Assembly: GCF_046105845.1 (NCBI RefSeq) | Contig: NZ_CP151004.1 | Source of the DNA: Escherichia coli | Lineage (GTDB): Bacteria; Pseudomonadota; Gammaproteobacteria; Enterobacterales; Enterobacteriaceae | Reading direction: 5' to 3' (one strand) | DNA length: 64,000 nucleotides | Part shown: positions 1 to 64,000 of the stretch, in pieces | How positions within the stretch are numbered: position 1 is the first letter of the stretch | Layout of the letters: each line of letters starts with the position of its first letter | Program-made: the position numbers and the translations under genes | Notes under the pieces: generated by a model | What the model saw: the letters and a program-made list of their open reading frames with translations, nothing else | Database searches by the model: none | What the model was told of the DNA's origin: nothing

Positions 1-1201
1 ATAACCATAAGCCATAAATGCAGGCACCGACACCTACCGCTTTATGCAGTGGACGGGTTGCGATTTTCAGCAAGAACGCGCCGACCAGGAAATAGGGCAC
101 CAGAATCATTTCTGAGGCGATGGTCAGCAACGTGTTGTAATCGGAACCGGTCAGCCAGATGAGTACCAGACAAATTTGCACGCAGATGTTGGTCAACCAC
201 AGTGAGGCGGATGGCGCAGCTTGTGCGTTCTGGCGCGCAAAAATGCGTGGGAATGCTTTATGAGTGGCAGCCAGGAACGGAACTTCTGCCGCCATGATGG
301 TCCAGCTTAAGTACGCGCCGCAAACGGAAACGATCAAACCGGCAGCGATGATGATTTCGCCCCACGGTCCCATCATTTCCACCATCAGACCGGCCATTGA
401 CGGGTTACGAATTTCAGCCAGTTCAGGACGTGCCACCACGCCCAGCGAAAGCAGCGTTACCAGCAAGTAAACGCCCAGAGCGGAGAGAACCGCCAGCAGT
501 GTCGCTTTGCCAACATCACGTTTATTACGCGCACGCGCAGAAACAACCACGGCACCTTCCACACCAATGAAAACCCACAGGGTGATCAGCATGGTGTTTT
601 TCACCTGTTCCCAAACGGGTACGCCAAGTGCAAGTCCGGTGAAGTCGAGCTTGAAGGTATCCAGTTTGAACATCATCATCGCCAGCACAACAAACAGACC
701 CAGCGGCAACAATTTTGCCAGTGTCGCCACCAGGTTAATGCTGGCAGCGGTTTGCACTCCGCGCAGGATCAAAAAGTGAACAATCCACAATAAAGCCGAT
801 GCACCGAGGATCGATTGCCAGGTATTACCATCGCCAAACAGGCGCAATTCCGGCGTGTCCGTAAAAAAGCTTAACGCGGAAAAAACGATCACCAGATAGG
901 AGACGTTGGCGATGACCGCGCACAGCCAGTATCCCCATGCGGAACAAAAGCCGATTAGCTCGCCAAACCCTTCGCGGGCATAGGTAAAGATACCGCCGTC
1001 AAGTTCGGGACGAATGCGCGTGAGGATCAGCATGGCAAAGGCCAGCAATAAAATGCCAGCACCAGTAATACCCCAGCCGATGAGCAGTGCTGCCGGGCTG
1101 GCAACTGCCGCCATATTTTGCGGCAGACTGAAAACACCCGCGCCCAGCATTGAGCTTAATACCAGCGCGGTGAGTGCGCTCAGTCCCAGTTTCTTTTCCA
1201 T
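1..1201 (-). CDS. ydgI: APC-family amino acid antiporter-like membrane protein (arginine:ornithine antiporter homolog); 5' part only, 3' end runs off the window start
   Basis: Minus-strand ATG at 1199-1201 gives MEKKLGLSALTALVLSSMLGAGVF..., open to position 1; hydrophobic polytopic protein; lies next to ydgH as in E. coli. Not in ORF track because no stop codon falls inside the window. Confidence 0.85.
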   Translation of the reverse strand, partial: MEKKLGLSALTALVLSSMLGAGVFSLPQNMAAVASPAALLIGWGITGAGILLLAFAMLILTRIRPELDGGIFTYAREGFGELIGFCSAWGYWLCAVIANVSYLVIVFSALSFFTDTPELRLFGDGNTWQSILGASALLWIVHFLILRGVQTAASINLVATLAKLLPLGLFVVLAMMMFKLDTFKLDFTGLALGVPVWEQVKNTMLITLWVFIGVEGAVVVSARARNKRDVGKATLLAVLSALGVYLLVTLLSLGVVARPELAEIRNPSMAGLMVEMMGPWGEIIIAAGLIVSVCGAYLSWTIMAAEVPFLAATHKAFPRIFARQNAQAAPSASLWLTNICVQICLVLIWLTGSDYNTLLTIASEMILVPYFLVGAFLLKIATRPLHKAVGVGACIYGLWL

Positions 1202-1336
1202 CGATATCCAGTGATTAAAACGTGATAAGAAGAATAAATATTAGGGCAAAACGCATAAAAATGGAGTTTGCCACTGAAGCGCGGGATTTTACGAAGAGAT
1301 GTGTCTGCATGCAATGGTCGCGGGGAAATTTGTGAC

Positions 1337-1368
1337 TAAAAATGCGAAAGGCGGCATCAAGCCGCCTT
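1337..1368 (-). terminator. Intrinsic terminator downstream of ydgH
   Basis: Minus-strand RNA forms an 8-bp GC-rich stem (AAGGCGGC / GCCGCCTT, loop 5 nt) followed by a U-run (plus-strand AAAAA at 1338-1342), 19 nt past the ydgH stop. Confidence 0.65.
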
Positions 1369-1386
1369 ATAGGAGTAACTGAATAG

Positions 1387-2331
1387 TTATTTATACAGAT
1401 CTGCGCTGACGGTCAGGTTATTACCACGTTCCTGCCACTGGCGGGTGATGTGGTAATACTTAGCACCTTTCTTCGCGGCACGTTTCGCAACCTGATAGGA
1501 GACTTCAGTCATGTTGCCGTAGTTGCCAGAGAATTTGATGCTGTCGAACGGGACCATCATCGCTGCGGTCGCTTTGTTCAGTTCTTCGACTTTAGTGCCG
1601 TCAGGAAGCGTGACAGTGTAACGCCCGCCTTTTGATGACTGGGTTTCAAAGAAGCGACCGACTTCAGAGCTTGGTGATGCGGTAGTCGCAACACCCGGGA
1701 TCTCAACTTTCTTCGCGGCTTCGCCACCGGCAGCCAGAGCTGCACGTCCTGCTTCGGAATCTGCCGGGATCACATCCGGGCTCTGGACGATACGTTTCTT
1801 AGCATCTTTTTTATAGATGAATGCAGTAATACGCTGGTTGCCGCCCTGGTTGGCATCGATTTGACGAACGATGTAGAAAGAGTAGGCACCTTTCGCTTTT
1901 GCCGCTTTGGTGATGGCATCATTGACTTCTGGCTGGCTACGATAGAAGCCCTGGACGGTGACCGTGTCAAACGGTTCAATCAGAACAGCCTGATCTTTCG
2001 GCAGTTCGACAACACCGTTAATTACGCGATTACTTGTTTCTTCTGCTTTTTCAGCATCGGCTTTATAGAGGTCAGCGACCACACGCCAGTTACCGCTGTT
2101 ACCAAAATCAGAAGTGTCGACAACATAAAAAGAGGCGGCACCTTCTTTATCTGCGCGACGAGAAACGGCTTTCACCGCTTCGCCAATAGCATTAAAACGA
2201 CCGGTAACCACTACACGGTCAAAAGGTTTAACCGCTGCCGCTTGCTCCGGTGTCAGTTCTGTTGCTGCGTTAACGGAGAATGCCGTAGCAGAAAGCAGTG
2301 CCGACGCCAGGAGGGTGTTCTTAAGCTTCAT
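1387..2331 (-). CDS. ydgH: Periplasmic DUF1471-repeat protein YdgH
   Basis: 314-aa ORF with signal peptide MKLKNTLLASALLSATAFSVNA and three internally repeated ~60-aa modules; length and sequence match YdgH as recalled. Confidence 0.9.
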   Translation of the reverse strand: MKLKNTLLASALLSATAFSVNAATELTPEQAAAVKPFDRVVVTGRFNAIGEAVKAVSRRADKEGAASFYVVDTSDFGNSGNWRVVADLYKADAEKAEETSNRVINGVVELPKDQAVLIEPFDTVTVQGFYRSQPEVNDAITKAAKAKGAYSFYIVRQIDANQGGNQRITAFIYKKDAKKRIVQSPDVIPADSEAGRAALAAGGEAAKKVEIPGVATTASPSSEVGRFFETQSSKGGRYTVTLPDGTKVEELNKATAAMMVPFDSIKFSGNYGNMTEVSYQVAKRAAKKGAKYYHITRQWQERGNNLTVSADLYK

Positions 2332-2791
2332 AAAAATAATCCTTCGCCTTGCGCAAACCAGGTACTGGTATTGTTATTAACGAGAAACGTGGCTGATTAT
2401 TGCATTTAAACGGTGTAACTGTCTGCGTCATTTTTCATATCACATTCCTTAAGCCAATTTAAATCCTGCTCAAATGACCGTCTATGCTTAAAAAACAGCC
2501 GTATCAGCATCAATACTACTGAAGCAACTGAATTGTATAAGTTAATTTAATGTTAAGTAGTGATTCGTGCCGGGGCGATATCACGTTTTACCCGACCGTC
2601 GAAGACAATTATCAGTCTTTATCCGGCGTTCTAAGGTGTTTATCCCACTATCACGGCTGAATCGTTAATATTTTGCGAGTTCACGCCGAAATACTGATTT
2701 TTGGCGCTAGATCACAGGCATAATTTTCAGTACGTTATAGGGCGTTTGTTACTAATTTATTTTAACGGAGTAACATTTAGCTCGTACATGA

Positions 2792-4387
<1,596 letters not shown>

Positions 4388-4394
4388 GGGGTAA

Positions 4395-5786
<1,392 letters not shown>

Positions 5787-5790
5787 CCCT

Positions 5791-5822
5791 GACGGCCTCT
5801 GCGGAGGCCGTCACTCTTTATT
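5791..5822. terminator. Hairpin terminator between convergent pntB and tqsA
   Basis: Inverted repeat GACGGCCTC-tgcg-GAGGCCGTC (9-bp stem) directly after the pntB stop, followed by ACTCTTTATT; overlaps the tqsA stop codon. Confidence 0.7.
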
Positions 5823-6845
5823 GAGATCGCTTAACAGAACGGCGATGCTTTGACCTCCCGCTGTTTGTTCAAGCGCAATTTTGACAATAATTGTCAACGG
5901 CACGGAAAGCAGCATACCCACCGGTCCTAACAACCATCCCCAAAAAATCAACGACAAAAATACCACCAATGTCGAAAGCCCCAGCCCACGTCCCATGATG
6001 CGCGGCTCCAGAATATTGCCGAAGACCAGATTAATCAGCAGATATCCCGCCAGCACCAACAACGCTTCGTAGAAGCCATTAAACACCAGTACCTGAGCGA
6101 TAGGGGGAATTGCTGCGAGAACTGAACCAATATTCGGGATGTAATTAAGCGCAAAGGCCAGCAATCCCCAGACAAAAGCGAAGCGAACATCGAGTGCGGC
6201 GAGCATCGCCCAGGCGACCAGGCCGGTGATGATGCTGATGGCTGTTTTCAGCACCAGATAATGAGACACACTGTCAATCGCACGCTGAATCGCCGCCATC
6301 CCTTCAACCGGACGCGCCATCATTTGCTGAAATTTTCCGGGCAATTGTGGCACTTCGAGCAGCATAAACAACACCGTCAGCAGCAATAAAAATATTGATG
6401 ACATGGCATTAGATAACTGCGTCAATAAGTTAGTGAGCAACGTCATCGCCGCGTTCGGATCAATATAATGCGCCAGCTGGTCAACTGAGACGTCAATCCC
6501 TACGCGTTGCAACAACGGTTCAAGCGCTTGCAGCGGCGTCATAATAGAGTTGCGATATTGCGGTAACGTCCGCGTCAACTCGTTGAGCGCGGAACCCAGA
6601 TAAGCTAACAGCAACACCATAGCCATCACGATGATGGTCATCAAAATCGACACCGCCAGTACACGCGGCACTCGCCAGCGGACCATGTGTTGCACCAGCG
6701 GGTTAAGAATAACAGCAATAAATAATGCGAGAATAAACGGCACGATGATCTCGGCGGCAAAACGGATACCGCAGAGAATAATGACCAGCATTCCCAACAT
6801 AATGACGATTTTTAGGCCATTGAGCGTGATGATCGGCTTTGCCAT
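5811..6845 (-). CDS. tqsA: Autoinducer-2 exporter (AI-2E family membrane protein)
   Basis: 344-aa polytopic membrane protein; sequence and position next to pntB match TqsA (YdgG). Confidence 0.9.
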
Positions 6846-7256
6846 GCTTGTCCCCGTTTTTTCTTCCTTTGCTAATAATAATGTCTTTTTCGCTCCGTCA
6901 TCATAACGAAAATCAAACCGCTCAGGTAAAGAAGTGAAAATATTTTGAGTTAATTCTTAAGCTATGATACAAATCAGGCGTGTTCAACTACCGAGGACAA
7001 TTATCATCCGCGATGACGAGAAGCAACACTGCGGATAATTGTAATATTATGGACAATTTGTTCAGGACGTTATTTTCTACATTTACCCATCTTCGTACCT
7101 CATCCACTATCTTGCTCGTAGGTGAGCAGCACTGGCGCAACGCGCTTTAGTCCTTTCTTCTGCTTAAGCTTGCGCTATGCGCGGGGCTTGACCACTTTAC
7201 TTTGGTTTCGCTGAATTAAGCGAAAATTAAAATAATTCTCTTGCAGGAGAAGGACA

Positions 7257-7622
7257 ATGTATATTTATTGGATTTTATTAGGTCTGGCTATTGCTACAGA
7301 AATTACCGGTACGCTGTCTATGAAATGGGCGAGCGTCAGTGAGGGAAATGGCGGCTTTATTTTAATGCTGGTGATGATTTCTCTGTCGTATATATTTCTC
7401 TCTTTCGCCGTTAAAAAAATCGCCTTAGGCGTAGCTTATGCGCTGTGGGAAGGTATCGGTATTTTATTTATTACCTTGTTTAGCGTTTTGTTATTCGACG
7501 AAAGTTTATCGCTGATGAAAATTGCCGGGTTAACCACCCTGGTGGCCGGGATTGTGTTGATCAAATCAGGTACCCGTAAAGCGCGTAAACCTGAACTGGA
7601 GGTGAACCATGGCGCAGTTTGA
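7257..7622 (+). CDS. mdtJ: SMR-family spermidine export protein subunit
   Basis: 121-aa four-helix small multidrug resistance protein; overlaps the downstream paralogue by 14 nt. Confidence 0.9.
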
Positions 7623-7938
7623 ATGGGTTCACGCCGCCTGGCTGGCATTGGCAATCGTGCTGGAAATCGTTGCTAACGTCTTTTTGAAATTTTCTGACGG
7701 CTTTCGTCGCAAAATATTTGGCTTGCTCTCTCTGGCGGCGGTGCTGGCTGCCTTTAGTGCGCTTTCTCAGGCCGTTAAAGGGATCGACTTGTCTGTCGCT
7801 TATGCATTGTGGGGCGGATTTGGTATTGCCGCCACGTTAGCCGCAGGTTGGATCTTGTTTGGTCAACGGTTAAATCGTAAAGGCTGGATTGGCCTGGTGC
7901 TGCTGTTGGCTGGAATGATCATGGTGAAACTTGCCTGA
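7609..7938 (+). CDS. mdtI: SMR-family spermidine export protein subunit
   Basis: 109-aa SMR-family protein; start overlaps the end of mdtJ, consistent with translational coupling of the heterodimer pair. Confidence 0.9.
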
Positions 7939-7943
7939 TGAAC

Positions 7944-7985
7944 ACGCTGCCCGCACAGTCGGGCAGCGTTTGAACATTATTTTTG
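7944..7985. terminator. Hairpin terminator between convergent mdtI and ydgD
   Basis: Perfect 10-bp inverted repeat ACGCTGCCCG-cacagt-CGGGCAGCGT starting 6 nt after the mdtI stop, followed by TTGAACATTATTTTT. Confidence 0.7.
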
Positions 7986-8798
7986 CGACAGTTGATCCAG
8001 CCTGTCGCGAAAGCCGGTAACAGAAATGGCCCGGTTATCGGCGCGCCAGCGATCTTTCGCGGCAGGAGCCGAACTTTGCACCCCAATTAATTGCCAGCCG
8101 TCATCGGTATGCAACATCAGAGGCGAACCGCTGTCACCCGGCAAGGTATCGCACTGATGCGACATCACCGACGTTTGCGCCCAGCCAGTCACTTCACAGT
8201 TTTGATGACTGTACAACGTATCGAGATGATCTTCAGGGTATCCCGCCTGAGTCACTTTACGACCTGCCGCTTTTAATGCGGCGGTAAGCGCGGCTTTATC
8301 TCCCTCAAATAACGGCAATGGTGTAATGCCAGAAGGGGGATTACGCAGCACTATCAAGCCGAAGTCCCATGGTGCAGCTGCGGGAGGAACAATCCAACCA
8401 TCCCCATCTGCTTTTAACCGCTTTCCCAGTGTCGGATCAACGCGGCCTTCTATGTCGTGGATCTCATAGCGCCAAAGACCTTTATTTGACACGAAACGCA
8501 GCGCTACCGCTTTATCGGCTTTACCCTTTGGCGGCGTCAATAAACAGTGTCCTGCCGTTAATGCCAGATTGGGTGCAATCAGCGTCGCCGTACATAAATT
8601 GCCGCTGGCCGTTTCAAGTTGGCCAACCGCATCCCACGGTGATTGGGTCGTGTCATTCACTGGCACACGATCATCATGACCAAAAAACAGGGTGCTGACC
8701 TCATCGTTTGCCGATTTGGCAACGTCTGGTTTATCTGCAAACACAAAAGCAGACGTCAAACTAATTGCACCCAACACTACAGCAATGGTTGTACGCAT
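7977..8798 (-). CDS. ydgD: Secreted trypsin-like serine peptidase
   Basis: 273-aa ORF with signal peptide; catalytic-site motifs TAGHC and GDSGSP visible in the translation. Confidence 0.9.
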
Positions 8799-9073
8799 AT
8801 CACACTCTGGTGGGTAATTATGATTATTAAAAGCAAACCCTCATAAATACTATAGACGGGACGGGATGAAAGTGGGAGTAAAATCAGATAACTACGATCA
8901 GGAAAGATAAAAACGGGCGGCAATCAGTGCGCATAAAATAAGGATGATAAGAATGAACTCAAAGCGATAACGGCCCACCATACTACCCTCCGCTAAAGGC
9001 GGTGCTAAACGTTACCCGCTTAGCACCGTAATTTTCAGGCGCGAGGGGGCGCGCCAGCATTACTGTTGAAAAC

Positions 9074-9382
9074 TTACGCTGCGGGTTGTGCAGCAGGTTT
9101 TGCCGGTTGCTGATGGCTGTGTTTCTTGGCGTGTTTCTTCGCTGCCTGCGCTTTTTGTTCAGGAGCTTTCTGTTCAGCTTTGGCATTTTTATGATGCTTT
9201 TTAGCCGCCTGCGCTTTCTGGGCAGGTGCTGCTTTATGCTGTTTTTTATGATGTGTGGTTTTCGCAGGCGCTGCTTTGGTGGTCGTCGCAGTCGGAGCAG
9301 GTGTGGTCGCAGTCTCTGCAGCAAAGGCAGCAGAAGACAGACCCATAGCAGCGGCAACAACCAGAGCTAATACTTTTTTCAT
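9074..9382 (-). CDS. asr: Acid shock protein (periplasmic, Lys/Ala/His-rich)
   Basis: Start trimmed to ATG at 9380-9382 ([21 protein letters not shown] signal peptide), 102 aa; low-complexity K/A/H/Q repeats typical of Asr. ORF track begins at 9409. Confidence 0.85.
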
Positions 9383-9652
9383 TGTCATACCCTCAATTTG
9401 TTTTTTCATTTAACCCCACTGCGGGGCCGTTGAAATAACTATATCCCTGGGAATGGCAGACTTCCGTGAGTGGTTGGTTTCAGCGTGTAACGATATGTAC
9501 AAACGCTGAATAAATTACAGCATTGATAATAACGTATTGTGACTTAAGGAAAATTTAGCTACCAATAATAGTAGTCTTGATCGTGTTAACTATTTTACTA
9601 CTTACAAAGCGGTAGAATAACTGCGCATCAGTAATAAATGACACACAGCAAA

Positions 9653-9757
9653 ATGAATCCGTTTATTTGGGTACTTATAATCCTGATGACGCTAGATGCG
9701 CTGCGGGAATTGGCTGGCGCTTCGTCTATTTTAGGATGGCTATTAACGTTGGTTTGA
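9653..9757 (+). CDS. Candidate small hydrophobic protein (34 aa; in-frame alternative ATG at 9638 gives 39 aa)
   Basis: ORF MNPFIWVLIILMTLDALRELAGASSILGWLLTLV ending TGA 9755-9757, followed 7 nt later by a strong intrinsic terminator. No convincing Shine-Dalgarno. May correspond to a small protein annotated between asr and ynfM in E. coli, but I cannot confirm the name. Confidence 0.35.
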   Translation: MNPFIWVLIILMTLDALRELAGASSILGWLLTLV

Positions 9758-9763
9758 GCAGGC

Positions 9764-9807
9764 AATAAGTCCGGATGGGTATTTACCGCAGTCCGGACTT
9801 ATTTTTT
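9764..9807 (+). terminator. Rho-independent terminator (plus-strand)
   Basis: 12-bp perfect stem AATAAGTCCGGA / TCCGGACTTATT with a 16-nt loop, followed by TTTTTT at 9802-9807; the reverse complement lacks a U-tract, so it is directional. Confidence 0.6.
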
Positions 9808-11060
9808 CAGACGTGCAGACGATGATGCAAACGCGTCCCGACCAGCAGAGCAATGACCAGCATCAGAGCAATAAATGCGCCGACGCCGTTCCAGCCATAG
9901 TTATGCCAGAAAACACCACCCAGCGTCCCGGCAATACTCGACCCCAGATAGTAACTGAACAGATACAGCGAGGAGGCCTGGCCTTTAGCGCGTTTTGCGC
10001 GGGGGCCGATCCAGCTGCTGGCTACTGAGTGGGCTGCGAAGAATCCGGCTGAGAAGAGTAACATTCCGGCAAAGATCAGCCACAGCGAGCTGAATAAGGT
10101 CATCAATAAACCAAACAGCATAACCCCCGTCGAAAACAACATCACCGGACCGCGCCCATAGCGGGTGGTCATGGTTCCGGCTTTTGGTGAGCTCCATGTA
10201 CCGGTCAAATAAGCCAGCGATAATAAGCCAACCACGGCCTGGCTGACATGCCAGGGGGAGAGCATCAACCGATAGCCGATGTAATTAAACAGCGTGACGA
10301 ACGACCCCATCAGCAAAAAGCCTTCTGCGAACAATAACGGTAATCCCCGGTCACGCCAGTGCAGACGAAAGTTGATAAACAACGTCTTAGGTCGCAGCGA
10401 AGTCGGGCGAAAATGGCGTGATTCAGGGAGGATTTTCCAGAACATTAACGCCGAGGCCAGCGCGAAACAACCGATTGCCGCCAGCGCAATTCGCCAGTTG
10501 AAAAAGTCCGTGAAGACACCGCTAATTAAGCGTCCGCTCATGCCGCCAATTGAGTTGCCGCTGATATACAACCCCATCGAAAAGGCCACGAAACTGGGGT
10601 GGATTTCCTCGCTAAGATAAGTCATGCCAACAGCTGCTACGCCACTTAACGAAAGCCCAATCAAGGCGCGCATAATCAAAATGCCGTGCCAGCTGGTCAT
10701 CATTGTCGAAAGTAACGTACAAATGGAGGCCAACAGTAGCGCCGTGACCATCACTGGTTTGCGACCAATGGCATCGGATAACGGGCCAGTAAACAGCAAA
10801 CCGATAGCCAACATCGCCGTGGAAATGGACAGTGAAATACTACTGTTCGCGGGCGTTAAGCCAAACTCCTGTGAAAGCACCGGAAGGATAGGTTGCACAC
10901 AATAGAGAAGTGCGAAGGTTGCCAGTCCGGCAGAGAACAGCGCCAGGGTGACGCGCATAAATTGCGGCGTACCGCGTTTAATAAATTGATTTGGCTGAGA
11001 AATGCTTTGCTTGTCAGTGTCGCTTGCCGGAGCGCCATCAACAGTTGTAGTACGGCTCAC
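9807..11060 (-). CDS. ynfM: MFS transporter
   Basis: 417-aa 12-TM major facilitator; divergent from the LysR-type regulator gene ynfL. Confidence 0.9.
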   Translation of the reverse strand: MSRTTTVDGAPASDTDKQSISQPNQFIKRGTPQFMRVTLALFSAGLATFALLYCVQPILPVLSQEFGLTPANSSISLSISTAMLAIGLLFTGPLSDAIGRKPVMVTALLLASICTLLSTMMTSWHGILIMRALIGLSLSGVAAVGMTYLSEEIHPSFVAFSMGLYISGNSIGGMSGRLISGVFTDFFNWRIALAAIGCFALASALMFWKILPESRHFRPTSLRPKTLFINFRLHWRDRGLPLLFAEGFLLMGSFVTLFNYIGYRLMLSPWHVSQAVVGLLSLAYLTGTWSSPKAGTMTTRYGRGPVMLFSTGVMLFGLLMTLFSSLWLIFAGMLLFSAGFFAAHSVASSWIGPRAKRAKGQASSLYLFSYYLGSSIAGTLGGVFWHNYGWNGVGAFIALMLVIALLVGTRLHHRLHV

Positions 11061-11166
11061 TTGAAATCCTTGCTAAATATGCCTGTGGATCAGGCTTATA
11101 CATAGGGTAGGAAAATCGAATTGTTCTGTCTAATATATTAATAATCTCAAATAAGATGTTTTAAAT

Positions 11167-12060
11167 ATGAATATTGAACTTCGTCATCTGCGTTACTTTG
11201 TTGCTGTTGCGGAGGAGCTGCATTTCGGGCGCGCGGCTGCCCGCCTGAATATTTCGCAACCGCCGCTAAGTCAGCAGATTCAGGCACTGGAGCAACAAAT
11301 CGGTGCCCGACTGCTGGCACGGACCAATCGCAGTGTATTGCTGACGGCAGCAGGAAAACAGTTTCTTGCAGATAGTCGGCAAATCCTGTCTATGGTGGAT
11401 GACGCTGCCGCTCGCGCTGAAAGGCTGCATCAGGGCGAAGCGGGGGAGTTGCGCATTGGTTTTACTTCGTCCGCTCCTTTTATTCGGGCGGTGTCCGATA
11501 CGTTATCGCTGTTTCGCCGTGATTATCCCGATGTCCATTTACAAACCCGCGAAATGAACACTCGCGAGCAAATCGCTCCGCTCATTGAAGGAACGCTGGA
11601 TATGGGATTGCTGCGTAACACAGCGTTACCGGAGACGCTTGAACACGCAGTCATCGTCCATGAACCGCTTATGGCGATGATCCCGCACGATCATCCCCTG
11701 GCAAATAACCCGAATGTAACGCTGGCTGAACTGGCGAAAGAACCCTTTGTCTTTTTTGATCCGCACGTCGGGACAGGGTTGTATGACGATATTCTCGGAC
11801 TGATGCGACGTTACCATTTGACGCCCGTCATCACTCAGGAGGTGGGTGAGGCAATGACCATCATCGGTCTGGTTTCTGCCGGTCTGGGTGTTTCAATTTT
11901 GCCTGCGTCATTTAAACGTGTTCAGCTCAACGAAATGCGCTGGGTGCCGATTGCTGAAGAGGATGCGGTTTCTGAAATGTGGTTGGTCTGGCCGAAACAT
12001 CATGAACAAAGTCCGGCTGCGCGTAACTTTCGTATTCATCTGCTGAATGCTCTCAGGTGA
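11167..12060 (+). CDS. ynfL: LysR-family transcriptional regulator
   Basis: 297-aa protein with N-terminal wHTH (MNIELRHLRYFVAVAEELHFGRAAARLNISQPPLSQQIQALE) and LysR substrate-binding domain. Confidence 0.9.
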   Translation: MNIELRHLRYFVAVAEELHFGRAAARLNISQPPLSQQIQALEQQIGARLLARTNRSVLLTAAGKQFLADSRQILSMVDDAAARAERLHQGEAGELRIGFTSSAPFIRAVSDTLSLFRRDYPDVHLQTREMNTREQIAPLIEGTLDMGLLRNTALPETLEHAVIVHEPLMAMIPHDHPLANNPNVTLAELAKEPFVFFDPHVGTGLYDDILGLMRRYHLTPVITQEVGEAMTIIGLVSAGLGVSILPASFKRVQLNEMRWVPIAEEDAVSEMWLVWPKHHEQSPAARNFRIHLLNALR

Positions 12061-12159
12061 GGGAAATTTCAGCGAAAAAGCCCGAAAAATGTGCTGTTAA
12101 TCACATGCCTAAGTAAAAATTTGACGACACGTATTGAAGTGCTTCACCATAGCCTACAG

Positions 12160-12182
12160 ATTATTTCGGAGCGCGAAAATAT
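12160..12182. promoter_or_regulatory. Candidate Mlc operator (autoregulatory) upstream of mlc
   Basis: Near-palindrome ATTATTTCGgagcGCGAAAATAT ending 12 nt before the mlc GTG start; resembles Mlc/NagC-type operators as I recall them. Confidence 0.35.
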
Positions 12183-12194
12183 AGGGAGTATGCG

Positions 12195-13415
12195 GTGGTT
12201 GCTGAAAACCAGCCTGGGCACATTGATCAAATAAAGCAGACCAACGCGGGCGCGGTTTATCGCCTGATTGATCAGCTTGGTCCAGTCTCGCGTATCGATC
12301 TTTCCCGTCTGGCGCAGCTGGCTCCTGCCAGTATCACTAAAATTGTCCGTGAGATGCTCGAAGCACACCTGGTGCAAGAGCTGGAAATCAAAGAAGCGGG
12401 GAACCGTGGCCGTCCGGCAGTGGGGCTGGTGGTTGAAACTGAAGCCTGGCACTATCTTTCTCTGCGCATTAGTCGCGGGGAGATTTTCCTTGCTTTGCGC
12501 GATCTGAGCAGCAAACTGGTAGTGGAGGAGTCGCAGGAACTGGCGTTAAAAGATGACTCGCCATTGCTGGATCGTATCATTTCCCATATCGATCAGTTTT
12601 TTATCCGCCACCAGAAAAAACTTGAGCGTCTGACTTCGATTGCCATTACCTTGCCGGGAATTATTGATACGGAAAATGGTATTGTACATCGCATGCCGTT
12701 CTACGAGGATGTAAAAGAGATGCCGCTCGGCGAGGCGCTGGAGCAGCATACCGGCGTACCGGTTTATATTCAGCATGATATCAGCGCATGGACGATGGCT
12801 GAGGCCTTGTTTGGTGCCTCACGCGGGGCGCGCGATGTGATTCAGGTGGTTATCGATCACAACGTGGGGGCTGGCGTCATTACCGATGGTCATCTGCTAC
12901 ACGCAGGCAGCAGTAGCCTCGTGGAAATAGGCCACACACAGGTCGACCCGTATGGGAAACGCTGTTATTGCGGGAATCACGGTTGCCTCGAAACCATCGC
13001 CAGTGTGGACAGTATTCTTGAGCTGGCACAGCTGCGTCTCAATCAATCCATGAGCTCGATGTTACATGGACAACCGTTAACCGTGGACTCATTGTGTCAG
13101 GCGGCATTGCGCGGCGATCTACTGGCAAAAGACATCATTACCGGGGTAGGCGCGCATGTCGGTCGCATTCTTGCCATCATGGTGAATTTATTTAACCCAC
13201 AAAAAATACTGATTGGCTCACCGTTAAGTAAAGCGGCAGATATCCTCTTCCCAGTCATCTCGGACAGCATCCGTCAGCAGGCCCTTCCTGCGTATAGTCA
13301 GCACATTAGCGTTGAGAGTACTCAGTTTTCTAACCAGGGCACGATGGCAGGCGCTGCGCTGGTAAAAGACGCGATGTATAACGGTTCTTTGTTGATTCGT
13401 CTGTTGCAGGGTTAA
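12195..13415 (+). CDS. mlc: ROK-family global repressor Mlc (DgsA)
   Basis: 406-aa ORF with GTG start at 12195 (MVAENQPGHIDQIKQTNAGAVYRLIDQ...); ROK sugar-kinase-like fold with zinc motif HxxVDPYGKRCYCGNHGC; matches Mlc. Confidence 0.92.
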   Translation: MVAENQPGHIDQIKQTNAGAVYRLIDQLGPVSRIDLSRLAQLAPASITKIVREMLEAHLVQELEIKEAGNRGRPAVGLVVETEAWHYLSLRISRGEIFLALRDLSSKLVVEESQELALKDDSPLLDRIISHIDQFFIRHQKKLERLTSIAITLPGIIDTENGIVHRMPFYEDVKEMPLGEALEQHTGVPVYIQHDISAWTMAEALFGASRGARDVIQVVIDHNVGAGVITDGHLLHAGSSSLVEIGHTQVDPYGKRCYCGNHGCLETIASVDSILELAQLRLNQSMSSMLHGQPLTVDSLCQAALRGDLLAKDIITGVGAHVGRILAIMVNLFNPQKILIGSPLSKAADILFPVISDSIRQQALPAYSQHISVESTQFSNQGTMAGAALVKDAMYNGSLLIRLLQG

Positions 13416-13539
13416 CATTTTTTAACTGTTCTACCAAAATTTGCGCTATCTCAATTTGGGCCAGGAAAGCATAACTTAGACTTTCAAGGTTAATTATTTT
13501 CCTGGTTTATATTTGTGAAGCATAACGGTGGAGTTAGTG

Positions 13540-14235
13540 ATGCTGAAGCGTTTCTTTATTACCGGTACAGACACTTCTGTAGGGAAAACGGTGGTTTCCC
13601 GCGCATTGCTACAAGCGTTAGCCTCCCAGGGAAAAACGGTTGCGGGATATAAACCCGTAGCGAAGGGGAGCAAAGAGACACCCGAAGGGCTGCGTAATAA
13701 AGATGCCCTGGTGTTGCAGAGTGTTTCAACCATCGAACTGCCTTATGAAGCAGTTAATCCTATCGCATTAAGCGAAGAAGAAAGTAGCGTGGCGCACAGT
13801 TGCCCAATCAATTACACCCTCATTTCAAACGGCCTGGCAAACCTGACCGATAAAGTCGATCATGTCGTGGTAGAGGGGACTGGCGGCTGGCGCAGTCTGA
13901 TGAATGATTTGCGTCCGCTCTCTGAATGGGTGGTGCAGGAACAACTGCCGGTGTTGATGGTTGTCGGTATTCAGGAAGGTTGCATTAACCATGCACTGCT
14001 AACAGCTCAGGCGATTGCCAACGACGGGCTGCCACTCATTGGCTGGGTGGCTAACCGAATCAACCCAGGACTGGCGCATTATGCGGAAATCATTGATGTG
14101 CTGGGTAAAAAACTTCCGGCACCGCTCATTGGTGAACTGCCTTATCTGCCGCGCGCCGAACAGCGTGAACTGGGGCAATACATCCGCTTAGCTATGCTGC
14201 GCAGTGTGCTGGCGGTAGATAGAGTCACGGTGTAA
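13540..14235 (+). CDS. ynfK: Dethiobiotin synthetase paralogue (BioD2)
   Basis: Start trimmed to ATG 13540 ([18 protein letters not shown]-loop), 231 aa. 3' end overlaps the convergent clcB by 48 nt. Confidence 0.88.
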
Positions 14236-15444
14236 CGTCCGCGAAATTACCGACGCAATTACGCAGGCAATCAATAAACCGGGGAGTAGCTGATACTCCC
14301 CGGTCATTTCACATATCATCAACGTCGACATAATCGGCGCGTGCGTGGTCGCCGCCAACAGTGTCGCCATTCCGGTCAATCCGAGTAAAAGCGTAATTTC
14401 TTCGCCATCAGGGAACCATAATCCCAGGCTACGACCATACAACATGCCAATGGCAAGACCGATAAATAGCGTCGGTGTAAAGACACCACCGGGCGCGCCA
14501 GAACCACTACTCGCCAGCACGGCAAACAGTTTACAAAGGAAGATCCCGGCAATGATCATTAACAGTGGCGGGGCGGTTAAAAAGGATTGTACGGTGCTAT
14601 AGCCGTTGCCCCACACTGCAGGTGTGAACAGGGAAAGCAGACCCACGATCAACCCGCCCAGTGCCAGTTGCCAGGGCGGCGCAAGTTTGAGACTTACAAA
14701 TCCACGATGACAGGCGTTCATTAACGTTAACAACAGTGGTCCGCACAGACCTGCCAGCACACCTGTACTGATAATCAGCGCATAGTCACGAGCCTGAACC
14801 GTCACTGAGAGTTGTACGTTGTAGAGTAACGCGTCGCTATGATTAATCAGATTGCTAACCAGCAACGCCACGACGGCGGAAATAATCACCGGGCCGAGAG
14901 AGGCCAACATCATAGTGCCAAACAGCACTTCGGCTATAAATAAACTGCCAGCAAGCGGGGCGCGATAGGCCGCAGCCATTCCCGCCGCGGCCCCACAGGC
15001 GATCCATAATTTCCACTCCTGGCGTGGCGTAAAACGTTGGGCAAAACAGGAGGCGGCAAGGGCAGCTAAAAGAATCATCGCACCTTCGCGACCAATTGCA
15101 CTGCCGCTGGTTACTACCAGCAGAGAGGCAAGCGATTTAACCAGGCTTGCTGCGTAATCAAACTGCCCATCGGTTTGCAACGCTTCCATGTAATCGGTCG
15201 GCGCATGAGGGCGTTGCTGGGTAAATTTCTGCCAGCCCATCAGCAACAAACCCGCCGCCAGTCCGCCGAGCGCCGGAGTTAGCAGCCGTCGCCACGGGGA
15301 AAGATTTGTAGCTGCATTGACCAGACTGCCCGAGTCATTATTGAGGAACAGCCACTCCAATAGCAGCATCGCATGACGAAACCCGGCAACGGCAAAGGCC
15401 GCAAGAATACCGACGACTGTTGCGATAAGCAGACGGCGGAACAT
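14188..15444 (-). CDS. clcB: ClC-family voltage-gated chloride channel
   Basis: Start trimmed to ATG at 15442-15444 ([17 protein letters not shown]...), 418 aa; ClC signature GREG in the translation. ORF track begins at 15504. Confidence 0.88.
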
Positions 15445-15638
15445 AGTGCGCAGATCCGGATAGATGTGTAGATGATGCATGAGCAGAAATGGGCAATGAA
15501 ACACGGGCGACTATTTTGCGGCAAAAGAGGCCAGCCGCAAAAGCAGTGCGTGCTTTAAGAGACAAAAAAACGTGACACTGTAACCTATTATTGCCGAATT
15601 GCGCGTAATCGTCACCATCCGGCAATATTACGGTGATC

Positions 15639-16253
15639 CTATCGAAAGAGTGGTTTAACCGCGACAGGAATTAACAGTTGTGATTGCCATTGCGCCAGCG
15701 TTAAGCGAGCCAGTTCACCCAGTGCACGGTAGAAAGGGTGTTCTGCTTTTTCGATAAAAACGTCAAGAAAACGTGTTGACCACGGAAAAAGGTGCCATGC
15801 CAGCAATTCTTCGCATTCTGTCTGGCGACCATTCTCCGCCAACCACGCAGCCATCAACAGCAGTGAACCAAAATGATCTTCCGGTTCGTTTTGCTTCATT
15901 TCAAACTGAATGCCTTTCTCGCGCATCCACTGACGAAGTGCCAATGTTGAATCGCCAAACAGCACAGATTCGCGATCCAGCCAGACCGACCCCCACGGCG
16001 GTGACGGCAGTGCCCACGGGCCGACAAACAAACGCTGCCAGGCCTGGGCGTGAGTCTCTTCACTCTGTGTCTGAAAAGCAGTCACCAGCGGCGCTAATGA
16101 CGCTTCTGGTAGAGGCCACTGAGTTTCCCAGCCGTCACGGGTGAGTACCGCAACCAGGGGGGCGGCTTCCGCACTCTCTGGAGCGTAATAAAACAGCGCG
16201 CCCAACACGCGCGCCGCGACAGAAAAATTATCTTGCTGTGAAAAATGGGTCAT
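15639..16253 (-). CDS. dmsD: Tat proofreading chaperone DmsD
   Basis: Start trimmed to ATG at 16251-16253 (MTHFSQQDNFSVAARVLGALFYYAPES...), 204 aa; last gene of the ynfEFGH-dmsD cluster. Confidence 0.9.
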   Translation of the reverse strand: MTHFSQQDNFSVAARVLGALFYYAPESAEAAPLVAVLTRDGWETQWPLPEASLAPLVTAFQTQSEETHAQAWQRLFVGPWALPSPPWGSVWLDRESVLFGDSTLALRQWMREKGIQFEMKQNEPEDHFGSLLLMAAWLAENGRQTECEELLAWHLFPWSTRFLDVFIEKAEHPFYRALGELARLTLAQWQSQLLIPVAVKPLFR

Positions 16254-16295
16254 TCCTAACATCCTGAAATGTGCGGGTTGCCCCGCACCAATTTG

Positions 16296-17150
16296 TTAAC
16301 CTGCAATAGCCATTCCTACCGTCATGTGCAGGCCATAAAAGAGCACACGCCCGATCATCTCACCGCCAAGTATGAGGATTAGCCCCAGAACAAGTCCGGC
16401 AACGTGAGGTTCACGGCGACGAATGAGCGGACAAAGCCAGCATCCTAGACCTGCGCATAACAATACCACACGCCAGACCTGTAAGGAGGCGTAATCTGGT
16501 ACCAGTGCGCTGGCTTGTTGTACGGATGAGTGAATAGACGACAGAGACAAACCTTGCAGCACAATCACCCCGGCACAAGCGATCAGCGCCAGAACGCTAA
16601 TAATGGCAAATGGTGTGGTATTAAATGTAACGCGGGCTGCCCGCAGAATTGTGGCAGCAAGTATTGGACCGCTCAACAATACTGTCAGGAAGAAAGCCAG
16701 CGTAGTGTAACCGTTATACCAGGTTGGCACTGTGTCGATTTGATACACGCAGGTCATCATCCAGACGAAAATGACGCCGAGCGCCATGCTGACAAGTAAC
16801 CAGAGTTTCCCCAACGCTTGCGGCATTTTACCGATGACTGCCACCAGCCACCATAATCCGCCAACGGCAAAAAATATTGAACCGGCAGCAATCTCGTTAC
16901 TCAGACCAGAAGCTCCGATTCGATTCAGCGAGTTAAACGCCCGCAGTGGGGATCCCAGGTGCATGACAGAGGCAATAAACCCGATGCCCATCAACAGCCA
17001 GAGGAAAAACATGCCACGAACAATGTGCTGACGGTCTGCGTCATTTTTGGCGGCGAACCAGCCAATTCCGCTAACAATCAGCGCGCCTACCACGCATTGA
17101 CCCAATACGGTAAAGATAACCAGTGGCCATTCATGCCATCCATTTCCCAT
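16296..17150 (-). CDS. ynfH: DmsC-like membrane anchor subunit of a DMSO-reductase-family enzyme
   Basis: Start trimmed to ATG at 17148-17150 (MGNGWHEWPLVIFTVLGQCVVG...), 284 aa, 8 predicted TM helices; start overlaps the ynfG stop. ORF track begins at 17390. Confidence 0.88.
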   Translation of the reverse strand: MGNGWHEWPLVIFTVLGQCVVGALIVSGIGWFAAKNDADRQHIVRGMFFLWLLMGIGFIASVMHLGSPLRAFNSLNRIGASGLSNEIAAGSIFFAVGGLWWLVAVIGKMPQALGKLWLLVSMALGVIFVWMMTCVYQIDTVPTWYNGYTTLAFFLTVLLSGPILAATILRAARVTFNTTPFAIISVLALIACAGVIVLQGLSLSSIHSSVQQASALVPDYASLQVWRVVLLCAGLGCWLCPLIRRREPHVAGLVLGLILILGGEMIGRVLFYGLHMTVGMAIAG

Positions 17151-17151
17151 T

Positions 17152-17769
17152 TTACACTTCCTCCGGATTAGCCAGATAACCAGTGGTATCGCCGGTCGGG
17201 CGGCTGTTGGCGTTAGGTTTGATAACGATATTGGGTTTTGTGAAATGCGCGCGCGGCAGTGGCGCGACGGCAGCCAGAGTGCCGTGCTTCTGGCGCAGCT
17301 CTTCAATTGGACCGAACTCAAGTGCACGCAGCGGGCAGGATTCGACACATATGGGTTGTTTCCCCTCGGCGACGCGCGAATAACAACCATCGCACTTCGT
17401 CATGTGCCCTTTTTCAGCATTGTACTGTGGCGCGCCGTACGGACAAGCCATGTGGCAGTAGCGGCAGCCGATACAAACATCTTCATCAACCACCACAAAG
17501 CCATCTTCACGCTTATGCATTGCGCCGCTGGGGCAGACTTTTGTACATGCGGGGTCATCGCAATGGTTACAGGAGATGGAGAGATAATAAGCGAACACGT
17601 TCTGGTGCCAGACGCCATTATCTTCCTGCCAGTCGCCGCCAGCATATTCATAAATACGGCGGAAACTGACTTCCGGGCCAAGATCTTTAAAATCTTTGCA
17701 CGCCAGTTCGCAGGTTTTACAGCCAGTACAGCGGCTGGAATCGATAAAAAATCCATATTGTGTGGTCAT
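17152..17769 (-). CDS. ynfG: DmsB-like 4Fe-4S ferredoxin subunit
   Basis: 205-aa protein with four Cys clusters (CTGCKTCELAC, CNHCDDPACTKVCP, CIGCRYCHMACP, CDGCYSRV...CVESCP). Confidence 0.92.
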   Translation of the reverse strand: MTTQYGFFIDSSRCTGCKTCELACKDFKDLGPEVSFRRIYEYAGGDWQEDNGVWHQNVFAYYLSISCNHCDDPACTKVCPSGAMHKREDGFVVVDEDVCIGCRYCHMACPYGAPQYNAEKGHMTKCDGCYSRVAEGKQPICVESCPLRALEFGPIEELRQKHGTLAAVAPLPRAHFTKPNIVIKPNANSRPTGDTTGYLANPEEV

Positions 17770-17779
17770 GGGCTACTCC

Positions 17780-20203
17780 TTAAACCTTTTCGATCTGGAC
17801 AAGATTGCTGTGCGACGGGTTTCCCTTTGCCAGCGGTGAAGGGCGGTGAGAGGTCAGAATATTGATACTGCCGCCGTGATCGACCCGGTCACCAAACATA
17901 TCCGCTTTAAGCCACGCACCTTGCCCGATGGCGGTAACGCCAGGCAGAATACGCGGAGTCACTTTTGCGGCAATCAGCATTTCTCCATTATTGTTAAATA
18001 CCCGCACGGTATCGCCATGACGGATACCGCGTGCCTGAGCATCAATAGGGTTGATCCACACCTCTTGTGGGCAGGCCTGCTGTAACACATCAATATTGCC
18101 GTAGCTGGAGTGGGTACGCGCTTTGTAGTGGAAGCCCGTTAACTGCAGTGGATAGGTTTTCCGCAGGGGATCGTCCCAGCCATCAAAACCTGGGGTATAC
18201 GCAGGAAGGGGATGAATAATTTCATCTTTTTTCAATTCCCAGGTATCCGCAATCGTCGCCAGTCGTTCAGAATAAATTTCGATTTTCCCCGAAGGTGTTT
18301 TCAACGGGTTTGCCTGTGGATCTTCACGGAATGCGCGGAAAGCGACGTAGTGTTCTTCAGGGCATTTTTTCTTAAAGATCCCGGTCGTTTTCATCTCCTC
18401 GTAGTCGGGCATCTCAGGGTTACGTTCCTTCGTTTTCGCATGGAGATATTTGATCCATTCATGCTGACTGCGGCCTTCAGTAAAGGTTTGATAAACGTCT
18501 GGTCCTAAGCGTTTGGCGACTTCACTCAGCATCCAGTAGATGGGTTTACGTTCAAATTTTGCTGAGGTTGCGGGTTGGGCGAGGATCACATAGCCCATAT
18601 TCCCGGCAGATTCGTGAGAGATAAGGTCTTCTTGCTCTGTTGGCATCAGGTCGGGCAACAGGATATCGCAATACTTAGCCGAGGCAGTCATGAAGTGGTC
18701 AATGCCAACAATCATCTCGCACTTGCTGTCATCCTGAAGCACCTCATGGGTGTGATTGATGTCGCCATGTTGATTGATCAATGTGTTACTGGCGTAGCAC
18801 CATAAAAACTTGATGGGGACATCCAGTTTTTCTTTTCCACGAACACCATCACGGGTCGCGGTCATTTCCGTGCCATGGTCGATGGCATCTGTCCATGTAA
18901 AGACGGAAATCTGCGTTTTAACAGGATTCTCGAGCATCGGGAACCATTCTACCCCCAGATCCCAGCTACCTTCGCGTACACCTGAGTTGCCGCCGTTTAT
19001 GCCGACGTTACCGGTGAGAACGGAAAGCATGGCAATAGCGCGGGACGTTTGCTCGCCGTTGGAGTGTCGTTGTGGCCCCCAACCCTGACAAATATAGGCA
19101 GGTTTTGCTGAACCGATCTCTCGTGCCAACTGGATAATTTTTTCTGCCGGGATGCTGGTGATTTTTGCTGCCCATTCTGGCGTTTTAGCTATGCCGTCAG
19201 GCCCTTCGCCCAGAATATAGGCTTTATAATGCGCGTTACGTGGAGCGTTGGCGGGCAGCGTTTTTTCATCGTAACCAACACAATATTTGTCGAGAAATGG
19301 CTGATCGACCATGTTTTCAGTAATCAGTACCCAGGCAATCGCACAGGCCAGTGCGCCATCGGTGCCAGGGCGAATGGGCAGCCATTCATCTTCACGTCCG
19401 GCAGCTGTGTCGTTATAACGTGGATCGATGACGATCATGCGTGCATTTGAACGTTCGCGGGCTTGCTCGACGTAGTAAGTGACACCACCGCCGCTCATCC
19501 GCGTTTCTGCCGGGTTATTTCCGAACATAACGACCAGCTTCGTATTGGCGATATCATCCGGGCTGTTGCCATCATTGGCACCGAACATATAACTCATTGC
19601 GGCACTGATCTGTGCGGTACTGTAGCTGCCATAGCGACTGAGAAAACCACCGCAAGAGTTCATCAGACGGTACGGGACGTTTGAGTTGGTGATGTTTCCG
19701 CCATCCACGCCTGTTCCATAGAGAACATGTACAGCCTCATTGCCGTAATCTTTTAGGATCCGCCGAAGATTATCACTGATGGTATCCAGGGCTTCGTCCC
19801 AACTTATCCGTTCAAATTTACCTTCACCGCGCTTGCCGACGCGCTTCATGGGATATTTCAACCTATCAGGATGATTCATCCGTCGACGGATAGAGCGCCC
19901 GCGTAAACACGCTCGAACCTGATGATTACCGTAGACGTCGTCTCCTGTCGTATCAGACTCAACCCAGTACACGGTGTCATCTTTCACATGCAAACGTAAC
20001 AGACAGCGGCTCCCGCAGTTAACGGTGCAGGAACTCCAGACCGCTTTCTCTTCTACCGGTGTCTCTGCCGCTCGGACCATTTGGGAAAATGGCAGAGTGA
20101 AAGCACTGCTTGCCAGCGCGAGACTGCCAAGTGCGGAGGTTTTCATCAGACTTCTACGGCTGATTTCAGCCTTCATGAGCGCCTCTGTGGTATGGATTTT
20201 CAT
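17780..20203 (-). CDS. ynfF: Tat-exported molybdopterin oxidoreductase catalytic subunit (DmsA paralogue)
   Basis: 807 aa from the second Met; twin-arginine motif SRRSLMKT, N-terminal Cys cluster CTVNCGSRC, molybdopterin-binding domains; highly similar to the adjacent ynfE product. Confidence 0.92.
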   Translation of the reverse strand: MKIHTTEALMKAEISRRSLMKTSALGSLALASSAFTLPFSQMVRAAETPVEEKAVWSSCTVNCGSRCLLRLHVKDDTVYWVESDTTGDDVYGNHQVRACLRGRSIRRRMNHPDRLKYPMKRVGKRGEGKFERISWDEALDTISDNLRRILKDYGNEAVHVLYGTGVDGGNITNSNVPYRLMNSCGGFLSRYGSYSTAQISAAMSYMFGANDGNSPDDIANTKLVVMFGNNPAETRMSGGGVTYYVEQARERSNARMIVIDPRYNDTAAGREDEWLPIRPGTDGALACAIAWVLITENMVDQPFLDKYCVGYDEKTLPANAPRNAHYKAYILGEGPDGIAKTPEWAAKITSIPAEKIIQLAREIGSAKPAYICQGWGPQRHSNGEQTSRAIAMLSVLTGNVGINGGNSGVREGSWDLGVEWFPMLENPVKTQISVFTWTDAIDHGTEMTATRDGVRGKEKLDVPIKFLWCYASNTLINQHGDINHTHEVLQDDSKCEMIVGIDHFMTASAKYCDILLPDLMPTEQEDLISHESAGNMGYVILAQPATSAKFERKPIYWMLSEVAKRLGPDVYQTFTEGRSQHEWIKYLHAKTKERNPEMPDYEEMKTTGIFKKKCPEEHYVAFRAFREDPQANPLKTPSGKIEIYSERLATIADTWELKKDEIIHPLPAYTPGFDGWDDPLRKTYPLQLTGFHYKARTHSSYGNIDVLQQACPQEVWINPIDAQARGIRHGDTVRVFNNNGEMLIAAKVTPRILPGVTAIGQGAWLKADMFGDRVDHGGSINILTSHRPSPLAKGNPSHSNLVQIEKV

Positions 20204-20263
20204 CATTACTCACTTATTGCTTTTCAAACAAAATGTCATGCCAGAATTTATGGTTGTAGTGGG

Positions 20264-22690
20264 TTATATTTTTTCGATCTCGACCAGATTAGTGTGCTGC
20301 GGGTTTCCCTTCGCCAGTGGTGAAGGGCGCAGAGTGGTTAGCGTATTCACACAGCCGCCATGGTCGATTTTATCGCCAGACATATTGGCCTCGTGCCAGG
20401 CTCCCTGGCCCATAGCGCTAACCCCAGGGAGAATGCGTGGTGTCACTTTGGCTGGTAGCCGAACTTCGCCACGATGGTTATACACCCGCACCATATCGCC
20501 GTTGGCAATCCCACGTTTCTGTGCGTCTATAGGGTTGATCCACACCTCCTGACGGCAGGCATCCTTCAGGACATCAATGTTGCCGTAGGTCGAGTGAGTA
20601 CGGGATTTGTAATGGAAACCAAACAGTTGCAGTGGAAAGGTACTACGTTCAGGGGAGTCCCAGCCTTCAAAGGTTGAGGCATAAACCGGCAGTGGGCTTA
20701 TCACTTCATCTTTTTCCAGTTCCCAGGTACGGGCAATTTCCGCCAGCTTGCTGGAATAAATTTCAATCTTACCGGAAGGCGTTTTAAGTGGATTTGCCTC
20801 GGGGTCGTCACGAAATGCTTTGTAGGCGACAAAATGACCATTAGGATCTTTACGCTTATAGATACCCATTTTTTTCAGTTCGTCGTAAGACGGTAACGCC
20901 GGATCTTTGGCAAGCATTTTGGCGTACAGATGTTGTAACCATTGTTCCTGCGTGCGACCTTCTGTGAACTTTTGATAGACGTCAGGTCCAAGACGTTTCG
21001 CGACCTCACTCAGGATCCAGTAAATCGGTTTGCGTTCGAATTTTTCGCTGGTGACTGGCTGAAGGAAAATGAGATATCCCATGTTACCGGCGTAGTCGTT
21101 AGGAATAATATCTTCCTGCTCAACGGTCATCAGGTCTGGCAGCAGAATGTCGGCATATTTTGCCGATGAGGTCATAAAGTTTTCGATGACCACAATCATT
21201 TCGCATTTCGATTCGTCCTGCAGAATTTCATGCGTTTTGTTGATGTCAGAATGCTGATTAACCAGGGTATTTCCCGCGTAGTTCCAGATGAACTTAATGG
21301 GCACATCCAGTTTATCTTTGCCGCGGACGCCGTCGCGGATTGCCGTCATTTGCGGGCCATGATCGATAGCATCCGTCCAGCTGAAGCAGGAGATTGACGT
21401 TTTAACCGGATTATCCAGCACCGGCAGGCGTTCTATGGTAATGGTATAGGTCGATTCACGCGCGCCACTATTTCCGCCGCTGATGCCGACATTGCCCGTC
21501 AAAATAGGCAACATCGCAATAGCGCGTGCAGTCAGTTCGCCGTTTGCCTGGCGTTGCGGCCCCCAGCCCTGGCAGATATAAGCGGGTTTTGCTGTGCCAA
21601 TTTCACGCGCCAGTTTGATGATACGGTCCACCGGGATACCGGTAATTTGCGAAGCCCACTGCGGCGTTTTCGCTGTTTTATCGTCACCTTCACCAAGAAT
21701 ATAGGCTTTATAGTGACCATTTTTTGGTGCATCTGCGGGTAAGGTTTTTTCGTCATAGCCGACGCAGTATTTATCGAGAAAAGGTTGATCAACGAGATTT
21801 TCGTTAATCAATACCCAGGCAATACCCGCAACCAGCGCGGCATCGGTGCCCGGGCGAATAGGAAGCCATTCATCTTCACGACCAGCAGCCGTATCGGTAT
21901 ATCGCGGATCGATAACAATCATTTTGGCGTTCGATTTCTCGCGCGCTTTTTCAAGAAGATAAGTGATGCCACCGCCGCTCATGCGGGTTTCTGCCGGGTT
22001 GTTACCAAACATCACGACCAGCTTGCTGTTTTCAATATCCGTGGTGCTGTTGCCATCATTACTGCCGTAGGTGTAGGGCATGGCACAGGAAATTTGCGCG
22101 GTGCTGTAGGAGCCATACTGATTGAGTGAACCGCCGTAGCAGTTCATCAGGCGTTTGACCGCCGAGGCTGATGGCGAAGAGCGGGTCATATTGCCGCCAA
22201 CAATCCCCGAAGAGTACTGAATATATACAGCCTCATTGCCATATTGTTCGACGGTTTTTTTCAGGCTACTGGCGATAGTATCCAGGGCTTCATCCCAGCT
22301 AATCCGTTCGAATTTGCCTTCGCCGCGTTTGCCCACGCGTTTCATTGGGTAATTCAAGCGATCGGGATGATTAATACGCCGACGGATGGAGCGACCGCGC
22401 AAACAGGCACGTACTTGATGATTGCCATACTCGTCGTTGCCGGTGTTGTCAGTTTCCACCCAGGTCACTTCATTATCTTTAACATGCAGACGAAGTGCAC
22501 AGCGGCTACCACAGTTGACGGAACAGGCACCCCAGACCACTTTTTCGCTGGCCTGTTGTACCGCTGCCGCTGCACTGCGCAGGGTGAACGGTAAAGAAAA
22601 ACCGCCTGCAGCCAGCGCCAGAGAACCTATCGCGGTAGATTTAACGAGTGTTCTGCGGCTGATGCCCACCATTTGTTCATTTTTGGACAT
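20264..22690 (-). CDS. ynfE: Tat-exported molybdopterin oxidoreductase catalytic subunit (selenate reductase-associated DmsA paralogue)
   Basis: 808 aa; twin-arginine motif SRRTLVKS, Cys cluster CSVNCGSRC; tandem paralogue of ynfF. Confidence 0.92.
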   Translation of the reverse strand: MSKNEQMVGISRRTLVKSTAIGSLALAAGGFSLPFTLRSAAAAVQQASEKVVWGACSVNCGSRCALRLHVKDNEVTWVETDNTGNDEYGNHQVRACLRGRSIRRRINHPDRLNYPMKRVGKRGEGKFERISWDEALDTIASSLKKTVEQYGNEAVYIQYSSGIVGGNMTRSSPSASAVKRLMNCYGGSLNQYGSYSTAQISCAMPYTYGSNDGNSTTDIENSKLVVMFGNNPAETRMSGGGITYLLEKAREKSNAKMIVIDPRYTDTAAGREDEWLPIRPGTDAALVAGIAWVLINENLVDQPFLDKYCVGYDEKTLPADAPKNGHYKAYILGEGDDKTAKTPQWASQITGIPVDRIIKLAREIGTAKPAYICQGWGPQRQANGELTARAIAMLPILTGNVGISGGNSGARESTYTITIERLPVLDNPVKTSISCFSWTDAIDHGPQMTAIRDGVRGKDKLDVPIKFIWNYAGNTLVNQHSDINKTHEILQDESKCEMIVVIENFMTSSAKYADILLPDLMTVEQEDIIPNDYAGNMGYLIFLQPVTSEKFERKPIYWILSEVAKRLGPDVYQKFTEGRTQEQWLQHLYAKMLAKDPALPSYDELKKMGIYKRKDPNGHFVAYKAFRDDPEANPLKTPSGKIEIYSSKLAEIARTWELEKDEVISPLPVYASTFEGWDSPERSTFPLQLFGFHYKSRTHSTYGNIDVLKDACRQEVWINPIDAQKRGIANGDMVRVYNHRGEVRLPAKVTPRILPGVSAMGQGAWHEANMSGDKIDHGGCVNTLTTLRPSPLAKGNPQHTNLVEIEKI

Positions 22691-22789
22691 AACTCACTCC
22701 CTGTTCTTTATCGTTATATAAAAGTTTATATATTGAATATTTAGCGCGCTAACAATAGAGGGAGTCTACCTATTTTGGGTTAAGAATTA

Positions 22790-22803
22790 TTAATCCATAT
22801 CAA
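22790..22803. promoter_or_regulatory. FNR-like site upstream of ynfE
   Basis: TTAATccatATCAA (one mismatch to TTGAT-N4-ATCAA) about 100 bp upstream of the ynfE start; ynfEFGH is anaerobically induced per literature recall. Confidence 0.3.
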
Positions 22804-22888
22804 TAGAAGGGTATGAGTAATAAGGTGGGATTATGTTGTATGTTCAAATCGCCGGATGTGTCGTATCCAGCGTGCAGTCGATAATGTA

Positions 22889-23194
22889 TTACTGCGGTTC
22901 GGCAGGCGCGCCATCCTGGGTAGACTGCGCGGGAGCAGAGACGTTACCGCTGGTGGTGCGGGTGTAGAGAATTTTATGCGTATCATTAGCGCAATGCCCG
23001 ACGACCTGGGAATCAGGCTGATCAACCTGGTCATTGGGTACAATACTTAACGTGAAGCTGCTTTCGGGTACGCCATTATTGATAATGCGCTGTGATATAT
23101 CGCTCTGTATGCGCTCACAGGATCCCGGCGCGGCGAGTACCGCGGGTGAGGCGAGGGCGAGCAGAAGCGCGGCACAGCAGGTTGAGAGTTTCAT
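22889..23194 (-). CDS. ynfD: Small secreted DUF1161-family protein
   Basis: Start trimmed to ATG at 23192-23194 (MKLSTCCAALLLALASPAVLA signal peptide) with TAAGGAG RBS 6 nt upstream; 101 aa. ORF track begins at 23236. Confidence 0.8.
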   Translation of the reverse strand: MKLSTCCAALLLALASPAVLAAPGSCERIQSDISQRIINNGVPESSFTLSIVPNDQVDQPDSQVVGHCANDTHKILYTRTTSGNVSAPAQSTQDGAPAEPQ

Positions 23195-23301
23195 CATAAG
23201 CTCCTTACGCGAAGATAACTTCTTTAAGCATAGCATTTAACGTGTAAAGTACTGTATTTGCTACTATGATTGAGAATCATCTCTACTCTCTGGTGACTGT
23301 T

Positions 23302-24012
23302 GTGAAATACAAATTACTGCCATGCTTACTCGCGATATTCCTCACAGGATGTGACCGCACAGAGGTAACACTTTCATTTACCCCTGAGATGGCCAGTTTC
23401 TCTAATGAATTCGATTTTGATCCGCTGCGTGGTCCGGTAAAAGATTTCACTCAGACATTAATGGATGAGCAAGGTGAAGTGACGAAACGTGTTTCGGGGA
23501 CTTTGTCGGAAGAAGGCTGTTTTGATTCACTCGAATTACTGGATCTGGAAAATAATACCGTGGTTGCCCTGGTACTGGACGCCAATTATTACCGTGATGC
23601 CCAGACACTGGAGAAAAGAGTTCGTTTGCAGGGAAAATGCCAGCTAGCAGAATTACCTTCTGCAGGGGTGAGTTGGGAAACCGATGATAATGGCTTTGTG
23701 ATTAAAGCCAGCAGCAAACAGATGCAGATGGAATATCGCTATGATGATCAGGGTTATCCGCTGGGTAAAACCACGAAAAGTAACGACAAAACATTATCTG
23801 TTAGCGCTACGCCATCAACGGATCCGATCAAAAAATTAGATTACACAGCGGTTACTTTACTGAATAATCAAAGGGTTGGTAATGTAAAACAGAGCTGTGA
23901 ATATGACAGTCACGCCAATCCGGTGGACTGTCAGCTAATCATTGTTGATGAAGGAGTAAAACCCGCCGTCGAACGGGTTTACACCATCAAAAATACTATC
24001 GATTATTATTAA
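23302..24012 (+). CDS. ynfC: UPF0257-family lipoprotein
   Basis: GTG start at 23302 gives MKYKLLPCLLAIFLTGC with lipobox LTGC, 236 aa. ORF track begins at ATG 23266, which would add 12 residues. Confidence 0.8.
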   Translation: MKYKLLPCLLAIFLTGCDRTEVTLSFTPEMASFSNEFDFDPLRGPVKDFTQTLMDEQGEVTKRVSGTLSEEGCFDSLELLDLENNTVVALVLDANYYRDAQTLEKRVRLQGKCQLAELPSAGVSWETDDNGFVIKASSKQMQMEYRYDDQGYPLGKTTKSNDKTLSVSATPSTDPIKKLDYTAVTLLNNQRVGNVKQSCEYDSHANPVDCQLIIVDEGVKPAVERVYTIKNTIDYY

Positions 24013-24014
24013 TG

Positions 24015-24575
24015 CTATTGTGCGGTCGGCTTCAGGAGAGTCTGACCCGGTGTTTTGTGCTCTGCCAGATACTGATGCTGGAATATGCACATGCGAATGG
24101 CATTCCGATATTGACCATTAATAAAGAACTCATGCATCAATTCACCTTCAACCGTAAAGCCAAGCTTGCGGTAAATGTGAATCGCTTTTTCATTCTCTTT
24201 ATCGACGATCAGATACAGCTTATAGAGATTAAGAACGGTGAAGCCATAGTCCATTGCTAATTTTGCGGCACGCGTTGCCAGACCTTTCCCCTGATATTCC
24301 GGGGAGATAATTATCTGAAATTCTGCGCGGCGATGAACATGGTTAATTTCCACCAGCTCCACCAGACCGGCTTTTTCGCCGTCACATTCCACCACAAAGC
24401 GCCGTTCGCTCTGATCGTGAATATGCTTATCGTACAGATCAGAGAGTTCAACAAAGGCTTCGTAGGGTTCCTCAAACCAGTAACGCATCACACTGGCGTT
24501 ATTGTCGAGTTGATGTACATAGCGTAAATCTTCACGCTCCAGCGGGCGTAGCTTAACACTGTGGGCGCTTGGCAT
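24015..24575 (-). CDS. speG: Spermidine N1-acetyltransferase
   Basis: 186-aa GNAT acetyltransferase ([39 protein letters not shown]...); matches SpeG; downstream of ynfB in the same orientation. Confidence 0.92.
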
Positions 24576-24609
24576 AACGTGTCCTTACATTCCTTAAATC
24601 AATAACAGG

Positions 24610-24951
24610 TTAGGGGGTAATAACGCGGCCAGTTCGACGGTCCAGGCAGCGCAAAGTATTTGGCTCCCAGTAGGCATTGATGTTGGCGCTTTGCTCACAT
24701 TTATCGCGGTTATCAAAAGCGGCGTCGGCTTTATCCCACTCTTTTTCAGTGCGTTTATTCACTTTCTGGCGCAGATTGCGCGTGTCATTCCATTGCTCTT
24801 TTTCCATAGCGGCGTGCTGGCGGCTTTGCGCACTGTCGCCAGACTCAATCACCAGTTTGTTAGTTTCGGCATGAACAGTTGTGCTCAATGCCATTGCGCA
24901 AGGCAGCAGAAAAGCGAGCAGGCCAATTCGTTTGCTGAGAGTAATTTTCAT
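24610..24951 (-). CDS. ynfB: UPF0482-family secreted protein
   Basis: 113-aa ORF with signal peptide [28 protein letters not shown]; upstream of and co-oriented with speG. Confidence 0.85.
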
Positions 24952-25085
24952 AATTCATTCCCTGTATGAATGATTAAAGGTGATTCTACACCATCCACAG
25001 CGAACGCAAAACGTACCAGGAGGGTGTTTATATTGATGATATTATGTCGCCCTATAACTATACATGATGTCAATAAGTGACAAAG

Positions 25086-25412
25086 ATGATTAAAACAACG
25101 TTACTATTTTTTGCTACTGCGCTGTGTGAAATTATTGGATGCTTTCTGCCCTGGTTGTGGTTAAAACGAAACGCCAGTATCTGGCTGTTGCTTCCGGCGG
25201 GGATTTCACTGGCGCTGTTTGTCTGGTTGTTAACGTTGCATCCTGCGGCGAGTGGGCGTGTTTACGCGGCTTATGGTGGCGTTTATGTCTGCACGGCGTT
25301 GATGTGGCTGCGCGTTGTGGATGGCGTGAAACTGACTCTTTATGACTGGACGGGGGCGTTGATTGCGCTTTGCGGCATGTTGATCATTGTTGCGGGATGG
25401 GGGCGCACGTAG
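25086..25412 (+). CDS. ynfA: UPF0060-family small membrane protein
   Basis: Start trimmed to ATG 25086 ([26 protein letters not shown]...), 108 aa, four TM helices. Confidence 0.85.
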
Positions 25413-25617
25413 GAACATAAATCCATTTTATCAATAAGATACGAGGAAGTGTCAGCTGACAAAAGGTATTCTATTTCATCTTTTGTCAACCATTCACAGC
25501 GCAAATATACGCCTTTTTTTGTGATCACTCCGGCTTTTTTTGATCTTCATACTTGTATGGTAGTAGCTCAGTTGCGTAGATTTCATGCATCACGACAAGC
25601 GATGCAAGGAATCGAAC

Positions 25618-26832
25618 ATGAATATCGTAAAGGCTGAAGTTTTTGTTACCTGTCCGGGGCGTAATTTCGTCACATTAAAAATCACCACTGAGGACGGTAT
25701 TACGGGCCTTGGGGATGCCACCCTCAATGGACGTGAGCTTTCCGTGGCCTCTTATTTGCAGGATCACCTTTGTCCGCAGCTTATTGGTCGCGATGCACAC
25801 CGTATCGAAGATATCTGGCAGTTTTTCTATAAAGGAGCTTACTGGCGTCGCGGCCCGGTGACGATGTCGGCCATTTCAGCGGTTGATATGGCGCTGTGGG
25901 ATATTAAAGCCAAAGCTGCCAACATGCCGCTTTACCAGTTACTCGGCGGCGCGTCTCGTGAAGGGGTGATGGTTTATTGCCATACCACCGGTCACAGTAT
26001 TGATGAAGCTCTGGATGATTATGCCCGTCATCAGGAGCTGGGATTCAAAGCCATCCGCGTGCAGTGCGGAATCCCTGGTATGAAAACCACCTACGGCATG
26101 TCGAAAGGTAAAGGTCTGGCTTATGAACCCGCAACCAAAGGACAGTGGCCGGAAGAGCAGCTGTGGTCGACGGAGAAATACCTCGATTTCATGCCGAAAT
26201 TGTTTGACGCGGTACGTAACAAGTTTGGTTTTAATGAACATTTGCTGCATGACATGCACCATCGCTTAACGCCTATTGAAGCGGCGCGCTTTGGTAAAAG
26301 CATTGAAGATTATCGCATGTTCTGGATGGAAGACCCGACGCCTGCGGAAAACCAGGAATGCTTCCGTCTCATTCGCCAACATACCGTCACACCCATCGCG
26401 GTGGGTGAAGTCTTCAACAGCATCTGGGACTGCAAGCAACTGATTGAAGAGCAACTTATCGATTATATCCGCACTACGCTGACCCACGCGGGTGGCATTA
26501 CCGGTATGCGCCGGATTGCCGATTTTGCTTCGCTGTATCAGGTACGTACTGGCTCACACGGTCCTTCCGATTTGTCACCAGTCTGCATGGCTGCGGCGCT
26601 GCACTTTGATCTGTGGGTCCCCAATTTCGGTGTCCAGGAATACATGGGTTATTCCGAACAAATGCTCGAAGTCTTCCCGCACAACTGGACTTTCGATAAC
26701 GGCTATATGCATCCGGGAGACAAACCGGGTCTTGGCATCGAATTCGATGAAAAGCTGGCGGCGAAATATCCCTATGAACCTGCTTATCTGCCAGTCGCAC
26801 GTCTGGAAGATGGCACGCTGTGGAACTGGTAA
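25618..26832 (+). CDS. rspA: Starvation-sensing protein RspA (enolase-superfamily mannonate/altronate dehydratase-like)
   Basis: Start trimmed to ATG 25618 ([40 protein letters not shown]...), AAGGA RBS, 404 aa. ORF track begins at 25585. Confidence 0.92.
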
Positions 26833-26843
26833 GGAGTAAGATA

Positions 26844-27863
26844 ATGAAAAGCATTTTAATTGAAAAACCGAATCAACTGGCAATTATCGAACGTGAAATA
26901 CCCACCCCGTCAGCGGGTGAAGTACGAGTAAAAGTGAAACTTGCCGGGATTTGTGGTTCAGATAGCCATATTTATCGTGGGCATAATCCTTTTGCGAAAT
27001 ATCCGCGCGTCATTGGACATGAATTCTTTGGCGTCATTGATGCAGTGGGTGAAGGCGTGGAAAGCGCCAGAGTCGGTGAACGCGTTGCTGTCGATCCGGT
27101 GGTCAGCTGTGGGCATTGCTATCCGTGCTCTATAGGTAAGCCGAACGTTTGTACGACACTGGCTGTATTAGGTGTGCACGCTGACGGTGGTTTCAGTGAA
27201 TATGCCGTGGTTCCGGCAAAAAATGCGTGGAAAATTCCTGAAGCAGTGGCCGATCAATATGCGGTGATGATCGAACCTTTTACCATTGCGGCTAACGTAA
27301 CCGGTCATGGTCAACCGACTGAAAATGATACCGTTCTGGTTTACGGTGCCGGTCCAATCGGCCTGACGATCGTTCAGGTATTAAAAGGCGTCTATAACGT
27401 TAAAAATGTGATTGTTGCCGATCGCATTGATGAACGACTGGAAAAAGCGAAAGAGAGCGGGGCTGACTGGGCGATTAATAACAGCCAGACACCGCTTGGC
27501 GAGATTTTCGCTGAAAAAGGCATAAAGCCGACATTAATTATCGATGCGGCTTGTCATCCTTCTATCCTGAAAGAGGCCGTAACGCTGGCTTCTCCAGCGG
27601 CACGTATTGTATTGATGGGCTTCTCCAGTGAACCGTCTGAAGTGATTCAGCAAGGAATTACCGGAAAAGAACTCTCTATTTTCTCTTCACGCTTAAATGC
27701 AAATAAATTCCCGGTCGTTATCGACTGGTTAAGTAAAGGGTTAATTAAACCAGAAAAATTAATTACCCATACGTTTGATTTCCAGCATGTTGCTGATGCC
27801 ATTAGTTTATTTGAACAGGATCAAAAACATTGCTGCAAAGTCTTACTCACTTTTTCTGAATAA
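26844..27863 (+). CDS. rspB: Starvation-sensing protein RspB (zinc-dependent medium-chain dehydrogenase)
   Basis: Start trimmed to ATG 26844 (MKSILIEKPNQLAIIER...), AAGGAG RBS, 339 aa; zinc-ligand motifs GHEF and CGHCYPC. ORF track begins at 26820. Confidence 0.92.
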   Translation: MKSILIEKPNQLAIIEREIPTPSAGEVRVKVKLAGICGSDSHIYRGHNPFAKYPRVIGHEFFGVIDAVGEGVESARVGERVAVDPVVSCGHCYPCSIGKPNVCTTLAVLGVHADGGFSEYAVVPAKNAWKIPEAVADQYAVMIEPFTIAANVTGHGQPTENDTVLVYGAGPIGLTIVQVLKGVYNVKNVIVADRIDERLEKAKESGADWAINNSQTPLGEIFAEKGIKPTLIIDAACHPSILKEAVTLASPAARIVLMGFSSEPSEVIQQGITGKELSIFSSRLNANKFPVVIDWLSKGLIKPEKLITHTFDFQHVADAISLFEQDQKHCCKVLLTFSE

Positions 27864-27920
27864 TACCAATAACGGCGAGTAAGTAGTACGCATCTTACCT
27901 CTTTTTTAGAGATAACCATT

Positions 27921-29288
27921 ATGACAATAGAAAAACACGAAAGAAGCACTAAGGATTTGGTGAAAGCAGCAGTATCGGGATGGCTGGGCACTGCGCTTGA
28001 ATTTATGGATTTCCAGTTATATTCGCTCGGCGCAGCGTTAGTGTTTCATGAAATATTTTTTCCTGAATCATCAACGGCAATGGCGTTAATTCTGGCAATG
28101 GGAACCTACGGTGCAGGTTATGTGGCGCGTATTGTCGGAGCATTTATTTTCGGCAAAATGGGCGACAGAATCGGGCGTAAAAAAGTGCTCTTTATTACCA
28201 TCACTATGATGGGGATCTGTACCACCTTAATTGGTGTGCTGCCGACCTATGCACAAATTGGTGTGTTTGCGCCAATTTTGCTGGTGACGCTGCGTATTAT
28301 TCAGGGGCTGGGGGCAGGCGCGGAAATTTCCGGTGCCGGCACGATGCTGGCGGAATATGCACCAAAAGGTAAGCGCGGAATTATCTCCTCATTTGTGGCT
28401 ATGGGAACTAACTGCGGAACCTTAAGCGCAACGGCAATCTGGGCCTTTATGTTCTTCATTCTCAGTAAAGAAGAACTGCTGGCGTGGGGATGGCGTATAC
28501 CGTTCCTGGCGAGCGTTGTCGTGATGGTCTTTGCTATCTGGTTGCGTATGAATCTGAAAGAAAGCCCGGTCTTTGAGAAGGTTAACGACAGCAACCAACC
28601 GACAGCAAAACCTGCACCTGCTGGTAGCATGTTCCAGAGCAAATCCTTCTGGCTGGCAACAGGGCTGCGTTTTGGTCAGGCTGGTAACTCCGGTTTAATT
28701 CAGACTTTCCTTGCAGGCTATTTAGTACAGACGTTATTGTTTAACAAAGCAATTCCAACAGATGCATTGATGATCAGTTCGATTCTCGGCTTTATGACCA
28801 TTCCGTTCCTTGGTTGGTTATCCGATAAAATTGGTCGCCGGATCCCGTATATTATTATGAATACCTCCGCGATTGTGCTGGCATGGCCAATGCTTTCTAT
28901 CATCGTAGATAAAAGCTATGCCCCGAGCACCATTATGGTTGCACTGATTGTGATTCATAACTGTGCGGTGCTGGGATTATTTGCTCTGGAAAACATTACC
29001 ATGGCAGAAATGTTCGGCTGTAAAAACCGCTTTACCCGGATGGCTATTTCTAAAGAAATTGGTGGTCTTATCGCTTCCGGTTTTGGTCCTATTCTGGCGG
29101 GTATTTTCTGCACCATGACGGAATCCTGGTATCCGATCGCCATTATGATCATGGCATATTCAGTGATTGGTTTAATCTCTGCGCTGAAAATGCCAGAAGT
29201 GAAAGACCGTGATTTAAGTGCGCTGGAAGACGCTGCGGAAGATCAACCGCGTGTTGTCAGAGCTGCGCAACCTTCCAGAAGTCTTTAA
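27921..29288 (+). CDS. ydfJ: MFS metabolite:H+ symporter-family transporter (full length)
   Basis: Uninterrupted 455-aa 12-TM ORF directly downstream of rspB; in K-12 (from memory) this gene is split by the Qin prophage. Confidence 0.88.
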   Translation: MTIEKHERSTKDLVKAAVSGWLGTALEFMDFQLYSLGAALVFHEIFFPESSTAMALILAMGTYGAGYVARIVGAFIFGKMGDRIGRKKVLFITITMMGICTTLIGVLPTYAQIGVFAPILLVTLRIIQGLGAGAEISGAGTMLAEYAPKGKRGIISSFVAMGTNCGTLSATAIWAFMFFILSKEELLAWGWRIPFLASVVVMVFAIWLRMNLKESPVFEKVNDSNQPTAKPAPAGSMFQSKSFWLATGLRFGQAGNSGLIQTFLAGYLVQTLLFNKAIPTDALMISSILGFMTIPFLGWLSDKIGRRIPYIIMNTSAIVLAWPMLSIIVDKSYAPSTIMVALIVIHNCAVLGLFALENITMAEMFGCKNRFTRMAISKEIGGLIASGFGPILAGIFCTMTESWYPIAIMIMAYSVIGLISALKMPEVKDRDLSALEDAAEDQPRVVRAAQPSRSL

Positions 29289-29296
29289 ATCCTCAA

Positions 29297-29325
29297 TCCC
29301 TTCTCTTACCGGAGAGGGGATTTTT
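29297..29325 (+). terminator. Intrinsic terminator after ydfJ
   Basis: 9-bp stem TCCCTTCTC / GGAGAGGGA (one G-U pair, loop TTACCG) followed by TTTTT at 29321-29325, 9 nt after the ydfJ stop. Confidence 0.65.
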
Positions 29326-29376
29326 ATTCATATAACAAAACATGTAGCTTGCCATATTTATATTTAAGGAATTGTT

Positions 29377-30837
29377 ATGGGAAATAATTTGTTATCAGCA
29401 AAAGCGACACTCCCTGTTTATGATCGTAATAACCTGGCCCCAAGAATTGTTCATTTAGGCTTTGGTGCATTTCACCGTGCGCATCAGGGCGTGTATGCCG
29501 ATATTCTTGCTACGGAACATTTCAGTGAATGGGGATATTATGAGGTCAACTTAATCGGCGGCGAACAGCAAATTGCCGATTTACAACAGCAAGATAATCT
29601 TTATACCGTTGCGGAAATGTCGGCCGATGCGTGGACGGCTCGCGTCGTTGGCGTCGTTAAAAAAGCCTTGCACGTACAGATTGATGGCTTAGAAACCGTG
29701 TTGGCTGCGATGTGTGAACCGCAAATCGCGATTGTCTCTCTGACAATCACCGAAAAAGGGTATTTCCACTCTCCGGCGACCGGACAGTTAATGCTCGATC
29801 ACCCGATGGTCGTTGCCGACGTACAAAATCCCCACCAGCCGAAAACTGCAACAGGGGTGATTGTCGAGGCGCTGGCTCGCCGTAAAGCGGCAGGACTTCC
29901 CGCATTTACCGTCATGTCATGTGACAACATGCCAGAAAACGGTCATGTTATGCGTGACGTTGTCACTTCCTACGCGCAAGCCGTTGATGTAAAACTGGCA
30001 CAATGGATCGAAGATAACGTGACTTTCCCATCAACAATGGTAGACCGTATTGTGCCCGCAGTGACAGAGGATACGCTGGCGAAAATCGAACAACTTACCG
30101 GTGTGCGCGATCCTGCTGGCGTTGCCTGTGAACCTTTCCGCCAGTGGGTAATAGAAGATAATTTTGTTGCCGGACGTCCGGAATGGGAAAAAGCGGGAGC
30201 CGAACTGGTTAGTGATGTGCTGCCTTATGAAGAGATGAAGTTGCGCATGCTCAACGGCAGTCATTCATTCCTGGCGTATCTGGGTTATCTTGCTGGATAT
30301 CAGCACATTAATGACTGTATGGAAGATGAACATTATCGTCATGCGGCATATGCCTTGATGTTGCAGGAACAAGCGCCGACGCTGAAAGTGCAGGGTGTTG
30401 ATTTGCAAGATTACGCTAACCGATTAATTGAACGCTATAGCAACCCGGCGCTACGTCATCGAACCTGGCAGATTGCGATGGATGGCAGCCAGAAATTGCC
30501 ACAGCGGATGTTGGATTCTGTTCGCTGGCATCTGGCGCATGACAGCAAGTTCGATCTGCTGGCGCTGGGCGTCGCAGGTTGGATGCGTTATGTCGGTGGT
30601 GTTGATGAACAGGGAAATCCGATAGAAATCAGTGACCCACTGTTACCTGTTATTCAGAAGGCTGTACAAAGTAGTGCCGAAGGGAAAGCGCGCGTCCAGT
30701 CATTGCTGGCGATTAAGGCGATCTTTGGTGATGATTTGCCAGACAATAGCTTGTTTACTGCAAAAGTGACGGAAGCGTACTTGTCTTTATTAGCGCATGG
30801 TGCGAAAGCGACCGTGGCGAAATATTCCGTGAAGTAA
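29377..30837 (+). CDS. ydfI: Mannitol dehydrogenase-family oxidoreductase
   Basis: 486-aa ORF with N-terminal NAD-binding region ([15 protein letters not shown]); long-chain mannitol dehydrogenase family. Confidence 0.9.
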
Positions 30838-30865
30838 AAAAAGCAATGCCGCCATCGGCGGCATT
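30835..30865 (-). terminator. Intrinsic terminator downstream of ydfZ
   Basis: Stem AATGCCGCC-atc-GGCGGCATT located 8 nt past the ydfZ stop; on the minus strand it is followed by a U-run (plus-strand AAAAAAA at 30836-30842). Confidence 0.65.
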
Positions 30866-30872
30866 CACACGC

Positions 30873-31076
30873 TTAGTTCATGCCGAGACGAATCAGGTCC
30901 AGAGGTGCCAGTTTCTCTTCACAACCTTCAACAACTACGGTTTTTCCGCGGCGGATTTGCTCAGCGGTCAGACCTTCAGTATCAATCGACAGGATCTTGC
31001 CAGTGTGACCGGTGCCGCTAACCATAACACGGCTGCCAGTGGTGATTGCGTTACGGTTACGATCGTAGGTCGTCAT
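30873..31076 (-). CDS. ydfZ: Small DUF1471-related protein YdfZ
   Basis: 67-aa [70 protein letters not shown]; matches YdfZ as recalled. Confidence 0.85.
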
Positions 31077-31157
31077 AGGTGTTTTCTCCTTTCTGATTTA
31101 CAGTCGAAGCCCACGTAACGGGCGCAATATAAATACTCCTGTCGAGTGAAATATTTT

Positions 31158-31171
31158 TTGTTTTTGATCAA
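31158..31171. promoter_or_regulatory. FNR-like site upstream of ydfZ
   Basis: TTGTTtttgATCAA (one mismatch to the FNR consensus), centred about 88 bp upstream of the ydfZ start; ydfZ is strongly FNR-activated per literature recall. Confidence 0.4.
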
Positions 31172-31252
31172 GCTCACATCTTTTTTGATGCATGCATGAG
31201 CCATAAGGCGGGGGGAAAGACTCTCACCCCGGATGGGATGAGAGGAAATGAA

Positions 31253-31939
31253 TTACTCTTCGCTAAACCAGTCGCTGTTTTCCTGACGGATCTGGCGCAC
31301 GGATTCGCTGATTTCCTGCAAATGTTGCGTCATTGCACGTTCTACCGCATCGCCATCACGTTTTTGCAGGGCAGAGAAAATCTCAAGATGCTGGCGTAAC
31401 AGCATTTCTGGTGGAGAAACGTGGTCGAAACTCATATAGCGCACGCGATCAACGGTCGCTTTCAGGTTCTCAATGGTATCCCACGCCAGTTGACAGTCGG
31501 CAATCTGGGTCAGGAGTTGATGGAAGTTGTCATCAAGTTCAAAAAAATCATCCAGTTGTTTGCGCTCAATGGCAATGCGTTGCTGGTGAAGATTTTGTTC
31601 CAGTTGGTAGCACTGGCTTTCGGTAATCATGCTCGCCGCCCGACGCGCCACCGCGCACTCAATGGCCTGACGGATAAAACTGCCGTTGCGCACCTGGGCC
31701 ATGGAAATTTTGTTGACGTAGCTGCCACGCTGTGGACGAATTTGAATCAGGCCGTTTTCCGCCAGTTTAATAAAGGCTTCACGAACCGGCTGGCGTGACA
31801 CATTGAAACGAACAGAAACTTCTTTTTCCGACAACGGTGTGCCTGGAGCAATCAGGCAATGGACAATGTCGCGACGAAGGATACGATAAATTTGCTGATT
31901 GACAGGCTGTGTGGGATTAAGTTGCGTTTCGACGGTCAT
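31253..31939 (-). CDS. ydfH: GntR/FadR-family transcriptional regulator (RspR)
   Basis: 228-aa protein with N-terminal GntR wHTH and FCD-type C-terminal domain. Confidence 0.9.
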
Positions 31940-32027
31940 TCGTTCTTGCTTGTGAGTGAGTTAACTGCATGAGTCTACCACTTTTTTGTGACAAGCAATA
32001 ACCCGGCAGTTACGCCGGGTATAAAAA

Positions 32028-32774
32028 TTACTGACGGTGGACATTCAGTCCGGCATAGCTTTGGGTAACCGGCATCATTTCCAGGGTATTGATATTGACG
32101 TGAGCAGGCAGCGTTGACACCCACCAGACGGCTTCGCTGACATCTTCTGGCGTCAATGCAACGGTATTTTGATAGGTTTTTTCCGCTTTACCGTCATCGC
32201 CTTTAAAGCGGACATTGGAAAACTCGGTGCCACCCACCAGACCCGGTTCGATGTCGGTGACGCGCACCGCCGTACCATGCAGGTCCGTACGCAGATTCAG
32301 GCTAAACTGACGAACAAACGCTTTCGTCGCACCGTAAACGTTACCACCGGCATACGGCCAGCTACCTGCCGTTGAGCCAATGTTAATAATATGACCATGA
32401 TTACGTTCAACCATACCCGGTAAGACGGCGCGCGTCATATATACCAGGCCTTTGTTGTTGGTATCAATCATCGTTTCCCAGTCTTCAACGCTGGCTTTAT
32501 GCGCAGGCTCCATGCCCAACGCCAGGCCGGCATTATTTACCAGGATATCAATATTGCACCACTCGGCAGGAAGCGATGCCAGCATCTCTTCAATAGCGGC
32601 GCGGTTGCGAACGTCCAGTTGGGCGATATACAGATTATCTCCCAGTTCGTCTTTTAACTCCTGCAACCGTTCCTGGCGACGGCCAGTGGCGATAACTTTA
32701 TGCCCTTGTTGAATAAAACGACGAGTAATGCATTCACCAAAACCTGCCGTTGCTCCAGTTACTAAAACGATCAT
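32028..32774 (-). CDS. ydfG: NADP-dependent 3-hydroxy acid dehydrogenase (SDR family)
   Basis: Start trimmed to ATG at 32772-32774 (MIVLVTGATAGFGE...), 248 aa; SDR motifs TGATAGFG and YGATK. ORF track begins at 32789. Confidence 0.92.
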   Translation of the reverse strand: MIVLVTGATAGFGECITRRFIQQGHKVIATGRRQERLQELKDELGDNLYIAQLDVRNRAAIEEMLASLPAEWCNIDILVNNAGLALGMEPAHKASVEDWETMIDTNNKGLVYMTRAVLPGMVERNHGHIINIGSTAGSWPYAGGNVYGATKAFVRQFSLNLRTDLHGTAVRVTDIEPGLVGGTEFSNVRFKGDDGKAEKTYQNTVALTPEDVSEAVWWVSTLPAHVNINTLEMMPVTQSYAGLNVHRQ

Positions 32775-32910
32775 CTCACTGTTCCTCAACGCTTTTGTGT
32801 GTCAATAACATAGCACGTGATGCTTAAGAGCGGGTAATACTGGTTTGCAAGATTGCACTCCGTTATCAGTAAGCCTACGCTATGGAACACCTCGCGTTCA
32901 GGAGAAGAAA

Positions 32911-34956
32911 ATGACAACAATGAATCCTTTCCTTGTGCAAAGCACACTGCCGTATTTGGCTCCCCATTTTGATCAAATTGCCAATCATCACTATCGCCCG
33001 GCATTCGATGAGGGAATGCTGCAAAAGCGGGCAGAAATTACTGCCATCGCGCTTAACCCGCAAACGCCTGATTTCAACAATACTATTCTGGCACTGGAAC
33101 AAAGCGGAGAATTACTTACCCGCGTTACCAGCGTCTTTTTTGCGATGACTGCGGCGCATACTAATGATGAATTACAGCGTCTTGATGAACAGTTTTCCGC
33201 TGAACTGGCGGAACTGGCTAATGATATCTATCTGAACGGTGAATTATTCGCGCGGGTAGATGCTGTCTGGCAACGCCGTGAATCCCTGGGACTTGATAGT
33301 GAATCCATCCGCCTGGTGGAGGTCATTCATCAACGTTTTGTCCTTGCCGGAGCCAAACTTGCACAAGCTGATAAAGCAAAATTAAAAGTACTGAATACAG
33401 AAGCTGCGACTCTGACCAGCCAGTTTAACCAGCGGTTACTGGCAGCAAATAAATCCGGCGGTCTGGTTGTGAACGATTTCGCGCAGCTGGCAGGAATGAG
33501 TGAGCAAGAGATTGCTCTGGCGGCAGAGGCGGCTCGCGAGAAAGGTCTGGATAACAAATGGCTGATTCCGTTGCTGAATACCACCCAGCAACCAGCGCTT
33601 GCTGAACTGCGCGATCGCGCGACGCGTGAAAAACTGTTCACTGCGGGCTGGACGCGAGCGGAAAAAAATGATGCCAATGATACCCGCGCTATCATTCAAC
33701 GTCTGGTGGAGATCCGCGCGCAGCAGGCGAAACTGCTTGGTTTCCCTCATTATGCCGCATGGAAAATCGCCGATCAGATGGCAAAAACGCCAGAAGCAGC
33801 ACTCAACTTTATGCGGGAAATTGTTCCAGCGGCGCGTCAACGTGCGAGCGATGAATTAGCCTCTATACAGGCGGTTATCGATAAGCAGCAGGGCGGGTTT
33901 AGCGCGCAGCCGTGGGACTGGGCATTTTATGCCGAGCAGGTAAGACGTGAGAAATTCGATCTCGATGAATCGCAGCTCAAGCCATATTTTGAATTAAACA
34001 CGGTGTTGAATGAAGGTGTATTCTGGACCGCGAATCAGCTCTTCGGTATTAAGTTTGTCGAACGTTTTGATATTCCTGTCTACCATCCTGACGTTCGTGT
34101 GTGGGAAATTTTTGATCATAATGGCGTGGGGCTGGCGTTATTTTACGGTGATTTCTTCGCCCGTGATTCAAAAAGCGGCGGTGCATGGATGGGCAATTTT
34201 GTTGAGCAATCAACGCTTAATGAAACGCACCCGGTAATTTATAACGTCTGCAATTATCAGAAACCCGCCGCTGGGGAGCCTGCGTTGTTACTCTGGGATG
34301 ATGTAATAACCTTATTCCATGAATTTGGTCATACGCTGCACGGCCTCTTTGCCCGCCAGCGTTATGCCACGCTTTCCGGCACCAACACGCCGCGTGATTT
34401 TGTCGAATTTCCGTCGCAAATCAACGAACACTGGGCAACGCATCCGCAGGTATTCGCTCGCTACGCCCGGCATTATCAGAGCGGGGCAGCAATGCCTGAC
34501 GAACTGCAACAGAAAATGCGTAATGCCAGCCTGTTCAATAAAGGGTATGAGATGAGCGAACTGCTTAGCGCCGCACTTCTCGATATGCGCTGGCATTGCC
34601 TGGAAGAAAACGAAGCAATGCAGGATGTCGATGATTTCGAATTGCGGGCGCTGGTGGCGGAAAATATGGATCTTCCCGCTATACCGCCACGCTATCGCAG
34701 CAGTTATTTCGCCCATATTTTTGGTGGCGGATATGCCGCAGGTTATTACGCTTATCTGTGGACACAAATGTTGGCCGATGATGGTTACCAGTGGTTTGTT
34801 GAGCAGGGCGGATTAACGCGTGAAAATGGGCTGCGTTTTCGCGAGGCGATCCTATCCAGAGGTAACAGCGAAGATCTGGAACGCCTGTATCGACAATGGC
34901 GCGGTAAGGCACCTCAGATTATGCCGATGCTGCAACATCGTGGCTTGAACATATAA
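32911..34956 (+). CDS. dcp: Peptidyl-dipeptidase Dcp (M3 metallopeptidase)
   Basis: Start trimmed to ATG 32911 (MTTMNPFLVQSTLPYLAPHF...), GGAGAAG RBS, 681 aa; zinc motif HEFGHTLH. ORF track begins at 32845. Confidence 0.95.
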   Translation: MTTMNPFLVQSTLPYLAPHFDQIANHHYRPAFDEGMLQKRAEITAIALNPQTPDFNNTILALEQSGELLTRVTSVFFAMTAAHTNDELQRLDEQFSAELAELANDIYLNGELFARVDAVWQRRESLGLDSESIRLVEVIHQRFVLAGAKLAQADKAKLKVLNTEAATLTSQFNQRLLAANKSGGLVVNDFAQLAGMSEQEIALAAEAAREKGLDNKWLIPLLNTTQQPALAELRDRATREKLFTAGWTRAEKNDANDTRAIIQRLVEIRAQQAKLLGFPHYAAWKIADQMAKTPEAALNFMREIVPAARQRASDELASIQAVIDKQQGGFSAQPWDWAFYAEQVRREKFDLDESQLKPYFELNTVLNEGVFWTANQLFGIKFVERFDIPVYHPDVRVWEIFDHNGVGLALFYGDFFARDSKSGGAWMGNFVEQSTLNETHPVIYNVCNYQKPAAGEPALLLWDDVITLFHEFGHTLHGLFARQRYATLSGTNTPRDFVEFPSQINEHWATHPQVFARYARHYQSGAAMPDELQQKMRNASLFNKGYEMSELLSAALLDMRWHCLEENEAMQDVDDFELRALVAENMDLPAIPPRYRSSYFAHIFGGGYAAGYYAYLWTQMLADDGYQWFVEQGGLTRENGLRFREAILSRGNSEDLERLYRQWRGKAPQIMPMLQHRGLNI

Positions 34957-34967
34957 ACACCACCAAT

Positions 34968-34997
34968 GGCTGGCCTGGAGAAATCGCCAGGCCAGCC
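34968..34997. terminator. Strong hairpin after dcp (terminator-like, no clear U-tract)
   Basis: Perfect 11-bp inverted repeat GGCTGGCCTGG-agaaatcg-CCAGGCCAGCC, 11 nt after the dcp stop and directly before the ydeJ-like remnant. Confidence 0.45.
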
Positions 34998-35000
34998 TGG

Positions 35001-35078
35001 TTAGAGCAGTAATTGCAGCAGCTGGGCGAGGGCAAACCTCACCGCTAATGCGAATGCCGTTTCGCAGTCGCCAGCAAA
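35001..35078 (-). pseudogene. ydeJ: 3'-terminal remnant of a CinA-C/PncC-like gene (ydeJ-like); remainder absent
   Basis: Minus-strand frame ends ...SNFAGDCETAFALAVRFALAQLLQLLL-stop, resembling the C-terminus of CinA-C/PncC-family proteins; upstream sequence is AT-rich with no CinA-like coding. The dcp-ydeI gap is only 364 bp, too short for a 172-aa gene. Confidence 0.4.
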
Positions 35079-35320
35079 ATTACTTTTTTTGTATACCCTT
35101 CCGTTATAATAATTTTCAAATTTATAAATCTGATTGTTCTGAAATATGTTTAAGACTCTTTAATCTTCTTCTTACTTTAGTGAGTAAAATTCTCTGAATA
35201 TTTGACAGCTAGTTGCCTGATTTTAAATGCCTTATAACAATTGGCAGTATTCTTATTTGTCAATTATAAAAATAGCAACCAGACTTAATAAGTCAAACCA
35301 AACGCAATTAAGGAGTCAGT

Positions 35321-35713
35321 ATGAAATTTCAGGCCATTGTATTAGCAAGTTTTCTTGTCATGCCTTATGCGTTGGCAGATGACCAGGGCGGATTAAAACA
35401 GGATGCAGCGCCACCGCCGCCTCATGCAATAGAAGATGGCTATCGCGGAACCGATGATGCAAAAAAAATGACCGTTGATTTCGCAAAAAAAATGCACGAT
35501 GGCGCTTCGGTTTCACTACGCGGTAATTTGATTTCTCACAAAGGAGAGGACCGTTACGTTTTTCGCGATAAGAGCGGTGAAATTAATGTTGTTATTCCTG
35601 CGGCAGTCTTTGATGGACGAGAAGTTCAGCCGGACCAGCTGATCAACATTAGCGGTAGTCTGGATAAGAAAAGCGCTCCGGCCGTCGTTCGGGTCACTCA
35701 TTTGCAGAAATAA
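35321..35713 (+). CDS. ydeI: BOF (YgiW/YdeI) family periplasmic OB-fold stress protein
   Basis: 130-aa ORF with signal peptide [19 protein letters not shown] and OB-fold domain; matches YdeI. Confidence 0.88.
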
Positions 35714-35967
35714 AAATAAATTAGCCTGATGGCCTGAACTACTGGGCCATTAGGTTATTGGGTTATGCTATTTATCATCCTTTTAATTGCGATAATGCAG
35801 GGTTAATTTACAGAATTAAACACTTTTTTATCTGCTGATTTTGTTTCAAATCACAATGTTATCTCAGAGATGACTCATAACTTAGGATTTCTATGAAAAT
35901 ATTGACGTAATTTTGCTTTTCTCTCGTTAGAATAGCGCGCACAAGGAACTGTGAAAAAGGAGTGGCA

Positions 35968-36858
35968 ATGATCAAGAAGACAACGGAAATTGATGCCATC
36001 TTGTTAAATCTCAATAAGGCTATCGATGCCCACTACCAGTGGCTGGTAAGTATGTTTCACAGCGTAGTCGCGAGAGATGCCAGTAAGCCAGAAATAACGG
36101 ATAACCATTCTTATGGACTGTGCCAGTTTGGTCGGTGGATTGATCATCTGGGGCCACTCGATAACGATGAATTACCTTACGTTCGGCTAATGGATTCTGC
36201 CCATCAACATATGCATAACTGTGGTCGGGAATTAATGCTGGCTATTGTTGAAAATCACTGGCAGGACGCGCATTTCGACGCCTTTCAGGAAGGGTTGCTT
36301 TCTTTTACTGCGGCATTAACCGATTACAAAATTTATTTGCTGACGATCCGTAGCAATATGGATGTTTTGACGGGATTGCCGGGTCGTCGGGTTCTTGATG
36401 AATCCTTTGATCATCAGTTACGCAACGCTGAGCCTCTGAATCTTTATTTAATGTTGTTGGATATTGACCGATTTAAATTGGTTAATGATACCTACGGGCA
36501 TTTAATCGGCGATGTAGTACTACGCACCCTGGCAACTTACTTAGCCAGTTGGACGCGTGATTACGAAACGGTTTATCGCTACGGGGGGGAAGAATTTATC
36601 ATTATTGTTAAAGCGGCTAATGATGAAGAAGCATGTCGTGCAGGTATCAGAATTTGCCAGTTAGTCGATAACCATGCCATCACACATTCTGAAGGGCATA
36701 TCAACATTACCGTGACTGCAGGTGTGAGTCGCGCATTTCCTGAAGAGCCTCTGGATGTGGTCATTGGAAGAGCGGACCGGGCAATGTATGAGGGTAAGCA
36801 AACCGGAAGAAATCGCTGTATGTTTATTGACGAACAAAATGTGATTAACCGAGTTTAA
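35968..36858 (+). CDS. dgcZ: Zinc-sensing diguanylate cyclase DgcZ
   Basis: Start trimmed to ATG 35968 (MIKKTTEIDAILLNLNKAIDAHYQW...), AAAGGAG RBS, 296 aa; N-terminal CZB zinc-binding domain, C-terminal GGDEF domain with RYGGEEF. Confidence 0.9.
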   Translation: MIKKTTEIDAILLNLNKAIDAHYQWLVSMFHSVVARDASKPEITDNHSYGLCQFGRWIDHLGPLDNDELPYVRLMDSAHQHMHNCGRELMLAIVENHWQDAHFDAFQEGLLSFTAALTDYKIYLLTIRSNMDVLTGLPGRRVLDESFDHQLRNAEPLNLYLMLLDIDRFKLVNDTYGHLIGDVVLRTLATYLASWTRDYETVYRYGGEEFIIIVKAANDEEACRAGIRICQLVDNHAITHSEGHINITVTAGVSRAFPEEPLDVVIGRADRAMYEGKQTGRNRCMFIDEQNVINRV

Positions 36859-36974
36859 GCTCCGTTTAACATTCATTGAGAAAACTGATGCTACTGTGTC
36901 AACGATCCGTTATCAGTGCAGGAAAATGCCTGTTAGCGTAAAAGCAAAACACAAATCTATCCATGCAAGCATTC

Positions 36975-37001
36975 ACCGCCGGTTTACTGGCGGTTTTTTT
37001 T
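36975..37001 (+). terminator. Intrinsic terminator downstream of dgcZ
   Basis: Stem ACCGCCGG / CTGGCGGT (loop TTTA) followed by TTTTTTT at 36995-37001. Confidence 0.7.
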
Positions 37002-37007
37002 CGCCGT

Positions 37008-37049
37008 CATAAAAATCAGGCCCCTTGTACACAACTGTAACAAGGGGCC
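37008..37049 (-). terminator. Intrinsic terminator downstream of mgtS
   Basis: Perfect 10-bp inverted repeat GGCCCCTTGT-(11 nt)-ACAAGGGGCC; on the minus strand it is followed by UGAUUUUUAUG. Confidence 0.65.
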
Positions 37050-37076
37050 GGTTAGGTGAGGGATTATCTCCGTTCA

Positions 37077-37172
37077 TTAGTCATCCCATTTGTGGCTGAA
37101 ATACGCGGCCAGAAAACCAGAAAATAAAATTATTCCCAGTACGGCCATAAAAACATTCATATTACCCAGCAT
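37077..37172 (-). CDS. mgtS: 31-aa small inner-membrane protein MgtS (YneM)
   Basis: Minus-strand ORF MLGNMNVFMAVLGIILFSGFLAAYFSHKWDD with GGAGG RBS 7 nt upstream; exact match to the MgtS sequence as I recall it. Below the ORF-track length cut-off. Confidence 0.85.
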   Translation of the reverse strand: MLGNMNVFMAVLGIILFSGFLAAYFSHKWDD

Positions 37173-37298
37173 TATTTGCCTCCGTTTATGGTGTGGTGTG
37201 TTTCCTCGCTTACCTTAATTTTCATCTCAATGAGAAAGATATTAGCAGAGGTAACCTAAACGAAGGCTGAATTAAATCTTTATTGTGTTCGACTTAAA

Positions 37299-38486
37299 TC
37301 AACAAAGCGCGGGCTGCCCCCACGGTCTTGCACGAATTCCTTTTAACATCAGCACCCACGCAGCAATAATCACCAACGCTAAGATGATAAACAGCGAGGA
37401 AGGCGGCAGGTTGGTTAGCACTACGCCACTCACTAATGGGTTAATCGCGGCACCAAGCCAGCCTAAAGACTGGGCGGAAAAATAGCTGGCTTTCATTCCT
37501 GGCGGCGCAATATGGTCAATCAACATATACTCGCCCGGCGCATAAATGATTTCACCGACAGTAAATACCGCAGCTGACATACCCCACAATAGCAGGCTGT
37601 TGCCGGAAAAAATAAAACCGACCAGACCGATGACGAAACAGAGGGTGCCTGCTGTCATCAGCGTGCGGATGTTAGCCGGGTTAAGTCGCCGGCCCACGGA
37701 ATATTGCAACGTAACTACCATGGCAGCATTCACTGGAAGAACAACCGCGACCACCTTTTCGGCAAAATCCCCATCAGCAATCACCATCACATATTGTGAA
37801 ATGCATGAAGCAAATGCGCCGCTAACAAAAGAAGCCAGAAAGCCAGAGCAGGTAAACCACAACAGTGCTTTATCTTGTAATAAAACTTTCGGCGACCAGG
37901 CACTGGCTGTTTCCGTGGCGATGATTTTCTCGCTGCGCTTTACCCAAATTTGAATGAAAAGCATGGGAAACGCGGAACAGATAGCTGCCAGCCAAAAGGG
38001 CAGATTGATGCTCTGCATCACCAACAGCGTGCCGAGCGGCGGACCGATGGTCCAGCCAATGTTGAGCATGGTGTAGTTGATTGAGAAGATTTTCGTTTTG
38101 CTGGTGGACGAAAGATTGTCGGCAAACCAGGCTTTCAACACAGTAGCAAAAACGGAATAGGCGCAGTTAATGAGGGCAAAAAAGAGCACCACCAGCGTCA
38201 CGTTATTCACTAAAGGAATGGCAATAAAACCGCAGGCGAAGGCGGTAATTGCCAGTAACATATAGCGTTTCTTGTCGAACTTATCCGCCAGGATACCAAA
38301 ACCGAGGCTAAAAACGACGCCAATAGTGAGCGCAATTGTCATCGCATAACCGATTAGATCGACACTCAGGCTGTACTGGCGACTCAAGTAAATGGTCATA
38401 AACGGCAGCGTAGCGCCGCGTCCGATGGTTAATAACAACGACGAGGCAAGAAGGGCGCTGGTAGAGCGTCGTAGGGATAAGTTCAT
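37299..38486 (-). CDS. ydeE: MFS-family exporter
   Basis: 395-aa 12-TM MFS protein; position between mgtS and eamA matches ydeE. Confidence 0.9.
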   Translation of the reverse strand: MNLSLRRSTSALLASSLLLTIGRGATLPFMTIYLSRQYSLSVDLIGYAMTIALTIGVVFSLGFGILADKFDKKRYMLLAITAFACGFIAIPLVNNVTLVVLFFALINCAYSVFATVLKAWFADNLSSTSKTKIFSINYTMLNIGWTIGPPLGTLLVMQSINLPFWLAAICSAFPMLFIQIWVKRSEKIIATETASAWSPKVLLQDKALLWFTCSGFLASFVSGAFASCISQYVMVIADGDFAEKVVAVVLPVNAAMVVTLQYSVGRRLNPANIRTLMTAGTLCFVIGLVGFIFSGNSLLLWGMSAAVFTVGEIIYAPGEYMLIDHIAPPGMKASYFSAQSLGWLGAAINPLVSGVVLTNLPPSSLFIILALVIIAAWVLMLKGIRARPWGQPALC

Positions 38487-38680
38487 TTGTCTGTCCGGCA
38501 GTGCGTTTCGTTATGTTTTGTTTTAGAGATGTAAAGAAATAGCATGGCAAAAATCCGAAGTATAGCGACTTATTTGCGCATTAATGCCGTCGTAAAGGGT
38601 GACTAACGAATCAACTGTTAAAGAAAAGTAAATTCAGCTAAGTTGATTGCTTACAAAAGATGAAATTCAGAGGCGGTAGA

Positions 38681-39580
38681 ATGTCGCGAAAAGATGGGGT
38701 GTTGGCGCTACTGGTAGTGGTCGTATGGGGGCTAAATTTTGTGGTCATCAAAGTGGGGCTTCATAACATGCCACCGCTGATGCTGGCCGGTTTGCGCTTT
38801 ATGCTGGTTGCTTTTCCGGCTATCTTTTTTGTCGCACGACCGAAAGTACCACTGAATTTGCTGCTGGGGTATGGATTAACCATCAGTTTTGCGCAGTTTG
38901 CTTTTCTTTTTTGTGCCATTAACTTCGGTATGCCTGCTGGTCTGGCTTCGTTGGTGTTACAGGCACAGGCGTTTTTTACTATCGTGCTTGGCGCGTTTAC
39001 TTTCGGTGAGCGACTGCATGGCAAACAATTGGCGGGGATCGCCTTAGCGATTTTTGGCGTACTGGTGTTAATCGAAGATAGTCTGAACGGTCAGCATGTG
39101 GCGATGCTCGGCTTTATGTTGACCCTGGCGGCAGCATTTAGTTGGGCGTGTGGCAACATCTTCAATAAAAAGATCATGTCGCACTCAACGCGTCCGGCGG
39201 TGATGTCGCTGGTAATCTGGAGCGCATTAATCCCAATCATTCCCTTCTTTGTTGCCTCGCTGATTCTCGATGGTTCCGCAACCATGATTCACAGTCTGGT
39301 TACTATCGATATGACCACCATCTTGTCTCTGATGTATCTGGCGTTTGTGGCGACAATTGTTGGTTATGGGATCTGGGGGACGTTACTGGGACGCTATGAA
39401 ACCTGGCGGGTTGCACCGTTATCGTTACTGGTGCCCGTAGTAGGACTGGCAAGTGCGGCACTATTGTTGGATGAACGCTTAACGGGTCTACAATTTTTCG
39501 GGGCGGTGCTCATTATGACCGGGCTGTATATCAATGTATTTGGCTTGCGGTGGCGTAAAGCGGTAAAGGTTAGAGGCTAA
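38681..39580 (+). CDS. eamA: DMT-family cysteine/O-acetylserine exporter
   Basis: Start trimmed to ATG 38681 (MSRKDGVLALLVVVVWGLNFVVIKVGL...), 299 aa, two EamA repeats. ORF track begins at 38660. Confidence 0.9.
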   Translation: MSRKDGVLALLVVVVWGLNFVVIKVGLHNMPPLMLAGLRFMLVAFPAIFFVARPKVPLNLLLGYGLTISFAQFAFLFCAINFGMPAGLASLVLQAQAFFTIVLGAFTFGERLHGKQLAGIALAIFGVLVLIEDSLNGQHVAMLGFMLTLAAAFSWACGNIFNKKIMSHSTRPAVMSLVIWSALIPIIPFFVASLILDGSATMIHSLVTIDMTTILSLMYLAFVATIVGYGIWGTLLGRYETWRVAPLSLLVPVVGLASAALLLDERLTGLQFFGAVLIMTGLYINVFGLRWRKAVKVRG

Positions 39581-39585
39581 ACCAT

Positions 39586-39629
39586 ACGCACAGAATGTGA
39601 TGTCAGCACTCTGTGCGTCTGCTTTTATC
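39586..39629 (+). terminator. Intrinsic terminator after eamA
   Basis: 9-bp stem ACGCACAGA / TCTGTGCGT (15-nt loop) followed by CTGCTTTTATC; the stop codon of the downstream minus-strand regulator lies inside the U-tract. Confidence 0.6.
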
Positions 39630-40323
39630 GCGGGAAAAAGTACTTTACCTGGAACTCGAAAATATTGCTGTAAAGTAACGAATAATCCAGCGGAATAGAG
39701 TTACTATCCACAGCCTGGGTCTGAATTTTAAGTATGGGATCCCGTGGGCTGATCCGTAAAATACTGGCGATTTCTGGGGTAGGAAAAGTAGGGGAGAAAG
39801 TTTCAAAGGTGCCAATGATTTTGATCCCGCATTCGTTCTCAATATACGAAAATTTGGATTTTTGCATATGTGCTACGGTTAAATCAGGAAAACGTGCCAC
39901 TGACATCCACGTTTCTTCTAATTGTGCTGCATTATCCTCAATGAATCGCAGTCTCTTTATGTAATAAACCTGCTCACCAGTCACTAAATTCAGCTCAGTC
40001 GCAATAGGGGGAGAAGCATCCTGCACTTCAAATTTCATAATCTGACTTCCTGCCTCCTTGCCGCTTTTATGCGCAATTTCACTGAAGCTGTTCATGTGAT
40101 CAATGTGTGCAACAAAATTCTTTTTTTGAATGTATGTTCCTGAACCATGCTTTCTATGAATAACTCCTTCGCCTTCCAGCAAGGATAATGCCTTACGCAG
40201 GGTATTACGCGAAACATTATAACGAACAGCGAGTTCAGCTTCTGACGGCAACAAATCACCAACATGCCATGAATAGCCATTGATCTCGGATTTAAGTAAG
40301 CGGGCAATCTTTTGAAAAATCAC
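39625..40323 (-). CDS. bgcR: GntR/HutC-family transcriptional regulator (wHTH + UTRA effector domain), divergent from the PTS operon
   Basis: 232-aa ORF with GTG start; N-terminal GntR HTH (LPSEAELAVRYNVSRNTLRKALSLLEGEGVIHRKHGSGTYI) and HutC-type C-terminal domain. Symbol assigned by architecture match to the bgc locus, not sequence-verified. Confidence 0.8.
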   Translation of the reverse strand: MIFQKIARLLKSEINGYSWHVGDLLPSEAELAVRYNVSRNTLRKALSLLEGEGVIHRKHGSGTYIQKKNFVAHIDHMNSFSEIAHKSGKEAGSQIMKFEVQDASPPIATELNLVTGEQVYYIKRLRFIEDNAAQLEETWMSVARFPDLTVAHMQKSKFSYIENECGIKIIGTFETFSPTFPTPEIASILRISPRDPILKIQTQAVDSNSIPLDYSLLYSNIFEFQVKYFFPR

Positions 40324-40482
40324 TTTTGCACCTTTTAAGAGCCATTGAAAACAAGGGGTTGAGTCCTGATTGGTTTATCGTATGGCCGAGTCGTTTAATT
40401 ATTACCCTGATGTTGAACAACTTTATTGCTGTATTACTGTGATCAATGTACCAGGACGTATAGCTACTGCGGGATATGATAT

Positions 40483-40495
40483 TTACACAATGTAA
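40483..40495. promoter_or_regulatory. Candidate operator palindrome in the regulator/PTS divergent promoter region
   Basis: Perfect palindrome TTACA-caa-TGTAA 27 bp upstream of the EIIB start codon; a CRP-like half-site (TGTGA at 40438-40442) lies about 45 bp further upstream. Confidence 0.3.
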
Positions 40496-40521
40496 TCTGT
40501 TATATACCAGTAAGGGAAAAT

Positions 40522-40833
40522 ATGAAAAAGATATTGTTAGTTTGCGCTGCGGGCATGTCAACCAGTATGCTGGTTAAACGTATGATTGATCATGCTAACG
40601 CTATTTCACTTGAAGTTAATATTTCCGCATTGGCGATTGCAGAGGCTAAAGGGAAAATTAAAAATAACGAAGTTGACGTTGTTTTACTTGGCCCGCAAGT
40701 TCGCTTTCAGAAACCAGAGATTGAAGCTGTTGCACAGGGGAAAATGCCTGTAGCTGTTATCGAGATGAAAGACTATGGCACCATGAACGGACAGGCAGTT
40801 CTTGAATTTGCGATGAAACTACTGCAAGAGTAA
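40522..40833 (+). CDS. bgcE: PTS EIIB component, lactose/cellobiose family
   Basis: 103-aa ORF MKKILLVCAAGMSTSMLVKRM... with phosphorylatable Cys in LVCAAGMSTS; AAGGGA RBS. Symbol by architecture match to bgcEFIHA. Confidence 0.85.
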   Translation: MKKILLVCAAGMSTSMLVKRMIDHANAISLEVNISALAIAEAKGKIKNNEVDVVLLGPQVRFQKPEIEAVAQGKMPVAVIEMKDYGTMNGQAVLEFAMKLLQE

Positions 40834-40947
40834 GAATCTAATATTATTAAACTATTACCTGAACTAACTTTTCACACATCATAAAATGGATATGGCATAC
40901 ATGCTTTATTGGGATGTATAAATATCCAGAACAGCAGGTATAAAAAA

Positions 40948-41819
40948 ATGGGATTAATGGCCTCATTCGAACGTGGAATGGAACGTTTTCTTGTTCCAGT
41001 TGCTATCAAGTTAAACTCACAAAAACATGTTGCAGCGGTGAGAGATGGATTCGTTTTTACGTTTCCAATTATTATGGCAAGTTCATTAATTATATTAATT
41101 AATTTTGCCATATTATCGCCAGACGGTTTTATTGCCGGATTACTGCATCTGAATAGCATTTTCCCCAACCTTGAAAAAGCACAAGCTATTTTTACTCCGG
41201 TAATGAATGGTTCTGTAAATATCATGTCAATTATGATTGCTTTCCTGGTCGCCAGGAATATGGCGATTAGCTATGAGCAAGATGATCTTTTATGCGGATT
41301 AACGGCAATAGGAGCATTTTTTATTGTTGGGCCGCTCAACACGGCACTACCTGGGGCGCGCCATATCCGATTACCTGGACTTCTATTAATGATGCATTCG
41401 CCAACTGCGGCGGTTCAGGTATGACGTTGGGGTTATTGTTGGCTATTTTTATCGCTTCTAAGCGTGCGGAATACCGTGATCTGGCAAAAATGTCATTTAT
41501 CCCCGGTATTTTCAATATCAATGAACCGATAATGTTCGGCCTTCCTATTGTACTTAACCCCATCATGATGGTGCCGTTTATTCTGGTTCCCATTGTTAAC
41601 TGTGCCATTGGTTACTTCTTTGTTTCGATGGAAATTATTCCACCGGTTGCTTATGCCGTGCCCTGGACTACGCCCGGACCTTTAATTGCTTTCCTCGGAA
41701 CCGGGGGAAACTGGCTGGCGTTACTGGTGGGTTTTTTATGTTTAGGTGTGGCGACAATGATCTATTTACCTTTTGTTATTGCCGCCAACAAGGTCAATAA
41801 CATGACAACTAACGGATAA
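40948..41819 (+). pseudogene. bgcF: PTS EIIC component (lactose/cellobiose family) disrupted by an out-of-frame internal deletion
   Basis: ORF-track pieces 40909-41424 and 41292-41819 align to the N-terminal ~130 and C-terminal ~160 residues of ChbC-type EIIC in different frames. Total span ~290 codons versus ~440-450 for intact EIIC; frame switch near 41333-41337. Confidence 0.75.
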
Positions 41820-41846
41820 TCCCATTTACACAGGAAGGAGATGTTG

Positions 41847-42158
41847 ATGTTTGCAGATGAAGAACTTGTTATGGAGTTACTGGTCAACGCAGGACAGGCT
41901 CGTTCTGATGCGATGGAAGCCATACGTTGTGCCGGGCAAAAAGACTGGCAGGGCGCAACTCAGCTAATGGCCAGTTCTGAATGCGCCTGTCTTCAGGCGC
42001 ATAAGATTCAGACCGCGTTAATTAGTCAGGATGAAGGCTGTGGCAAAATAGAAGTTAATTTAATTCTGGTTCATGCACAGGATCATTTGATGAATGCAAT
42101 ATTATGCCAGGATTTAGCCAGGGAAATTATTTCATTAAGAAAAGAGCTCCATGCCTGA
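41847..42158 (+). CDS. bgcI: PTS EIIA component, lactose/cellobiose family
   Basis: ChbA-like sequence (...EELVMELLVNAGQARSDAMEAIR...LILVHAQDHLMNA...); start placed at ATG 41847 because GGAAGGAG abuts the track start at 41841. Confidence 0.85.
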   Translation: MFADEELVMELLVNAGQARSDAMEAIRCAGQKDWQGATQLMASSECACLQAHKIQTALISQDEGCGKIEVNLILVHAQDHLMNAILCQDLAREIISLRKELHA

Positions 42159-42161
42159 TTT

Positions 42162-42189
42162 TTTCCTCCAGTGCGATAGCTGGAGGAAA
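42162..42189 (+). other. Intergenic hairpin between the EIIA and porin genes
   Basis: 10-bp inverted repeat TTTCCTCCAG-tgcgatag-CTGGAGGAAA immediately after the EIIA stop and 25 nt before the porin start; no U-tract follows. Confidence 0.4.
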
Positions 42190-42210
42190 TTATTACACTC
42201 TTAAGGATAA

Positions 42211-45349
<3,139 letters not shown>

Positions 45350-45375
45350 GACTTCAGGAAGATATTACGGAGATA

Positions 45376-45399
45376 TCAGGCTCTGTGATCAGAGCCTGA
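45376..45399. terminator. Strong hairpin between the GH1 gene and marB (terminator-like)
   Basis: Perfect 10-bp inverted repeat TCAGGCTCTG-tgat-CAGAGCCTGA; 6 nt from the marB stop; no clear U-tract on either strand. Confidence 0.4.
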
Positions 45400-45405
45400 C
45401 AATAA

Positions 45406-45624
45406 CTACATAGCGTGTTGATTATAATAGGGCACGCCGAGCGCATCCGACTTATCACTGCCAGTACCCATGTGATTTAAATCAAACGGTGGTTGTTCCT
45501 GCGATGGGGGAACAACCACGACATTGGCACAGGAAGTAACAACCTGCTGCGTGGTTTGTTCCGCAATGCCCTGCGTGGAAAAGAGAATAAACGCAGCTGC
45601 TATTGCGGATAAAAGTGGTTTCAT
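45406..45624 (-). CDS. marB: Multiple antibiotic resistance protein MarB (periplasmic)
   Basis: 72-aa ORF with signal peptide MKPLLSAIAAAFILFSTQGIA; last gene of marRAB. Confidence 0.9.
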   Translation of the reverse strand: MKPLLSAIAAAFILFSTQGIAEQTTQQVVTSCANVVVVPPSQEQPPFDLNHMGTGSDKSDALGVPYYNQHAM

Positions 45625-45655
45625 GATTGCCTCAGTGACGTTGTCACGTTATCAA

Positions 45656-46039
45656 CTAGCTGTTGTAATGATTTAATGGATGTAAAAAGCGCGATTCGCC
45701 CTGCATATTGGTCATCCGGTATTTATGTGGCGGAACATCAAAGTAATTTTTGAAGGTTCGGGTCAGAGTTTGTTGCGACTCGAAGCCATATCGTTCTGCC
45801 AGATAGAGTATCGGCTCGTTACTTTCCTTCAGCTTTTGCGCGATTTCCGTCATCTTACGGCTGCGGATGTATTGGCCTAATGAATGACCGGTTTCTTTTT
45901 TAAACATCCGTTGCAGGTGCCATTTAGAGTAACCCGAACGCTCTGACACTTTCTCCAGTGACAGTGGCGATTCCAGGTTGTCCTCGATCCAGTCCAAAAT
46001 GCTATGAATGGTAATAGCGTCAGTATTGCGTCTGGACAT
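45656..46039 (-). CDS. marA: AraC/XylS-family activator MarA
   Basis: [48 protein letters not shown]... matches MarA (127 aa); start at ATG 46037-46039 has better SD spacing than the track start at 46045. Confidence 0.95.
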
Positions 46040-46059
46040 CGTCATACCTCTTTTTTTGT

Positions 46060-46494
46060 TTACGGCAGGACTTTCTTAAGCAAATGCTCAAGTGTTGCCA
46101 CTTCGTCCGCCGTCAGGTTTTTTGTTAATTCTTGATGCAGGTCCTGGCCAACTAATTGATGGCATTGTTCACATATTGCCGCGCCGCTGGTGGTAAGTTT
46201 TACCAGTACGCCGCGCTTGTCATTCGGGTTCGGCAACCTTTCCACCCAGCCTTTACAGACCAGGCGATCCAGCATACGGGTCAGCGCTCCCAGGTCGACC
46301 GACAACACTTTTTTCAGTTCAACCGGAGTAATACACGCCGCGCAGCGGATAGAGCAGAGCACCTTAAACTGTGCCGCGGTAATATCCAGCGGAGACAGAT
46401 ACTCATTAAGCAGGCGATCTTTCTTCTGATTAACCATATGGATTAAGCGACCCAATGGAATAATTTCATTGAACAGATCGCTGGTACTTTTCAC
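46060..46494 (-). CDS. marR: MarR repressor of the mar operon (variant with Ser103 and His137)
   Basis: 144-aa ORF with GTG start ([46 protein letters not shown]...); codon 103 is AGC (46186-46188) and codon 137 is CAT (46084-46086). Confidence 0.95.
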
Positions 46495-46499
46495 ATTAG

Positions 46500-46511
46500 T
46501 TGCCCTGGCAA
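46500..46511. promoter_or_regulatory. MarR operator site II (marO)
   Basis: Palindrome TTGCCctGGCAA immediately upstream of the marR GTG. Confidence 0.7.
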
Positions 46512-46534
46512 GTAATTAGTTGCAGGGGATAATA

Positions 46535-46546
46535 TTGCCCAGGCAA
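46535..46546. promoter_or_regulatory. MarR operator site I (marO)
   Basis: Palindrome TTGCCcaGGCAA, 24 bp upstream of site II, in the position expected between the -35 and -10 elements of the marRAB promoter. Confidence 0.7.
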
Positions 46547-46570
46547 GTATAAGTCAAATGAATGAATTGA

Positions 46571-46593
46571 CCGATGCCACGTTTTGCTAAATC
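46571..46593 (-). promoter_or_regulatory. Marbox (MarA/SoxS/Rob activator site) of the marRAB promoter
   Basis: Reverse complement reads GATTTAGCAAAACGTGGCATCGG, matching the mar marbox as I recall it, upstream of MarR site I. Confidence 0.7.
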
Positions 46594-46705
46594 GGTTCAA
46601 GTTTTGGTCAGTGCGATGCAAGGTTAGCTAAAGAGTGACACTTTATCGTTGTTTACCCCTTATACTTTTCGCTGATAACCCAGATACACAGGATAACAAC
46701 CACCA

Positions 46706-47371
46706 ATGTTAGATTTATTTAAAGCAATTGGCTTGGGGTTGGTGGTGTTACTACCGTTAGCTAACCCATTAACAACTGTCGCGTTATTTCTTGGCCTGGC
46801 AGGCAACATGAACAGTGCCGAACGTAATCGTCAGTCGTTGATGGCCTCGGTGTACGTCTTTGCCATCATGATGGTGGCGTATTACGCCGGGCAACTGGTG
46901 ATGGATACATTTGGCATTTCGATTCCCGGTCTGCGAATTGCAGGCGGCTTAATCGTCGCGTTTATCGGTTTTCGGATGCTCTTTCCGCAACAGAAAGCAA
47001 TTGATTCACCGGAAGCGAAAAGCAAGTCGGAAGAGCTGGAAGATGAACCCAGTGCCAATATTGCCTTTGTACCACTGGCAATGCCAAGTACCGCCGGTCC
47101 GGGAACCATTGCAATGATTATTAGCTCGGCGTCCACAGTGCGTCAGAGTTCAACCTTCGCTGATTGGGTGCTGATGGTTGCGCCGCCGCTGATCTTTTTC
47201 CTGGTGGCGGTTATTTTGTGGGGAAGCCTACGCAGCTCTGGCGCAATTATGCGGCTGGTGGGCAAGGGAGGCATTGAAGCGATCTCCCGCCTGATGGGAT
47301 TCCTGCTGGTATGTATGGGTGTGCAGTTTATTATTAACGGCATTCTGGAAATCATTAAAACGTACCATTAA
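46706..47371 (+). CDS. marC: MarC-family inner membrane protein
   Basis: 221-aa polytopic membrane protein divergent from marRAB. Confidence 0.92.
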
Positions 47372-47395
47372 AAAAGGCCCGAATGGGCCTTTCAA
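47371..47395. terminator. Bidirectional intrinsic terminator between convergent marC and sotB
   Basis: Stem AAAGGCCC-gaat-GGGCCTTT flanked by A-run upstream and T-run downstream, giving a U-tract on either strand. Confidence 0.7.
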
Positions 47396-48586
47396 CTATT
47401 GCGTCTGTTCTTCGAGTGTCACTGGCCAGCGGCGAAAAATGATGATTGACCATATTAACGCGGCAAAAGCAGGCACCGCGCCCACATAACCAATCATCGA
47501 CATTGACCAGTGCAGACTGACCTGATTACCTACCAACGCGCCAGCGCCGATTCCAATATTAAATATCCCCGAGAATAGCGCCATCGCGACGTCGGTGGCA
47601 TCTGGTGCCAGCGCCAGCACTTTAACCTGCATACCAAGCCCGATGATCATCATCGCGATCCCCCAGAAAATACTTAGCACCCCGAGGTGTATTTCACTGT
47701 TCGCCGCAGGTAGCAGCAGTGCGAGGCACACCAGCAACAACGCAATCGCCGTACTCACCAACGCAGACGCATACTGATTACCCAGTTTCCCGAAAATCAC
47801 GCTGCCAATAATGCCCGCACCACCGAGTAATAACAGTAATGCCGTGGCAAAGTTGGCGCTGAATCCCGCAATGTTTTGCACAAAAGGCTCGATATAGCTG
47901 TATGCCGTGTAATGGGCGGTGACAACCACCACAGTTAACAAATAAATGCTCATTAATGCCGGGCGGCGGAACAATAGCGGGAGGCTTTTCAATGAACCGG
48001 AATGCTCACTGGGCAGCAAGGGAAGTAACTTAATCAGGCACAAAAGGGTAATAAACGCCCCGATACCAATCGCGAAGAAGGTCATTCGCCAGCCAAAATA
48101 CTGCCCCACAATGCGCCCGAGAGGTAAACCTAATACCATTGCCAGTGCTGTACCGGTGGCAATTAAACTCAACGCCTGCGCTCGCTTCCCGGCCGGAGCC
48201 ATACGGATCGCCAGAGACGCCGTAATCGACCAGAAAATCGCATGTGCAAAAGCCACACCAATGCGACTGATCACCAGAACGGTAAAACTCCACGACAAAA
48301 ACGACAGTACGTGACTGGCAATAAATACCACAAACAGGCAGATCAGTAATTTGCGCCGTTCAACCTGGCTGGTCATTAACATAAAAGGCAATGACATTAG
48401 CGCCACTACCCATGCATAAATCGTCAACATGATGCCGACCTGAGCGGTTTGCATGTGAAAACTTTGCGCAATGTCAGAGAGCAGGCCAACAGGGACAAAT
48501 TCGGTGGTGTTGAAGATGAAGGCGGCGACTGCCAGCGTAACGACCCGTAGCCACGCCACTTTGCGGGAAACAGTGTTTGTTGTCAT
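47396..48586 (-). CDS. sotB: MFS sugar efflux transporter
   Basis: 396-aa 12-TM MFS protein ([23 protein letters not shown]...); matches SotB/YdeA. Confidence 0.9.
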
Positions 48587-48735
48587 AACAGATTATCGGG
48601 TGAGTTGCGAAAAAGTGATGAAATGATCTTAAAACGGTTAATGATGTGAATACAATGCATTTGTGATCTGGATCGCGTTTTCCGTTTCTCTGACGCTGAT
48701 TCTGTTCCGCGTCAGAGAGTCGGTAACATCACGGT

Positions 48736-49851
48736 TTAATGACGTTCAGGGAGGTCTGGCGTTTTGGCGGTTGCGGGTATAGGTGATCTGACAGGGGAGC
48801 GAGGCCTGTTTTTCACCAGGTCTTCGTGAGTAACTTTTGGCGGCGTTTCATTTTTTACAAAAAGTTTGAGGGTCCTGCGCGCCATATGTTTGATAATTTT
48901 ATCATCACTTAATGATGCTGGCATCAACACGTCAATCAAATCACTTTCATTGGGATTCATAAATTGGTGATAGTGCAATAACATATTGGCGAAAAATAAA
49001 AACAAGTCCTGAAAATGTGGAAAATCTTGTTCTGTTAAAAGGGATAAAAAGCAGATGCAGACTTCGGGTAGTACATGTTTGTTAGAACCTAGTGAATCCA
49101 TCAGACTTTGCAATAAATCCTCTTTTAATTCGCTGTCCGTTATGTCGAGAATAGCGGTGAGCAAGTTAGGTTCTTTATTCCCGAACCATCTGTGAACCTC
49201 AGAGTTATTCCATAATCGGGGGAGTATGACAAAATTACCGCGAGAGATAAAATTCAGGACAAGCAAATCAAACTGGCGTAAGTAATCTGCAGCGGTATGG
49301 TGATCCGGATGCAGGGGTTCAATATGTGGCGTATGCGCTCTTTTGATAGGAACGCCAGGGTTGATCATTGGAAATTGTTCTATAAAGTCATTCAGAAACA
49401 GAAAGAGCACACGCTCGACGCCAGTCTGAAATACGCGCCCCATAGTGACAGGCTTTGGGTTGGGAGCGCAAAAAATATTAATTTCCCCATCATGGCGGAA
49501 ATTATCTAAATAAATAGGGCTTAAATTTATCACTACCTGAAATTCAATATTTTCTTTGTGTCTTCCATTCCTGGCAGGATAAGTGAGTTTAAATTGAACT
49601 TTTTCATTGTATAGCGTGTCGTTACCCCGGAAAGAGGTTCTCTGAATATATGATAAGTTATCAAGGTTATTAAATATCTTTTTTGTGGCTGAGCTGATGT
49701 TTAAAGACGTACGCCACTCTTCATCACATATTATTGTACTTAGCGCATCAATAAAATCCTTTAAAACTTCTTTTACCTGAGGTGCAATATTACGAACGGG
49801 AAAATCATCAGGAAGAGATATGTAATTGCTGATGCTTACTGGCGTAACCAT
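48736..49851 (-). CDS. yneK: Uncharacterized protein YneK
   Basis: 371-aa ORF, no recognizable domain from inspection; length and position match yneK. Confidence 0.75.
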   Translation of the reverse strand: MVTPVSISNYISLPDDFPVRNIAPQVKEVLKDFIDALSTIICDEEWRTSLNISSATKKIFNNLDNLSYIQRTSFRGNDTLYNEKVQFKLTYPARNGRHKENIEFQVVINLSPIYLDNFRHDGEINIFCAPNPKPVTMGRVFQTGVERVLFLFLNDFIEQFPMINPGVPIKRAHTPHIEPLHPDHHTAADYLRQFDLLVLNFISRGNFVILPRLWNNSEVHRWFGNKEPNLLTAILDITDSELKEDLLQSLMDSLGSNKHVLPEVCICFLSLLTEQDFPHFQDLFLFFANMLLHYHQFMNPNESDLIDVLMPASLSDDKIIKHMARRTLKLFVKNETPPKVTHEDLVKNRPRSPVRSPIPATAKTPDLPERH

Positions 49852-49934
49852 ATTTGCCCCATATAGTCATAAGTCATCGGAGCATCACTATATAGACCAT
49901 ATTAGCCGCAAGAACTATCAAAAATAGCTCATTG

Positions 49935-50810
49935 CTAACTCTGTTTTGCCGAGTCAGACACATCCAGTAGTTGAATAAATGCCTCAAGCGGACGCGTTTT
50001 TGCACCGCGACGCCAGACCAGCCAGGTTGTTAACCAACGCCATTGCTCAGCTAACGGCCACGCTTCAACCTGGTGATGCCCCGGCATACTTTCCAGCATA
50101 GAGCGTGGAATAAGCGCAATGCCTGCTCCTGCGACCACACAGGCCAACATCCCGTGATACGACTCCATCTCGTGAATAGTTCCCGGAGCGGCACCGTCAG
50201 CATGAAACCAGCTCTCGAAGTGGCGACGATATGAACAATTGGCGCGGAAGGCATAAATGTTACTGCCATTAACCTGACTGGCGCGGGTTACTGGCGCATG
50301 CCCTTGTGGCGTGACGATCATCAGCTCCTCGCGGTACACCGGTATCCCGTCAATGGCAGTATGGTTAATGGGCCCATCAATAAACGCCGCATTCAGTTTT
50401 CCCTCCAGCACACCTTCCAGCATAGTGCCGGAAGGGCCGGTGGAAAGTGAAAACTGAATTTTGGGATAACGACGGTTGAATTCCGCCAGCGTGGCCGGAA
50501 TGCGAACTGCAGCGGTGCTTTCCAGCGAACCAAGAGAAAATAAACCTTGCGGCTCATCGCCAGCGACAACGCTCCGCGCTTCATCCACTAACGCGAGAAT
50601 TTGTTGGCTATAGCGTAAAAAGTTATGCCCGGCAGGCGAGAGACGTAAACGCTGATTCTCGCGAATAAACAGATCAACCCCCAGTTCTGTTTCCAGCTGG
50701 CGTAGACGGGTAGTGAGATTCGACGGCACGCGATGCACTTTTGCTGCAGCCTGGGTAATGCTGCCAGCTTCGGCAACCGCGTTGAACATCTCCAGTTGGG
50801 TCAGATCCAT
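49935..50810 (-). CDS. yneJ: LysR-family transcriptional regulator, divergent from sad
   Basis: 291-aa LTTR with N-terminal wHTH ([40 protein letters not shown]). Confidence 0.88.
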
Positions 50811-50910
50811 GGCATTCTCAATTCGTGAATAAGTGGCTTAATATTATTCATTTTCAAGCAAGAGTAAATCTGCGTATCTTTTTACCATAACCCATAAAGG
50901 AGATACCCCG

Positions 50911-52299
50911 ATGACCATTACTCCGGCAACCCATGCAATTTCGATAAATCCTGCCACTGGTGAACAACTTTCTGTGCTGCCGTGGGCTGGCGCTGATGAT
51001 ATCGAAAACGCACTTCAGCTGGCGGCAGCAGGCTTTCGCGATTGGCGCGAGACAAATATAGATTATCGTGCTGAAAAACTGCGTGATATCGGTAAGGCTC
51101 TGCGTGTCCGTAGCGAAGAAATGGCGCAAATGATCACCCGTGAAATGGGCAAACCAATCAACCAGGCGCGCGCTGAAGTGGCGAAATCGGCGAATTTGTG
51201 TGACTGGTATGCAGAACATGGTCCGGCAATGCTGAAGGCGGAACCTACGCTGGTGGAAAATCAGCAGGCAGTTATTGAGTATCGCCCGTTGGGGACAATT
51301 CTGGCGATTATGCCGTGGAATTTTCCGTTATGGCAGGTGATGCGTGGTGCGGTTCCCATCATTCTTGCAGGTAACGGCTACTTACTTAAACATGCGCCGA
51401 ATGTGATGGGCTGTGCACAGCTCATTGCCCAGGTGTTTAAAGATGCGGGTATCCCACAAGGCGTATATGGCTGGCTGAATGCCGACAACGACGGCGTCAG
51501 TCAGATGATTAAAGACTCGCGCATTGCTGCTGTCACAGTGACCGGAAGTGTTCGTGCGGGAGCAGCTATTGGCGCACAGGCTGGAGCGGCACTGAAAAAA
51601 TGCGTACTGGAACTGGGCGGTTCGGATCCATTTATTGTGCTTAACGATGCCGATCTGGAACTGGCGGTTAAAGCGGCGGTAGCCGGACGTTATCAGAATA
51701 CCGGACAGGTTTGTGCAGCTGCAAAACGCTTTATTATCGAAGAGGGAATTGCTTCGGCATTTACCGAACGTTTTGTGGCAGCTGCGGCAGCCTTGAAAAT
51801 GGGCGATCCCCGTGACGAAGAGAACACTCTCGGACCAATGGCTCGTTTTGATTTACGTGATGAGCTGCATCATCAGGTGGAGAAAACCCTGGCGCAGGGT
51901 GCGCGTTTGTTACTGGGCGGGGAAAAGATGGCTGGGGCAGGTAACTACTATCCGCCAACGGTTCTGGCGAATGTTACCCCAGAAATGACCGCGTTTCGGG
52001 AAGAAATGTTTGGCCCCGTTGCGGCAATCACCATTGCGAAAGATGCAGAACATGCGCTGGAACTGGCTAATGATAGTGAGTTCGGCCTTTCAGCGACCAT
52101 TTTCACCACCGACGAAACACAGGCCAGACAGATGGCGGCACGTCTGGAATGCGGTGGGGTGTTTATCAATGGTTATTGTGCCAGCGACGCGCGAGTCGCC
52201 TTTGGTGGCGTGAAGAAGAGTGGCTTTGGTCGTGAGCTTTCCCATTTCGGCTTACACGAATTCTGTAATATCCAGACGGTGTGGAAAGACCGGATCTGA
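50911..52299 (+). CDS. sad: NAD(P)-dependent succinate-semialdehyde dehydrogenase
   Basis: 462-aa aldehyde dehydrogenase with catalytic Cys in [10 protein letters not shown] and Glu in LELGGSDP. Confidence 0.92.
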
Positions 52300-52362
52300 C
52301 GCTACATATTCAGCTCTGATATACTCGCAGGTCTTTTCAGACCTGCGGTCCAGGAGTAGAAA

Positions 52363-53289
52363 GTGGCAGTCGCCATGGATAATGCAATTTTAGAAAACAT
52401 CTTGCGGCAAGTGCGGCCGCTCATTGGTCAGGGTAAAGTCGCGGATTATATTCCGGCGCTGGCTACGGTAGACGGTTCCCGGCTGGGCATTGCTATCTGT
52501 ACAGTTGACGGACAGCTTTTTCAGGCCGGAGATGCACAAGAACGTTTTTCCATTCAGTCTATTTCCAAAGTGCTGAGTCTCGTTGTCGCCATGCGTCATT
52601 ACTCCGAAGAGGAAATCTGGCAACGCGTCGGCAAAGATCCGTCTGGATCACCGTTCAATTCTTTAGTGCAACTGGAAATGGAGCAGGGTATTCCGCGTAA
52701 TCCGTTTATTAATGCCGGTGCGCTGGTGGTCTGCGATATGTTGCAAGGGCGATTAAGCGCTCCTCGGCAACGTATGCTGGAAGTCGTGCGCGGCTTAAGC
52801 GGTGTGTCTGATATTTCATACGATACGGTGGTAGCGCGTTCCGAATTTGAACATTCCGCGCGAAATGCGGCTATCGCCTGGCTGATGAAGTCGTTTGGCA
52901 ATTTCCATCATGATGTGACAACCGTTCTGCAAAACTACTTTCATTACTGCGCTCTGAAAATGAGCTGTGTAGAGCTGGCCCGGACGTTTGTCTTTCTGGC
53001 TAATCAGGGGAAAGCTATTCATATTGATGAACCTGTGGTGACGCCAATGCAGGCGCGGCAAATTAATGCGCTGATGGCGACCAGTGGTATGTACCAGAAC
53101 GCGGGGGAGTTTGCCTGGCGGGTGGGACTACCAGCGAAATCTGGCGTTGGTGGCGGTATTGTGGCGATTGTTCCGCATGAAATGGCCATCGCAGTCTGGA
53201 GTCCGGAACTGGATGATGCAGGTAACTCGCTCGCGGGTATCGCCGTCCTTGAACAATTGACGAAACAGTTAGGGCGTTCGGTTTATTAA
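52363..53289 (+). CDS. glsB: Glutaminase 2
   Basis: 308-aa serine-dependent glutaminase with GTG start ([34 protein letters not shown]...). Confidence 0.92.
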
Positions 53290-53648
53290 TGCAGTCTCTC
53301 GATCCACTCTTCGCGCGTTTATCCCGTTCAAAATTTCGCTCTCGCTTTCGTTTGGGTGTGAAAGAGCGTCAGTATTGTCTGGAGAAAGGCGCGCCAGTCA
53401 TCGAACAACATGCGGCGGATTTTGTCGCTAAACGTCTTGCTCCGGCATTACCGGCTAACGACGGTAAGCAAACCCCCATGCGCGGGCATCCGGTGTTTAT
53501 CGCTCAGCACGCCACTGCAACCTGTTGTCGTGGTTGTCTGGCTAAGTGGCATAACATTCCGCAGGGTGTTTCGTTAAGCGAGCAACAACAACGTTATATC
53601 GTGGCGGTAATCTATCACTGGTTGGTTATACAGATGAATCAGCCATGA
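53289..53648 (+). CDS. yneG: DUF4186-family protein YneG
   Basis: 119-aa ORF whose ATG overlaps the glsB stop (TAATG), implying translational coupling. Confidence 0.85.
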   Translation: MQSLDPLFARLSRSKFRSRFRLGVKERQYCLEKGAPVIEQHAADFVAKRLAPALPANDGKQTPMRGHPVFIAQHATATCCRGCLAKWHNIPQGVSLSEQQQRYIVAVIYHWLVIQMNQP

Positions 53649-53786
53649 TAATTGCGGAAAACGATAAAATAGCATTCCCAGGATATCTTTATTTGCCGCC
53701 GCTGTCAGCGAACATGCTATCCTTTATGAGAATTTACTTATTACGTTGAGATAATTGCTATCCGCAATTGTATGGACAGATAATTA

Positions 53787-55205
53787 ATGCATGTACAGCC
53801 CATTTCAACTTTCCGTTTGTTCCAGGAAGGTCATCTGCTACGTAATAGCATCGCTATTTTTGCGCTAACCACGCTGTTCTATTTTATTGGTGCAGAGTTA
53901 CGGCTGGTTCACGAACTTTCTCTTTTCTGGCCGCTGAATGGCGTAATGGCGGGGGTGTTTGCCCGCTATGTCTGGCTTAATCGACTGCATTACTATGCGA
54001 TCAGTTATGTGGCAATGCTGGTTTATGATGCCATAACCACCGAATGGGGGCTGGTTTCACTGGCTATCAATTTCTCCAATATGATGTTTATTGTTACCGT
54101 CGCCTTACTGGTCGCGCGGGATAAGCGTCTGGGGAAAAATAAGTACGAGCCAGTAAGTGCCTTACGGCTATTTAATTACTGTCTGATTGCCGCATTATTA
54201 TGCGCTATTGTCGGGGCGATTGGTTCGGTCAGTATTGATAGTCTGGATTTCTGGCCTTTGCTTGCCGACTGGTTCAGTGAGCAATTCTCAACGGGCGTGT
54301 TGATCGTGCCTTGTATGCTGACGTTGGCAATTCCTGGAGTGCTGCCGCGCTTTAAAGCAGAACAGATGATGCCCGCTATCGCGCTTATTGTGTCGGTTAT
54401 TGCCTCGGTAGTCATTGGCGGAGCGGGGAGTCTGGCGTTCCCGCTGCCTGCATTAATCTGGTGTGCAGTGCGCTATACGCCGCAGGTAACATGTCTGTTG
54501 ACCTTTGTCACCGGTGCGGTTGAAATCGTACTGGTGGCAAATTCGGTGATTGATATCTCGGTCGGTTCGCCGTTCTCCATTCCGCAAATGTTCTCCGCAC
54601 GTCTCGGTATTGCCACGATGGCGATATGCCCAATTATGGTTTCTTTTAGCGTGGCAGCGATCAATTCGCTAATGAAGCAAGTTGCGCTGCGAGCCGACTT
54701 TGATTTTCTGACTCAGGTTTACTCACGGTCCGGTCTTTATGAGGCGCTGAAAAGTCCATCGCTGAAACAGACACAACATCTGACTGTCATGCTGCTTGAT
54801 ATCGACTATTTCAAAAGCATTAACGATAACTATGGACATGAATGTGGCGATAAAGTGTTAAGCGTGTTTGCCCAGCATATTCAGAAGATTGTCGGTGATA
54901 AGGGGCTGGTGGCGCGAATGGGCGGCGAAGAATTTGCTGTTGCAGTGCCATCGGTGAATCCTGTCGATGGTCTGCTAATGGCGGAAAAAATCCGTAAAGG
55001 CGTTGAACTGCAACCGTTCACCTGGCAACAAAAAACGCTTTATCTCACGGTAAGTATTGGCGTCGGTAGTGGTTGCGCATCGTACCGAACGCTGACCGAT
55101 GACTTTAATAAATTGATGGTCGAAGCCGATACATGTCTGTATCGCTCGAAGAAAGATGGGCGCAACCGTACCAGCACTATGCGTTACGGTGAGGAAGTTG
55201 TCTGA
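53787..55205 (+). CDS. dgcF: Membrane-anchored diguanylate cyclase (GGDEF domain)
   Basis: 472-aa ORF with N-terminal multi-TM sensor region and C-terminal GGDEF domain (RMGGEEF). Start is uncertain; the protein I recall as YneF may be annotated shorter. Confidence 0.8.
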   Translation: MHVQPISTFRLFQEGHLLRNSIAIFALTTLFYFIGAELRLVHELSLFWPLNGVMAGVFARYVWLNRLHYYAISYVAMLVYDAITTEWGLVSLAINFSNMMFIVTVALLVARDKRLGKNKYEPVSALRLFNYCLIAALLCAIVGAIGSVSIDSLDFWPLLADWFSEQFSTGVLIVPCMLTLAIPGVLPRFKAEQMMPAIALIVSVIASVVIGGAGSLAFPLPALIWCAVRYTPQVTCLLTFVTGAVEIVLVANSVIDISVGSPFSIPQMFSARLGIATMAICPIMVSFSVAAINSLMKQVALRADFDFLTQVYSRSGLYEALKSPSLKQTQHLTVMLLDIDYFKSINDNYGHECGDKVLSVFAQHIQKIVGDKGLVARMGGEEFAVAVPSVNPVDGLLMAEKIRKGVELQPFTWQQKTLYLTVSIGVGSGCASYRTLTDDFNKLMVEADTCLYRSKKDGRNRTSTMRYGEEVV

Positions 55206-55432
55206 CATCTTTATTCATTCACAGCGATTTTAATGGAATGTGTTCTACCACTTTATTGAGCGAATAAAAGGCGTAGTTCCTCGATTAAACCATGATCCGC
55301 GCCACACTTTTCTCATAAAACTGCTCATTAATCATCAGGAGTTGATCAAAACAGGGGTTCGGCGTATTAAAGTTTGCTAACCTGTCGTACCAATTCAAAC
55401 AGGTTGTATGACTAATCAGAAGGGAACCCATT

Positions 55433-56884
55433 GTGAAAACACTAAATCGTCGCGATTTTCCCGGTGCACAGTATCCAGAACGTATCATTCAGTTTGGTGA
55501 AGGTAACTTCCTGCGCGCCTTTGTTGACTGGCAAATCGATCTCCTGAATGAGCACACCGATCTGAATTCTGGCGTGGTCGTTGTTCGTCCGATTGAAACT
55601 TCATTCCCACCGTCACTGAGCACACAGGATGGTCTGTACACCACCATTATCCGTGGCCTGAATGAGAAGGGTGAAGCGGTCAGCGATGCGCGTCTGATTC
55701 GCTCGGTTAATCGTGAAATCAGCGTCTACAGTGAATACGATGAATTCCTGAAACTGGCGCACAATCCGGAAATGCGCTTTGTTTTCTCTAACACCACCGA
55801 AGCGGGTATCAGCTACCATGCGGGCGATAAATTCGATGACGCGCCGGCGGTAAGTTATCCGGCAAAACTGACCCGTCTGCTGTTCGAACGTTTTAGCCAT
55901 TTCAACGGTGCGCTGGATAAAGGTTGGATCATCATCCCGTGTGAGTTGATCGACTACAATGGCGACGCGTTGCGTGAACTGGTTCTGCGCTATGCGCAAG
56001 AGTGGGCACTGCCAGAAGCATTTATTCAATGGCTGGATCAGGCTAACAGCTTCTGTTCTACGCTGGTGGACCGTATCGTTACCGGTTATCCGCGCGATGA
56101 AGTGGCTAAACTGGAAGAAGAACTGGGTTATCACGATGGTTTCCTCGACACCGCTGAACACTTTTACCTGTTTGTGATTCAGGGTCCGAAATCCTTAGCG
56201 ACTGAACTGCGTCTGGACAAATATCCGCTCAACGTGCTGATTGTTGACGATATTAAACCGTACAAAGAACGCAAAGTGGCAATCCTCAACGGTGCGCACA
56301 CCGCGCTGGTGCCAGTGGCGTTCCAGGCTGGGCTGGATACTGTAGGTGAAGCGATGAACGATGCTGAAATTTGTGCATTCGTTGAAAAAGCCATCTACGA
56401 AGAGATTATTCCGGTACTGGATTTGCCTCGTGATGAACTGGAATCTTTCGCCAGTGCAGTCACCGGACGTTTCCGTAACCCGTACATCAAGCATCAGCTG
56501 CTGTCTATCGCGCTCAACGGTATGACCAAGTTCCGCACACGCATCCTGCCGCAGCTGCTGGCAGGGCAGAAGGCAAACGGCACACTTCCGGCGCGCCTTA
56601 CTTTCGCATTAGCGGCATTGATTGCGTTTTATCGCGGTGAGCGTAACGGAGAAACATATCCGGTACAGGACGATGCACACTGGCTGGAACGTTATCAGCA
56701 ACTCTGGAGCCAGCATCGTGACCGTGTTATCGGCACCCAGGAACTGGTAGCGATTGTTTTGGCAGAAAAAGACCACTGGGAGCAGGACCTGACGCAAGTG
56801 CCTGGTCTGGTCGAGCAGGTTGCTAAGGACCTGGATGCGATTCTCGAAAAAGGAATGCGCGAAGCTGTACGTCCGTTGTGCTAA
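55433..56884 (+). CDS. uxaB: Altronate oxidoreductase (tagaturonate reductase)
   Basis: 483-aa ORF with GTG start ([36 protein letters not shown]...); matches UxaB. Confidence 0.92.
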
Positions 56885-56891
56885 TACTCTG

Positions 56892-56920
56892 AACCCGGTT
56901 TCGACCGGGTTTCTTATTTT
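56892..56920 (+). terminator. Intrinsic terminator after uxaB
   Basis: Stem AACCCGGT-ttcg-ACCGGGTT followed by TCTTATTTT, 8 nt after the uxaB stop. Confidence 0.75.
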
Positions 56921-57080
56921 ACTATATTAGTTACAACATCCTATGTGCCTTTATCATTAACGGGTGCCATATGCCACACCTGTAAATGTTGTAAGCTTGT
57001 AGGTAATTTGTAAGTAGTGTCTTGAGAATGTGATCGTAATCACGTTTAATAGGACGACTTTTCCACGCCTGAAGATAACC

Positions 57081-57995
57081 ATGATTGTTCGTCCACAACA
57101 ACACTGGCTGCGCCGTATTTTTGTCTGGCACGGTTCAGTATTATCCAAGATATCCTCGCGCTTACTACTCAATTTTCTCTTTTCTATCGCTGTTATTTTC
57201 ATGCTGCCCTGGTACACGCATTTGGGCATTAAATTCACCCTCGCACCGTTCAGCATTCTCGGTGTCGCCATCGCCATTTTTCTTGGTTTTCGTAATAATG
57301 CCGGGTACGCCCGTTACGTTGAAGCGCGAAAACTTTGGGGGCAGTTGATGATTGCCTCACGGTCGTTACTGCGCGAGGTAAAAACGACATTGCCAGATTC
57401 GGCAAGTGTAAGGGAGTTTGCCCGGCTGCAAATCGCCTTCGCTCACTGTTTACGCATGACATTACGCAAACAACCACAGGCGGAAGTGCTGGCTCAATAT
57501 CTCAAGACGGAAGATCTTCAGCGAGTACTGGCTTCGAACTCTCCAGCTAACCGTATCTTGTTAATAATGGGGGAGTGGTTGGCGGTTCAGCGCCGCAATG
57601 GGCAGCTTTCAGATATCCTGTTTATTAGTCTCAACGATCGGCTTAACGATATTTCAGCGGTTCTGGCAGGCTGCGAGCGCATTGCCTATACGCCAATTCC
57701 CTTTGCCTACACCCTGATTTTGCATCGTACCGTTTATCTGTTTTGTATCATGCTGCCGTTCGCGCTGGTCGTGGACCTGCATTACATGACGCCTTTTATC
57801 TCTGTGCTGATTTCCTACACTTTTATTTCGCTGGATTGTCTGGCGGAAGAACTGGAAGATCCCTTCGGTACTGAAAACAATGATTTACCGCTGGATGCCA
57901 TCTGCAACGCTATTGAAATTGACCTGTTACAGATGAACGATGAAACAGAAATTCCAGCAAAAATTCTTCCCGATCGTCATTACCAGCTGACGTAA
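57081..57995 (+). CDS. yneE: Bestrophin-family membrane protein
   Basis: Start trimmed to ATG 57081 (MIVRPQQHWLRRIFVWHGSVLSKI...), 304 aa. ORF track begins at 57030. Confidence 0.85.
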   Translation: MIVRPQQHWLRRIFVWHGSVLSKISSRLLLNFLFSIAVIFMLPWYTHLGIKFTLAPFSILGVAIAIFLGFRNNAGYARYVEARKLWGQLMIASRSLLREVKTTLPDSASVREFARLQIAFAHCLRMTLRKQPQAEVLAQYLKTEDLQRVLASNSPANRILLIMGEWLAVQRRNGQLSDILFISLNDRLNDISAVLAGCERIAYTPIPFAYTLILHRTVYLFCIMLPFALVVDLHYMTPFISVLISYTFISLDCLAEELEDPFGTENNDLPLDAICNAIEIDLLQMNDETEIPAKILPDRHYQLT

Positions 57996-57998
57996 TAT

Positions 57999-58757
57999 TT
58001 ACTCCGTACGCCGGGCAACAATAAACAGACGCGGAAATGCCAGCAGTATCTCTCCGTTCTCTTGCAGTGGATACTGCTCTTCCAGCATCTGATGGTAGCG
58101 CGTAAGAAAATGCTGCTGTTCGCTCTCGGTCAGATCCTGTAACCACGGACGTAATCCAGTGGCGGTCACCCAATCGATAATCGCCTGGTGCGACGGCATC
58201 TGGTGATAGTAGGTGGTTCGCCAGATATCGACCTCACATCCGGCTTCGCTCAAAATATCGTAGTAAGCATGAACGCCAGCCAGCGGCTCACGCCCGCGAT
58301 CCGGGTAGTTTTGTTCCCAGGCAACTTCGCGCATAAGCACATGGGTCGGCTCCAGCCAGTTATCTGGCATCTGTACTGCCAGCACGCCCTGCGGATTAAG
58401 TAAAGAAACCAGATGAGGAAACAATTCGTAGTGGTCGGGCAGCCATTGCAGTGAGGCATTAGCGAAAATCAGATCCAGTGTCTGTTCCGGTTGCCAGTTG
58501 CGGATATCTGCTTCCACAAACTGGCAGTCTGGCAAAGCACTGCGCGCTTCGGCAATCATCGCCGGAGACGAGTCGATGCCTGTTATCCTGGCCGCAGGCC
58601 AACGTTGATGCAGCAGGGCGGTGCTGTTACCTGGGCCACAGCCAAGATCGGCAACGTATTTGATATTCTCCAGCGGCACTCTGGCAAGCAGCTCCACCGC
58701 CGGACGCGATCGTTCAGCGGCAAAGTGCAGATATAAAGAGGGGTTCCAGTCAGACAT
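57999..58757 (-). CDS. tam: Trans-aconitate 2-methyltransferase
   Basis: 252-aa SAM-dependent methyltransferase with SAM-binding motif [11 protein letters not shown]. Confidence 0.9.
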
Positions 58758-58813
58758 TTATTTACTCCCGTCAGCGCGTTACCCCTAGTGTAGATAAAAC
58801 TGATAAATTCGCC

Positions 58814-59104
58814 TCACGGCATCAACCCATTGAACAGACGTTTTTTACGCGGCCCGGTCATTAAAGATTCCAGTTTCGCGACACAGGTTTTGTAGTGGGG
58901 CGTGGTTTTATGGAATGCCACTGCGTCTTCATCTTTATAGGCTTCGTAGATATAAAAGCGCGAATTTACTTCAGGGTCCTGTAAGACATCGAAGCGCAAA
59001 TTGCCTTCTTCCTGTACCGAGCCCAGGTGGTTCTGGCGAAAAACTTCGATAAACTCGTCAACCTTGTCTTCATGAACGTTAATTTCAACCAGTGTGACGT
59101 GCAT
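58814..59104 (-). CDS. lsrG: Phospho-AI-2 isomerase LsrG
   Basis: 96-aa ABM-monooxygenase-fold protein ([26 protein letters not shown]...). Confidence 0.9.
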
Positions 59105-59127
59105 AATTCTTCTCCTTAAATCCGCAG

Positions 59128-60003
59128 TTACTGTTTTTCACTCAGATAGAGTTCATATGCCCGATCAGCCGTTTCGTTATGGTGTACCACCGCCTGTACG
59201 GCTTTCATCATCGCCACCGGATGGTCAGACTGGAAAATATTACGCCCCATATCCACACCAGAAGCGCCCTGATCGATAGCCTGCCAGCACATTTCCAGCG
59301 CCTCGCGCTCCGGTAACTTTTTACCGCCAGCAATAACAATGGGTACCGGACATCCGGCAACAATCCGTTCAAAACCTTTTTCGACATAATAGGTTTTGAT
59401 AATTTGCGCCCCCATTTCAGCGGCGATTCGGGTAGCCAGCGAGAAATAACGCTGATCGCGCACCATATCTTTGCCCACGCCAGTCACGGCCATGGTCGGC
59501 ATTCCCACTTTCATTCCGGCATCGACCAGCTGAATAATATTTTTGATCGATTGATGTTCATATTCGCTGCCGATATAAACCTGCGCCGCCACCGCGCAAC
59601 TGTTCAGGCGCACGGCGTCATCCATCGATAACGCCACGGCTTCATTACTTAATTCCGCCAGAATAGAGTTCGCACCTGACGCCCGCAGTACCACCGGCTT
59701 ATTGGTCGCAGGGGGGACTACGCTGCGCAAAATGCCGCGCGTACACATTAATACATCGGCATGTTCAAACAGCGGGGCGATATTTATATCAATGCGTTCA
59801 AGTCCGGTAGTCGGCCCCTGAAAATAACCATGGTCAAAGGCCAGCATCACGGTGTTACCCGTTTTCGGATTAAATATCCGTGATAAGCGTGACTGCATTC
59901 CCCAATCCAGCGCACCGCAACCTTTCAGGGTAAAAGGGATATTTTGTTGCGGTTGATCGGTACGAAAATCTTTACCATCTTTAATATCGTCTAAATCTGC
60001 CAT
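59128..60003 (-). CDS. lsrF: Phospho-AI-2 processing enzyme LsrF (class I aldolase fold)
   Basis: 291-aa ORF with DeoC/FbaB-like aldolase fold; position between lsrB and lsrG. Confidence 0.9.
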
Positions 60004-60029
60004 AACGTACTCCGGTTAAGTAATGCACA

Positions 60030-61052
60030 TCAGAAATCGTATTTGCCGATATTCTCTTTGTTGAATATCACGCGCTCCGGTAACAGTACGATGCCATTAC
60101 CATCCGCTTCGTAGTCATAGCCCTGAACGCTGTTTGGCGAGACTTCCACCTGACCTACGCCCTGGATATCCAGCTTGTCGCCCGTTTTCATTGATCCTTT
60201 TTTCAATAATGCATCCGCGACATACACTGAAATTTTGCCTTGCTGAACCACATCCCACAGGCCAAATTCTTTCACCGTGCCGCGTTCCACATATGGACGC
60301 ATCACGTTTGGCGTACTGAATCCGACAATCGCAACTTTGTCATTTTTCAGGTTTTCTGCGGCTTGTGCGGCAGCGGGCAGGGCATTGGCATCGGGGGCGA
60401 TAATGGCGTCGAGATCGCTATACGCTTTTAATATTCCTTCTGCGGTTTGTAACGATTTAGTGGCATCGTTATAGCCAAACTGCGTAGTGACAATTTCCCA
60501 GCCTGGATGCTCTTTGGCGATTTTCGCTTTCGCTTCTTTCACCCACTGGTTTTGGTCCGTAACGGTGGGGCTTGAGTAGAAAAAAGCGACTTTGGCTTTG
60601 TCTTTATTCACCTGACGCGCCGCCATATCCACCAACATACCTCCCAACTGGGCGGGCGTTCCCTGATTAATGTAGTAAGAGCGGCACTCCGGTTTAGTAT
60701 CAGAGTCCCAGGTCAGCACTCTCACACCACGTTGCATGGCGCGTTTCAGTGCCGGACACAAGCCATCAGGCGAAACCGCAGAAACGATAATGGCGTTATA
60801 ACCTTGATTGACGAAGTTATTAATCAACTGTACCTGACCAGAAACACTGGGTTCTGTCGGCCCGTCGTAGGTCACATCAACGCCCAGCTCTTTACCCGCT
60901 TGTTGTGCGCCGTTGCCGCCGCTGGTAAAAAATCCCACGCCAACCAGTTTGGGAATAAATGCAATACGCTCTGCGGCCTGCACATTCATAGAGATTGCGG
61001 CAATGCCAAGAGCGCTAAGTAAGGCGATTTTCTTAAAGCGATGAAGTGTCAT
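60030..61052 (-). CDS. lsrB: AI-2 periplasmic binding protein LsrB
   Basis: 340-aa ORF with signal peptide [26 protein letters not shown] and sugar-binding periplasmic protein fold. Confidence 0.92.
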
Positions 61053-61063
61053 GAAGATATCCT

Positions 61064-62056
61064 TTATGGCAATGGGTTATTGGCCCGACGCGCCAGCCAC
61101 TCTTTAATTTGCTGGCGATGCAGGCTAACGGAACGACCTACGACAACGACGATAAGTAGCGCACCGGAAAGGGCGCTGGACACCTGATTTGGCACTCCTG
61201 CCATTTGCAAACCTTGTTGCAAATATCCCACTAATAAAACCGCAATGGCGGTGCCGATAATGGAACCGGAACCACCATAAATATTGGCACCGCCAAGCAC
61301 CACGGCGGTGATGGCGGGCATCAGAAACGACGCACCGAGATCGGAACGTGCTGAACCAAAATACGATACCAGCAGCACAGCGGCGACTGCAGACGCCAGC
61401 CCCGTCATGGCATAGAGCGCACATAAGGTACGGTTAACTGGAATCGCGCTATAAAGCGCCACGCGCGGGCTTTGCCCAATCAAAAACACGTTACGTCCGG
61501 CATGGGTTTTATGCAGCCAGAGCCAGAAAACGAGGAGACATATCAGAAAGATAATCAGCGGAACAGGGAGTCCCAGCACATCCAGGTTAGCGAAATCTGT
61601 AAACGCCATCGGGAATCCACCAATACCTTCGTACCCCGTCGCTCCGGCCATCCCGGAAAGCAGCAGGGCGCTTCCGGCAAACAGATACAGCGTGCCAAGC
61701 GTAATCACCAGCGGGTTAACTTTGGTATAGATAATTAATCCGGCGTTGATCAGCCCGCACAATGCGCCGAGCAGTAAGGTCAGGAGAATCGCCAGCGGCA
61801 TCGGCACACCACTTTGAAACAGTACGCCCAATGCAATGGCGCAGAGGCCGATGGTCGAACCAAACGAAATATCGATCCCGCCACTGACAATCACCATCGT
61901 CAGCGGTAGGGCGACAATGCCAATGCAGATAAAGTCACTGGTGCTGAACAGCAACATATTGAGATCTAACATCCGCGGGTTAATTGCACCAAATGCGACA
62001 ATCTCAATAACGAGCAGTGCGGCAAGAGCCAGTTCCCAACCGTAGCGAATACGCAT
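61064..62056 (-). CDS. lsrD: AI-2 ABC transporter permease LsrD
   Basis: 330-aa ABC-2-type permease; start overlaps the lsrC stop. Confidence 0.9.
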
Positions 62057-63084
62057 TATGCGGCCTCCCGTTTTTTACCTGACGAAGCGGGTTTAACGGA
62101 TGGCGGTGGCATCATAAAGCGGGCATATTTTTGCCGCCGCAGATTACGTTCCAGCGCACAACGCAGGCGTCCATCAAACACCAGCACCGCCAGCAGAACC
62201 AGGCCCGCGATAAAATCGTTCCACCATGCCGGAATGCGCAACAGCACCAGTACGCTATCGATCTGCGTCAGGAACCATGCGCCTAATACCGCACCGATGA
62301 TCGCGCCGGAACCGCCGAGCAAACTAATGCCGCCCAGCACGCAGGCTGCAATTGCTTTCATCTCCAGCCCGGTACCGGTCTGGTTGGGGATAAAACCAAT
62401 CTGCGAAGCAAACACAATTCCCGCCAGTGCCGCCATGCAGCCGTTCAACGAAAATGCCACAATGCGAATGGCTTCCGTACGAACGCCCAGTTGACGAGCG
62501 CCCTGTAAATTATCGCCCGTGACATAAAAACTGCGTCCAAACGCCGTCTTTGCCAGCAGCCAGGCCATAAATGCCACCAGAATTATCGTCAACCAACCAA
62601 TCGCGGAAACGCCAAACAGCAGCGGTGCGGAGAGCTGTTTCAGTTCGGCGGGTAACCCTTCAATCCATTTGCCGCCAGTCCACAGCAACATGATGCCTCT
62701 GTACAACCCTAACGTGCCAAGGGTGGCAACAATGGCAGGGATCTTTAGCCACGCGACCAGGACACCGTTGAAAAATCCCGCGAGCAAACCAAGCAGTAAA
62801 GTCGCGACACAGGCAACAGGTAGTGAATATCCTGCGTTCAGTAACATCCCCAACAGCACCGCGCACATTCCGGTAATCGAACCCACTGAAACATCAATAT
62901 TGCGCGTAAGCATTACCAGCGTCGCGCCCATTGCCAGCAGGATCAGGATTTGCGCGCTGCTATAAACCATGGTCAGCGTTTGCACACTTAAATACTGGCG
63001 GTCGAGAAAACCGGGTAATACAAACAGCAGCACCACCGCCAGCAGTGCCGTGATTTCACGGTTGTTCTGAATAAATTTCAGCAT
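62056..63084 (-). CDS. lsrC: AI-2 ABC transporter permease LsrC
   Basis: 342-aa ABC permease; start overlaps the lsrA 3' end by 7 nt. Confidence 0.9.
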
Positions 63085-64000
63085 GACGCCTCCTGACGCT
63101 GACTATCGCCGAAGGCAACGCGCATAATGGTCTCGACATTAATATCGCGTCCGGTCAGTGCAGAGTGGGCAATTTCGCCCTGATGCATCACATATACGCG
63201 ATCTGCCATCAGTTCGATCTCTTCCAGATCAGAGGAGATAAGCAGCACTGCCACATTCTGTGCGGCGATGCTGCGCAACAGCTGGTAGATATCATTACGG
63301 ACTGAGACATCCACGCCGCGCGTCGGCTCATCGACAATCAATACTTGCGGCGAGGCTTCCAGACATTTGGCAATCAGGATTTTTTGCTGGTTGCCGCCGG
63401 ATAAGGTCCGCGCAGCTTGTTCCGGTTGGTTAAATTTAATATTCAGCGCCCGACGATAACGTTCCAGTGTGGCGTTATCTTTCGCGGTTTTCGCCCAGAA
63501 TCCACGAAGGTTATGAGTAAGGGCGCAGACATTCCAGGCCAGCGAAGCATCGAGATTCAGTCCGGATGACTGGCGATCTTCCGGCAGATAAACCAGACCG
63601 CGCAGTAAACGTTCTCCAGTGGATAATTTATTGATCTCTTTACCATTCAGCATAATGCGTCCGCCACGCAAAGTACGCAGACCATAGAGCGTCTCGGCCA
63701 GTTCTGTGCGTCCGGCCCCCACCAGCCCAGCCAGCCCCAGAATTTCTCCGGCATTAAGCGTCAGGCTGACATTCATAAAACCTTCGCCGGTCAGGTTTTC
63801 CAGTGTCAGCACCGGCGTTCCGGCGGCATGTTGTGGGCGGTTGCCAGGTAACTCCAGCCATAATTTTTGGCTGGCAGAGAGCGATTTTTCCCGTAGCGCT
63901 GGCGTGATGGCCTGAATAATGTCGTCGGTAGACAGTTCGATGGTTTTGCCGCTTAAGGCGATAGTTCCGTCGCGCATCACGCTAATCCGATCGGCAATCT
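63078..64000 (-). CDS. lsrA: AI-2 ABC transporter ATP-binding protein LsrA (3' portion; 5' end beyond the window)
   Basis: C-terminal nucleotide-binding domain with ABC signature LSGGNQQK and Walker B LIVDEPT; frame remains open to the window edge. Confidence 0.9.

Follow-up and report, generated by a model that had tools for sequence, protein, structure and literature searches.

A conserved small open reading frame of the KPN_01571 family between asr and ynfM of Escherichia coli, a candidate gene for an exporter-modulating membrane peptide

We analyzed a window of 64,000 nucleotides of Escherichia coli DNA and report here on a small plus-strand open reading frame (ORF) located between asr and ynfM. 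The conservation of its reading frame across enterobacterial genera indicates that the small ORF is very probably a real protein-coding gene. We lean towards the interpretation that it forms a gene of its own, encoding a small membrane peptide of NCBIfam family NF033695 that would modulate exporters. The gene is already annotated in RefSeq, so its sequence is no discovery; the gap lies on the experimental and curation side. Purifying selection on the peptide is clear in Escherichia, Salmonella, Klebsiella and relatives of these genera, yet the curated annotation of strain MG1655 lacks it.

Results

A sequence-only reading of this DNA had described a plus-strand ORF of 34–39 aa, starting with an ATG at position 9653 or 9638 and flanked on both sides by genes on the opposite strand, and this arrangement was borne out. 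The small ORF extends from 9638 to 9757 and encodes 39 aa from its first ATG (MTHSKMNPFIWVLIILMTLDALRELAGASSILGWLLTLV), with a second in-frame ATG at 9653 giving a 34-aa form. Both asr and ynfM lie on the minus strand, and 46 nt separate the stop codon of the small ORF from that of ynfM. The features considered here are the following, in window coordinates:

About 7049–7150, plus strand: the MdtU/YdgV upstream ORF (uORF)
9074–9382, minus strand: asr, divergent from the small ORF
9613–9618, plus strand: putative −10 hexamer TAGAAT, 35 nt upstream of the ATG at 9653
9638–9640, plus strand: upstream in-frame ATG giving the 39-aa form, Escherichia-specific
9653–9757, plus strand: conserved coding sequence of the small ORF, 34 aa plus a TGA stop codon (MNPFIWVLIILMTLDALRELAGASSILGWLLTLV), the first 30 codons being the family core
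9764–9803: hairpin with a 12-bp perfect stem and a 16-nt loop, between two convergent stop codons
9802–9807, plus strand: T6 tract of the plus-strand terminator predicted from sequence
9807–11060, minus strand: ynfM, an MFS exporter gene, convergent with the small ORF

Sixty ORFs of at least 20 aa are present in 4 kb, so the length of the small ORF is not significant by itself; it is the conservation of its frame across genera that lifts it above chance. Some RefSeq records name YnfM a multidrug efflux transporter, and members of its family are also reported as dicarboxylate exporters.

The exact protein is present in RefSeq as WP_001299090.1, "KPN_01571 family protein", and is recorded on more than 1000 contigs. 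The PGAP annotation includes K-12 strain BW25113, where the gene is BW25113_RS26520. The model NF033695 (trnsprt_adja_30) matched residues 6–34 of the 39-aa form at 63.3 bits against a cut-off of 35 (E = 1.2e-17), with the alignment covering residues 1–29 of the 30-position model. The small ORF is a member of this KPN_01571 family. Its product has the expected length and MNP start (34 aa from the ATG at 9653, with M1, N2 and P3 invariant), and in adjoining ynfM it has the transporter neighbor implied by the name of the model. The Escherichia members extend beyond the model by 4 residues at the C-terminus and, optionally, by 5 residues at the N-terminus. The RefSeq product name of the family records no function, and neither the name KPN_01571 nor the peptide sequence was mentioned in the literature searched.

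The curated MG1655 record NC_000913.3 contains no gene between ynfM and asr. A K-12 small protein in this interval had been suggested in the sequence-only reading; this agrees with the PGAP annotation of BW25113 and disagrees with the curated MG1655 record. Named small proteins of K-12 in the vicinity are YdgU, encoded across asr from the small ORF, and YdgV, which is MdtU, the uORF of mdtJI; YdgU is probably the protein that was meant. PGAP calls on the same DNA are inconsistent, at 39, 34 or 23 aa. N-terminal disruption was considered for the common 23-aa "hypothetical protein" calls and was rejected; because the underlying aligned DNA is intact, these calls are an annotation artefact. A word-indexed protein search, using the 39-aa query with one added Met, returned only Escherichia/Shigella variants, many of them of odd length. 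The peptide had no match in Pfam and none among PDB sequences at E ≤ 10, and a search of Rfam at E ≤ 1 over positions 8800–10200 gave only a chance match to a Rubella element (E = 0.99).

Conservation was examined in the ynfM loci of 80 enterobacterial species obtained by genome scan, or 83 loci with three E. coli records included. Of the 80 species loci, 26 had the small ORF (29 of 83 when the E. coli records are counted), in each case convergent with the 3' end of ynfM. The other 54 species loci contained ynfM without the ORF, and a DNA profile found no remnant in them. The ATG and the open 30-codon frame were kept in all 28 distinct sequences, which represent about 10 genera, and the 30-codon core aligned without gaps to 24 other distinct sequences. 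Of the six frames, no other was open throughout, each of them having stop codons in 3–28 of the 28 sequences. Pairwise diversity at codon positions 1, 2 and 3 was 0.37, 0.14 and 0.53, respectively, and in 27 of 30 codons the third position was more diverse than the second (p = 1e-5). Pairwise pN/pS was 0.34 (about 0.14 after Jukes-Cantor correction), compared to 0.55–2.1 in the other frames, and the upstream and downstream flanks could not be aligned between genera. These pairwise comparisons indicate purifying selection on the frame of the small ORF, and conservation of the frame across Enterobacteriaceae, which had been proposed as a check, was thus clearly positive. The sequence-only reading had considered an independent unit for either a small protein or an sRNA. 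Since codon periodicity and conservation are confined to the ORF, the data favor the protein; the sRNA found no support, with no Rfam match and with flanks that could not be aligned.

A truncated allele is found within E. coli. About 81 of 5421 complete E. coli genomes carry a 13-nt deletion that leaves a protein of only 22 aa, and this 22/27-aa allele is real, confined to about 1.5% of complete genomes. The carriers belong to the ST73 lineage (Nissle 1917, CFT073, ATCC 25922). The truncation implies that the gene is dispensable in that lineage, and it makes strains such as Nissle 1917 and CFT073 a natural loss-of-function comparison.

The alignment places the start codon that is conserved across genera at 9653 (34 aa) and not at 9638. 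The codon corresponding to 9638 is GTG in Escherichia albertii, is out of frame in Escherichia whittamii, and is absent outside Escherichia; in E. coli strain W4 an AC insertion puts this ATG out of frame. The NCBIfam match also begins at the second ATG, that is, at residue 6 of the 39-aa form. The ATG at 9638 is thus probably not the functional start. The leader preceding the ATG at 9653 is A-rich and contains no Shine-Dalgarno sequence in E. coli. Upstream, we infer from its conservation that TAGAAT at 9613–9618 serves as a promoter −10 element: the sequence GTAGAAT is invariant across 7 Escherichia lineages while its flanks are variable, and most family members have a −10-like hexamer 35–42 nt 5' of the ATG, with examples from each of the three genomic contexts. 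The 5' UTR would then be short, at about 25–30 nt. No recognizable −35 element accompanies the putative −10, a strict two-hexamer consensus scan found no full sigma-70 promoter on either strand, and no record of a transcription start site was found for it. We also sought a motif common to the promoter region of the small ORF and the ynfL-ynfM regulatory region, and found none.

The stop codons of the small ORF and ynfM are separated by a hairpin whose 12-nt arms (9764–9775 and 9792–9803) are 100% complementary and lie 16 nt apart. As plus-strand RNA the hairpin folds at −21.5 kcal/mol (z = −5.1), with none of 200 shuffled sequences folding as well. A consensus terminator scan missed it because the loop exceeds the 8-nt limit of that scan. 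The T6 tract overlaps the 3' arm by two T and reaches with its last T the first base of the ynfM stop codon, which reads TCA at 9807–9809 on the plus strand. The 12-bp stem followed by U6 was thus as the sequence-only reading had described it. That the structure works on the plus strand only did not hold, as the minus strand folds equally well (−22.4 kcal/mol, z = −5.3). On the minus strand the hairpin is followed only by UUAUUGCC, for which reason it would be a weaker though plausible terminator for ynfM, while on the plus strand it is predicted to be a strong one. By sequence, the hairpin has the form of a shared terminator of the bidirectional type.

Three stem pairs of this hairpin show compensatory changes among Escherichia species, and almost all other genera have a G+C-rich hairpin of unrelated sequence at the same place. 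Escherichia spp. have a tract of 5–6 T, which the hairpins of Klebsiella, Raoultella and Kosakonia lack. The distance from the stop codon of the small ORF to the hairpin is about 6 nt in Escherichia, about 2–6 nt in Klebsiella, Raoultella, Pluralibacter and several other Enterobacteriaceae, and 24–30 nt or more in Salmonella, Kosakonia and Citrobacter. At one locus the stop codon of the ORF abuts that of ynfM, leaving no space for a hairpin.

At 34 aa here, against 30 aa in most genera, the product is likely to be a membrane helix. AlphaFold2 predicts one continuous helix over residues 3–33 (pLDDT 89.6), the best Kyte-Doolittle window of 19 residues scores 1.66, and the GRAVY is 1.48; the single transmembrane segment proposed in the sequence-only reading is thus plausible. 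Aromatic residues W6 and W29/30 bracket the helix, a D15-R18 pair and an acidic residue at position 19 lie in its middle, and G22, S24, S25 and G28 form a face of small residues. In addition to the invariant MNP start, L11 and A16 are invariant, and D15, R18 and G22 are at least 90% conserved; in two lineages D15 and R18 are jointly replaced by G and Q. The N-terminus is the most strongly conserved part.

At the ynfM-side loci, ynfM is the only neighbor that is constant across genera. The ORF lies 1–114 nt from the ynfM stop codon in every genus that has it there, whatever gene flanks its other side: asr adjoins the ORF only in Escherichia, Salmonella and a few other genera, and in most genera a gene for an M32-type carboxypeptidase (Pfam) is found in place of asr. 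A second subfamily, of 42–44 aa, also scores above the NF033695 cut-off. In Enterobacter ludwigii, Enterobacter cancerogenus, Lelliottia amnigena and Huaxiibacter chinensis it immediately precedes leuE (NF008201, 320 bits) in the same orientation, and this set is paralogous to the ynfM-side ORF. Huaxiibacter contains ynfM, yet its copy of the ORF sits by leuE; in this genome, the one checked at both sites, the ORF was found at one site only. No transporter gene adjoins the Cronobacter copy or one metagenomic copy. The family thus occurs in at least three unrelated genomic contexts.

We found no transcript, ribosome-profiling or proteomic record of the small ORF in the searchable data sets. Neither the peptide nor its coordinates (16709xx–16711xx) were listed in the supplements of an E. 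coli Ribo-seq preprint, an acid-stress Ribo-seq study, Term-seq of 3' ends, SMRT-Cappable-seq and a Salmonella small-protein census. All of these files are possibly incomplete, and low expression would lead to the same outcome.

Discussion

In the interpretation that we favor, the small ORF would probably be transcribed from its own weak promoter, with TAGAAT as the −10 element, and translated from the ATG at 9653 behind an A-rich leader without a Shine-Dalgarno sequence, with transcription ending at the hairpin and T6 tract shared tail to tail with ynfM. A −10-like hexamer at a fixed distance from the ATG, together with the compensatory changes in the hairpin, points to such a transcription unit of its own. 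The product would be a continuous α-helix long enough to cross the inner membrane, into which it may insert, and this helix would pack against a larger membrane protein and modulate its activity. The most probable partners would be the adjoining exporters, YnfM here and LeuE in Enterobacter, Lelliottia and Huaxiibacter, and the mode of action would resemble that of AcrZ, MgtS and KdpF on AcrB, MgtA and KdpABC, respectively. That the peptide acts on an exporter is a tentative proposal, drawn by analogy. An obligatory partnership with YnfM is argued against by the 54 of 80 species in which ynfM is found without the ORF, by the Huaxiibacter copy beside leuE, by the copies with no adjoining transporter gene, and by the difference in fold between YnfM (MFS) and LeuE (LysE family). 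The empty search of the expression data sets, the missing −35 element and Shine-Dalgarno sequence, and the truncation in ST73 also speak against the favored interpretation. A broader and rather doubtful proposal is that the KPN_01571 peptides are an uncharacterized class of trans-acting single-helix regulators of metabolite exporters with unrelated folds, namely these two; such peptides would have slipped through every K-12 small-protein screen, having no Shine-Dalgarno sequence and being produced solely under an untested condition.

Several features of the family could also suit a selfish or type I toxin-like peptide, tightly repressed and membrane-perturbing, which occupies a few intergenic sites and is often lost. 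The small hydrophobic helix carries charges in its middle, the distribution is patchy among close relatives with clean absence from 54 of 80 species, and the family is found in at least three unrelated contexts, Huaxiibacter having the ORF at one of two sites. The ribosome-binding site is weak, searchable expression data sets hold no entry, and one lineage carries an inactivating deletion. We nevertheless consider this explanation improbable. We detected no antisense RNA gene or minus-strand promoter and no Rfam match, and the convergent 3' end of ynfM could overlap the hairpin only. The inferred 5' UTR of about 25–30 nt is not long and structured, the ORF is single-copy with stable synteny over about 10 genera and under purifying selection, and the peptide matches no PDB chain or Pfam family. 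There is also little likelihood that the ORF is a cis-acting regulatory element in which translation itself matters. At the ynfM site the stop codon lies 6 nt ahead of the hairpin, and a ribosome positioned there would cover the 5' arm, allowing RNA polymerase to read antisense into ynfM; at the leuE site, the ORF would serve as a leader peptide that controls the exporter downstream. The short stop-to-hairpin distances in Escherichia (about 6 nt) and in Klebsiella, Raoultella, Pluralibacter and others (about 2–6 nt) are compatible with this, as is the paralog immediately upstream of and co-oriented with leuE, and there is precedent a few kb away in the MdtU uORF, which controls the mdtJI exporter genes. 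This mechanism does not account for the gap of 24–30 nt or more in Salmonella, Kosakonia and Citrobacter, nor for the locus without room for a hairpin. Moreover, conservation extends over all 30 residues and has the character of a transmembrane helix, not of a short arrest motif near the stop codon, and the same peptide is conserved where no gene follows on its strand.

A non-coding sRNA, or a chance ORF preceding the ynfM terminator, is very improbable. ORFs of such size are common by chance, ynfM needs the hairpin anyway, and a −10 element followed after about 180 nt by a stem-loop and U-tract is the general layout of an Hfq-type sRNA gene; the searchable data sets also gave no expression record of the small ORF. 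Against these points, codon periodicity and low dN/dS are found in the frame of the small ORF only, the ATG is conserved and the ORF has a constant length of 30 codons, no U-tract occurs outside Escherichia, and Rfam gives no match. The family also recurs at unrelated loci, where the peptide is conserved and the flanking RNA is not.

Comparison with known systems bears upon each of these explanations. The type I toxins TisB, ShoB, IbsC and LdrD resemble the peptide in size, hydrophobic helix, patchy distribution and weak translation signals; the small ORF differs in having no detected cognate antisense RNA and no long 5' UTR, and in being single-copy and syntenic across genera. MdtU/YdgV is the product of a 34-codon uORF of mdtJI whose translation regulates the exporter genes (PMC7815308). 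It has the same nominal length as the small ORF and likewise adjoins an exporter, but it is a leader ORF within the exporter 5' UTR, whereas the small ORF is convergent with ynfM; conservation peaks C-terminally in MdtU and N-terminally in the small ORF. YdgU, a 27-aa protein of the asr transcription unit (8898–8981, minus strand), is strongly acid-induced (PMC10746267). Both are small hydrophobic proteins of the same neighborhood, but YdgU lies across asr on the other strand, has an unrelated sequence, and is in the MG1655 annotation; the small ORF is neither annotated there nor known to be strongly acid-induced.

The interpretation as an exporter modulator has its closest counterparts in AcrZ-AcrB, MgtS-MgtA and KdpF-KdpABC, in which small inner-membrane proteins bind transporters. 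There is no sequence similarity to these, the likeness being known here from gene neighborhood and a predicted helix; the small ORF is also convergent with ynfM instead of operonic, and most species with ynfM do without it. What it has in common with them is a single predicted transmembrane helix of about 30 residues and a position next to transporter genes in two independent contexts. If it is true that the peptide modulates YnfM or LeuE, it would join the few small proteins known to tune transporters.

Location and existing annotation of the small ORF

The window derives from a non-K-12 strain of E. coli, a 501-nt test stretch being 99.6% identical to 19KM1831 and 98.0% identical to BW25113. 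The small hydrophobic ORF and the hairpin described between asr and ynfM by the sequence-only reading are present as described, except that the hairpin had been assigned to one strand. The features of the region are as follows.

mdtU (formerly ydgV), approximately 7049-7150, plus strand, upstream of mdtJ (7257-7622) and inside a longer predicted ORF at 6980-7150
ydgD, minus strand, first in the local gene order, before ydgU
ydgU, 8898-8981, minus strand, hydrophobic small protein of 27 aa lying shortly downstream of asr, annotated in MG1655
asr, 9074-9382, minus strand
small ORF, ATG at 9638 to TGA at 9755-9757, plus strand, 39 aa, between asr and ynfM
ynfM, 9807-11060, minus strand, beyond the small ORF
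ynfL, plus strand, last in the local order, after ynfM

A second in-frame ATG at 9653 gives a 34-aa form, MNPFIWVLIILMTLDALRELAGASSILGWLLTLV. NCBI annotation already covers the gene, as a member of a curated family that has no assigned function. In 5,4xx complete E. coli genomes, among them that of K-12 BW25113 (locus tag BW25113_RS26520), RefSeq/PGAP has a CDS at this position ("KPN_01571 family protein", WP_001299090.1, 39 aa). With the NCBIfam model NF033695 (trnsprt_adja_30; curated cut-off 35) the peptide reaches 63.3 bits, the match beginning at residue 6 of the 39-aa form, which is the second ATG. The exact peptide sequence is found on more than 1000 contigs, and had earlier been deposited from E. 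coli IHE3034 as hypothetical protein ECOK1_1714. PGAP calls the same intact DNA (9638-9757; loci L084-L087) as 39 aa, 34 aa, or 23 aa depending on the genome. The 23-aa version ("hypothetical protein" WP_211114082.1, with an internal Met start) appears in about half of a spread genome sample; it was rejected as a sign of real disruption because the aligned DNA of such genomes is intact.

The sequence-only reading had mentioned a small K-12 protein annotated in this interval. This agrees with the PGAP call in BW25113, but the curated MG1655 record (NC_000913.3) has no gene between ynfM (b1596) and asr (b1597). Neither YdgU, which is encoded beyond asr, nor YdgV/MdtU, the mdtJI uORF at approximately 7049-7150, is the interval protein, each being a different gene; the protein meant was probably YdgU, YdgV/MdtU, or the PGAP call. 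Both asr and ydgU were massively induced in an acid-stress Ribo-seq study, ydgU being reported as the most strongly acid-induced small ORF (PMC10746267). MdtU, as YdgV was renamed, is a 34-codon uORF whose translation is needed for spermidine induction of mdtJI (PMC7815308).

Conservation of the reading frame

ORF length is uninformative here, since 60 ORFs of at least 20 aa lie within 4 kb, and we therefore compared 80 ynfM loci, one per species, running a peptide profile over the 800 nt that follow each ynfM gene. The ORF was found in 26 of the 80 species loci, as well as in three E. coli records, with representation in Escherichia (all species sampled), Salmonella, Klebsiella, Raoultella, Kosakonia, Phytobacter, Pluralibacter, some Citrobacter, and several other Enterobacteriaceae. 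No remnant of a ynfM-adjacent ORF was detected at the DNA or protein level in the 54 species lacking it. The ORF is convergent with ynfM in every case, the stop codons lying 1-114 nt apart; its far-side neighbor is either asr or a gene of approximately 494 aa (which has an M32 peptidase domain in the only locus annotated with Pfam), and the arrangement with ynfM is the same either way. A typical enterobacterial ynfL-ynfM-small ORF locus, with YnfM 83% identical, is also found in a record labeled Chryseobacterium sp. 18061 (L061, CACSKA010000003.1), which is probably mislabeled or contaminated.

All copies start with ATG-AAT-CC (MNP). The ORF is 34 codons long in Escherichia and 30 elsewhere, except in C. 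amalonaticus (35). The upstream ATG at 9638 is found in Escherichia only, and not in all of its members: E. albertii has GTG in its place, E. whittamii has it out of frame, and in E. coli W4 it loses the frame through an AC insertion within the ACACAC run (9641-9646). The conserved product is therefore taken to start at 9653.

For 28 distinct 90-nt cores (30 codons from ATG 9653), pairwise diversity at codon positions 1, 2, and 3 was 0.37, 0.14, and 0.53, with position 3 exceeding position 2 in 27 of the 30 codons (Wilcoxon p = 1e-5). Values of 0.70 for pS and 0.235 for pN give a ratio of 0.34 (approximately 0.14 after Jukes-Cantor correction), compared to ratios of 0.55-2.1 in the other five frames, which are interrupted by stops in 3-28 of the 28 sequences. 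The flanks (25-75 nt upstream, and the downstream sequence) are unalignable between genera. By sequence comparison, this substitution pattern is the signature of a translated gene and not of an sRNA. Reading-frame conservation across the Enterobacteriaceae had been named beforehand as decisive and it favors coding, whereas the sRNA option is opposed by the codon-level selection and by an Rfam search of the locus that returned no family match. A chance ORF or an sRNA is thus very improbable, and the small ORF is in all likelihood a genuine protein-coding gene; the coding interpretation of the sequence-only reading was correct, and the finding itself real and well described.

Variation within E. 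coli and relatives

Some other E. coli strains carry a 13-nt deletion (GGCGCTTCGTCTA, window 9716-9728), resulting in a product that ends in RELAF, 22 aa from ATG 9653. This allele is present in approximately 81 of 5421 complete E. coli genomes, the other 5342 being without it, and the top matches among its carriers are all ST73-type (Nissle 1917, CFT073, ATCC 25922, and clone D). Beyond this allele, truncations and frameshifts are rare: each such form is on 1-105 contigs, versus thousands for the intact forms, and the one on 105 contigs, with its stop after G28, retains the conserved core. Some representatives with a Salmonella-type N-terminus (MNPIIWVVFTLL; profile-search proteins P0098, P0102, and P0095) are frameshifted after DAIR, which suggests lineage-specific decay in Salmonella-type sequences too.

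Features of the peptide

Residues M1, N2, P3, L11, and A16 (numbered from ATG 9653) show no variation, conservation of D15, R18, and G22 is 90% or higher, and position 19 is E or D without exception. In two aligned sequences (alignment A2; loci L039 and L072) D15 has become G and R18 has become Q, a joint loss that suggests an i/i+3 intrahelical ion pair. AlphaFold2, run with a 25-sequence alignment, predicted a single unbroken helix over residues 3-33 (mean pLDDT 89.6). The peptide has a GRAVY of 1.48, and its most hydrophobic 19-residue window on the Kyte-Doolittle scale reaches 1.66, slightly over the usual threshold of 1.6. Aromatic residues at 6 and 29/30 are approximately 24 residues apart, a spacing that would correspond to the length of a membrane-spanning helix. 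No match to the peptide was found in Pfam or the PDB. We consider the product likely to be a single membrane helix.

Hairpin, proposed transcription unit, and expression

A perfect 12-bp inverted repeat (arms 9764-9775 and 9792-9803, 16-nt loop) begins 6 nt past the stop codon of the small ORF and is followed by a T6 run (9802-9807), the final T being base 1 of the ynfM stop codon. The sequence-only reading had this hairpin acting on the plus strand only, which does not hold: the minus-strand fold is equally good (-22.4 kcal/mol, z = -5.3, versus -21.5 kcal/mol, z = -5.1, for the plus strand). The minus-strand tail is only UUAUUGCC, and the architecture is that of a bidirectional terminator that two convergent genes share, clearly stronger for the plus strand. 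Three stem pairs show compensatory changes among Escherichia species, with the stem kept. Almost all other genera have a G+C-rich hairpin of unrelated sequence at the same place, usually without a plus-strand T-tract.

Upstream of the ORF, GTAGAAT (TAGAAT at 9613-9618) is unchanged in seven Escherichia lineages while its flanking bases vary, and a -10-like hexamer (TAGAAT, TAAACT, CATAAT, TATACT, TATGAT, or TATAGT) lies 35-42 nt before the ATG in most family members, in all genomic contexts. The small ORF may therefore form its own transcription unit, with TAGAAT at 9613-9618 as candidate -10 element. No recognizable -35 element was found upstream, and a strict promoter scan gave no promoter. 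The E. coli ORF has no Shine-Dalgarno sequence before it (ACACACAGCAAAATG); the Klebsiella and Raoultella copies have GGGG/GGAG.

No expression evidence was found; in the library of papers searched, neither the KPN_01571 name nor the peptide sequence is mentioned. Neither the peptide nor MG1655 coordinates 16709xx-16711xx were found in the supplements, whose tables are possibly incomplete, of the Stringer et al. Ribo-seq preprint or of the acid-stress Ribo-seq (PMC10746267), Term-seq (PMC7815308), SMRT-Cappable-seq (PMC6131387), and Salmonella small-protein census (PMC10117436) studies. This lack of expression records is absence of evidence only.

Family breadth and possible function

The family is narrow: when 1.84 billion representative proteins were searched with a profile, there were only 51 matches. 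A second subfamily of 42-44 aa, paralogous to the ynfM-adjacent type, is found in Enterobacter ludwigii, E. cancerogenus, Lelliottia amnigena, and Huaxiibacter chinensis (L088, L089, L091, L094, and L096), and its peptides all score over the NF033695 cut-off. The gene order is clsA - yciY - ORF - leuE - yciI - tonB, with an Exc2-family (entry-exclusion) lipoprotein gene between the ORF and leuE in E. ludwigii and E. cancerogenus. The small ORF and leuE have the same orientation, as has the next gene after the ORF, which it precedes by 12-120 nt; the score of the exporter against the LeuE equivalog NF008201 is 320 bits. In Huaxiibacter the ynfM locus (L046) has no small ORF, yet the leuE-adjacent copy (L091) is present. 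The Cronobacter sakazakii member, 30 aa long, is in a third context (copD - yebY ... rsmF) with no adjoining transporter, and one metagenomic member is flanked by a LysR regulator gene and an unknown gene.

A cis-acting role, in which translation of the ORF gates read-through into ynfM or the ORF serves as a leader of leuE, is considered unlikely. That the small hydrophobic peptide resembles a type I toxin appears similarly improbable. Modulation of an exporter by the peptide is a tentative proposal, made by analogy and because YnfM and LeuE, both exporters, recur as neighbors, making them candidate partners, in agreement with the model name trnsprt_adja_30. A conserved mid-helix D/R/E cluster and a small-residue face point to packing against another membrane protein. 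Several observations speak against a partnership that is obligatory: ynfM occurs without the ORF in many species, some contexts are without a transporter, the YnfM and LeuE folds differ, and the ST73 lineage copy is truncated. What remains of interest is a conserved enterobacterial small protein that is missing from the curated MG1655 annotation. For the possible modulation of an exporter, the small-protein analogues are AcrZ, MgtS, and KdpF.

Follow-up and report, generated by a model that had tools for sequence, protein, structure and literature searches.

The mlc locus and its leader

A candidate Mlc operator lies just upstream of mlc in the stretch of Escherichia coli chromosomal DNA analysed here (64 kb, referred to as the window). 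This raises the question of whether the site is the operator through which Mlc represses its own gene, or whether its likeness to Mlc operators has another explanation. The window region corresponds to ynfM–ynfL–mlc–bioD–clcB of E. coli, and the best-matching strain has the gene order asr, ynfM, ynfL, mlc, bioD, clcB. As ynfL ends at 12060 and mlc starts at 12195, positions 12061-12194 are exactly the ynfL-mlc intergenic region, 134 bp in length (Table 1). A 601-bp segment around the site found matches in 5,421 of the 5,426 complete E. coli genomes. Identity reached ≥99% in 5,196 of these, and ynfL and mlc were the features annotated beneath the matches (5,421 genomes). The identity of the downstream gene is clear from its 406-aa product, which passed the cut-off of 530 for the NCBIfam equivalog 'sugar metabolism global transcriptional regulator Mlc' with 741 bits and scored 418 bits against the NagC model, under the NagC cut-off of 650.

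Table 1. Features of the mlc leader and its flanking genes, with positions in the window. Promoter elements and start points are putative; values in bits are mean column entropies in orthologs.
Feature	Position	Strand	Basis
ynfL, LysR-family regulator	11167-12060	+	Upstream neighbour, bounds the mlc leader
CRP-cAMP site TGTGCTGTTAATCACA, TGTGC-N6-TCACA, centre 12097.5	12090-12105	.	Consensus at 9/10 half-site bases
P1 -35, TTGACG	12121-12126	+	Assigned by spacing, 18 nt to CACCAT; invariant in 81 leaders, 0.03 bits
P2 -35, TTGAAG, sigma70/sigma32 type	12134-12139	+	Putative; conserved
P1 weak -10, CACCAT, start ~12156-12157	12145-12150	+	Putative; within conserved block 12133-12154
P2 -10, CAGATT, start ~12168-12169	12157-12162	+	Putative, 17-nt spacing; 3' end overlaps operator; stretch partly conserved
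Highly probable Mlc operator, 23-bp quasi-palindrome, centre 12171: ATTATTTCGGAGCGCGAAAATAT	12160-12182	.	Operator rules, PWM rank, ortholog conservation
Shine-Dalgarno AGGGAG of mlc	12183-12188	+	6 nt before GTG; 0.10 bits
mlc CDS	12195-13415	+	GTG start, 406 aa; GTG at aligned start in all 81 orthologous sequences

The preliminary description had read ATTATTTCGGAGCGCGAAAATAT, at 12160-12182, as a near-perfect inverted repeat directly before the mlc ribosome-binding site and GTG start. Sequence and coordinates proved exact on the + strand, as did the placement: the site ends 1 nt before AGGGAG and 12 nt before the GTG at 12195, and its centre lies 24 nt upstream of this GTG. The symmetry, on the other hand, was overstated, with complementary pairs around 12171 at 7 of 11 positions and exact arms of only 5 nt (TTTCG-N5-CGAAA). 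A repeat search of the region with 6-nt seeds did not report the dyad, as its exact arms are too short. Equally or more symmetric 23-mers occurred at 559 of the 63,978 positions in the window (0.87%), and about one dyad of 7/11 is expected per 112 positions, where two were found in the mlc leader (at 12160 and 12061). Dyad symmetry was rejected as evidence for an operator on account of this chance-level frequency. The near-perfect palindrome, which was the ground given for the earlier reading, is thus the weakest element of the evidence.

The second 7/11 dyad of the intergenic region, GGGAAATTTCAGCGAAAAAGCCC at 12061-12083, lies right after the ynfL stop codon. The area around it is poorly conserved among Enterobacteriaceae, and no terminator-like site was found there in the scan.

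Elsewhere in the window, a segment of 5.8 kb between marB and eamA (39571-45403) is missing from strain PCN033, which is collinear in other respects, and occurs in 2,493 of the 5,426 complete E. coli genomes when ≥80% coverage is required. Its annotations include PTS IIA, IIB and IIC components of the lactose/cellobiose family, a 6-phospho-beta-glucosidase, a carbohydrate porin and a GntR regulator. Because of its patchy presence and these sugar-gene annotations, we call this segment a variable sugar-utilisation island.

Fit to Mlc and NagC operator sequences

The quasi-palindromes bound by Mlc and by NagC resemble each other, and TT and AA at ∓5,6 are their sole fully conserved positions (PMC4288165). 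They differ at ±11, which is A/T in Mlc sites and C/G in high-affinity NagC sites (PMC4288165). The sequence criteria for Mlc operators used here, including the 23-bp quasi-palindrome and AT-rich positions ±7-11, were taken from PMC4288165 and PMC1874608. The mlc site agrees with each of them: TT is found at 12165-12166 (-6,-5) and AA at 12176-12177 (+5,+6), in accordance with TT-N9-AA; all ten of the positions ±7-11 are A/T, in an imperfect dyad of 7/11; and the outermost positions are A at 12160 (-11) and T at 12182 (+11). The bare rule in IUPAC code matched the window three times where 1.2 matches were expected, an excess that is not significant, and this loose rule was rejected as sole evidence.

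Weight matrices gave a sharper picture. A matrix built from positions -10 to +10 of ten published NagC operators (PMC3098098, Table 1), and hence independent of the candidate, ranked the mlc site first among the 63,978 window positions. A 15-site matrix of these ten NagC sites and five rule-derived Mlc sites also placed it first, at a score for which 0.06 sites are expected per 64 kb, or ~1e-4 per leader. The motif information of the Mlc sites by themselves is low, as the five-site Mlc matrix gave the candidate third place within the window, and an equal or better site was present in 32-40% of 64-kb windows after shuffling. With the candidate only third, this matrix alone was rejected as too weak. 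The signal that rises above chance is therefore the fit to the Mlc/NagC operator model and not the dyad symmetry.

Three further positions in the window scored highly with the Mlc/NagC matrices: GTAATTTCGTCACATTAAAAATC at 25661-25683, which lies 43 nt into rspA and is NagC-like with G/C at ±11; AAATATTCCGTGAAGTAAAAAAA at 30820-30842, at the ydfI stop; and TTTTTTTTCGCCGTCATAAAAAT at 36994-37016, within mgtT and downstream of dgcZ. These are probably chance matches, their number being about that found in shuffled sequence. Applying the operator rule to the mlc leader revealed no second Mlc site with which the first could form a loop. A match to the rule within mlc, ATTTATTTAACCCACAAAAAATA at 13186-13208 (encoding NLFNPQKI), was dismissed as a chance match that undergoes synonymous drift. 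It serves as a neutral control, in which only 35 of 80 orthologs retained at least nine A/T positions in the arms.

As the preliminary description had proposed, the site was compared with the operators of ptsG, manX and malT, and it does resemble the sites that the rule recovered from K-12. When applied to the K-12 regions upstream of Mlc targets, the operator rule yielded sites at ptsG (two), manX, malT and ptsH; the five Mlc sites used for comparison are thus rule-derived rather than taken from a published table. The ptsH site (ATTATTTTGATGCGCGAAATTAA, positions 3503-3525 of K-12 locus L005) is identical to the mlc operator at 18 of 23 positions, including the central GCGCG. Identity with the malT, manX and ptsG sites is 13-15 of 23, so that the mlc and ptsH sites are far more alike than either is to those of ptsG, manX or malT. 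The idea that the mlc promoter and ptsH P0 are homologous over a longer stretch was considered and rejected, as the likeness is essentially that of the operator and fades outside it.

The operators of the Mlc regulon (ptsG, ptsHI P0, manXYZ, malT and mlc) have in common the 23-bp quasi-palindrome, TT-N9-AA, AT-rich arms and A/T at ±11. They are placed over or near the transcription start, as the mlc site would be relative to its putative starts. Unlike the mlc leader, with its one site, ptsG and Salmonella hilE P3 have two Mlc sites each, those of hilE being 98 nt apart (PMC1874608). NagC operators (nagE-nagB, chbB, glmU, fimB, galP and the distal site of manX) have the length, register and TT/AA core of the mlc site, and the helix-turn-helix motifs of the paralogous repressors NagC and Mlc are almost identical (PMC4288165, PMC3098098). 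High-affinity NagC sites nevertheless have G/C at ±11, where the mlc site and all 81 orthologous copies have A/T; in the ten published NagC sites, G/C occupies 16 of the 20 ±11 positions (PMC3098098).

Putative promoter elements and CRP-cAMP site of mlc

Repression of mlc by Mlc, its two promoters and an Mlc site in the promoter have been reported, with P2 recognised by both Eσ32 and Eσ70 and P1 by Eσ70 only (PMC2634768, PMC4393010). The mlc promoter is weak, with a -10 element far from consensus (PMC2634768), and the mlc promoters are under CRP-cAMP control (PMC2238713). Mlc leaves the DNA when it is sequestered by unphosphorylated EIICB-Glc (PMC1874608).

A scan of the leader for consensus sigma70 promoters and terminators found nothing, as expected for so weak a promoter. 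The promoter elements in Table 1 were read from spacing and conservation, and the hexamers, the start points and hence any steric mechanism are inferred. The sigma32 -35 consensus is TTGAAA, which the TTGAAG of P2 resembles. The match to TGTG-N7-TCACA at 12090-12105 is the only one in the 64-kb window and is conserved in the 81 leaders (0.24 bits); its centre would lie at -71.5 from the putative P2 start, a class I distance. Relative to the putative starts, the operator would extend from about -9 to +14 of P2 and from about +4 to +26 of P1.

Decker et al. (1998) and Shin et al. (2001) are said to have mapped the Mlc site of mlc. Shin et al. reportedly placed P1 at +1, P2 at +13 and the Mlc site at +16, with CRP stimulating P2 and inhibiting P1. 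The operator centre, at 12171, falls at +15 of a P1 start at ~12157 and so within 1 nt of the reported '+16'. On the strength of this geometry, the site is very probably the footprinted one. A full-text literature search for the operator core TTTCGGAGCGCGAAA returned no paper, and searches for the two mlc promoters and for Mlc ChIP data yielded nothing relevant.

Conservation among Enterobacteriaceae

To follow the site across species, representative genomes were scanned with the Mlc protein. This gave 80 loci at 85-99% protein identity from Escherichia, Citrobacter, Salmonella, Enterobacter, Klebsiella, Raoultella, Kosakonia, Leclercia, Kluyvera and other genera, and together with the window a set of 81 leaders, all distinct in their upstream sequence. 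Every one of the 81 contained a site that agrees with the three operator rules and is centred 23-25 nt upstream of the GTG. TT/AA and positions -10 to -3 and +5 to +7 were invariant, and the arms at ±7-11 were A/T throughout. At the outermost positions, -11 was A in 29 and T in 52 leaders and +11 was A in 74 and T in 7, with no G or C among the 162 bases. Some leaders had lost one base from the centre of the site, and in these the TT-N9-AA register was kept by means of an extra A.

The mean column entropy was 0.22 bits for the operator (12160-12182) and 0.17 bits for its core from -10 to +10. The corresponding values were 1.09 bits for third positions of mlc codons 2-120, 1.32 bits for the end of ynfL and the spacer and 1.60 bits for the spacer at 12127-12132. 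The whole 110-bp promoter and leader is conserved in blocks, comprising the CRP site, TTGACG and TTGAAG...CACCAT, and conservation therefore does not single the operator out from other promoter functions. Promoter or leader function may account for part of the conservation seen in the operator. What the present analysis adds is that all 81 leaders examined retain the site, its spacing from the GTG and, at ±11, the A/T that is specific to Mlc.

Alternative explanations for the site

Could the likeness to Mlc operators have arisen by chance, in a weakly symmetric AT-rich stretch of core promoter, P2 initial transcribed region or leader that contains no dedicated operator? The chance-level dyad symmetry and the three loose-rule matches against 1.2 expected would fit such an origin, as would the conservation of the flanking promoter blocks, which is as strong as that of the operator, and the low information of the matrices, by which 64 kb would contain 0.4-0.6 sites as good as this one. 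We nevertheless consider it very unlikely: the probability of so good a site within the 112-position leader is 1e-4 to 1e-3, and variation among orthologs follows the Mlc rules, with only A or T at ±11 and the register kept despite the central deletion. In addition, the mlc and ptsH sites share 18 of 23 bases, and an Mlc site in the mlc promoter is stated in the literature (PMC2634768, PMC4393010). An operator for the paralogue NagC instead of Mlc, which would link mlc expression to the availability of N-acetylglucosamine, is improbable in the extreme. The base pair at ±11 speaks against it, being A and T in the candidate and never G/C in the 81 leaders (0/162), as opposed to G/C at 16 of 20 positions in NagC sites; the G/C that marks a NagC operator was found in none of the leaders. 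Cross-regulation is also reported to be absent at physiological protein levels (PMC4288165), and repression of mlc has been ascribed to Mlc (PMC2634768, PMC4393010, PMC2238713). These observations stand against three points in favour of NagC, namely that the logos of the two proteins are described as essentially indistinguishable (PMC4288165), that no other site in the window scores as well as the candidate with the NagC-only matrix and that overproduced NagC is able to repress Mlc targets (PMC4288165).

The site would also be transcribed from the putative P1 and abuts the ribosome-binding site, and the minimum free energy fold of 12156-12215 contains exactly the 5-bp UUUCG/CGAAA stem. A UUUCG-N5-CGAAA hairpin beside the Shine-Dalgarno sequence might modulate how stable the mlc mRNA is or how well it is translated, and binding of Mlc to the DNA would then be incidental. 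This reading has hardly any likelihood, as the leader folds no better than shuffled sequences (z = 0.14; 100 of 200 shuffles at least equal) and the 81 leaders show no compensatory change: stem columns -7 to -3 are invariant, the few changes at +3 and +4 are one-sided, and the outer ±11 pair is A-T, T-A or A-A without covariation. A P2 transcript from ~12169 would lack the left arm altogether. A search of the leader against Rfam gave no hit at E ≤ 1, and the marks of a structured cis-regulatory RNA (a fold beyond that of shuffles, covariation, an Rfam match) were all absent. It is likewise unlikely that the site is an operator with an additional role at the RNA level, in which the P1 mRNA would contain the full hairpin and the P2 mRNA, with its start at ~12169, would be missing the left arm. 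The central CG(A/G)AGC(G/T)CG is near-invariant though the Mlc/NagC consensus does not require it, and this would fit such an extra constraint. If true, the P1 mRNA and the sigma32/CRP-dependent P2 mRNA could differ in translation or stability.

Autoregulation of mlc

Taken together, the agreement with all sequence criteria, the likeness to the ptsH site and the conservation in 81 of 81 leaders bear out the earlier reading of an Mlc-type autoregulatory operator. We conclude with high confidence, on sequence grounds, that mlc has its autoregulatory operator at 12160-12182. Judging by its sequence, this is almost certainly the one that belongs to mlc among the six native Mlc sites mentioned in PMC4288165. 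The Mlc autoregulatory operator of mlc is already known and its regulation is textbook knowledge; what can be said in addition is that a reader was able to recognise it from the sequence alone. Autoregulation of mlc was established around 1998-2001.

In the mechanism that we propose, Mlc would bind the 23-bp quasi-palindrome; this repressor of the ROK family has a winged helix-turn-helix, and its linker recognises A/T at ±11. As the operator lies over the putative P2 start and downstream of P1, bound Mlc would occlude P2 from RNA polymerase and block its escape from P1. Autorepression would thereby hold Mlc at a low, self-limited level. During glucose transport, dephosphorylated EIICB-Glc (PtsG) sequesters Mlc at the membrane and the operator would be vacated; CRP-cAMP, bound at 12090-12105, and sigma32 would modulate the same mlc promoters. 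The arrangement is similar to that of other negatively autoregulated global sugar regulators with CRP input, such as crp, in which the repressor binds over its own promoter or immediately beyond it and CRP-cAMP acts on the same region. However, Mlc belongs to a different protein family, and it is inactivated by membrane sequestration through EIICB-Glc instead of by a small-molecule ligand. Negative autoregulation of mlc keeps the repressor scarce enough to be titrated by PtsG, and E. coli induces its glucose uptake genes in this way.

Follow-up and report, generated by a model that had tools for sequence, protein, structure and literature searches.

A family-wide coding overlap of the convergent genes ynfK and clcB in Enterobacteriaceae, and a stem-loop written in clcB codons

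Bidirectional terminators at convergent gene pairs were reportedly described by Ju et al. in 2019. Wang et al. (2022, preprint) describe programmed RNA polymerase collisions at such pairs. Convergent genes may also overlap in their coding sequences; among the three known phases of such overlaps, phase 123:321 accounts for about a third of those convergent overlaps in E. coli that exceed 4 bp (Lillo & Krakauer 2007, PMC2174442). Where overlapping antisense transcription units are expressed in a mutually exclusive manner, they are called excludons (ExcludonFinder, PMC12288877). In addition, Rho-dependent transcripts can end at stable, U-less stem-loops, which shield them from the exonucleases PNPase and RNase II, as described by Dar & Sorek (2018, PMC6061677).

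Here we describe the tail-to-tail overlap of ynfK (renamed bidA) and clcB in a 64,000-nt stretch of the E. coli contig NZ_CP151004.1 (RefSeq assembly GCF_046105845.1), hereafter the window. The overlap is ordinary, a well-behaved case of a known kind, and nothing points to a regulatory effect on ynfK or clcB. It was already implied by public annotation, and the hairpin found next to it inside clcB is newly described here.

Geometry and conservation of the overlap

An earlier note, made from the sequence of the window, had claimed a 48-nt convergent overlap of the two genes at 14188-14235. This claim is exact, as the open reading frames, the curated K-12 MG1655 record (clcB 1665315..1666571, bidA 1666524..1667219) and RefSeq, which gives the same 48-nt overlap in three unrelated E. 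coli genomes, all agree (Table 1). The frames are codon-in-register within the overlap (phase 123:321), and each gene ends in 15 sense codons and a stop that form the in-register antisense of those ending the other. The codons read TTA GCT ATG CTG CGC AGT GTG CTG GCG GTA GAT AGA GTC ACG GTG TAA on the plus strand and TTA CAC CGT GAC TCT ATC TAC CGC CAG CAC ACT GCG CAG CAT AGC TAA on the minus strand, with a TTA leucine codon of the partner gene opposite each TAA stop. The length of the overlap is unremarkable, because antisense stops in this phase arise only opposite TTA, CTA or TCA, which make up 3-4% of the ynfK and clcB codons. A run of 15 or more open codons has a probability of about 0.5 in phase 123:321, so 48 nt is a length expected by chance.

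Table 1. Coordinates of the features at the ynfK-clcB junction (positions in the window)
Feature	Position	Strand	Basis and remarks
ynfK (bidA) CDS	13540..14235	+	ORF (annotated start ATG 13540; TAA 14233-14235; 231-aa YnfK/BidA); RefSeq/K-12 annotation; family and PDB matches
clcB CDS, 418 aa + TAA (K-12 start)	14188..15444	-	ORF (ATG 15444; TAA 14190 down to 14188); NCBIfam, Pfam, ClcA structures; PGAP start 36 nt further upstream, at 15480
48-nt dual-coding tail-to-tail overlap	14188..14235	both	ORF reading; YnfK L217-stop opposite ClcB L404-stop
YnfK residues 221-231, 11-residue C-terminal extension past the end of E. coli BioD	14200..14232	+	Wholly within the overlap
Doubly constrained core	14215..14235	both	YnfK V226-D-R-V-x-A-stop opposite ClcB L404-(R/H)-x-D-S-I-Y410
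Rho region, best-scoring coordinate (approximate)	14236..14255	+	Adams et al. 2021, 800-nt windows
GC-rich stem-loop	14278..14304	+ (probable strand)	Arms 14278-14288 and 14294-14304, loop 14289-14293; ClcB T381-G389
C>G stretch directly past the hairpin	14300..14500	+	GC skew

Unlike its length, the conservation of the overlap is well beyond chance. The comparison set comprised 80 species-representative genomes and E. coli, giving 83 loci from more than 20 genera of Enterobacteriaceae, and all cross-species counts treat species as independent. An overlap of at least 39 nt was found in all 67 clcB-bearing loci, again from more than 20 genera, with lengths of 48 nt (37 loci), 45 nt (16), 66 nt (12), 39 nt (1) and 240 nt (1). 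The longest belongs to Superficieibacter, where the ClcB stop has been lost and the overlap has grown to the next antisense stop. YnfK is constant in length (696 nt, 231 aa, in 80/81 loci). The earlier note had proposed that both stop codons be checked for conservation; that of ynfK lies at an unchanged position in 83/83 loci, whereas that of clcB drifts from locus to locus, although it never leaves ynfK. Among 5420 E. coli genomes, 5113 carry the 151-nt junction with an identity of at least 99%, compared with 28 of 5421 for the surrounding 2.3 kb. The ynfK-clcB overlap is genuine and conserved family-wide in Enterobacteriaceae.

Selection on both protein tails

YnfK/BidA is a paralogue of the dethiobiotin synthetase BioD; it matches NCBIfam TIGR00347 (bioD) with 134 bits against a cut-off of 83, and its alignment with the BioD structure 1a82 (E=5e-65) stops at L220. 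ClcB matches the ClcB equivalog NF002437 of NCBIfam (865 bits against a cut-off of 425) to the last model position, Pfam Voltage_CLC covers its residues 60-402, and ClcA structures align to its residues 5-402/410. The ClcB motif D-S-I-Y, which lies opposite V-D-R of YnfK, falls in a stretch that can still be aligned with other ClC proteins, and its residues D407, S408, I409 and Y410 are conserved at 92-100%. Past Y410 the length of ClcB differs between genera.

Within the overlap, third codon positions are nearly invariant in both genes. The V226 codon of YnfK is GTA in 59/59 loci, R228 is encoded by the rare AGA or CGA, and A231 by GCG in 56 of 57; meanwhile, ClcB uses only TTA or CTA for L404 and CGC for R405 (45/45). 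The choice of the ynfK stop is restricted as well: TGA occurs in none of 64 loci where clcB is present, all of which use TAA or TAG, and in 9 of 13 where clcB is absent (Fisher p = 4e-9). Because about a dozen lineages have deleted clcB (13 genomes of the comparison set), the share of each gene in the constraint can be read directly. In the clcB-less genomes, YnfK retains D227 (12/13), R228 (12/13) and A231 (13/13) with relaxed codons, the third-position entropy of these residues being 1.0-1.8 bits, as against 0.1-0.5 bits in clcB-bearing genomes. At the level of sequence, these patterns demonstrate that the tails of YnfK and ClcB are each under purifying selection of their own. Since both are selected, rare codons (AGA/CGA, GTA, TTA/CTA) are locked and the ynfK stop is limited to TAA or TAG. 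The suggestion that the overlap constrains both C-termini is hence strongly supported by the frozen third positions, the restricted stop and the relaxation that follows the loss of clcB.

That one of the genes truly ends earlier, so that the overlap is an annotation artefact and not translated on both strands, is barely credible. One might point to the AlphaFold2 model of YnfK, which is of moderate confidence (pLDDT 72) with residues 226-231 below 50, and to the variable length of ClcB past Y410, but neither lends real support. The stops are unambiguous with no earlier in-frame stop in either frame, the YnfK tail residues persist even without clcB, and ClcB matches its equivalog to the end. 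The earlier stop in homologues that would have made the overlap an artefact was seen in none of the 67 clcB-bearing loci, and the overlap was abolished in no homologue examined; its presence in 67/67 loci together with codon constraint in both tails rules the artefact out. Because residues 226-231 are modelled at pLDDT below 50, the AlphaFold2 model offers no structural reason for the conserved YnfK tail D-R-x-x-A.

The stem-loop inside clcB and the end of the ynfK transcript

A hairpin lies within the clcB reading frame, 90-116 nt upstream of its stop codon and 43-69 nt past that of ynfK. In the window it has an 11-bp stem with a folding energy of -21.5 kcal/mol (z = -6.35); the conserved stem measures 8-11 bp, with an 8-bp core. 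Among 66 species, 93% of the cells are paired, as against 20-44% when the partner arm is slid. The codons that form it are frozen, T381 being ACC in 64/64 loci, P388 CCC in 65/65, and G382 GGG in 54 and GGA in 9; by comparison, 99 four-fold degenerate background columns have a mean third-position entropy (H3) of 1.55 bits, and none of them is at zero. The frozen codons are pairwise reverse complements (ACC/GGT, GGG/CCC, GAG/CTC), and the permitted variants GGA and CAA are those that preserve G.U pairing. Moreover, the ClcB replacement E383Q (GAG>CAG) goes with the synonymous change CTC>CTG at L387, by which pairing is restored, pair 49-63 being CG in 34 species and GC in 24. Exceptions are an internal G.G mismatch in the stem of Salmonella and mismatches in some Enterobacter species. 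The covariation and the codon pattern together establish, as far as sequence comparison can, that the hairpin is kept at the nucleotide level through synonymous codon choice in clcB. A search of 13400-15700 against Rfam gave no credible match (best E = 0.5).

The strand on which the hairpin acts is less evident. The core is 94% Watson-Crick paired, and the mean folding energies of the 66 hairpins do not differ between strands (-17.7 versus -17.6 kcal/mol; Wilcoxon p = 0.99). Over the species compared, G.U wobbles in the core number 23 when read in the ynfK sense and two in the clcB sense, and the stability floor lies at -13.7 kcal/mol on the ynfK strand as against -8.0 on the clcB strand (some Klebsiella); next to the loop, however, 30 species have a pair that reads C.A on the ynfK strand and G.U on that of clcB. 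From the wobble pattern of the core and the stability floor, the two features that favour it, our best reading provisionally assigns the hairpin to the ynfK strand. As an intrinsic terminator of ynfK the structure has the stem-loop but falls short in its U-tract: the ynfK-sense tract after the stem, UCAUUUCA, has 4 U in 8 (threshold, at least 5 U in 8), and it is fixed because it is encoded by ClcB codons C378-E379-M380. A terminator scan called the hairpin terminator-like on the minus (clcB-sense) side and not on the plus strand.

In all the clcB-less genomes the ynfK stop is soon followed by some hairpin, which is often a canonical terminator. That of Trabulsiella clearly derives from clcB, whereas in Citrobacter amalonaticus and Lelliottia its origin is ambiguous and it may come from the terminator of a neighbouring gene. 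Retention of the hairpin in three partial clcB deletions (loci L023, L052 and L057) was discarded as support, since a random deletion endpoint would spare the hairpin in about 94% of cases. A terminator of clcB inside ynfK was also considered and rejected, as the RNA past the clcB stop folds no better than shuffled sequences (z = +1.7); the scan called no terminator-like site for clcB inside ynfK, and the 3' part of ynfK outside the overlap has no unusually frozen synonymous columns.

Published transcript data bear on where ynfK ends. Adams et al. 2021 (eLife, Supplementary file 2) list a Rho termination region on the ynfK strand at K-12 position 1666514 (about 14245 in the window), classed as 'primary ynfK, antisense clcB', with upstream/downstream reads of 85/11 in untreated cells and 292/159 with bicyclomycin (Rho score 4.2, p = 1.5e-6); their DirectRNA-seq data were scored in 800-nt windows, so the resolution is coarse. 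On the ynfK-sense strand, 80-nt windows across 14260-14540 have a GC skew between -0.09 and -0.21, and the C>G stretch directly past the hairpin would fit, if weakly, a region where Rho loads (rut). The aerobic Term-seq tables of Adams et al. 2021 contain no ynfK 3' end at the hairpin, ynfK being poorly expressed aerobically, and neither they nor the TERMITe supplements contain a 3' end within K-12 16663xx-16671xx. Among the supplementary tables searched of Dar & Sorek 2018, Choe et al. 2022, ExcludonFinder and Conway et al. 2014, there is likewise none at the locus. Both ynfK and clcB are weakly expressed.

We consider it reasonably probable that the locus is a family-wide dual-coding overlap with selected tails and without a regulatory role, and that a Rho-terminated ynfK mRNA has the hairpin as its 3'-end stem-loop. 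The overlap would have arisen in the ordinary way, when a stop was lost or 3' ends fused in a phase, 123:321, that is poor in stops, and it would persist since neither tail can shorten, not through regulation. The ynfK transcript would run antisense into clcB and be ended there by Rho, and the hairpin at its 3' end, on the strand to which we assign it, would shield the mRNA from 3' exonucleases and/or serve as a weak terminator.

A regulatory, excludon-like overlap, in which FNR-induced ynfK would lower clcB by polymerase collision or by RNase III cleavage of the duplex, seems quite improbable. The two mRNAs are necessarily complementary over at least 48 nt, and ynfK is indeed FNR-activated, with a ratio of 0.06 (~16-fold) in the list of Myers et al. 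2013 (PMC3688515), next to the upstream ynfEFGH operon at 0.03-0.06; nevertheless, clcB (b1592) is absent from that differential-expression list despite changes of 16- to 40-fold in both flanking units. In the data of Huang et al. 2020, clcB antisense reads appear about as abundant as sense reads in total RNA (~3.6-5.0 versus 3.3-5.0, by our understanding of the columns), and p19 captured dsRNA from both genes, but at a low level (~8-30 RPM), and the locus appears in the per-gene tables only, outside the 301-383 dsRNA clusters. Read-through into clcB rises with bicyclomycin, yet Rho normally stops ynfK-strand transcription near the stop codon (85 -> 11 reads). Weak expression of both genes also speaks against such a role, and the constraints from the proteins and the hairpin fully account for the conservation. 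The implication drawn in the earlier note, that the overlap entails transcriptional interference or antisense pairing, is thus unsupported as a function, given the Rho cut-off, the low dsRNA and the absence of clcB from the FNR list. Alternatively, the hairpin might act in both directions, ending or pausing ynfK-sense and untranslated clcB-sense transcription or fixing the site of polymerase collision, which we regard as unlikely. The symmetry of the core and of its mean stability would suit such a role, as would the E. coli flanks, which are A-rich upstream and U-rich downstream on either strand, and the call on the clcB-sense side; stem-loops are required for positioned collisions at convergent pairs, according to the preprint of Wang et al. 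(2022). However, the hairpin precedes the clcB stop by 27 codons, so termination there would produce non-stop clcB mRNAs. In addition, conservation of the clcB-sense U-tract (TTTATTG) does not extend beyond Escherichia, the codons of L390 and L391 being variable, and the core tolerates wobbles almost only in the ynfK sense while stability on the clcB strand falls to its low in some Klebsiella.

The hairpin could also be incidental to codon usage in ClcB. Residue Y384 of ClcB corresponds to ClcA Y445, the chloride-coordinating tyrosine of the selectivity filter. The codons GGG, CCC and CTA/TTA, frozen in the hairpin region, are rare in E. coli usage. Hence rare codons at this functionally critical motif might slow translation for membrane insertion or folding of ClcB. 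We think this very unlikely, since it leaves unexplained why the frozen codons are exact mutual reverse complements, why E383Q is accompanied by the pairing-restoring change at L387, why the invariant ACC is a common threonine codon, and why the allowed variants retain G.U pairing.

Origin, implications and comparison with known systems

As for the origin, a more speculative account, possible but rather doubtful to us, sees in the overlap the trace of how the short ClcB came about, namely by reciprocal overprinting, with each gene supplying the other with a C-terminus. A ClcB-like ancestral channel would have lost a cytoplasmic C-terminal domain of ~144 residues, cut off just after S-I-Y when its 3' end fused with that of ynfK; the last ~8 residues and stop of ClcB would come from the antisense of the BioD-homologous end of ynfK, and the last 6 residues and stop of YnfK from clcB antisense, with D-R-x-x-A later becoming functionally required. 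Afterwards, the selectivity-filter codons of clcB would have come to encode the ynfK 3' stem-loop as well. If this account is true, the locus is a datable example of reciprocal overprinting. The YnfK of Pantoea has a tail of similar length, ending ...AVSAKIA, with no clcB adjacent, an observation at odds with deriving the YnfK tail simply from clcB antisense.

The locus could serve as a benchmark and teaching case of dual-coding selection, of use also to methods aimed at selection on synonymous sites and to the design of synthetic convergent overlaps. A clean deletion of either gene truncates its partner, and it is not safe to assume that ynfK/bidA, which encodes the anaerobic dethiobiotin synthetase, is unaffected when clcB codons 381-418 are deleted or recoded "synonymously". 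The embedded hairpin would illustrate that a transcript 3'-end signal can sit in the motif that a neighbouring gene conserves most. This bears on terminator prediction, where coding sequence is usually masked.

Compared with excludons, ynfK and clcB are likewise convergent neighbours with overlapping transcripts, one of which strongly depends on conditions (FNR); unlike with excludons, no sign of reciprocal expression was seen, the overlap is short and Rho limits read-through. The expression comparison, ynfK being on the FNR list and clcB absent from it, is indirect because clcB is weakly expressed. With bidirectional terminators the locus shares a single palindromic stem-loop common to the convergent pair and, in E. 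coli, A-rich and U-rich flanks. Bidirectional terminators lie between both stops, whereas this stem-loop lies 90 nt inside the clcB reading frame and therefore cannot be a normal clcB terminator.

The locus also resembles the transcripts of Dar & Sorek, with a GC-rich stem-loop lacking a U-rich tract in the ynfK 3' UTR, a Rho region at the 3' end, a C>G stretch downstream and, at 800-nt resolution, a rise in read-through on Rho inhibition. The ynfK stem-loop differs from that class in that it lies inside the coding sequence of a convergent neighbour, so that it must be written in ClcB codons; the aerobic Term-seq tables list no 3' end at it.

As a convergent overlapping gene pair, ynfK and clcB have all the expected features, namely shared 3' nucleotides, real genes, conservation and selection on both frames. 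Like the convergent overlaps explained by stop-codon mutation (PMC2174442), they are real genes sharing 3' ends over a length within the stop-loss prediction, and the 240-nt overlap of Superficieibacter is that stop-loss process seen live. Most catalogued convergent overlaps have never been tested by natural gene loss; unlike them, the ynfK-clcB overlap is conserved across more than 20 genera, and the loss of clcB reveals independent selection on the tails.

The overlap and its conservation

The window DNA is 98-99% identical to E. coli chromosomes; its + strand carries ynfL-mlc-ynfK and its - strand clcB-dmsD-ynfH. An earlier note had described a convergent coding overlap of 48 nt between ynfK and clcB, and this observation is confirmed: both ORF ends were found at the positions listed in the table. 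The RefSeq annotation of three unrelated E. coli genomes has the same relative coordinates, and the K-12 coordinates (clcB 1665315..1666571, bidA 1666524..1667219) give an identical overlap. Since these records agree, the overlap is already implicit in public annotation. The start of clcB varies by record, with 418 aa in the curated K-12 entry (MFRRLL...) and 430 aa (1293 nt) in NCBI PGAP; its open frame extends back through 15445-15504 to a GTG at 15504 (438 aa), and the 418-aa form enters the NCBIfam ClcB model (429 positions) at position 12.

Features of the ynfK/clcB junction (window positions)
Feature	Position	Strand	Length	Remark
ynfK (bidA in the curated K-12 record; BioD paralogue)	ATG 13540 to TAA 14233-14235	+	231 aa	
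clcB	ATG 15444 to TAA 14190-14188	-	418 aa	
Shared ynfK/clcB segment	14188-14235	both	48 nt	
Perfect hairpin, ACCGGGGAGTA-gctga-TACTCCCCGGT	14278-14304		11 bp	43-69 nt 3' of ynfK stop; outside the segment of the earlier note

The two frames are in register on opposite strands (phase 123:321), with codon position 1 facing position 3 and position 2 facing position 2, and the TAA stop of each gene lies opposite a TTA Leu codon of its partner. In this phase an antisense stop is possible only opposite TTA, CTA or TCA codons, which account for 4.1% of the codons in clcB and 3.0% in ynfK; therefore, open runs average 25-33 codons and the probability of a run of at least 15 codons is ~0.5. The length of 48 nt is thus unremarkable, being the expected outcome for convergent neighbours that come to abut in this phase.

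A YnfK profile scan of one genome per GTDB species gave 80 loci in more than 20 genera. All 83 loci examined place the ynfK stop at the same codon, and the gene measures exactly 696 nt in 80 of 81 cases. The clcB stop shifts between genera, yet an overlap is always present. The most frequent length is 48 nt (37 loci, in Escherichia, Klebsiella, Kluyvera, Raoultella, Buttiauxella and others); Citrobacter and Salmonella account for the 16 loci with 45 nt, Enterobacter and Leclercia for the 12 with 66 nt, and a single locus has 39 nt. In Superficieibacter electus (locus L058 of the scan, 2957-3196) the overlap reaches 240 nt, where the usual ClcB stop is lost and 64 more codons run antisense through ynfK to the next antisense stop, just as the E. 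coli codon positions predict; this is a natural case of overlap growth via stop loss. No clcB-bearing locus of the scan lacks an overlap, so the homologues offer no earlier stop that abolishes it.

Of 5420 E. coli genomes, 5113 carry the 151-nt junction with no more than one mismatch, and 99% identity over the surrounding 2.3 kb is reached in just 28 of 5421. Over the region 13400-15700 most E. coli genomes match at ~98.4% identity, with strain PCN033 the best at 99.2%, so the source strain stands somewhat apart from the main E. coli cluster here, unlike the junction at 14170-14320, which is identical or near-identical almost everywhere. Natural variants of ynfK occur among the proteins P0073, P0029 and P0024. 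Salmonella Infantis has a frameshift allele of 213 aa with the end ...PRAEQRAGGR (278 member sequences), E. coli has one frameshifted allele of its own, and a stop-loss form of 347 aa continues through the antisense of clcB.

Constraint on the two protein tails

The proposal that the overlap constrains both C-termini holds and is extended here. E. coli BioD structures match YnfK up to L220 only, so residues 221-231 form an 11-residue extension that lies wholly within the overlap, while ClC homology extends to ClcB residues 402-410, through the S-I-Y motif. Where clcB is present, the codons of the overlap are frozen: YnfK has GTA at V226 in 59/59, the rare AGA (40) or CGA (17) at R228, and GCG at A231 in 56/57; ClcB L404 is TTA (41) or CTA (12) and nothing else, and R405 is CGC in 45/45. 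The decisive control is a set of 13 genomes without any clcB (including Kosakonia, Trabulsiella, Pseudescherichia vulneris, Lelliottia nimipressuralis, some Citrobacter amalonaticus and Intestinirhabdus). In these YnfK is still 231 aa, and L224, D227, R228 and A231 are kept in 12-13 of 13, with third-position entropies of 0.98-1.78 bits versus 0.13-0.46 bits where clcB is present. The residues are kept while their third positions are freed, so the YnfK tail is selected as protein, beyond the shadow of the ClcB S-I-Y motif. The AlphaFold model shows no structural reason for the D-R-x-x-A pattern (residues 226-231, pLDDT below 50). The constraint also acts in the other direction, with ClcB limiting the ynfK stop choice: the 64 clcB-bearing loci all end ynfK with TAA or TAG, and 9 of the 13 clcB-less loci end it with TGA (Fisher p = 4e-9, each species counted as independent), and a TGA would change ClcB L404 to Ser.

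Pantoea (Erwiniaceae) keeps the ynfL-mlc-ynfK synteny, but with a co-directional permease in place of clcB; its YnfK has a tail of similar length (...LHAVSAK(I/P)A), so a tail predates the Enterobacteriaceae. The V-D-R motif is confined to loci in which clcB abuts. ClcB (14191-15444) matches the 577-position "ClcB-like" NCBIfam model NF002505 over positions 25-433 only; its relatives thus carry ~144 additional C-terminal residues that ClcB is without, and the truncation point coincides with the overlap with ynfK. This suggests that an ancestral channel may have been truncated by a 3'-end fusion, in which each gene would have taken its last few codons from the antisense of the other.

A hairpin within clcB

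The hairpin downstream of the ynfK stop (dG -21.5 kcal/mol, z = -6.35; as-good folds in 0/200 shuffles) is encoded by ClcB codons T381-G-E-Y-Q-L-L-P-G389, of which Y384 aligns to the chloride-coordinating Y445 of ClcA. In the 66 distinct species sequences compared, the stem cells are 93% paired, versus 20-44% with the partner slid, and one stem pair alternates between C-G (34) and G-C (24) through ClcB E383Q (GAG>CAG) together with a synonymous L387 CTC>CTG. Codons T381 and P388 never vary, being ACC (64/64) and the rare CCC (65/65), and G382 is GGG (54) or GGA (9). None of 99 other conserved four-fold clcB columns is invariant (mean third-position entropy 1.55 bits, sd 0.31, minimum 0.40); both invariant columns of clcB therefore fall in the complementary stem arms. 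This synonymous conservation is the strongest evidence for the hairpin.

As to which strand uses the hairpin, sequence alone is indecisive and the biology favours ynfK. Variants of the 8-bp core retain G.U on the ynfK-sense RNA (A.C on the clcB-sense RNA) in 23 cells versus 2 for the reverse, and CCT and ACT, which give G.U on the clcB strand only, were never seen among the species sequences compared; the loop-proximal pair points the other way, being C.A on the ynfK strand in 30 species. On average the two strands are equally stable (-17.7 versus -17.6 kcal/mol), although the weakest fold has -13.7 on the ynfK strand against -8.0 for clcB. The position is where a 3'-end stem-loop of ynfK belongs, and on the clcB strand it falls 27 codons ahead of the stop. 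Moreover, every clcB-less genome has some hairpin right 3' of the ynfK stop, often a canonical terminator, and clcB-less Trabulsiella retains the hairpin with a clcB-type flank, CCGGCCATTTCAC. Two further arguments were dropped: retention in partial clcB deletions (~94% expected by chance), and the case of clcB-less C. amalonaticus and Lelliottia, whose hairpins may derive from a neighbouring gene's terminator.

At five clcB-less loci (L011, L019, L040, L046, L082) a canonical intrinsic terminator that has a true U-tract lies 5-30 nt past the ynfK stop, for example AAAGCCCCTCATCTGAGGGGCTTTT in Kosakonia; in clcB-bearing genomes a U-tract there is blocked by ClcB codons. In the clcB sense (14266-14305, - strand), UUUAUUGAUUG comes directly after the hairpin and the scan rates the site as terminator-like; this U-rich tract looks Escherichia-specific, because its Leu codons TTA-TTG vary in other genera. 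In Enterobacter sp. kpr-6 (locus L061, 3197-3390) palindromic repeats, CCCTCTCCCTCAGGGAGAGGG..., stand in place of clcB and look like REP-/BIME-type elements.

Transcription across the junction and known systems

The earlier note also took the overlap to imply transcriptional interference or antisense pairing, and this regulatory reading is unsupported. FNR activates ynfK (PMC3688515), with ratios, read here as fnr mutant over wild type, of 0.06 for ynfK and 0.03-0.06 for ynfEFGH; clcB, which lies between them, is absent from that differential-expression list. FNR and sigma-70 ChIP peaks are reported for the mlc-ynfK intergenic region, which also holds two imperfect FNR-like half-site pairs (13441-13454, TTGCG-ctat-CTCAA; 13512-13525, TTGTG-aagc-ATAAC). 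Only low dsRNA read counts are recorded at both genes, and antisense apparently about equals sense in clcB total RNA, both very low, if the column meaning is as we infer (Huang et al. 2020). Complementary transcripts thus exist, and they give no sign of control over either gene.

A Rho termination region on the ynfK strand was mapped at K-12 1666514 and classed as "primary ynfK, antisense clcB" (Adams et al. 2021, eLife, Supplementary file 2); this is 10 nt past the ynfK stop (window ~14245), a position that is approximate because the windows were 800 nt. Upstream/downstream coverage was 85/11 untreated and 292/159 with bicyclomycin, and from these counts we reproduced the published Rho score of 4.2 (p = 1.5e-6). 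For its aerobic samples, that study lists no Term-seq 3' end close to this position.

The overlap belongs to a known kind. Convergent overlaps of more than 4 bp number ~20 per prokaryotic genome, about one third of those of E. coli are in the 123:321 phase, and their pattern is consistent with origin through stop-codon mutation (PMC2174442). Rho-terminated E. coli mRNAs end just 3' of stable stem-loops that have no U-tract and shield them from exonucleases, with rut sites just downstream (Dar & Sorek 2018, PMC6061677). The ynfK hairpin resembles this class in its poor U-tract (UCAUUUCA, fixed by ClcB codons; the scan did not call the hairpin terminator-like on the + strand) and in the ~250 nt of C>G sequence that follows, and it fits as a candidate member. 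An embedded, synonymously maintained hairpin of this sort adds a new, tidy member to known kinds.

Follow-up and report, generated by a model that had tools for sequence, protein, structure and literature searches.

The FNR operator of the ynfEFGH-dmsD promoter in Escherichia coli, with a candidate ModE-type operator in its leader

The ynfEFGH-dmsD operon of Escherichia coli, which encodes a selenate/DMSO reductase, raises the question of what switches it on when oxygen is absent, and whether a short inverted repeat in front of ynfE is the DNA element responsible. A sequence-only reading had pointed to a 14-mer at 22790-22803, with one mismatch to the FNR consensus and about 100 bp from the ynfE start, and had proposed that it serves anaerobic activation of the operon by FNR. 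The window, by which is meant the whole stretch of 64,000 nucleotides that was analysed, is E. coli chromosome in the opposite orientation to K-12. Of 5,426 complete E. coli genomes, 5,388 have a match to its region 22000-23600, with identity reaching 99.8%, and the RefSeq annotation of a 99.8% identical genome names the genes there as ynfE, ynfD and ynfC, with the order of the locus in such genomes being ynfC, ynfD, ynfE-F-G-H, dmsD. The elements that define the locus are as follows.

20264-22690, minus strand: ynfE coding sequence, 808 aa, ATG at 22690, with the Tat signal SRRTLVK; first gene of ynfE-ynfF-ynfG-ynfH-dmsD
17780-20206, minus strand: ynfF, after ynfE on the same strand and followed by ynfG, ynfH and dmsD
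22850-22872, minus strand: 8-bp hairpin CGCUGGAU...AUCCGGCG, then AUUUG, directly after the ynfD stop codon
22790-22803, minus strand: FNR binding site TTGATATGGATTAA, centre 22796.5, one mismatch to TTGAT-N4-ATCAA

The interval 22691-22888 is exactly the spacer between ynfD, which is co-directional with ynfE and ends at 22889, about 86 bp upstream of the FNR site, and ynfE itself. It is 198 bp long, as is the spacer of K-12 MG1655, and 65% A+T. Six single-base differences separate it from K-12: five fall in or near the hairpin after ynfD and one in the right heptamer of a NarL-type repeat, whilst the FNR site is unchanged. This hairpin (-11.5 kcal/mol, z = -2.9) looks like a weak terminator-like or REP-like element between ynfD and the ynfE promoter, and was not called by the terminator scan.

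At 22790-22803 the plus strand reads TTAATCCATATCAA and the ynfE strand reads TTGATATGGATTAA, the sole mismatch being G3 to A in the former, which is C12 to T in the latter. Both the string and the mismatch count that had been claimed are correct, and the distance of about 100 bp measures 100-113 nt upstream of the ynfE ATG, or 106.5 nt from the centre of the site. Whilst position and sequence were given rightly, the minus strand on which gene and promoter lie had been left unnamed, an omission that changes nothing because the site is near-palindromic.

It is apparent that this site has been mapped before. In K-12 the ynfEFGH-dmsD operon is listed as directly FNR-activated (category 1), with an FNR ChIP-seq peak at ynfE, summit 1,656,036, that holds one FNR motif at -40.5 from the transcription start (Myers 2013, PMC3688515). 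Table S6 of the same work gives the motif as TTGATATGGATTAA at 1655980, marked '+' for a ChIP-seq peak, with a PatSer score of 13.01 that is over the published threshold. The same 14-mer starts at 1,657,956 in NC_000913.3, an offset of 1,976 from the Myers coordinate that equals the known shift between the two K-12 genome versions at this locus; the published site is thus the identical 14-mer at the homologous position, and does not lie elsewhere.

Activation by FNR is equally well documented in K-12. The supplement of Myers 2013 (PMC3688515) gives an expression ratio of 0.027 for ynfE, and of 0.026-0.058 for ynfE to ynfH, read here as fnr mutant over wild type, and this reading, a roughly 37-fold drop of ynfE without fnr, agrees in direction with the operon being called 'Activated'. 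The sigma-70 ChIP peak at ynfE is essentially anaerobic-only, at 27 aerobically and 709 anaerobically (Myers 2013, PMC3688515), and a published ynfE promoter reporter responds only under anaerobic conditions. Three other papers describe the ynfE promoter as FNR-activated with reference to Xu 2009, and one of them adds that phospho-NarL represses it (Xu 2009, as cited in PMC6561318). The anaerobic activation that had been proposed from the letters alone is therefore borne out in K-12 by the direct activation call, the ChIP peak, the expression ratio and the anaerobic sigma-70 peak.

The start sites in the table of Myers 2013 (PMC3688515) were taken from EcoCyc or from Kim 2012, and the Kim 2012 supplement text that was covered does not mention ynfE. 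The ynfE start most likely comes from EcoCyc, whose own source we assume to be Xu, Busby and Browning 2009. The ChIP, start-site and expression data all concern K-12, and what is contributed here is statistics and conservation over about 70 species. FNR occupancy, fnr dependence, the -40.5 geometry and NarL repression are thus published for K-12, whose FNR-site sequence is identical in this strain; what we infer is the exact place of NarL binding, the -10 hexamer, the point at which transcription begins in this strain and, as a possibility, an input from ModE.

With the start transferred from the published -40.5, the promoter can be laid out as below.

22767-22782, minus strand: NarL/NarP-type 7-2-7 inverted repeat TAACCCA-AA-ATAGGTA, centre at about -18.5, the probable site of nitrate repression
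22763-22768, minus strand: putative -10-like hexamer TAGACT, 4/6 to TATAAT, its TA shared with the GTA of the NarL repeat
22756, minus strand: probable transcription start (A), from the published -40.5, 6 nt downstream of TAGACT, giving a leader of 66 nt
22742-22756, minus strand: conserved block ATTGTTAGC at the probable start, of which AT[TC][AG]TTAGC is kept across genera
22697-22701, minus strand: Shine-Dalgarno sequence GGGAG, 6 nt before the ATG, with GGAGTGAG nearly invariant across genera

The hexamer TAGACT lies 28.5-33.5 bp downstream of the centre of the FNR site, and the promoter has no match to a -35 element. A consensus scan of 22600-23000 on both strands found neither a stand-alone sigma-70 promoter nor a terminator in the interval; such an absence of a consensus promoter is expected because the promoter is activator-dependent, so the scan is uninformative rather than negative. 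Within E. coli the block ATTGTTAGC belongs to a perfect 12-bp palindrome, TTAGCGCGCTAA (22742-22753).

The NarL-type repeat has a right heptamer that fits AKRRGTA perfectly and a left heptamer with two mismatches (consensus TACYYMT, 2-bp spacer). Within the window the 7-2-7 pattern at two mismatches or fewer was found 4 times against 3.08 expected, which is not significant alone. It is probable that 22767-22782 is the NarL site of the published nitrate repression. The base at 22771 differs from K-12, such that the right heptamer, ATAGGTA here, is ATGGGTA there and in the majority of the strains sampled, and AKRRGTA accommodates either form.

Taken together, we hold with high confidence that the ynfEFGH-dmsD promoter, on the minus strand, is a sigma-70 promoter of the class II, activator-dependent kind, and that 22790-22803 is its one FNR operator. 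FNR bound at about -41 in a class II promoter contacts the alpha subunits of RNA polymerase and region 4 of sigma-70. In the absence of oxygen, dimeric [4Fe-4S]-FNR would bind TTGATATGGATTAA, whose centre precedes the start (at about 22756) by 40.5 bp, and would recruit RNA polymerase to a promoter with a weak -10 (TAGACT) and no -35, the missing -35 being compensated because FNR contacts alpha and sigma-70 region 4. In the presence of nitrate, phospho-NarL would repress from the TAC-N10-GTA repeat (22767-22782 being the most likely site); a NarL dimer seated around -18.5 would cover both the spacer and the -10, and this occlusion would explain the published nitrate repression.

It might be asked whether FNR binds here in some other capacity, either as a class I activator serving a more distant start downstream, or in repression or as a roadblock related to read-through from ynfD. 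The arrangement of the genes lends this some plausibility, as ynfD is co-directional, ends about 86 bp upstream and is separated from the site by the weak hairpin alone, and the start in this strain is carried over from its K-12 position. The published position of -40.5 argues otherwise, as the site is at -41.5 +/- 4 in 19 of the 23 FNR-activated promoters whose start is known (Myers 2013, PMC3688515) and -40.5, with +1 at 22756 transferred to this strain, falls within that band. Thus the mapped start is compatible with the site. In addition the operon is activated and not repressed, sigma-70 occupancy rises anaerobically, and in most species the spacing between the site and a -10-like hexamer is constant. 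A role other than class II activation is considered very unlikely.

A second possibility is that the match is a functionless product of chance, the spacer being AT-rich, with the anaerobic induction of ynfE being indirect or acting through another site. The bare consensus offers this view some comfort. At one mismatch or fewer it occurs 6 times in the 64 kb window against 3.48 expected, and 15 of 100 shuffles reach 6, so matches of this kind are statistically unremarkable in the window; the spacer, moreover, is 65% A+T. As the count of such matches is uninformative, a position weight matrix (PWM) built from published bound sites was used instead; it is symmetric and derived from the 62 other ChIP-bound FNR sites of Table S6 of Myers 2013, the ynfE site being left out.

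By this matrix the ynfE site scores 13.2 bits and ranks 5 of 63,987 positions in the window, and the second-best position within the spacer reaches 2.4 bits. Scores of the 62 bound sites used for training span 11.6-20.7 bits, so the ynfE site is inside their range, and only 15% of the other bound sites score as low or lower; it is sub-optimal because the C:G pair of ATCAA is missing from its downstream half. An equally good site arose in 98 of 20,000 dinucleotide-preserving shuffles of the spacer (P ~0.005). Two of the four positions in the window that outrank it are the two known FNR sites of ydfZ, which indicates that the matrix picks up real sites. Thus 22790-22803 is the only credible FNR site in the spacer, and the scan of the interval that had been suggested as a check on the original claim comes out in its favour.

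The neighbourhood of ydfZ is of interest in itself, and its features are these.

31158-31177, upstream of ydfZ: the two published ydfZ FNR sites, TTGATCAAAAACAA and GTGAGCTTGATCAA
30873-31076, minus strand: ydfZ open reading frame
27921-29288: ydfJ, an intact open reading frame of 455 aa

The FNR sites of ydfZ and ynfE are 8.4 kb apart here and about 29 kb apart in K-12. In K-12 the Qin prophage sits between the two genes, and because the spacing is only 8.4 kb this prophage is apparently absent here. An inversion of ydfZ relative to ynfE, as compared with K-12, was considered and rejected, as ydfZ is the minus-strand open reading frame at 30873-31076 and not a plus-strand frame of equal length. 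Further strong matches to the FNR matrix lie at 45472-45485 and 44097-44110 (17.7 and 14.3 bits). The first of these, on its other strand, is a 14-mer equal to the site of Myers 2013 'within marB', which is unbound in vivo, and such a match illustrates that occupancy is not predictable from motif strength alone.

Conservation bears further on the matter of chance. Within E. coli, seven diverse strains with an intact site (K-12, O157:H7, Nissle 1917, three with 94.9-95.4% spacer identity, and the window) all share the 14-mer unchanged, while bases a few positions away vary. Among the 5,293 genomes with the spacer, 5,031 contain an exact 28-30-mer across the FNR site, and the 71-bp promoter region is disrupted in only 6 of the 5,293.

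Beyond E. coli, a protein-anchored scan with one genome per species gave 80 loci that encode YnfE/SrnA orthologues (79-97% identical), from which 77 upstream regions were usable; synteny with ynfD, ynfC and speG holds for Klebsiella pneumoniae at least. The motif TTGA-N7-TAA is present upstream in 68 of these 77 species, at 90-110 bp from the start codon in most and at ~130-230 bp in roughly a dozen. Within the 68, the pattern TA(C/A)-N10-GTA is found in 57, centred 22-23 bp downstream of the FNR centre, with a -10-like TAnnnT that begins in the GTA; the -10 column reads TAAACT, TAGACT or TAACAC across genera. In an alignment of 31 sequences the columns without variation are those of TTGA and TAA in the FNR site, of the GTA, of part of the ATTRTTAGC block at the start site, and of the Shine-Dalgarno sequence. 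From this comparison the phylogenetic footprint reads as that of an FNR-activated, putatively NarL-repressible core promoter.

Against an accidental match there stand, therefore, a site that in K-12 is bound in ChIP and is the sole motif in its peak, a spacer with no comparable runner-up, and a motif kept in most species at a mostly similar distance from the gene and invariant in E. coli amid varying neighbours. The idea of a chance match is effectively refuted, and we regard it as most improbable.

Two clinical isolates carry insertion sequences inside the FNR site. In E. coli 2022S01-140-18 (L007, 1480-1510) ISEcp1 has its left inverted repeat abutting GATTAA, and in E. coli CREC_5 (L094, 1100-2520) IS2 has duplicated its target ATGTG within the four central bases. 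These two independent insertions part the TTGAT half from the promoter, and ynfE should be uncoupled from FNR in both.

That another protein of the CRP/FNR family, such as CRP, is the main binder is the least probable reading of all: CRP and FNR sites do share a 5-4-5 geometry (within 22 bp) and a TGA core, but the T before that core is the base that separates FNR sites from CRP sites, the left half here is TTGAT with TTGA and not GTGA, and CRP was rejected on this half-site together with the FNR ChIP-seq occupancy and the ~37-fold fnr dependence that are published.

The FNR operator of a class II promoter thus remains the preferred reading of 22790-22803. That FNR occupies this site and acts through it in anaerobic activation is already known from work published between 2009 and 2013, and the main use of the result is as a positive control, in that a reading from sequence alone hit a real regulatory site at its exact coordinates. 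Two small additions can be made, a conserved non-consensus downstream half-site and a conserved ModE-type operator in the leader. The first concerns the promoter-proximal half of the FNR site (22790-22794 here), which across the 68 species reads ATTAA in 33, GATAA in 19, GTTAA in 10 and other sequences in 6, with the consensus ATCAA in none, while the distal TTGA half is invariant. The conservation of a non-consensus half-site among the Enterobacteriaceae sampled suggests that its weakness may be selected, or may be constrained by overlap with the promoter.

The second addition lies in the leader. An RNA element there, such as a Moco riboswitch, was considered and rejected, as the fold of the 69-nt leader is no better than that of its shuffles (z = 0.45) and an Rfam scan of 22500-23100 gave nothing beyond a viral BTE at 19.4 bits, well short of its gathering score of 45. 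The leader does hold the following DNA element.

22712-22735, minus strand: ModE-type operator CAATATAT-AAACTTT-TATATAACG, in the ynfE leader, centre at about +33.5

The published rule for ModE operators is TATAT-N7-TAYAT. The pattern used here, CGnTATAT-N7-TAYATAnCG, was derived from that rule and from the K-12 operators of modA, moaA and dmsA, with mismatches in K-12 of 0 for modA, 0 for moaA, 1 for dmsA and 1 for ynfE. The modA operator of K-12 is CGTTATAT-TGTCGCC-TACATAACG and that of moaA is CGCTATAT-ACATGAT-TACATAGCG. The ynfE site, with its one mismatch, is the only locus in the window within two mismatches of the pattern (0.06 expected), and it matches on both strands.

Altogether 11 species from the genera Escherichia, Citrobacter, Salmonella and Intestinirhabdus have a ModE-type site at the same place, centred 32-33 bp ahead of the ATG and often a better palindrome (CGCTATAGATATCAATATATAGCG); it is absent from the Enterobacter, Klebsiella, Kluyvera and Kosakonia leaders scanned. 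As background, the remaining sequence of these loci, 319 kb in all, contains one match at three mismatches or fewer. Amongst E. coli strains the half-sites are invariant, with a single polymorphism in the 7-bp spacer between them. A literature search of partial coverage found no link between ModE and ynfE, and an earlier listing may exist.

It is possible that this ModE-type operator is a third input at the ynfE promoter beside FNR and NarL, and the claim that it is both functional and not already described is put forward tentatively, as one that we think more doubtful than probable. If true, synthesis of this molybdoenzyme would be tied to molybdate supply, as at the leader of the paralogous dmsA, and the operator could bring molybdate control to a promoter that now serves as the trigger of a gut biosensor.

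The closest known system is the K-12 ynfEFGHI (ynfEFGH-dmsD) promoter (Xu, Busby and Browning 2009, J Bacteriol 191:3172; Myers 2013), which is the same locus, FNR-activated and NarL-repressed, with an identical FNR 14-mer, spacer length of 198 bp, -10, leader and Shine-Dalgarno sequence; the window differs from it at the six spacer bases. The dmsABC operon of E. coli, which encodes the paralogous DMSO reductase and for which control by FNR and ModE has been reported, also has a class II FNR site, at -41.5, followed by NarL heptamers, and its long leader likewise contains a ModE-type operator with one mismatch, CGATGTATACAAGCCTATATAGCG. It is unlike ynfE in the sequence of its FNR site, TTGATACCGAACAA, in a leader of about 136 nt as against 66 nt, in a ModE-type centre at about +51 as against +33, and in the arrangement of its NarL heptamers, with the positions of the dmsA elements deduced from the sequence.

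A third system is the selenate reductase operon srnABCD of Enterobacter cloacae, which is orthologous and whose srnA FNR site, ttgatgaggattaa, was annotated independently (PMC12724226). Its site, about 100 bp upstream, likewise follows the pattern TTGA...ATTAA, in which the downstream half departs from the consensus. It differs from ynfE in the four central bases of the FNR site and in having one catalytic gene in place of the ynfE/ynfF pair, and the Enterobacter leader, unlike that of ynfE, is without a ModE-type operator.

Follow-up and report, generated by a model that had tools for sequence, protein, structure and literature searches.

The window, that is, the whole 64-kb stretch of Escherichia coli DNA analysed here, carries the genes ynfC, speG, ynfB, ynfA, rspA, rspB, ydfJ, ydfI, ydfZ, rspR, ydfG and dcp, as given by the ORF list and by the annotation of K-12 and of strain E300010; this is the K-12 gene order, on the opposite strand. 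The K-12 reference was MG1655 (NC_000913.3), and the comparison with it took in positions 20759–64000 of the window; the comparison with E300010 took in positions 7400–55496, so that the two together cover 7400–64000.

A co-oriented cluster on the plus strand begins with rspA (25618–26832), a gene of the D-mannonate dehydratase (ManD) family, which matches the NCBIfam equivalog NF043051 (742.8 bits; cut-off 550) and is annotated as rspA in the closest genome, E300010. It is followed by rspB (26844–27863, plus strand), encoding a Zn-dependent oxidoreductase of 339 aa and ending with TAA at 27861–27863. For rspB, K-12 and E300010 agree on the annotated ATG at 26844, as opposed to the GTG at 26820 in the mechanical ORF list, and its match to the equivalog NF007489 (694.7 bits) is to a generic 'Zn-dependent oxidoreductase' profile only. 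The spacer between rspB and ydfJ (27864–27920, plus strand) comprises 57 nt, is identical to the rspB–ynfP spacer of K-12, and contains neither phage DNA nor, as judged by a pattern scan, any terminator-like site. Then comes an intact ydfJ (27921–29288, plus strand) with an ATG start, whose product of 455 aa is an MFS transporter belonging to the MHS family. Seven bases past its stop codon there is a terminator-like element (29295–29330, plus strand), in which a hairpin with 12 pairs around a 4-nt loop (29295–29322) precedes the T-run TTTATT; it is a pattern match only.

The next gene on the same strand is ydfI (29377–30837), of the mannitol dehydrogenase family, fructuronate reductase subfamily (649.9 bits with NCBIfam NF011611, whose cut-off is 603). 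On the minus strand lie ydfZ (30873–31076), between ydfI and rspR, and rspR, or ydfH (31253–31939), whose product is a GntR-type transcriptional regulator; it is annotated in E300010, the K-12 annotation calls it the repressor RspR, and it keeps its position across the species examined. A search against Rfam yielded no RNA family in or near the ydfJ locus, the sole match in the window being STnc560 at 36870–37083. Since no terminator is predicted in the 57-nt spacer, whereas a hairpin and T-run come after ydfJ, this gene is probably co-transcribed with rspAB; given the same hairpin, ydfI may be transcribed separately.

The YdfJ protein and the search for phage DNA

The YdfJ protein of the window is identical in all 455 residues to RefSeq WP_000151243.1, named by PGAP 'MHS family MFS transporter YdfJ' in E300010, the closest complete genome at the ydfJ locus (99.8% identity over 2.3 kb). 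It scores 462.9 bits against the NCBIfam model TIGR00883 (metabolite/H+ symporter; curated cut-off 443.45), with residues 23–418 spanning positions 1–400 of the 400-position profile. This MHS subfamily model alone passes, and YdfJ reaches no substrate-specific equivalog in NCBIfam. The scores are far from the equivalog cut-offs of ShiA (270 vs 538) and ProP (224 vs 544), and therefore the substrate of YdfJ should differ from theirs. Pfam MFS_1 is matched by residues 21–344 and 256–432. The AlphaFold2 model, based on 28 orthologues, is all-helical (mean pLDDT 73.5, pTM 0.78), and its first helix comprises residues 10–46; model and Pfam match agree with a predicted MFS fold of some 12 transmembrane helices. 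Searching the PDB by sequence gave no homologue of YdfJ at E <= 1e-5.

We found no trace of a prophage in the window. The 20.45-kb interior of Qin had no match anywhere in the 64 kb by blastn or tblastx, and Qin genes (pinQ, stfQ, dicB, relBE, intQ and others) or DNA homologous to them are absent from it. A site-specific integrase compared with the 64-kb window by tblastn gave a best hit of only E = 0.16. The 19-nt attachment core described below occurs in the window in a single copy, even when three mismatches are allowed, and the search for direct repeats flanking the ydfJ locus returned just short pairs at chance level. These results concern the 64 kb, and a Qin-type prophage may lie elsewhere in the source genome.

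These results agree with the sequence-only reading, in which rspB ended at 27863, a complete 455-aa frame began at 27921 and gave the full-length ydfJ product, a terminator belonged to this gene, and phage genes and att-like repeats were lacking. The ORF list and the raw sequence coincide on the two gene boundaries, the full-length product follows from the complete identity to the annotated YdfJ, the pattern scan locates a candidate terminator, and the lack of phage genes and repeats extends over the 64-kb window in the blastn, tblastx, tblastn and repeat searches.

The attachment site within ydfJ

In NC_000913.3 the feature 'cryptic prophage Qin' occupies positions 1632277–1652745 (20,469 bp), between rspB and the body of ydfJ. 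On the rspB side of Qin there is ynfP (b4534, 36 aa), adjoining the pseudogene intQ, and on the ydfI side there is ydfJ in the form of b1543 (427 aa). When the window segment 27700–28300 was compared with K-12 by BLAST, two junction alignments were obtained, which overlap at 27998–28016 (plus strand), that is, at TGAATTTATGGATTTCCAG. The window reads ...GCGCT TGAATTTATGGATTTCCAG TTATATT... at this place; the rspB-side junction of K-12 reads ...GCGCT TGAATTTATGGATTTCAAG AGTCATG..., and the junction on the side of the ydfJ body reads ...CACCTG TGAA-TTATGGATTTCCAG TTATATT.... The overlap corresponds to codons 26–32 of ydfJ (L-E-F-M-D-F-Q).

The two K-12 products fit these junctions. Residues 1–31 of YnfP are those of the window YdfJ and are followed by five phage-encoded residues, KSHAC; the b1543 protein starts at Met29 and equals residues 29–455 of the window YdfJ exactly, with an in-frame TGA two codons before its ATG and no evident ribosome-binding site. 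Hence in K-12 ydfJ is cut by Qin at codons 26–32 into ynfP and b1543, the latter being situated 20.5 kb from rspAB. The integration event in K-12 thus divided the gene into ynfP, the rspAB-proximal piece with 31 YdfJ codons and five phage codons, and b1543. The sequence-only reading had placed a Qin of roughly 20 kb between rspB and the ydfJ region and an interrupted ydfJ in K-12, and had proposed an alignment with MG1655; both the annotation and the junction alignments confirm this, since K-12 ydfJ is not contiguous with rspB and Qin is not inserted elsewhere, and the alignment maps the junction to 27998–28016.

The coding DNA of ydfJ differs between K-12 and the window at about 27 positions, without a single amino-acid change over 427 codons. 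A recombination breakpoint at the att site was considered but is not supported: the cluster of differences from K-12 (28172–28472) begins about 160 nt beyond the core, and all of its changes are synonymous.

If Qin entered K-12 by site-specific integration, its two ends give the expected attP, with CCTGTGAATTATGGATTTCAAGAGTCAT between the two phage arms. The attP of the free phage mEp460_ev081, TGAA-TTATGGATTTCAAG, is exactly as predicted; approximately 50 nt away is the gene of the same 426-aa integrase as in the lysogens described below, with 99.7% DNA identity. The attB and attP have in common the exact 11-mer TTATGGATTTC (28003–28013 in the window, plus strand), which includes the ATG of Met29, and otherwise they differ by one T indel on the left, in a T-run, and by one C/A mismatch on the right. 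In lysogens, attL consists of the bacterial left arm and the phage right arm, and attR of the reverse; K-12 and the strains 7/2, 99.1145, AH19B041 and 98205 all have hybrid attL and attR that fit the core. As attB and attP differ on both sides of the 11-mer and attL and attR are reciprocal, strand exchange must therefore take place within TTATGGATTTC, at 28003–28013; the exact cleavage positions we infer, because the attB and attP cores match imperfectly. The hybrid junctions of the lysogens are those to be expected when an 18-nt attP core recombines with the 19-nt attB core.

Three unrelated lysogens (7/2, O111:H8 99.1145 and AH19B041) carry an intact gene for a 426-aa tyrosine integrase at the same position, and in two of the three it is accompanied by excisionase and exonuclease genes, the third being disrupted by an IS66-family element. 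A search of a phage collection with the integrase region retrieved mEp460_ev081, HannyBb, Tritos and PhiR42_1 at 98.8–99.7% identity and several Stx2a phages at lower identity. From comparison of these junctions and phage sequences, positions 27998–28016 are shown to be an empty attB for a lambdoid family that includes Qin of K-12, 'PPydfJ' of STEC, mEp460, Tritos, HannyBb and PhiR42_1. This agrees with the att sequence of 18 or 19 bp that Nakamura et al. (PMC8112680) give for PPydfJ, likewise defined against an unoccupied ydfJ.

Ancestry and frequency of the empty site

To count occupied and empty sites, a 140-nt query centred on the core was compared with 5426 complete E. coli genomes. The attB was uninterrupted in 2011 of them (37%), many having 100% identity over the 140 nt, and a 2.3-kb query was continuous in 2012 genomes. 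In most of the remaining genomes the match breaks at query position 61, which is window position 27998. Qin has been described in 48% of 638 strains (PMC6379469), and PMC3032704 names ydfJ as the place where it sits in W, K-12, B and Crooks.

For the comparison across species, YdfJ was searched in a representative set with one genome per species, which yielded 80 loci from other species with 77–98% identity. Nearly all belong to Enterobacterales (Citrobacter, Enterobacter, Klebsiella, Raoultella, Kluyvera, Buttiauxella, Pragia, Gilliamella, Escherichia sp. and others). In each of the 80 loci ydfJ is uninterrupted, and the match begins within the first eight codons in 79. A full-length ydfJ has rspB directly upstream in 77 loci; the other three are a locus whose rspB is truncated at a contig end, one on a contig that begins shortly ahead of ydfJ, and one without rspB. 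The usual order elsewhere is rspA–rspB–ydfJ–ydfI, often continued by ydfZ–rspR–ydfG, with ydfI following ydfJ in almost every species of the comparison, and in a few loci rspA is missing or has moved downstream of ydfJ. Nearly all of the other-species loci share the peptide of the core region, TALEFMDFQLYSL, an invariance that is partly an artefact of ascertainment, as EFMDFQLY was itself a search pattern.

Since 77 of the 80 loci keep this arrangement, an intact ydfJ next to rspB is the ancestral state. We consider it very likely that positions 27921–29288 of the window represent an uninterrupted ydfJ in its ancestral position after rspB, with the attB of Qin/mEp460-type phages empty, and none of the observations speaks against this structural reading. 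The sequence-only reading had come to the same view of an unoccupied ancestral site, which is borne out by the attP of mEp460_ev081 and by the rspB adjacency in the other species.

An empty site may also arise secondarily, if the site was once occupied and Int/Xis then excised the prophage precisely, or if the locus was replaced by an empty allele through homologous recombination. Several observations fit such a history: a continuous attB is lacking in about 62% of the complete E. coli genomes; near relatives at the locus vary, as 7/2 (99.8% on the rspB side) and 98205 (99.2% at ydfJ–ydfI) carry a prophage and E300010 (99.8%) does not; many prophages at the ydfJ site have intact integrase and excisionase genes; and the divergence of the window from other genomes is mosaic along its length. 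Precise excision is scarless, however, so that the sequence offers it no direct support, and because all 80 other-species loci are unoccupied, the empty state requires no extra event. A never-occupied attB and a precisely restored one would not be distinguishable by sequence; former occupancy appears possible to us, if rather unlikely. That the prophage is absent through misassembly, for example because it was collapsed or skipped at a repeat, is hardly credible. Prophages are generally a common source of misassembly, and nothing specific points to it here; on the other hand, the att-core junction is base for base that of the 2011 complete genomes, the ORF product matches an annotated full-length protein at 100% identity, and the hybrid core that a collapse should produce (…TTTCAAG or TGAA-TTATGG) is not seen.

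The empty Qin site with an intact ydfJ is a common strain polymorphism at a known phage integration hotspot, already present in PMC6379469, PMC3032704 and PMC8112680. Its occupancy is of value for strain typing, and for annotation it means that the true YdfJ, at full length, has 455 aa and that ynfP and b1543 of K-12 are the halves left by Qin integration. Phages of the mEp460 or PPydfJ type could possibly lysogenise a strain with the empty site; in pathogenic E. coli some of these phages, according to the phage search and to PMC8112680, bring along genes for Shiga toxin or type III effectors.

Function of YdfJ and relation to known systems

Beside the transporter gene, in conserved synteny, lie genes for a dehydratase of the ManD type (RspA) and an enzyme of the fructuronate reductase type (YdfI), as expected of a catabolic cluster for the sugar acids L-gulonate or D-mannonate. 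In the proposed pathway the dehydrogenase RspB, YdfI and the mannonate dehydratase RspA would convert a sugar acid towards 2-keto-3-deoxygluconate, and YdfJ is probably a proton symporter importing the sugar acid that these enzymes handle, its substrate being assigned from the gene neighbours alone. Work by Wichelecki et al. in 2014 is said to be the basis for L-gulonate as the leading candidate substrate of YdfJ and for RspB as an L-gulonate 5-dehydrogenase. The intact rspAB–ydfJ–ydfI cluster is the right background for finding the substrate, and K-12 is not clean for that purpose.

The typical cargo of MHS-family members consists of organic acids and osmolytes. It is unlikely that YdfJ stands outside the rsp sugar-acid pathway and transports something else, such as K+, next to rspB by chance. 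This alternative draws on a table of PMC10971958, which quotes TCDB 2.A.1.6.9 with 'K+ *' as the substrate of YdfJ, and is compatible with the failure of YdfJ to reach the equivalog of any specific substrate; nevertheless, the adjacency of rspB and ydfJ in 77 of 80 loci and the nearly constant downstream ydfI extend out to Gilliamella, Pragia and Limnobaculum, and K+ as the substrate is less likely because such conserved synteny would be difficult to account for if the genes were not functionally linked.

Since the predicted helix 1 comprises residues 10–46, a start at Met29 cuts this helix, and the K-12 product of b1543 probably does not work, as the first half of transmembrane helix 1 is missing from it. 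We think it very unlikely that the truncated product (Met29–455) is still functional and that the intact gene of the window brings no functional gain. The one observation in favour of an active b1543 is that its protein is identical to residues 29–455 of the window YdfJ despite the DNA differences, so that the K-12 copy shows no decay, but the synonymous changes may all come from lineages with an intact gene. Against it are the absence of residues 10–28 of the first predicted helix, including the invariant S19–F28, the in-frame TGA with no obvious ribosome-binding site near the start, and the loss of the upstream region on the rspAB side, Qin being placed at the 5' end of ydfJ with the loss of the YdfJ promoter and 28 codons (PMC6379469). 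Similar prophage-truncated copies of ydfJ in other strains are marked by PGAP as pseudogenes.

A broader reading would make occupancy of the ydfJ site a widespread metabolic switch, with Qin/mEp460-type phages abolishing gut sugar-acid uptake in roughly 60% of E. coli; we regard this as doubtful. Phages would then target invariant helix-1 codons, the pathway would persist in intact strains such as this one, and uptake would return scarlessly on excision. If this were true, K-12 would be a natural transporter mutant, which would help to explain the obscure physiological role of rspAB.

Compared with known systems, the protein has the properties of the MHS family (TIGR00883, with ShiA, ProP, KgtP and TcuC), as it shares the subfamily score over the full profile and an MFS-type all-helical model. 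No complete E. coli genome was found to be at least 99% identical to the window over positions 36000–60000. The E. coli genomes without a prophage at this place (E300010, CFT073 and O104:H4 C227-11) have the same gene, neighbours and length as the window; O104:H4 C227-11 is the example of an unoccupied ydfJ in PMC8112680, and from these genomes the window differs only elsewhere, for example at the PTS island and in overall divergence. For Qin, the 'PPydfJ' prophages of STEC and EPEC, and the free phages, the attB is window 27998–28016, and the window contains the target alone, with no phage. Rac, another lambdoid prophage, lies at the 5' end of ttcA and is similar to Qin in that its site-specific integration alters the N-terminus of a gene; however, according to PMC6379469, which treats the two together, Rac changes the N-terminus of TtcA, whereas Qin removes the promoter of YdfJ together with 28 codons.

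Divergence of ydfJ and relationships to other genomes

Downstream of the attachment core (19 nt, window 27998-28016), the ydfJ gene, which encodes a transporter of the MFS type, carries in all approximately 27 differences from its K-12 counterpart, of which 17 are clustered in a patch of 300 nt (28172-28472); every one of these differences is synonymous. Despite the truncated and promoter-less state of the K-12 copy, its product b1543 is identical to residues 29-455 of YdfJ from the window.

The rspB-ydfI segment (27400-29700) shares 99.8% identity with E300010, the closest complete E. coli genome at this locus. For the region 36000-60000, the best complete E. coli genome reaches 98.7% identity, and none is at 99%. 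Relationships to other E. coli genomes look mosaic along the window.

Gene content differing from K-12

Between eamA and marB, we observed a 5.8-kb island (39571-45403) that is absent from both K-12 and E300010 and is found in many other E. coli. It comprises genes for a GntR regulator, the PTS components IIB, IIC and IIA of the lactose/cellobiose type, a carbohydrate porin and a 6-phospho-beta-glucosidase. The copy present here looks decayed: the IIC gene is frameshifted by a deletion of approximately 451 nt at 41328/41329, leaving two remnant open reading frames (40909-41424 and 41292-41819), and the porin frame (42214-43806) ends prematurely, at 530 aa versus 557 aa in strain FDAARGOS_1370.

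Two further differences affect single genes. K-12 carries ydeJ between dcp and ydeI, whereas the window has no ydeJ at this position (35080-35083), and approximately 478 bp of K-12 (1624735-1625211) are without a counterpart; E300010 has just a small pseudogene fragment there. At the 5' end of dgcF, the window contains approximately 500 bp (53721-54220) that are absent from K-12; in other strains, the gene annotated at this position is a "sensor domain-containing diguanylate cyclase" of 1419 bp, compared with 948 bp for dgcF of K-12.

The sole Rfam match in the whole window is the Hfq-binding sRNA STnc560 (36870-37083, plus strand; 281.9 bits); dgcZ and ydeE flank the mgtS/mgtT/mgrR region in which it is situated.

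The attachment site in other species and in a lysogen

Siccibacter colletis, Siccibacter turicensis and one strain of Enterobacter asburiae (loci L027, L050 and L064) share the 19-nt attB core of E. coli without a mismatch, at codons 26-32 of ydfJ, and the 11-nt crossover segment is matched exactly in 36 of the 80 species whose ydfJ loci were examined. Given these matches, targets for phages of the Qin/mEp460 type could exist outside Escherichia.

In E. coli strain 7/2 (locus L006, 4938-6509), the integrase of the ydfJ-site prophage is immediately adjoined by ISCro1, an element of the IS66 family, which occupies the spot where the other lysogens carry the excisionase gene. This prophage can probably no longer leave its site.

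What the first reader, a model, noticed from the sequence alone, without database searches (positions are those of the whole stretch)
31077..31252. FNR-like site upstream of ydfZ
TTGTTtttgATCAA at 31158-31171 has one mismatch to the FNR consensus and sits in the ydfZ-ydfH intergenic region about 88 bp upstream of the ydfZ start. ydfZ is among the most strongly FNR-induced genes according to transcriptome literature I recall.
Basis: partly seen in the sequence, partly recalled or inferred. Interest (0 to 1): 0.3.

Follow-up and report, generated by a model that had tools for sequence, protein, structure and literature searches.

The report
Known FNR activator site of ydfZ
The flagged sequence is the already well-documented binding site through which the oxygen sensor FNR switches on the small E. 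coli gene ydfZ when oxygen is absent, so the finding is correct but ordinary.

Summary
TTGTTtttgATCAA lies at 31158-31171, has one mismatch to the FNR consensus, and its centre is 88.5 bp upstream of the ydfZ ATG (31076, minus strand).

- **Organism:** the window is E. coli, and the promoter is identical to K-12 MG1655 from the site to the ATG.
- **Start site:** a published genome-wide map puts the ydfZ transcription start at window 31123. That places the site at -41.5, the canonical class II activator position.
- **Experimental support:** FNR ChIP-chip, FNR ChIP-seq and sigma70 ChIP. Expression was called FNR-activated by comparison of wild type with a fnr deletion. Anaerobic induction is about 89-fold. 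PydfZ-lacZ is a standard FNR reporter.
- **My own checks:** in a PWM scan the site ranks 2nd of 63,987 positions, and it is the only top hit that is intergenic. The site is near-invariant in 11 species of six enterobacterial genera, while the spacer down to the -10 is not conserved.

It is a published high-affinity CRP site in vitro, and its TGTGA half is conserved in 10 of those 11 species. Whether it acts in vivo is untested.

The parts
31158..31171 (-). FNR binding site (site A). It reads TTGATcaaaAACAA on the ydfZ strand, matches the consensus at 9 of 10 positions, and is centred at -41.5.
   Evidence: Sequence. PWM rank 2 of 63,987. Identical sequence listed as the top FNR site at -41.5 in Myers 2013. 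Near-invariant in 11 species of six genera.
31163..31178 (-). Overlapping CRP-type site. It reads TGTGAgcttgaTCAAA on the ydfZ strand (9 of 10 to the CRP consensus) and is centred at -47.5. It contains the second FNR PWM hit (site B, GTGAGcttgATCAA, 31164-31177).
   Evidence: 1 mismatch to TGTGAN6TCACA. (site B is PWM rank 5). Myers Table S6, score 13.18. Grainger 2007 annotated this register. Footprint-seq preprint PMC12871828: CRP Kd 5.2 nM, centre 1629120. CRP genomic SELEX target. TGTGA conserved in 10 of 11 species.
31181..31186 (-). Conserved A6 tract at -63..-58, just upstream of the activator sites. It is possibly a docking site for the alpha C-terminal domain of RNA polymerase, or a bend-promoting flank of the CRP site.
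   Evidence: An invariant AAAAA block in the 11-species alignment. The function is inferred only.
31130..31135 (-). -10 hexamer TATTTA (-12..-7). It is weak, and there is no recognisable -35.
   Evidence: Its position follows from the mapped TSS. GCGTATTTATA is largely conserved, and the spacing of 21-23 nt from the FNR site is kept. The sigma70 consensus scan finds no stand-alone promoter, as expected for an activator-dependent class II promoter.
31123..31123 (-). ydfZ transcription start site (G).
   Evidence: Kim 2012 supplement: TSS 1627192, 41 reads, 47-nt UTR, upstream sequence ending ...GTATTTATATTGCG. Mapped onto the window through the identity with MG1655.
31077..31122 (-). 5' untranslated region. 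With the start site at 31123 it is 47 nt long. It has a 5'-terminal hairpin GCCCguuacGUGGGC (31109-31123) and a Shine-Dalgarno sequence AAGGAG (31086-31091).
30873..31076 (-). ydfZ coding sequence (67 aa, Pfam PF14001, 'putative selenium delivery protein').
30845..30865 (-). Intrinsic terminator after ydfZ: a 9-bp GC-rich stem followed by a T-run.
31221..31244 (-). Hairpin directly after the rspR (ydfH) stop codon, with a 10-bp stem. It is the probable rspR terminator, with a poor U-tract, and marks the upstream boundary of the ydfZ promoter region.
   Evidence: -22.1 kcal/mol, z = -4.0. A hairpin with different sequence sits at the same place in Citrobacter.

Best explanation
The sequence is the FNR operator of a class II FNR-dependent sigma70 promoter that drives the monocistronic ydfZ gene.

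Mechanism, from established knowledge of FNR: without oxygen, FNR carries a [4Fe-4S] cluster and forms a dimer. The dimer binds TTGATcaaaAACAA, centred 41.5 bp upstream of the transcription start. There it takes the place of the missing -35 element and recruits RNA polymerase through contacts with sigma70 region 4 and the alpha subunits. This allows initiation from a weak -10 (TATTTA) at G31123. Oxygen converts the cluster, the dimer falls apart, and the promoter is almost silent.

Shown by published data or by the sequence here: FNR occupancy, the position relative to the mapped start, the anaerobic rise in sigma70 occupancy, expression called FNR-activated in a wild type versus fnr-deletion comparison, and strong anaerobic induction.

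Inferred: which protein-protein contacts are made, the identity of the -10 hexamer, and a role for the upstream A-tract.
For: - **Sequence and position:**
- **Identity with K-12:** the promoter is identical to MG1655 from the site to the ATG.
- **Start site:** the mapped TSS gives -41.5.
- **Direct activation:** Myers 2013 Table 1 places ydfZ in Category 1 (directly activated), with its top site at -41.5 and sigma70 occupancy and expression both up anaerobically.
- **ChIP numbers:** sigma70 ChIP rises from 63 to 3597, and the FNR peak is found in all data sets.
- **Induction:** the aerobic/anaerobic ratio is 0.0112.
- **Independent binding data:** FNR ChIP-chip and ChIP-qPCR context.
- **Routine use:** class II reporter and gel-shift positive control.
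- **PWM:** rank 2 in the window, and the only intergenic top hit.
- **Within E. coli:** the 81-bp core promoter matches at 99% identity or better in 5294 of 5417 records.
- **Across genera:** the FNR site and its 21-23 nt distance to a -10-like hexamer are conserved in Escherichia, Salmonella, Citrobacter, Enterobacter, Kosakonia and Pseudocitrobacter. An FNR-type site with 1-2 mismatches sits 21-22 nt upstream of a -10-like hexamer in Franconibacter, Shimwellia, strain LSJC7 and Buttiauxella. Cronobacter carries the same site at the same distance from the ATG. The intervening sequence is not conserved.
Against: - I found no site-directed mutation or nucleotide-resolution FNR footprint of this site in the papers I could read.
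- A second PWM hit 6 bp upstream scores almost as well (13.18 against 13.58), and Grainger 2007 annotated that register. ChIP alone therefore cannot say which register is bound.
- The -10 implied by the TSS (TATTTA) lacks the usual T at -7, while a better hexamer (TATATT) lies 4 bp further downstream.
- I did not check the growth conditions of the TSS map.
Confidence: 0.95

Rival explanations
1. FNR acts from the other register (site B, GTGAGcttgATCAA, 31164-31177, centre 31170.5). The reader's site would then be only the neighbouring PWM hit.
For: Grainger 2007 printed this register. Its PatSer score of 13.18 is close to 13.58. It ranks 5th in my PWM scan.
Against: - It sits at -47.5 relative to the mapped TSS, out of phase with class II activation. 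A start 6 bp further upstream would have CAGGAG as its -10.
- As an FNR site it decays in E. albertii, E. whittamii and related strains (GTGAACTTGATCAT, at least 3 mismatches). It is absent in Pseudocitrobacter. Site A stays at 1 mismatch in all of them.
- The conserved geometry (site, then 21-23 nt, then a -10-like hexamer) fits site A only.
Confidence: 0.03
2. The element is a composite FNR/CRP operator. This is an addition to the main explanation rather than a replacement. cAMP-CRP binds TGTGAgcttgaTCAAA at -47.5. The two sites share the TTGATCAA core, so they cannot both be occupied. CRP would therefore compete with FNR and modulate ydfZ expression according to carbon source.
For: - CRP protects this site in vitro with an estimated Kd of 5.2 nM. 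ydfZ is also a CRP genomic-SELEX target.
- The site has 1 mismatch to the CRP consensus.
- The CRP-specific TGTGA, including the T that lies outside the FNR motif, and the FNR-site spacer CAAA (which forms the second CRP half) are conserved in 10 of 11 species.
- Cronobacter, Franconibacter and Shimwellia carry a separate near-perfect CRP site 29 bp upstream of their FNR site.
- Overlapping FNR/CRP sites with proposed competition are known at guaB, ptsH and uxaB. A shared site is known at hlyE.
Against: - I found no in vivo CRP occupancy or CRP-dependent expression data for ydfZ.
- -47.5 is not an activating position.
- Many in vitro CRP sites are not occupied in vivo (Myers' discussion).
- The conserved TGTGA could instead serve FNR or RNA polymerase alpha.
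Confidence: 0.35
3. The match is a chance occurrence of the motif and has no regulatory role.
For: Matches to the consensus with at most 1 mismatch are not enriched in the window (6 against 3.48 expected). A PWM score this high is expected 0.58 times per 64 kb.
Against: ChIP occupancy, expression called FNR-activated in the fnr-deletion comparison, the exact -41.5 spacing, and conservation across genera all argue against it.
Confidence: 0.01

Closest known systems
Class II FNR-activated promoters of E. coli (dmsA, narG, nirB, nrfA, narK, ynjE: site at -41.5)
   Same: An inverted repeat of the TTGATnnnnATCAA type at -41.5. No -35 hexamer and a weak -10. Anaerobic gain of sigma70 occupancy, with expression called FNR-activated. 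ydfZ is listed with these promoters in the same table.
   Different: Nothing essential differs: this is that promoter. ydfZ is a single small gene of unclear function. Its promoter-proximal half-site is AACAA, and that mismatch is itself conserved across genera.
hlyE promoter: one site (TTTGATATTTATCATA, -61.5) used by both FNR and CRP
   Same: A hybrid CRP/FNR-type sequence that both proteins can recognise.
   Different: At hlyE the two proteins share one register at a class I position, and both activate. At ydfZ the two registers are offset by 6 bp (-41.5 and -47.5), so CRP would lie in a non-activating position.
guaB, ptsH and uxaB: an FNR site overlapping a CRP site, with competition proposed (Myers 2013)
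   Same: Overlapping FNR and CRP sites, which implies mutually exclusive binding.
   Different: Those operons showed no FNR-dependent expression in glucose medium. ydfZ is one of the strongest FNR-activated genes, and the FNR paper does not discuss it as a CRP target.
Tandem co-activated promoters such as ansB (FNR at -41.5 plus CRP further upstream; recalled from my own knowledge, not checked here)
   Same: The Cronobacter, Franconibacter and Shimwellia versions of the ydfZ promoter have an FNR site at about -40.5 and a separate CRP site about 29 bp upstream.
   Different: E. coli ydfZ has the overlapping arrangement, not the tandem one. The tandem arrangement is inferred from sequence only.

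Membership tests
FNR class II activated promoter | An inverted repeat matching TTGATnnnnATCAA. | tested here: met
   9 of 10 consensus positions. 14.35 bits on a PWM built from 61 other ChIP-bound sites, rank 2 of 63,987.
FNR class II activated promoter | Site centred near -41.5 relative to an experimentally mapped transcription start. | tested here: met
   The TSS 1627192 (Kim 2012 supplement) maps to window 31123. The site centre is 31164.5, which gives -41.5. Myers 2013 reports the same value.
FNR class II activated promoter | FNR occupies the promoter in vivo. | tested here: met
   From the literature: ChIP-chip, and ChIP-seq and ChIP-chip in all data sets of Myers Table S5.
FNR class II activated promoter | Expression depends on FNR and on anaerobiosis. 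| tested here: met
FNR class II activated promoter | Core promoter too weak to work alone (no -35, poor -10). | tested here: met
   No sigma70 promoter-like match in 30800-31400. The -35 region reads AAAAAT and the -10 reads TATTTA.
FNR class II activated promoter | Purified FNR binds this sequence directly, and mutation of the site abolishes activation. | not testable with these tools
   Binding to a ydfZ promoter fragment is used as a gel-shift positive control. I found no footprint at nucleotide resolution and no site mutant.
cAMP-CRP operator (overlapping site 31163-31178) | Match to TGTGAnnnnnnTCACA. | tested here: met
   9 of 10 positions.
cAMP-CRP operator (overlapping site 31163-31178) | CRP binds the site in vitro. 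| tested here: met
   From the literature: Footprint-seq Kd 5.2 nM and genomic SELEX.
cAMP-CRP operator (overlapping site 31163-31178) | In vivo occupancy and a CRP-dependent change in ydfZ expression. | not tested
   No such data were found among the 41 papers that mention ydfZ. The CRP regulon paper PMC528793 is not held.

The most novel reading that the evidence does not exclude
The ydfZ control region would be a conserved two-input element, not a simple FNR operator. A CRP site and the FNR site interlock with a 6-bp offset around the palindrome TTGATCAA, so cAMP-CRP and FNR exclude each other. Across Enterobacteriaceae the same two inputs would be kept while the architecture was rewired. 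The arrangement is overlapping (-47.5/-41.5) in Escherichia, Salmonella, Citrobacter, Enterobacter and Kosakonia. It is tandem (about -69.5/-40.5) in Cronobacter, Franconibacter and Shimwellia. The two arrangements would give opposite logic: competition in the first and co-activation in the second.
Probability: 0.3. Interest if true: 0.3.

Novelty: already known. Interest (0 to 1): 0.08.

Why it matters
It matters little as a discovery. The FNR site of ydfZ has been in the literature since 2005-2007, and the promoter is a routine reporter of FNR activity. The check has three uses:

- It confirms that the first-stage reader can recognise a real operator from sequence alone.
- It settles which of two published registers fits the mapped start site and the cross-genus conservation.
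- It points out that users of PydfZ as a 'pure' FNR reporter should be aware of an overlapping high-affinity CRP site. That site could make the reporter sensitive to carbon source.

Tried and rejected
- **Site B as the working FNR site.** Rejected on position (-47.5), on its decay in the E. albertii clade and Pseudocitrobacter, and on the conserved spacing to the -10.
- **TATATT (31126-31131) as the -10.** It matches the consensus better, but it would lie at -8..-3 of the mapped start and would put FNR at -45.5. I rejected it in favour of TATTTA. An anaerobic 5' map would settle this.
- **NarL heptamer.** TACTCCT at 31134-31140 (+) matches TACYYMT and overlaps the -10, which would suggest nitrate repression. 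It is present only in E. coli, E. albertii and E. whittamii; E. fergusonii and the other genera have GCGTA there. I found no supporting text, so I treat it as a probable chance match.
- **Stand-alone sigma70 promoter scan.** It found nothing. This is consistent with activator dependence but is not informative by itself.
- **Rfam search of 30800-31300.** No RNA family was found.
- **Inaccessible papers.** Kang 2005 (PMC545700), Mettert 2008 (PMC2648814) and Zheng 2004 (PMC528793) are not held. I therefore could not check in vitro transcription, the design of the reporter fusion, or CRP transcriptome data.
- **Consensus counting as a significance test.** It is not significant on its own.

Full report
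**What is in the sequence.**
- The window is an E. coli chromosome segment. A 461-bp query around the finding matches 5416 of 5426 complete E. coli genomes, with ydfZ and rspR (= ydfH) annotated under it.
- Window coordinates coincide with NZ_CP027437.1 490274 onwards.
- ydfZ is the 67-aa ORF 30873..31076 on the minus strand. rspR ends at 31253 on the same strand.
- TTGTTTTTGATCAA occupies 31158-31171. On the ydfZ strand it reads TTGATcaaaAACAA, with a perfect distal half-site and one mismatch in the proximal half-site.
- Its centre (31164.5) is 88.5 bp upstream of the ATG.
- From the site to the ATG the sequence is identical to K-12 MG1655. The only difference in the intergenic region is at 31215.

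**Is it more than chance?**
- Consensus counting alone says no: 6 matches with at most 1 mismatch against 3.48 expected.
- I built a symmetrised PWM from 61 FNR sites that lie under ChIP-seq peaks (Myers 2013, Table S6), leaving out the ydfZ sites.
- The site scores 14.35 bits and ranks 2nd of 63,987 positions. A first-order Markov model of the window expects 0.58 such hits per 64 kb.
- A second hit 6 bp away (31164-31177, 13.38 bits) ranks 5th.
- The other four of the six best hits (45472, 44097, 22790, 4211) lie inside coding sequences. Only the ydfZ pair is intergenic.

**Published evidence.**
- Myers et al. 2013 (PMC3688515) place ydfZ among operons directly activated by FNR. They report a ChIP-seq peak at 1,627,208 and two predicted motifs, with the top one at -41.5. 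Sigma70 occupancy and expression both increase anaerobically.
- Their Table S6 lists TTGATCAAAAACAA (start 1627144, score 13.58) and GTGAGCTTGATCAA (start 1627138, score 13.18).
- Sigma70 ChIP signal rises from 63 to 3597 (Table S2).
- ydfZ is 'Activated' in the wild type versus fnr-deletion comparison (Table S8).
- Its aerobic/anaerobic ratio is 0.0112, about 89-fold. In the part of Table S12 that I read (b0001-b3005), only five hya genes are more extreme.
- Grainger et al. 2007 (PMC1802558) found the FNR ChIP-chip target.
- The promoter is used as a class II FNR reporter and as a positive control in FNR gel shifts.

**The transcription start.**
- Kim et al. 2012 (PMC3415461, supplement) map the ydfZ start at 1,627,192, with 41 reads and a 47-nt 5'UTR. 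The upstream sequence ends ...GGAGTATTTATATTGCG.
- This is G at window 31123 on the minus strand.
- The hexamer at -12..-7 is TATTTA. The -35 region is AAAAAT. A sigma70 consensus scan finds no stand-alone promoter. This is the expected anatomy of an activator-dependent class II promoter.

**Which register?**
- Grainger et al. printed AAGATGTGAGCTTGATCAAAAACA centred at 1,627,144.5. That is the other register (site B), 6 bp upstream of the site used by Myers et al..
- I compared ydfZ upstream regions from 17 loci found in one-genome-per-species contigs and from 8 further loci fetched through protein homologues.
- In E. coli, E. albertii, E. whittamii, E. fergusonii, three Citrobacter species, Salmonella, Enterobacter hormaechei, Kosakonia and Pseudocitrobacter, the site TTGATC(A/G)(A/T)AA(A/G)CAA is nearly invariant.
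- It sits 21-23 nt upstream of a largely conserved GCGTATNTA block. The sequence between them differs freely.
- Site B as an FNR site decays to three or more mismatches in the E. albertii group and is absent in Pseudocitrobacter.
- More distant homologues carry an FNR-type site with 1-2 mismatches 21-22 nt upstream of a -10-like hexamer (TAAAAT, TAGAAT, CACAAT or TATTTA). These are Franconibacter, Shimwellia, strain LSJC7 and several Buttiauxella. Cronobacter has the same FNR-type site at the same distance from the ATG as Franconibacter.
- Within E. coli, the 81-bp core promoter matches at 99% identity or better in 5294 of 5417 records. For the 461-bp region, 3249 of 5422 records are at least 99% identical.

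- The second motif is better described as a CRP-type site: TGTGAgcttgaTCAAA (31163-31178, 1 mismatch to TGTGAN6TCACA).
- A 2026 preprint (Footprint-seq, PMC12871828) lists ttTTTGAtcaagcTCACAtct, centred at NC_000913.3 position 1,629,120, as a novel CRP site with an estimated Kd of 5.2 nM. That position equals window 31170.5-31171.
- ydfZ was also a new CRP target in genomic SELEX (PMC3105977).
- The CRP-specific TGTGA, an A-tract upstream of it, and the spacer of the FNR site (which forms the second CRP half-site) are conserved in 10 of the 11 species aligned.
- Cronobacter, Franconibacter and Shimwellia instead carry a separate, nearly perfect CRP site about 29 bp upstream of their FNR site.
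- The two E. coli sites share the palindrome TTGATCAA and are offset by 6 bp, so both proteins cannot be bound at once. CRP at -47.5 would not be in an activating position.
- Competition is therefore the simplest prediction. I found no in vivo CRP data for ydfZ, so this remains an inference.
- Overlapping FNR/CRP sites are a known theme, at hlyE and at guaB, ptsH and uxaB.

**Mechanism.**
- Anaerobic [4Fe-4S]-FNR dimer binds at -41.5 and recruits RNA polymerase to a promoter that lacks a -35 element. Oxygen inactivates FNR and the promoter shuts down. This is established knowledge of FNR.
- For ydfZ specifically, three things are shown: occupancy, position and regulation.
- The particular contacts, the identity of the -10, and any role of the A-tract or of CRP are inferred.

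**Verdict.** Interest is low. The only mildly new angle is the interlocked CRP site and its conservation.

Noticed in passing
window 31163-31178: A CRP-type site (TGTGAgcttgaTCAAA on the ydfZ strand) overlaps the FNR site with a 6-bp offset. It has been published as an in vitro CRP site (Kd 5.2 nM). In the papers I read, it is not linked to the FNR site. Its TGTGA half is conserved in 10 of 11 species.
   Followed up: yes
L009, L010, L018, L024 (about 105-109 bp upstream of ydfZ); L012: Franconibacter, Cronobacter and Shimwellia have a separate near-perfect CRP site (for example TGTGATATTCATCACA) about 29 bp upstream of their FNR site. That is a tandem architecture rather than the overlapping one. 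Strain LSJC7 has a hybrid TGTGATCGCGATCAAA at the class II position.
   Followed up: partly
window 31181-31186: An A6 tract at -63..-58 is invariant across the aligned genera. It may be a docking site for the polymerase alpha C-terminal domain or a bending flank for CRP.
   Followed up: no
L020, L023, L022, L021 (5'UTRs of ydfZ orthologues); window 31109-31123: The predicted ydfZ leaders examined begin with a hairpin at or near the 5' end. In Kosakonia (GCGGGGACATCTTCTGCCCCGTTTCGTTTTTT) and Salmonella the hairpin is followed by a T-run and looks like a terminator or attenuator. Citrobacter has a 14-nt insertion that forms a longer stem. No Rfam family matches the E. coli region.
   Followed up: partly
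window 31221-31244: A strong 10-bp hairpin (z = -4.0) sits right after the rspR stop codon, followed by a poor U-tract (UCUUUCCCCCC). It is probably a weak rspR terminator, so some read-through into ydfZ is conceivable. The only difference from K-12 in the intergenic region (G at 31215, A in K-12) lies in this tail.
   Followed up: partly
window 31134-31140: TACTCCT matches the NarL heptamer TACYYMT and overlaps the -10. It is present only in E. coli, E. albertii and E. whittamii, so it is probably a chance match.
   Followed up: partly
window 45471-45486, 44097-44110, 22790-22803: These are strong FNR PWM hits inside coding sequences: a 6-phospho-beta-glucosidase gene, a carbohydrate porin gene and a prophage tail-fibre gene. 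The best one (GTGATTTAAATCAA, 17.65 bits) is also one mismatch from the CRP consensus.
   Followed up: partly
window 57029-57044: TGTGATCGTAATCACG has the same sequence as the high-affinity CRP site that the Footprint-seq preprint reports upstream of yneE (Kd 0.7 nM).
   Followed up: no
window 1-27400 and 28005-29288: The first 27 kb of the window is a lambdoid prophage (terminase, portal, tail and tail-fibre genes) next to cold-shock genes. ydfJ is annotated as a 5'-truncated pseudogene at the prophage boundary.
   Followed up: no
L011: A 265-bp contig with 0.79x coverage, in an assembly labelled Alkalicoccobacillus porphyridii, carries the same FNR and CRP sites at the same distances from the ATG as E. 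coli, and its YdfZ residues 1-49 are 100% identical. It is almost certainly contamination of that assembly.
   Followed up: no
L027 1001-1354; proteins P0001-P0005, P0011: Several database entries give YdfZ an N-terminal extension (84-117 aa instead of 67). These called starts lie inside the promoter and 5'UTR, so they are probably mis-called.
   Followed up: no
window 31253-31939 (rspR): The upstream gene rspR/ydfH is also about 2.4-fold higher anaerobically (ratio 0.414 in Myers Table S12). It has its own mapped start 26 nt upstream of its ATG.
   Followed up: no
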